Source of the DNA: Escherichia coli
GTDB taxonomy: Bacteria; Pseudomonadota; Gammaproteobacteria; Enterobacterales; Enterobacteriaceae
Length of the DNA: 3,480 nt
Assembly: GCF_003334255.1 (NCBI RefSeq)
Contig: NZ_QOWU01000120.1
Reading direction: 5' to 3' (one strand)
Shown here piece by piece: positions 1 to 3,480 of this stretch. Below the pieces are notes generated by a model. It saw only the letters and a list, made by a program, of their open reading frames with translations. It made no database searches and had not been told where the DNA came from. Each line of letters starts with the position of its first letter. Position 1 is the first letter of the stretch. The position numbers were made by a program, and so were the translations under genes.

Positions 1-1783
<1,783 letters not shown>

Positions 1784-2346
1784 CAAGGGCGGAGTAAGTA
1801 ATTATGAGGGGACCCTCAAGCGTAATTTCTCTGGTGGAGAATTAGTAAGTCTACCTCAAGTCATAAATCTTTCAGGTACACTAAGGAATGAGGAGGTTCT
1901 TGATTTGATTTGTTGCTTCAATAAGTTAACTAAAAAACAGGCATGGGCAGAGCTTAATCATAAATGGAATGATAATTTTTTTATTCGCTATGATAAAATA
2001 AGTCGTAAAAGGACTTACACGGTAAGTTATGGGGAGAAGCGTTGGCTTATCATATCTTTGATGCTAACGCTTTGCAAAAATGCCCGTTTATTTTTACTGG
2101 ATGAACCAACTGTAGGCATTGATATTCAGTACAGAATGATGTTATGGGAACTGATAAATAAGATCACCGCAGACGGGAAAACGGTATTTTTCTCAACTCA
2201 TATTTTTGATGAACTAACAAGAGATAAAATCCCCTTCTATATGCTTTCAAAAAATGGTATAAATCGTTATTCTGATATGAGTGATTTTATTCAATCTAAT
2301 AATGAAACAACTCCAGAAAAGGCATTTGTTAAAGAAGTTATGGGAA

Positions 2347-2352
2347 CAGGGG
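2347..2352 (+). promoter_or_regulatory. Shine-Dalgarno-like AGGGGA for the mcbG-like gene
   Basis: AGGGGA lies 8 nt upstream of ATG 2361. The upstream ORF stop (TGA 2355-2357) is 3 nt before the ATG, an arrangement compatible with translational coupling. Confidence 0.5.
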
Positions 2353-2360
2353 ACTGAGAC

Positions 2361-2924
2361 ATGGATATAACAGAAAAAAGAATCACACAACGACACCTCA
2401 ATGAAGGTGAATTATCAGGTGTAAATTATTATAATTGTATATTTGAACGAATACAGCTTGACAATTTTAAGTTTCGCGATTGTGAGTTCGAAAAATGTCG
2501 CTTCGTAAACTGCTCAATAAAGAATTTAAAACTTAACTTTTTTAAACTTATTGACTGTGAATTCAAAGATTGTTTGTTACAAGGAGTTAATGCAGCAGAC
2601 ATTATGTTTCCTTGTACTTTTTCTCTTGTAAGTTGTGATTTGAGATTTGTTGATTTTATTGGTTTAAGGTTACAGAAATCTATTTTTTTATCCAGTCACT
2701 TCCGTGATTGTTTATTTGAGGAAACAGACCTTCGTAAATCTGATTTTACAGGTTCAGCGTTTAATAATACAGAGTTCAGACATTCTGATTTGTCTCACTG
2801 TGATTTTTCAATGACAGAAGGCCTCGATATAAATCCTGAGATAAACAGGATCTTATCTATAAAGATACCACAGGAAGCAGGTTTAAAAATACTTAAACGA
2901 ATGGGAGTGGTTGTAGGGGGATGA
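2361..2924 (+). CDS. mcbG: Pentapeptide-repeat protein, McbG-like (microcin B17 immunity / DNA gyrase protection, Qnr-related fold)
   Basis: 187-aa ORF with ATG start and RBS. It shows a clear 5-residue periodicity with F/L/I at the central position (NCIFE RIQLD NFKFR DCEFE KCRFV NCSIK NLKLN ...) over more than 25 consecutive pentads. The 187-aa length and the position right after an ABC ATPase match what I recall of McbG. Confidence 0.85.
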   Translation: MDITEKRITQRHLNEGELSGVNYYNCIFERIQLDNFKFRDCEFEKCRFVNCSIKNLKLNFFKLIDCEFKDCLLQGVNAADIMFPCTFSLVSCDLRFVDFIGLRLQKSIFLSSHFRDCLFEETDLRKSDFTGSAFNNTEFRHSDLSHCDFSMTEGLDINPEINRILSIKIPQEAGLKILKRMGVVVGG

Positions 2925-2925
2925 G

Positions 2926-3183
2926 GTGAGTAGACCCGCCGGTTACCCGGACGGGCCCTTCCTCAGAACCGGACTTGCTGTCCGCCATCCAACGACAGAG
3001 AGTGCGGCAGTGATGTACAGCCTGATCGGTAGCTGCAAACTTAACGGAATCGAGCCGGAAACGTGGCTACGCCACGTGATCAGTGTAATCAACACCTGGC
3101 CTGCCAACTGCGTGAAAGAGTTGTTGCTCTGTAAGGGGTCGGTTTGGGAAACGGAATTATTGTACGTTAGGAGTATTTTTTAA
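2926..3183 (+). pseudogene. IS66-family transposase (TnpC-like) C-terminal fragment
   Basis: Translation AAVMYSLIGSCKLNGIEPETWLRHVISVI...KELL matches the conserved IS66-family C-terminal motif (MYSLIxTxKLNGxxPxxYLRxVLxRI...ELLP). There is no upstream catalytic domain. GC content jumps immediately after the mcbG stop. No recognisable IS66-type terminal repeat (GTAAGCG.../...CGCTTAC) was found downstream. Confidence 0.55.
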
Positions 3184-3209
3184 CCGATACTGATAAGTAA
3201 CTGCTTGAT

Positions 3210-3279
3210 TTATCGTGATCAGCTATCGCCTTTAAGTTATTGCTTTTCTCTTATCGCATTTAGGTTATCTCATTTCCCT
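3210..3279. repeat. Imperfect tandem direct repeats of about 28 bp (two full copies at 3224-3251 and 3252-3279, plus a partial TTATCG-containing copy at 3210-3223)
   Basis: TATCGCCTTTAAGTTATTGCTTTTCTC compared with TATCGCATTTAGGTTATCTCATTTCCC gives about 21/27 identity, with a 15/17 core, and the copies are directly adjacent. Confidence 0.5.
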
Positions 3280-3344
3280 AAAGGTCTGCCAAAGACCGTA
3301 TAGCGTTGGAGTACACCCAACCGCGATAACGCAACCGTACAATA

Positions 3345-3374
3345 TTGTTCGTTTCCCAAACGCAGCCCTATAAT
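3345..3374 (+). promoter_or_regulatory. Candidate sigma70 promoter: TTGTTC (-35, 3345-3350), 18-bp spacer, TATAAT (-10, 3369-3374)
   Basis: Perfect consensus -10 hexamer with a partial -35 at acceptable spacing. The first downstream ATG is at 3403 and the frame stays open to the window end, but its Shine-Dalgarno spacing is poor. Confidence 0.35.
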
Positions 3375-3480
3375 TCCGGCAAGTGTCATCTGTATTTAAA
3401 GGATGAACCGCCCCGGGTTTCCTGGAGAGTGTTTTATCTGTGAACTCAGGCTGCCAGATCATCGTTTCCGATGGAAGCAT

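Follow-up and report, generated by a model that had tools for sequence, protein, structure and literature searches.

In the stretch of Escherichia coli DNA analysed here (the window, 3,480 nt of contig NZ_QOWU01000120.1) the microcin B17 immunity gene mcbG runs into what is very probably a stack of dead mobile-element fragments (2916–3134), the first layer of which goes back to the ancestor of the E. coli-type microcin B17 operons. Reading outwards from mcbG, a probable tip of a Tn3-family transposon is followed by the 3' end of a group II intron in antisense orientation and then by the truncated tail of an IS66-family transposase gene. All of the pieces are inert; they hold no ribozyme core, reverse transcriptase, transposase catalytic domain or ends. 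The relic as such is made of the ordinary remains of known element types, and the present-day function of the locus is unchanged by these findings.

The window matches E. coli plasmids of the IncK2/Z type. CP060058 is 100% identical to 78–3480 and pECOED (strain ED1a) 99.8% identical to 422–3480; the mcbG product matches an annotated pECOED pentapeptide-repeat protein at 100% identity and McbG of intact operons at about 95% (amino acids). Comparison with the intact operons places the start of homology 156 nt into mcbF. The window thus lacks mcbA–E and the first 156 nt of mcbF, which makes mcbG an orphan immunity gene here. The joint between the IS91-family element and mcbF contains six common bases, ATCAAG, CAAG among them. 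On the minus strand, 231–353 matches the Rfam family isrC (RF01387, an Hfq-binding sRNA family; 150 bits), inside the 5' part of the IS3-family orfA. At the other end of the window, 3165–3369 has 90% matches in a few plasmids, unannotated, and the larger segment 3135–3403 has looser matches (~73%) in many Klebsiella and Salmonella plasmids, all unannotated.

Features of the window (positions count from its first base; handles beginning with L denote comparison loci)
Feature	Position	Strand	Remarks
IS3-family end	78–424	-	
IS91-family element, transposase gene frameshifted	422–1787		ORFs 497–1474 and 1335–1595
mcbF, 3' part	1782–2357	+	truncated by the IS91-family element; homology to intact operons from 1782 (= L005 6422)
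mcbG, microcin B17 immunity, pentapeptide-repeat protein, 187 aa	2361–2924	+	native sequence to about 2915
GGGGGATGA, probable outer 9 bp of a Tn3-family terminal inverted repeat	2916–2924		encodes Gly-Gly and the TGA stop of mcbG
Group II intron 3'-end relic, non-functional	2925–2997	-	homology to intact intron
Domain VI hairpin, GUAA loop	2932–2958 (core 2935–2955, the hairpin of the sequence-only reading)	-	fold and Rfam alignments of L007 and L005
Domain V 3' strand (GCAAGUCCGGUUC), intact	2966–2978	-	identical to L009
Degenerate remains of domain V 5' strand, or filler	2979–2997	-	catalytic triad lost
Chimeric 85-codon ORF (antisense intron, IS66 tail and further DNA)	2926–3183	+	GTG start
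IS66-family tnpC tail, about the last 53 codons minus the final 7	2998–3134	+	97.8% to L008
Plasmid DNA behind the truncated IS66 tail	3135–3403		GC 0.41
IS629-like end	from 3404		RefSeq annotation

A reading made earlier from the sequence alone had the AT-rich mcbG followed directly by an IS66-family transposase tail from 2926. The change in composition that it described is real and sharp: the GC fraction rises from 0.317 (2361–2915) to 0.644 (2925–2997) across the end of mcbG and is 0.526 in 2998–3134. The GTG-started ORF that opens behind the gene exists as well, and its product carries the IS66 C-terminal element (PF13817, residues 32–67, E 8.3e-12). The similarity to IS66, although genuine, is confined to residues 24–67 of that product, the NCBIfam profile NF033517 matching residues 24–53 at profile positions 356–385 of 387. 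IS66 sequence begins only at 2998 and does not include the initial 72 nt of the ORF. From there to 3134 the window is 97.8% identical to positions 4001–4137 of an intact IS66-family element on pO121_51104 (L008); upstream of 2998 and downstream of 3134 the two are unrelated, and RefSeq annotates an incomplete transposase pseudogene starting at 2998. The reading was also right that the window has neither an IS66 terminal repeat nor a catalytic domain. Searching it for the right end of L008 (inverted repeat GTAAGCG...) gave 0 matches at up to 3 mismatches, and of the DDE catalytic domain, tnpA and tnpB none is present, only the last ~46 codons of tnpC. The 85-codon ORF, which opens two bases after the mcbG stop codon, is meaningless and most likely not a gene. 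The annotation can keep an IS66 pseudogene from 2998, and 2925–2997 should be labelled as an opposite-strand group II intron fragment. A separate IS66 transposase-tail pseudogene lies in the E. coli chromosome near iha (L019, 2501–2666), truncated a few bases from the same position; it recurs on the chromosome in about 1500 E. coli genomes. A breakpoint common to the two tails was considered and rejected, the breakpoints being several bases apart and the upstream sequences unrelated.

By homology, the stretch between mcbG and the IS66 tail comes from a group II intron, whose 3' end it forms in antisense to mcbG. Positions 2916–2978 match the 3' end and exon tip of an intact intron (L009, 1912 nt, annotated ltrA in RefSeq) at 59 of 63 bases, with the intron part alone identical at 52 of 54, and 2915–2978 is also matched by plasmids that have no mcbG. 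The identity of the intron came only from such related loci, as Rfam gives no group II match in 2850–3250 of the window itself. In pYJ4-a (L007) the window-like stretch is the end of a group II intron that is nearly complete and lies on the opposite strand; this intron matches the Rfam models RF02005 (group-II-D1D4-6) with 101 bits and RF00029 (Intron_gpII, domains V–VI) with 39.9 bits (E 3e-5), and its two frameshifted ORF halves match the RT/maturase model TIGR04416. The minus strand of a reference-type mcb plasmid (L005) matches RF00029 with 34.4 bits (E 6.5e-5), the end of the model falling on the base after the mcbG stop; both of these domain V/VI scores lie just below the family gathering score of 40. 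A copy in Serratia (L016) has an intact 443-aa RT/maturase ORF that matches TIGR04416 and has no endonuclease domain. At least 80% of the intron is found in 211 E. coli genomes. The full-length Serratia copy (Serratia sp. M24T3, oriented 11191–13101) starts with UUGCG, against the usual GUGCG.

The imperfect hairpin that had been noticed at the junction corresponds to domain VI of this intron, although it lies at 2935–2955 (extended stem 2932–2958) and not at 2931–2951. On the minus strand, 2925–2958 has a stem identical to that of the intact intron, a GUAA loop and the 3' end ...CUACUCACC; the complement of T2931 is the candidate branch-point A. Folded as minus-strand RNA the window hairpin is clearly unusual (-21.1 kcal/mol, z -4.1, matched by none of 200 shuffles); as plus-strand RNA it is only mildly so (-14.1 kcal/mol, z -2.4, matched by 4 of 200). 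Transcripts of mcbG run into this antisense intron sequence with its stable hairpin. An intact domain V, a hairpin of 34 nt that carries the catalytic AGC triad and a bulge of 2 nt, is found in reference-type mcb plasmids and in L007 and is absent from the window; the minus strand of L005 folds into canonical domains V and VI (-46.8 kcal/mol, z -4.7). The segment 2979–2997, which may be decay or filler sequence, aligns to the intron only with 3–4 indels and is common to pSCU-111-2 up to 2993. It forms a local burst of indels and substitutions beside 54 nt that are 52/54 identical to the intact intron. Domains I–IV of the ribozyme core are absent from the window by Rfam, and its ORF list contains no reverse transcriptase/maturase.

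The junction at the mcbG stop had been read as a deletion or recombination scar of this plasmid. The same junction is found in reference operons, a finding that the sequence-only reading had itself named as one that would overturn it: pMRE600-1, p0.1229_2 and pSCU-111-2, all with complete mcbABCDEFG, have the same sequence after mcbG, and their similarity to the window continues to 2978 in the first two (96.7% identical) and to 2993 in pSCU-111-2 (99.3% identical). Among the plasmid-collection records, 129 match E. coli-type mcbG (query with the native part of the gene) and 129 match the mcbG/relic junction (114-nt junction-spanning query, full-length matches). To judge from these records the first junction, present in every E. 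coli-type mcbG examined, is an ordinary old scar and not a recent deletion. It coincides with an element boundary, the 3' end of the intron beside the tip of a Tn3-family repeat, and so looks like nested insertions. Recombination scars specific to this plasmid lineage do exist nearby, at about 2978–2998 and at 3134/3135. The reference-type and window-type mcb lineages differ by 3.3%, and the insertion is older than their split. In two reference-type loci (L003 and L005, 7761–7798) a complete Tn3-family repeat, GGGGTTTGAAGCCCAATGGAGCGGAAACGTACGCTAAG, in turn splits the intron relic; together with another repeat-like sequence near 7979–8015 it may form a miniature Tn3-derived element. We also considered pSCU-111-2 as an ancestral continuation into the IS66 tail and discarded it, as it has an IS3-family insertion at 2993 and the IS66 tail is absent beyond.

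The switch of origin was placed at 2925/2926 by the sequence-only reading; foreign DNA most likely starts at 2916, inside mcbG. E. coli-type McbG ends in ...KRMGVVVGG*. A sister mcb lineage (L010, McbG 72% identical in amino acids) ends in ...KRMGVIIS* followed by AT-rich DNA with no relic, and homology between the two stops at the VVV/VII codons. The nine bases that follow in the window, GGGGGATGA, fit the pattern GGGGNNTGA, like all the tips seen beside the intron; of the 38-bp repeat, with its GGGG start, only these 9 nt are present. They are identical to no tip seen elsewhere, the nearest being GGGGGCTGA in L023, and differ from the commonest tip, GGGGTCTGA, at two positions. The window contains no inner Tn3-family repeat (CGCTCAGTGGAACG...), and its ORF list no Tn3-family transposase or resolvase gene, the downstream DNA being IS66 and other sequence; no mcb plasmid retains the 5' junction of the intron. 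From position and pattern, with no recognisable transposon left, GGGGGATGA is probably a transposon tip, and the last two residues of McbG and its stop codon would probably derive from it. With such an origin, any native terminator was probably lost before the known lineages split, and the microcin B17 operon of the reference plasmids would have a 3' end that is not the original one. A simple scan calls no terminator after mcbG in the window, in a reference-type operon or in the relic-free sister lineage.

The proposal of a transposon tip draws on the behaviour of the intron elsewhere. The 5' flank (CTTAACGTGAGTTTTCGTTCCACTGAGCG) and the 3' flank (TCAGACCCC) of the intact intron in L009 rebuild exactly a 38-bp Tn3 terminal repeat (GGGGTCTGACGCTCAGTGGAACGAAAACTCACGTTAAG), which is found uninterrupted in L017; the split repeat belongs to the Tn2 beside blaTEM-1. 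A further four variants of the Tn3-family repeat are split at the same position, between bases 9 and 10. One is the gamma-delta-like repeat of the Serratia locus (L016), and the remaining three (L021/L025, L023 and L026) came from a metagenome scan with the 5' 20-mer of the intron. At the 3' side, a one-genome-per-species scan with a domain VI 25-mer gave eight loci, in Photorhabdus (three), Aeromonas, Serratia, Erwinia and two metagenome-assembled genomes; in these, as in E. coli and Salmonella plasmids, the intron ends in ...GUCUACUCA(A/C)C and is followed by UCANNCCCC and then by an unrelated flank. Every examined copy that retains the intron 3' end has GGGGNNTGA next, with a diverging flank beyond it. 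The tips seen beside the intron are GGGGTCTGA, GGGGTTTGA, GGGGCTTGA, GGGGGTTGA and GGGGGCTGA.

Because the flanks of the full-length copies rebuild Tn3-family repeats, three other accounts of the conserved flank were dropped, namely that the 9–10 nt after the intron are a 3' exon recognised in homing, that the intron itself reaches ...CCCC, and that the exon was co-converted. The last was suggested by yacA; many IncF plasmids have an intron-bearing copy of Tn2 inserted in yacA, the antitoxin gene of yacA–yacB (L009 3460–3887, L004 1136–1683), and the intact insertion site (…CAGACCG|TTGAACG) resembles a Tn3 repeat tip. In that comparison the resemblance of CAGACCG belongs to the Tn2 insertion flank. 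The metagenome contigs L021/L025, L023 and L026 hold internally deleted derivatives of the intron (1200, 933 and 748 nt) that still sit in repeats. Two further metagenome contigs, L022 and L024, have only the first ~24 nt of the intron in common, beyond which they diverge, and neither has a Tn3-family repeat as its upstream flank. A search for pairing of the intron with its 5' exon gave only weak, non-covarying candidates.

The order of events that we propose begins with a Tn3-family transposon that would have inserted into the last codons of mcbG, its outer 9 bp now serving as Gly-Gly-stop. A group II intron encoding an RT/maturase without an endonuclease domain, of the kind that elsewhere sits between bases 9 and 10 of Tn3-family repeats, would then have entered that repeat on the strand opposite to mcbG. 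By established Tn3 biology an interrupted repeat should not transpose, so that the transposon most likely arrived before the intron. The later events are shown by their products. Most of the intron and the remainder of the transposon are gone, leaving the last ~73 nt of the intron here and about 237 nt, split by another Tn3-family repeat, in the reference-type plasmids. In the window lineage the remnant is joined at 2997/2998 to an IS66-family transposase gene, of which the last 137 nt are kept; the two parts overlap by 2 bases (GA), and the IS66 fragment is truncated again at 3134/3135.

Three other explanations of the region were weighed against this history. That the IS66 tail starts at 2926, with the junction at the mcbG stop a plasmid-specific scar that removed the native terminator, is very improbable. 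The ORF is indeed continuous and carries PF13817, and the window has neither an IS66 repeat nor a catalytic domain; yet the family matches begin only at residue 24–32, intact L008 is unrelated to 2926–2997, the RefSeq pseudogene starts at 2998, and intact operons have the same junction, with mcbG and junction records equal (129/129). It is also possible to do without a transposon altogether, with the intron inserted ectopically into a native end of mcbG that happened to resemble its homing site. Group II introns retrotranspose into look-alike sites, and a native GGGGGATGA would fit such an event, lying as it does two positions from the commonest tip and beside intron sequence that is 52/54 identical. 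We nevertheless regard this as unlikely. The chance of a native 9-mer fitting GGGGNNTGA exactly there is about 6e-5, the sister McbG diverges at precisely this point (S* against GG*), and wherever else the 9-mer is seen it is the tip of a transposon, with unrelated DNA beyond it.

The remaining explanation concerns maintenance and is compatible with an origin by nested insertion: the domain VI hairpin could have been co-opted to form the 3' end of mcb transcripts, as a stabiliser or weak terminator, and kept for that reason. All examined mcb plasmids have the hairpin, with no change in the stem between two lineages that are 3.3% apart. Common descent is enough to explain its presence, however, and the 54 nt around it have 3 substitutions between the lineages (2945, 2959 and 2975), a rate no lower than in mcbG itself. 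The fold is also weaker on the plus strand than on the minus strand (z -2.4 against -4.1), and 2935–2955 is followed by CCCUUCCUCAG and not by a U-tract, the terminator scan calling no site there. Co-option is decidedly improbable.

A more general proposal, which we advance tentatively as a possibility, is that a hitherto undescribed lineage of endonuclease-less group II introns homes specifically between bases 9 and 10 of the terminal inverted repeats of Tn3-family transposons, among them Tn3/Tn2 and gamma-delta-like ones, splitting and presumably disabling the transposon end, and that one old event of this kind fixed the Gly-Gly C-terminus and the stop codon of McbG. Both this choice of target by the intron and the derivation of the McbG stop from a transposon tip may be new; a full-text literature search, with most subscription journals outside its scope and hence weak as evidence of novelty, returned nothing that connects a group II intron with mcbG or with the repeats of Tn3-family transposons.

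Compared with the reference microcin B17 operon (pMRE600-1, p0.1229_2), the window shares mcbF–mcbG at 96.7% identity, the same junction and the first 54 nt downstream of it. It differs in the loss of mcbA–E and the beginning of mcbF, in an intron relic of about 73 nt against about 237 nt, and in domain V, which is intact in the reference and not in the window. IS66-family elements such as L008 consist of tnpA, tnpB, tnpC and terminal repeats. The window fragment corresponds to the end of tnpC with the C-terminal element, whereas ends, tnpA/tnpB and the catalytic domain are missing and the last 7 codons are replaced by unrelated sequence.

The intron lineage at mcbG resembles the group II introns E.c.I4 and E.c.I3 in being a retroelement with an RT/maturase and domains I–VI, in its location on plasmids and islands, in its site specificity for the sequence of another mobile element and in its many fragments. 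E.c.I4 is found in IS3-family transposase genes and E.c.I3 in IS679 (PMC3522654). The target here, in contrast, is a Tn3-family 38-bp terminal repeat, 9 bp from its tip, and not a transposase gene, and the window keeps only about 73 nt of intron with domain V destroyed. The mcbG-adjacent intron was matched to no named intron, and the pECOED fragment is not among the entries of the Enterobacteriales intron survey.

The closest parallel for the choice of target is offered by elements of the IS4321/IS5075 type, mobile elements that likewise target and split the terminal repeat of a transposon, in their case the 38-bp repeats of Tn21/Tn1696-type transposons. IS5075, for example, splits the Tn1696 repeat (PMC5725488). 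If the proposed homing is true, the intron would be a second kind of transposon-end parasite alongside them and could immobilise resistance transposons such as Tn2, in whose repeat, next to blaTEM-1, it is present in many IncF plasmids. The two would differ in kind, since IS4321 and IS5075 are DNA transposons and the intron is a retroelement working through RNA.

Follow-up and report, generated by a model that had tools for sequence, protein, structure and literature searches.

A 234-bp miniature element on an Escherichia coli plasmid, a relative of MITESen1 with a putative res site like that of TnEc1-type transposons

As in Tn3 and gamma-delta, the region between tnpR and tnpA in transposons of the Tn3 subgroup is res, an assembly of resolvase-binding sites which serves both for the resolution of cointegrates and as the operator for both genes. 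The res of Sin is built from a dyad crossover site and an accessory site made of direct-repeat half-sites. IS101 of pSC101, a 209-bp TIME with a functional gamma-delta-type res, has the order IR, res, IR, and a Tn3-subgroup transposon both mobilises it and resolves it in trans. The TIMEs of Enterobacteriaceae comprise IS101, IMU, MITESen1 and TIME244 (Gomi and Yano 2026, PMC13367494). The interior of MITESen1 shows no similarity to the res sites of Tn3, Tn21 or Tn1721, and the question of whether it contains a res was left open in that work (PMC13367494). Here we describe an element of the same concept, IR, res and IR, at positions 3135–3368 of a stretch of E. coli plasmid DNA. We consider it likely, with a probability of about 0.8, that it is a non-autonomous TIME derived from a TnEc1-type transposon and that the short repeats within it are the 14-bp recognition units of the res of that transposon.

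The window, by which we mean the whole stretch of 3,480 nucleotides that was analysed, is 100% identical to plasmid pECOED of E. coli ED1a (NC_011754.1, IncK2/Z), in reverse-complement orientation. The region is an ordinary plasmid mosaic. From the left, it contains an IS3-family OrfA-like reading frame on the minus strand (2–349), a frameshifted IS91-family transposase (497–1595), and a truncated ABC ATPase together with a 187-aa pentapeptide-repeat protein (1719–2924). These are followed on the plus strand by a C-terminal fragment of an IS66-family transposase gene, its last ~70 codons (2926..3134), which matches NCBIfam transpos_IS66 at profile positions 356–385 of 387 and ends at the boundary of the miniature element; this fragment is the left flank, lies outside the 234-bp element and is context only. 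The element itself occupies 3135..3368 on the plus strand and is one of three copies in pECOED, which we refer to as copies A (the one in the window), B and C. To its right are 35 bp of IncI/K plasmid backbone (3369..3403, plus strand), consisting of the –10 box and 5′ leader that belong to an acyltransferase gene missing from this place, and then the end of an IS3-family element (IS1203/IS629-like; 3404..3480, minus strand) with its terminal repeat and last transposase codons.

The limits of the element are clear from local BLAST comparison with loci on other plasmids. A conserved block running from 3134/3135 to 3368/3369 is 94–97% identical in two of them (L003 and L005), and its edges are sharp, with GGGG(T/G)C... 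on the left, ...GCCC on the right, and flanks that are unrelated in each locus (L002–L005). The block is bounded by terminal inverted repeats, as the left end (GGGGTCGGTTTGGGAAACGGAATTATTGTACGTTAGGA; 3135..3172, plus strand), on the tnpR-proximal side, is an inverted match to the right end (3331..3368, minus strand). Both have the Tn3-family form and a length of 38 bp, with GGGG on the outside and ...GTACGTTAGG on the inside, following the pattern GGGG...ACG...TTAG. They are 80–86% identical to the IRs that bound tnpR/tnpA units in four other loci (L006, L007, L009 and L010); the left IR is 84–86% identical to the IR abutting tnpR in L006 and L007, and 80% identical to the TnEc1-family IR in L009. 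The length of 234 bp lies within the 50–500 bp allowed for a TIME, the element has no transposase gene or notable ORF, and its interior aligns with non-coding parental DNA. An IS66-derived MITE had been considered on account of GTAAG at the boundary; it was rejected, as GTAA is part of the IS66 fragment and the repeat begins at GGGG.

The element has left footprints of mobility. TIMEs insert with target-site duplications of 5 bp, or occasionally 6 bp, and the copy in L005 is flanked by a perfect 5-bp target duplication, TTATT. For the family as a whole, scanning metagenomes with one repeat unit as the anchor yielded 120 stretches and 61 copies with both ends recognisable, which fall into two size classes of ~234–236 bp and ~254–258 bp. 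Perfect 5-bp target duplications flank 12 of the 47 distinct contexts, against ~0.05 expected, and they are AT-rich (TTATT, TTTAA, TAATT, TATAA). Several copies have one flank in common and the other flank different, and exchange of flanks between copies is common. Copy A has no target duplication (flanks TGTAA and TATAA). The segment 3184–3372 is present in 392 PLSDB plasmids by megablast, and a more sensitive search finds family-level similarity in ~2400, mostly from Escherichia, Klebsiella, Enterobacter, Shigella, Citrobacter and Salmonella. The large number of insertion sites, together with the relationship of its IRs to those of TnEc1-family transposons, suggests that the element may be mobilised in trans by a Tn3-family transposase.

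Other mobile elements have inserted into these ends in some copies. In L002, a 1324-bp IS110-family element that is 90.5% identical to IS4321/IS5075 over its full length sits inside the left end-repeat, the remaining 23 bp of which are found beyond the IS, and a second, different IS110-type junction is also present among the copies. IS4321 and IS5075 are reported to target the terminal repeats of Tn21-family transposons (Partridge and Hall 2003). A relative of these IS has likewise entered an end-repeat here, but its target is of the Tn3 subgroup (TnEc1/MITESen1-type) and not of the Tn21 subgroup. Because an IS110-family transposase gene is located ~100 bp downstream of the conserved segment in both L002 and L004, the segment was also considered as the left end or bridge-RNA region of that IS; this was rejected, as the IS sits within the end-repeat of the element and the other half of the repeat is beyond it.

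With these boundaries in place, the sequence to the right of the repeats reads differently from before. The earlier note had proposed a near-consensus promoter there, made of TTGTTC (3345–3350), an 18-nt spacer and TATAAT (3369–3374) and directed towards the window end. The letters are present as described, but TTGTTC matches TTGACA at only 3/6 positions, a consensus promoter scanner gave no call, and the two hexamers come from two entities: TTGTTC is in the right IR of the element, and TATAAT is backbone DNA outside it. Positions 3369..3403 are identical to an element-free IncI/K backbone (L011) that reads ...GGGCTGTATAATTCCGG...AAAGGA and then continues with CGTGTGAGTATG, the start of the acyltransferase. 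In this backbone the sequence is GGGCTGTATAATTCCGGCAAGTGTCATCTGTATTTAAAGGACGTGTGAGTATG, an extended –10 located ~35 bp upstream of the acyltransferase gene. In the window, hexamers and gene do not belong to one conserved unit, as those of a sigma-70 promoter would; the TATAAT is an orphan box, and its pairing with TTGTTC is accidental.

The reading frames proposed for this end of the window fare no better. From 3404 onwards the sequence (TGAACCGCCCCGGG...) has matches in thousands of plasmids, annotated as IS3 family or IS1203 family transposase, and the minus strand of 3449–3478 encodes ...ASIGNDDLAA followed by a stop at ~3446–3448, which is the C-terminus of the transposase. The ORF said to open with the ATG at 3403 is thus IS3-family terminal repeat from 3404 (TGAACCGCCCC...), and the transposase reads the opposite way. 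A minus-strand ORF at 3265..3480 is spurious, since it runs across three segments of unrelated DNA in a frame other than that of the IS transposase, and the alternative proposal of a small RNA or leader found no Rfam match at E ≤ 1 in 3000–3480. The multi-copy matches had also suggested Frpo or single-strand promoter repeats like those in the leading regions of plasmids; this was rejected, as the multi-copy part is the IS3-family end. The "promoter" and the "ORF" are accidental junctions of three unrelated pieces of DNA.

The same junction raises the possibility that the element acts mainly as a portable promoter part, with an outward-facing TTGTTC or TTGTAC in the right end-repeat, 18 bp from its tip, forming hybrid promoters for downstream genes with the AT-rich target duplications. 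Copy B is located directly upstream of an intact acyltransferase gene and its right junction is identical to that of copy A, so that TTGTTC-N18-TATAAT precedes a gene there, and the target duplications listed above are often –10-like. We nevertheless regard this explanation as very improbable. To the poor –35 and the silent scanner is added a spacer that is suboptimal at 18 bp; without the element, the backbone already possesses an extended –10 (TGTATAAT) that is lost on insertion; TTGTTC occurs only in copies A and B of pECOED, the other copies reading TTGTAC; and in the window there is nothing downstream to express.

The repeats themselves, which the earlier note had described as two and a half copies of a ~28-bp repeat with a TTATCGC core, are real, but the basic unit is 14 bp. 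Tandem Repeats Finder reports 3224–3275 with a period of 14, 3.7 copies, 71% matches and a score of 48. The 28-bp period is a harmonic of this unit, because the self-match of the array is already 0.57 at period 14 (0.64 at period 28) and the 28-nt copies returned by a repeat search are spaced 14 nt apart. Of 5000 shuffles, only 20 attain a self-match of 0.57 at any of the periods between 5 and 35, and the array is the most periodic 70-nt tile across the whole window. It consists of four tandem units on the plus strand, at 3223–3236, 3237–3250, 3251–3264 and 3265–3278, with the sequences CTATCGCCTTTAAG, TTATTGCTTTTCTC, TTATCGCATTTAGG and TTATCTCATTTCCC; units 2 and 4 are degenerate. The supposed first half-copy at 3210–3223 is not a unit and aligns instead with the start-codon region of the parental tnpR. 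A search of the whole window for the 14-mer with ≤3 mismatches gives hits only in this region, two direct and one inverted (3 against 0.29 expected), and a looser search with the core recovers a 14-bp ladder at 3224, 3238, 3252 and 3266 together with an inverted copy at 3319–3328.

The inverted copy of the motif, at 3316–3329, forms the right half of a dyad; it had been missed in the earlier note. The whole dyad block (GTATAGCG-TTGGAGTACACCCAAC-CGCGATAAC) extends over 3298..3330. Between it and the direct units is a variable spacer (3279..3297), the least conserved part of the family, with a small hairpin, GGTCT-GCCAA-AGACC, at 3283–3297. The hairpin exists as previously described, but it does not rise above chance, since the element contains 3 such hairpins where 1.39 are expected, and ≥3 are present in 19% of shuffles.

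The origin of this arrangement is suggested by L006 and L007, two loci reached through matches that cover only the end-repeat. In both, the same type of end-repeat directly adjoins a gene for a 213-aa serine recombinase. The recombinase gene of L007 (6047..6688, minus strand) is divergent from the N-terminus of a Tn3-family transposase (MARRQILSLSERESLLALPDDELTL...), and within the 166-bp gap between the recombinase gene and tnpA, positions 6689–6753 match element positions 75–141, which are the repeats, with 74.6% identity (E 2e-8). Intact relatives are found in L009, on pO55, whose transposase is annotated as TnEc1-family (NCBIfam transpos_Tn3, 1127 bits), and in L010, on an Enterobacter plasmid. 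In L007, L009 and L010 the homologous segment is the tnpR–tnpA intergenic region of 154–168 bp, and its layout begins 12 bp from the tnpR start codon with four tandem units (TTATCGCATTTAGG, TTGTTGCATATATT, CTATCGCATATAGG and TTATGTCATTAATT), followed by a spacer of ~18 bp and a dyad that adjoins tnpA. The parental dyad, TTATYGCRT-N14(GGGTGTACCC)-ATGCGATAA, aligns with 3298..3330 of the window. Positions 3173..3222 (plus strand) align with parental TTTTTTAATCAGG (stop) and GATGAACATTTTATCACC (start) and are remnants of a deleted tnpR, namely its 3′ end and start-codon region. In a joint alignment, the entire interiors of both the window element and MITESen1 are collinear with the parental tnpR–tnpA region.

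On the strength of these end-repeats and the identical layout of intergenic motifs, TnEc1-family transposons (L009, with its relatives L007 and L010) are the putative parents of the element. The transposons encode both TnpA (~990 aa) and TnpR (~212 aa), whereas the miniature element encodes neither; examples of a TnEc1-type TnpR are WP_000470626.1 and WP_001705742.1. An intact closest parent of this exact element lineage was not found. The array region is probably a res site with binding sites for a Sin-like serine resolvase: in the autonomous relatives (L007, L009 and L010) it is positioned between tnpR and tnpA, and it combines four direct units with a dyad whose right half is inverted. From homology and architecture, our guess would be that 3223–3278 are the accessory units and 3298–3330 the crossover site (site I). 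The parental TnpR is not a resolvase of the gamma-delta type; among proteins of solved structure its nearest relative is Sin/Tn552 Bin3 (2r0q, E 6e-7), while gamma-delta resolvase is marginal. The layout also resembles that of Sin/resH of Staphylococcus, of the Tn552 Bin3 family, although the protein is distant, as this E value indicates, and there are four direct units here rather than two. The classic res of Tn3 and gamma-delta has a different design, with three dyads in place of the four direct repeats and one dyad seen here, which makes the assignment of the sub-sites a guess. A literature search on the res site of TnEc1-type transposons or of Tn5403 found no relevant publication.

This homology also bears on which protein would bind the array. 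The earlier note took the repeats for binding sites of the iteron, partition or transcription-factor operator kind. That they are protein-binding sites is probably correct, but the remainder of the proposal does not fit a mobile unit with which no rep or par gene is associated. Iterons of replication or partition, or an operator controlling a downstream promoter and ORF, would account for short repeats in tandem with a TATAAT box downstream of them, and the copy in L005 does lie ~420 bp upstream of parM. However, the array always occurs within an IR-bounded unit of 234–256 bp, and this unit recurs in dozens of unrelated contexts, which have neither a rep or par gene nor any conserved neighbouring gene in common and give it no fixed place in a replicon. 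Moreover, the promoter hexamers have the two separate origins given above, and the nearest downstream DNA is an IS end, the terminal repeat of the IS3-family element, and no gene. The contexts thus contradict such a reading, and we hold it to be most unlikely that the array is of this kind. Because it travels in an IR-bounded unit and is homologous to the tnpR–tnpA intergenic region, the transposon resolvase is the likely binding protein.

We compared the element with the reference sequences of the named TIMEs, taken from Table S2 of PMC13367494. A 256-bp copy in L008 is MITESen1 (255 of 256 positions identical). The window element has 68% global identity to the ISfinder sequence of MITESen1, against 51 ± 1% for shuffled controls, and copies B and C are 77–78% identical to it. 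The two elements share the 38-bp Tn3-type end-repeats, the four 14-bp units plus dyad and the 5-bp target duplications, and both reside mostly on Enterobacterales plasmids. At 68% identity and 234 rather than 256 bp they are far from near-identical; the window element is 22 bp shorter because it lacks ~20 bp of tnpA-proximal parental sequence that MITESen1 has kept. A further difference is that the end-repeats of the window element resemble those of the L006/L007-type transposon more than those of TnEc1. The window element would be separate from MITESen1 under the usual identity cut-offs and is a related but distinct, apparently unnamed element. Against IS101, TIME244 and IMU it shows nothing above background; for IS101, identity outside the end-repeats is 54% compared with 51% for shuffles, and the res of IS101 is of the gamma-delta/Tn3 type. 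A site like ColE1 cer, which the position of MITESen1 upstream of rop in a small plasmid had suggested, was rejected after the limits of the IR-bounded unit had become known. The question of a res, left open for the interior of MITESen1, is addressed by the homology to the intergenic region of TnEc1-type transposons.

It is possible to envisage how such an element would arise and move. A transposon of the order IR–tnpR–res–tnpA–IR would lose both genes and leave IR–res–IR. A related TnpA, supplied in trans, would bind the 38-bp end-repeats and carry out replicative transposition, with a cointegrate and the 5-bp target duplications as its products. Binding sites for the parental TnpR, a small serine resolvase similar to Sin, would be provided by the four 14-bp units together with the dyad at 3298–3330; supplied in trans, this TnpR would occupy them, bring two copies into synapsis and resolve the cointegrate via strand exchange within the dyad. 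In the full transposon the same sites would overlap the divergent tnpR and tnpA promoters and therefore also act as operators, so that the parental resolvase probably represses tnpR and tnpA as well. The boundaries of the element, its end-repeats, the traces of its mobility, its family ties and its homology to the parental intergenic region are observed, and from these we infer a functional res, its occupancy by TnpR and the roles of its sub-sites.

The copies on pECOED allow a closer look at what has happened to the element in one plasmid. Copies B and C are each ~76% identical to copy A, and all three are directly oriented. The left ~175 bp of copy A match the lineage of L005 and L003 at 97%, and from GGAGTACACCC (3308–3318) rightwards, flank included, copy A matches copy B; the last informative sites of L005 type are at 3306–3307 and the first of B type is at 3319. 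Each of the four possible pairings of a left type with a right type is represented among A, L005, B and C. Copy A is a hybrid, and its change from one type to the other falls in the centre of the dyad, which fits strand exchange at that place. A family-wide four-gamete test gave diffuse incompatibilities (Rm = 10) and no clear hotspot at the dyad, and for copy A site-specific and homologous exchange are therefore indistinguishable. The missing target duplication is consistent with a recombinant origin. An empty-site comparison for copy A was abandoned, because its flanks come from different places, the IS66 fragment on the left and the region upstream of the acyltransferase gene on the right, and there is no empty site; this in turn led to the interpretation as a hybrid.

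Three direct copies would be unstable on one plasmid if a cognate resolvase were active, and we counted this against the res interpretation. The sole Tn3-family transposon on pECOED (~9397–14472 of the record) has a gamma-delta-type resolvase, res motifs of the TGTCCGAAA type and a tnpA interrupted by IS600. Genes for a cognate TnpR or TnpA were not found on pECOED, and this absence may explain the persistence of the three copies. The same facts, namely the lack of cognate proteins and the stable coexistence of the copies, would also be expected if the element were a decayed relic and the 14-bp units the fossil of a tnpR promoter-operator region, carried by pECOED as inert filler. The degeneracy of units 2 and 4 and the want of a target duplication at copy A point in the same direction. 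Two observations lead us to consider a relic unlikely. Across 36 unique and diverged members of the family, conservation is much higher in the units, and above all in the dyad core GTATAGC..GGAGTACACCC, than in the neighbouring spacer, and GGAGTACACCC is nearly invariant. In addition, many copies have fresh target duplications, and flanks are frequently exchanged as described above. Our preferred explanation remains a TIME with the recognition units of a TnEc1-type res.

Reading this locus as iterons followed by a promoter and an ORF was an artefact of mosaic junctions, and elements of this kind are easily overlooked, as TIMEs are missed by annotation pipelines; all matched records showed "none" under the hit. 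Yet TIMEs are able to move resistance genes within composite structures and to seed plasmid rearrangements. The PLSDB plasmids with the 234-bp lineage include a common IncF arrangement of an IS110-family transposase, a truncated element and repA2. We suggest tentatively, and as something that may well turn out otherwise, that the MITESen1 superfamily, with the 234-bp lineage among its members, is made up of portable res sites whose type is as yet uncharacterised. Beyond the resolution of cointegrates, they would act as hotspots of site-specific recombination through which plasmid segments are shuffled, with copy A, switched in the centre of its dyad, and the many copies with swapped flanks as footprints. 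If this is true, the type would be that of enterobacterial Tn3-family transposons, and its marks would be a resolvase similar to Sin, an array of four direct 14-bp repeats and a single dyad. As both MITESen1 and the window element carry the complete TnEc1-type tnpR–tnpA intergenic region, they provide the family with a candidate res and a candidate cognate resolvase.

A second copy of the element, 77% identical, is found in the stretch 14494–15226 of the pECOED record (L012), where it adjoins an intact acyltransferase gene (WP_000670961.1) and lies directly upstream of it. All of the sequence upstream of this gene's TATAAT box has been replaced by the element copy, and the corresponding place in the element-free IncI/K backbone (L011, 2990–3045) reads TGTATAAT. 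It is possible that the insertion has altered expression of the acyltransferase gene. The same gene adjoins the right end of a separate Tn3-family transposon (about 9397–14472 of the pECOED record), which encodes a gamma-delta-type resolvase of 197 aa, contains TGTCCGAAA-type res motifs, and has its tnpA split by IS600. Another transposon of this family, TnEc1-like, occupies positions 1395–8295 of L010, a locus from an Enterobacter hormaechei IncHI2 plasmid; its cargo, placed between the left end-repeat and tnpR, appears to be a set of genes for the detoxification of formaldehyde, namely frmR, frmA, fghA, and one of the VOC family.

The least conserved part of the element family is the spacer that separates the repeats from the dyad (window 3279–3297), yet several lineages keep within it a small dyad of differing sequence (GGTCT/AGACC, AGAGG/CCTCT, and AGGT/ACCT), with pECOED copy C and MITESen1 having theirs at the same position. 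The spacer dyad may be a candidate for a further protein-binding site. For copy A, a chance estimate puts the small hairpin no higher than random expectation.

Some MITESen1 copies form sets that have one flank in common and the other different, or that carry their flanks in inverted order (loci L066, L008, L113, and L119; loci L036, L076, and L112), and the left flank GCGAAGAA occurs with four different right flanks. These shared and inverted flanks indicate that deletion, inversion, or composite formation between MITESen1 copies is frequent.

Elsewhere in the window, a truncated ABC-transporter ATPase is followed by a 187-aa pentapeptide-repeat protein (1719–2924), a pair that resembles McbF/McbG, the genes for immunity to microcin B17. 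The only NCBIfam result is a weak similarity to the Qnr family, and the segment appears to be a leftover isolated among pieces of insertion sequences. At 497–1595 a frameshift splits an IS91-family transposase gene into ORFs 497..1474 and 1335..1595, and the minus strand has an IS3-family OrfA-like frame (2–349) that lacks OrfB; both add to the evidence for the window being an IS graveyard.

The left end-repeat of the element is itself a target, as two different IS110-family elements are inserted in it, each at a fixed position (comparison loci L002, 2649–3972, and L004, about 3700–4981; also L035, L090, and L124). About 273 PLSDB plasmids carry a 90–95% copy of the element, most of them in the L004-type arrangement, in which the order is IS110 transposase, truncated element, and IncFII repA2. 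One of the two inserts shares 90.5% identity with IS4321/IS5075 over 1324 bp. It may represent a variant whose target has shifted from end-repeats of the Tn21 type to those of the TnEc1/MITESen1 type; such a shift, if true, would be of interest for bridge-RNA guide specificity.
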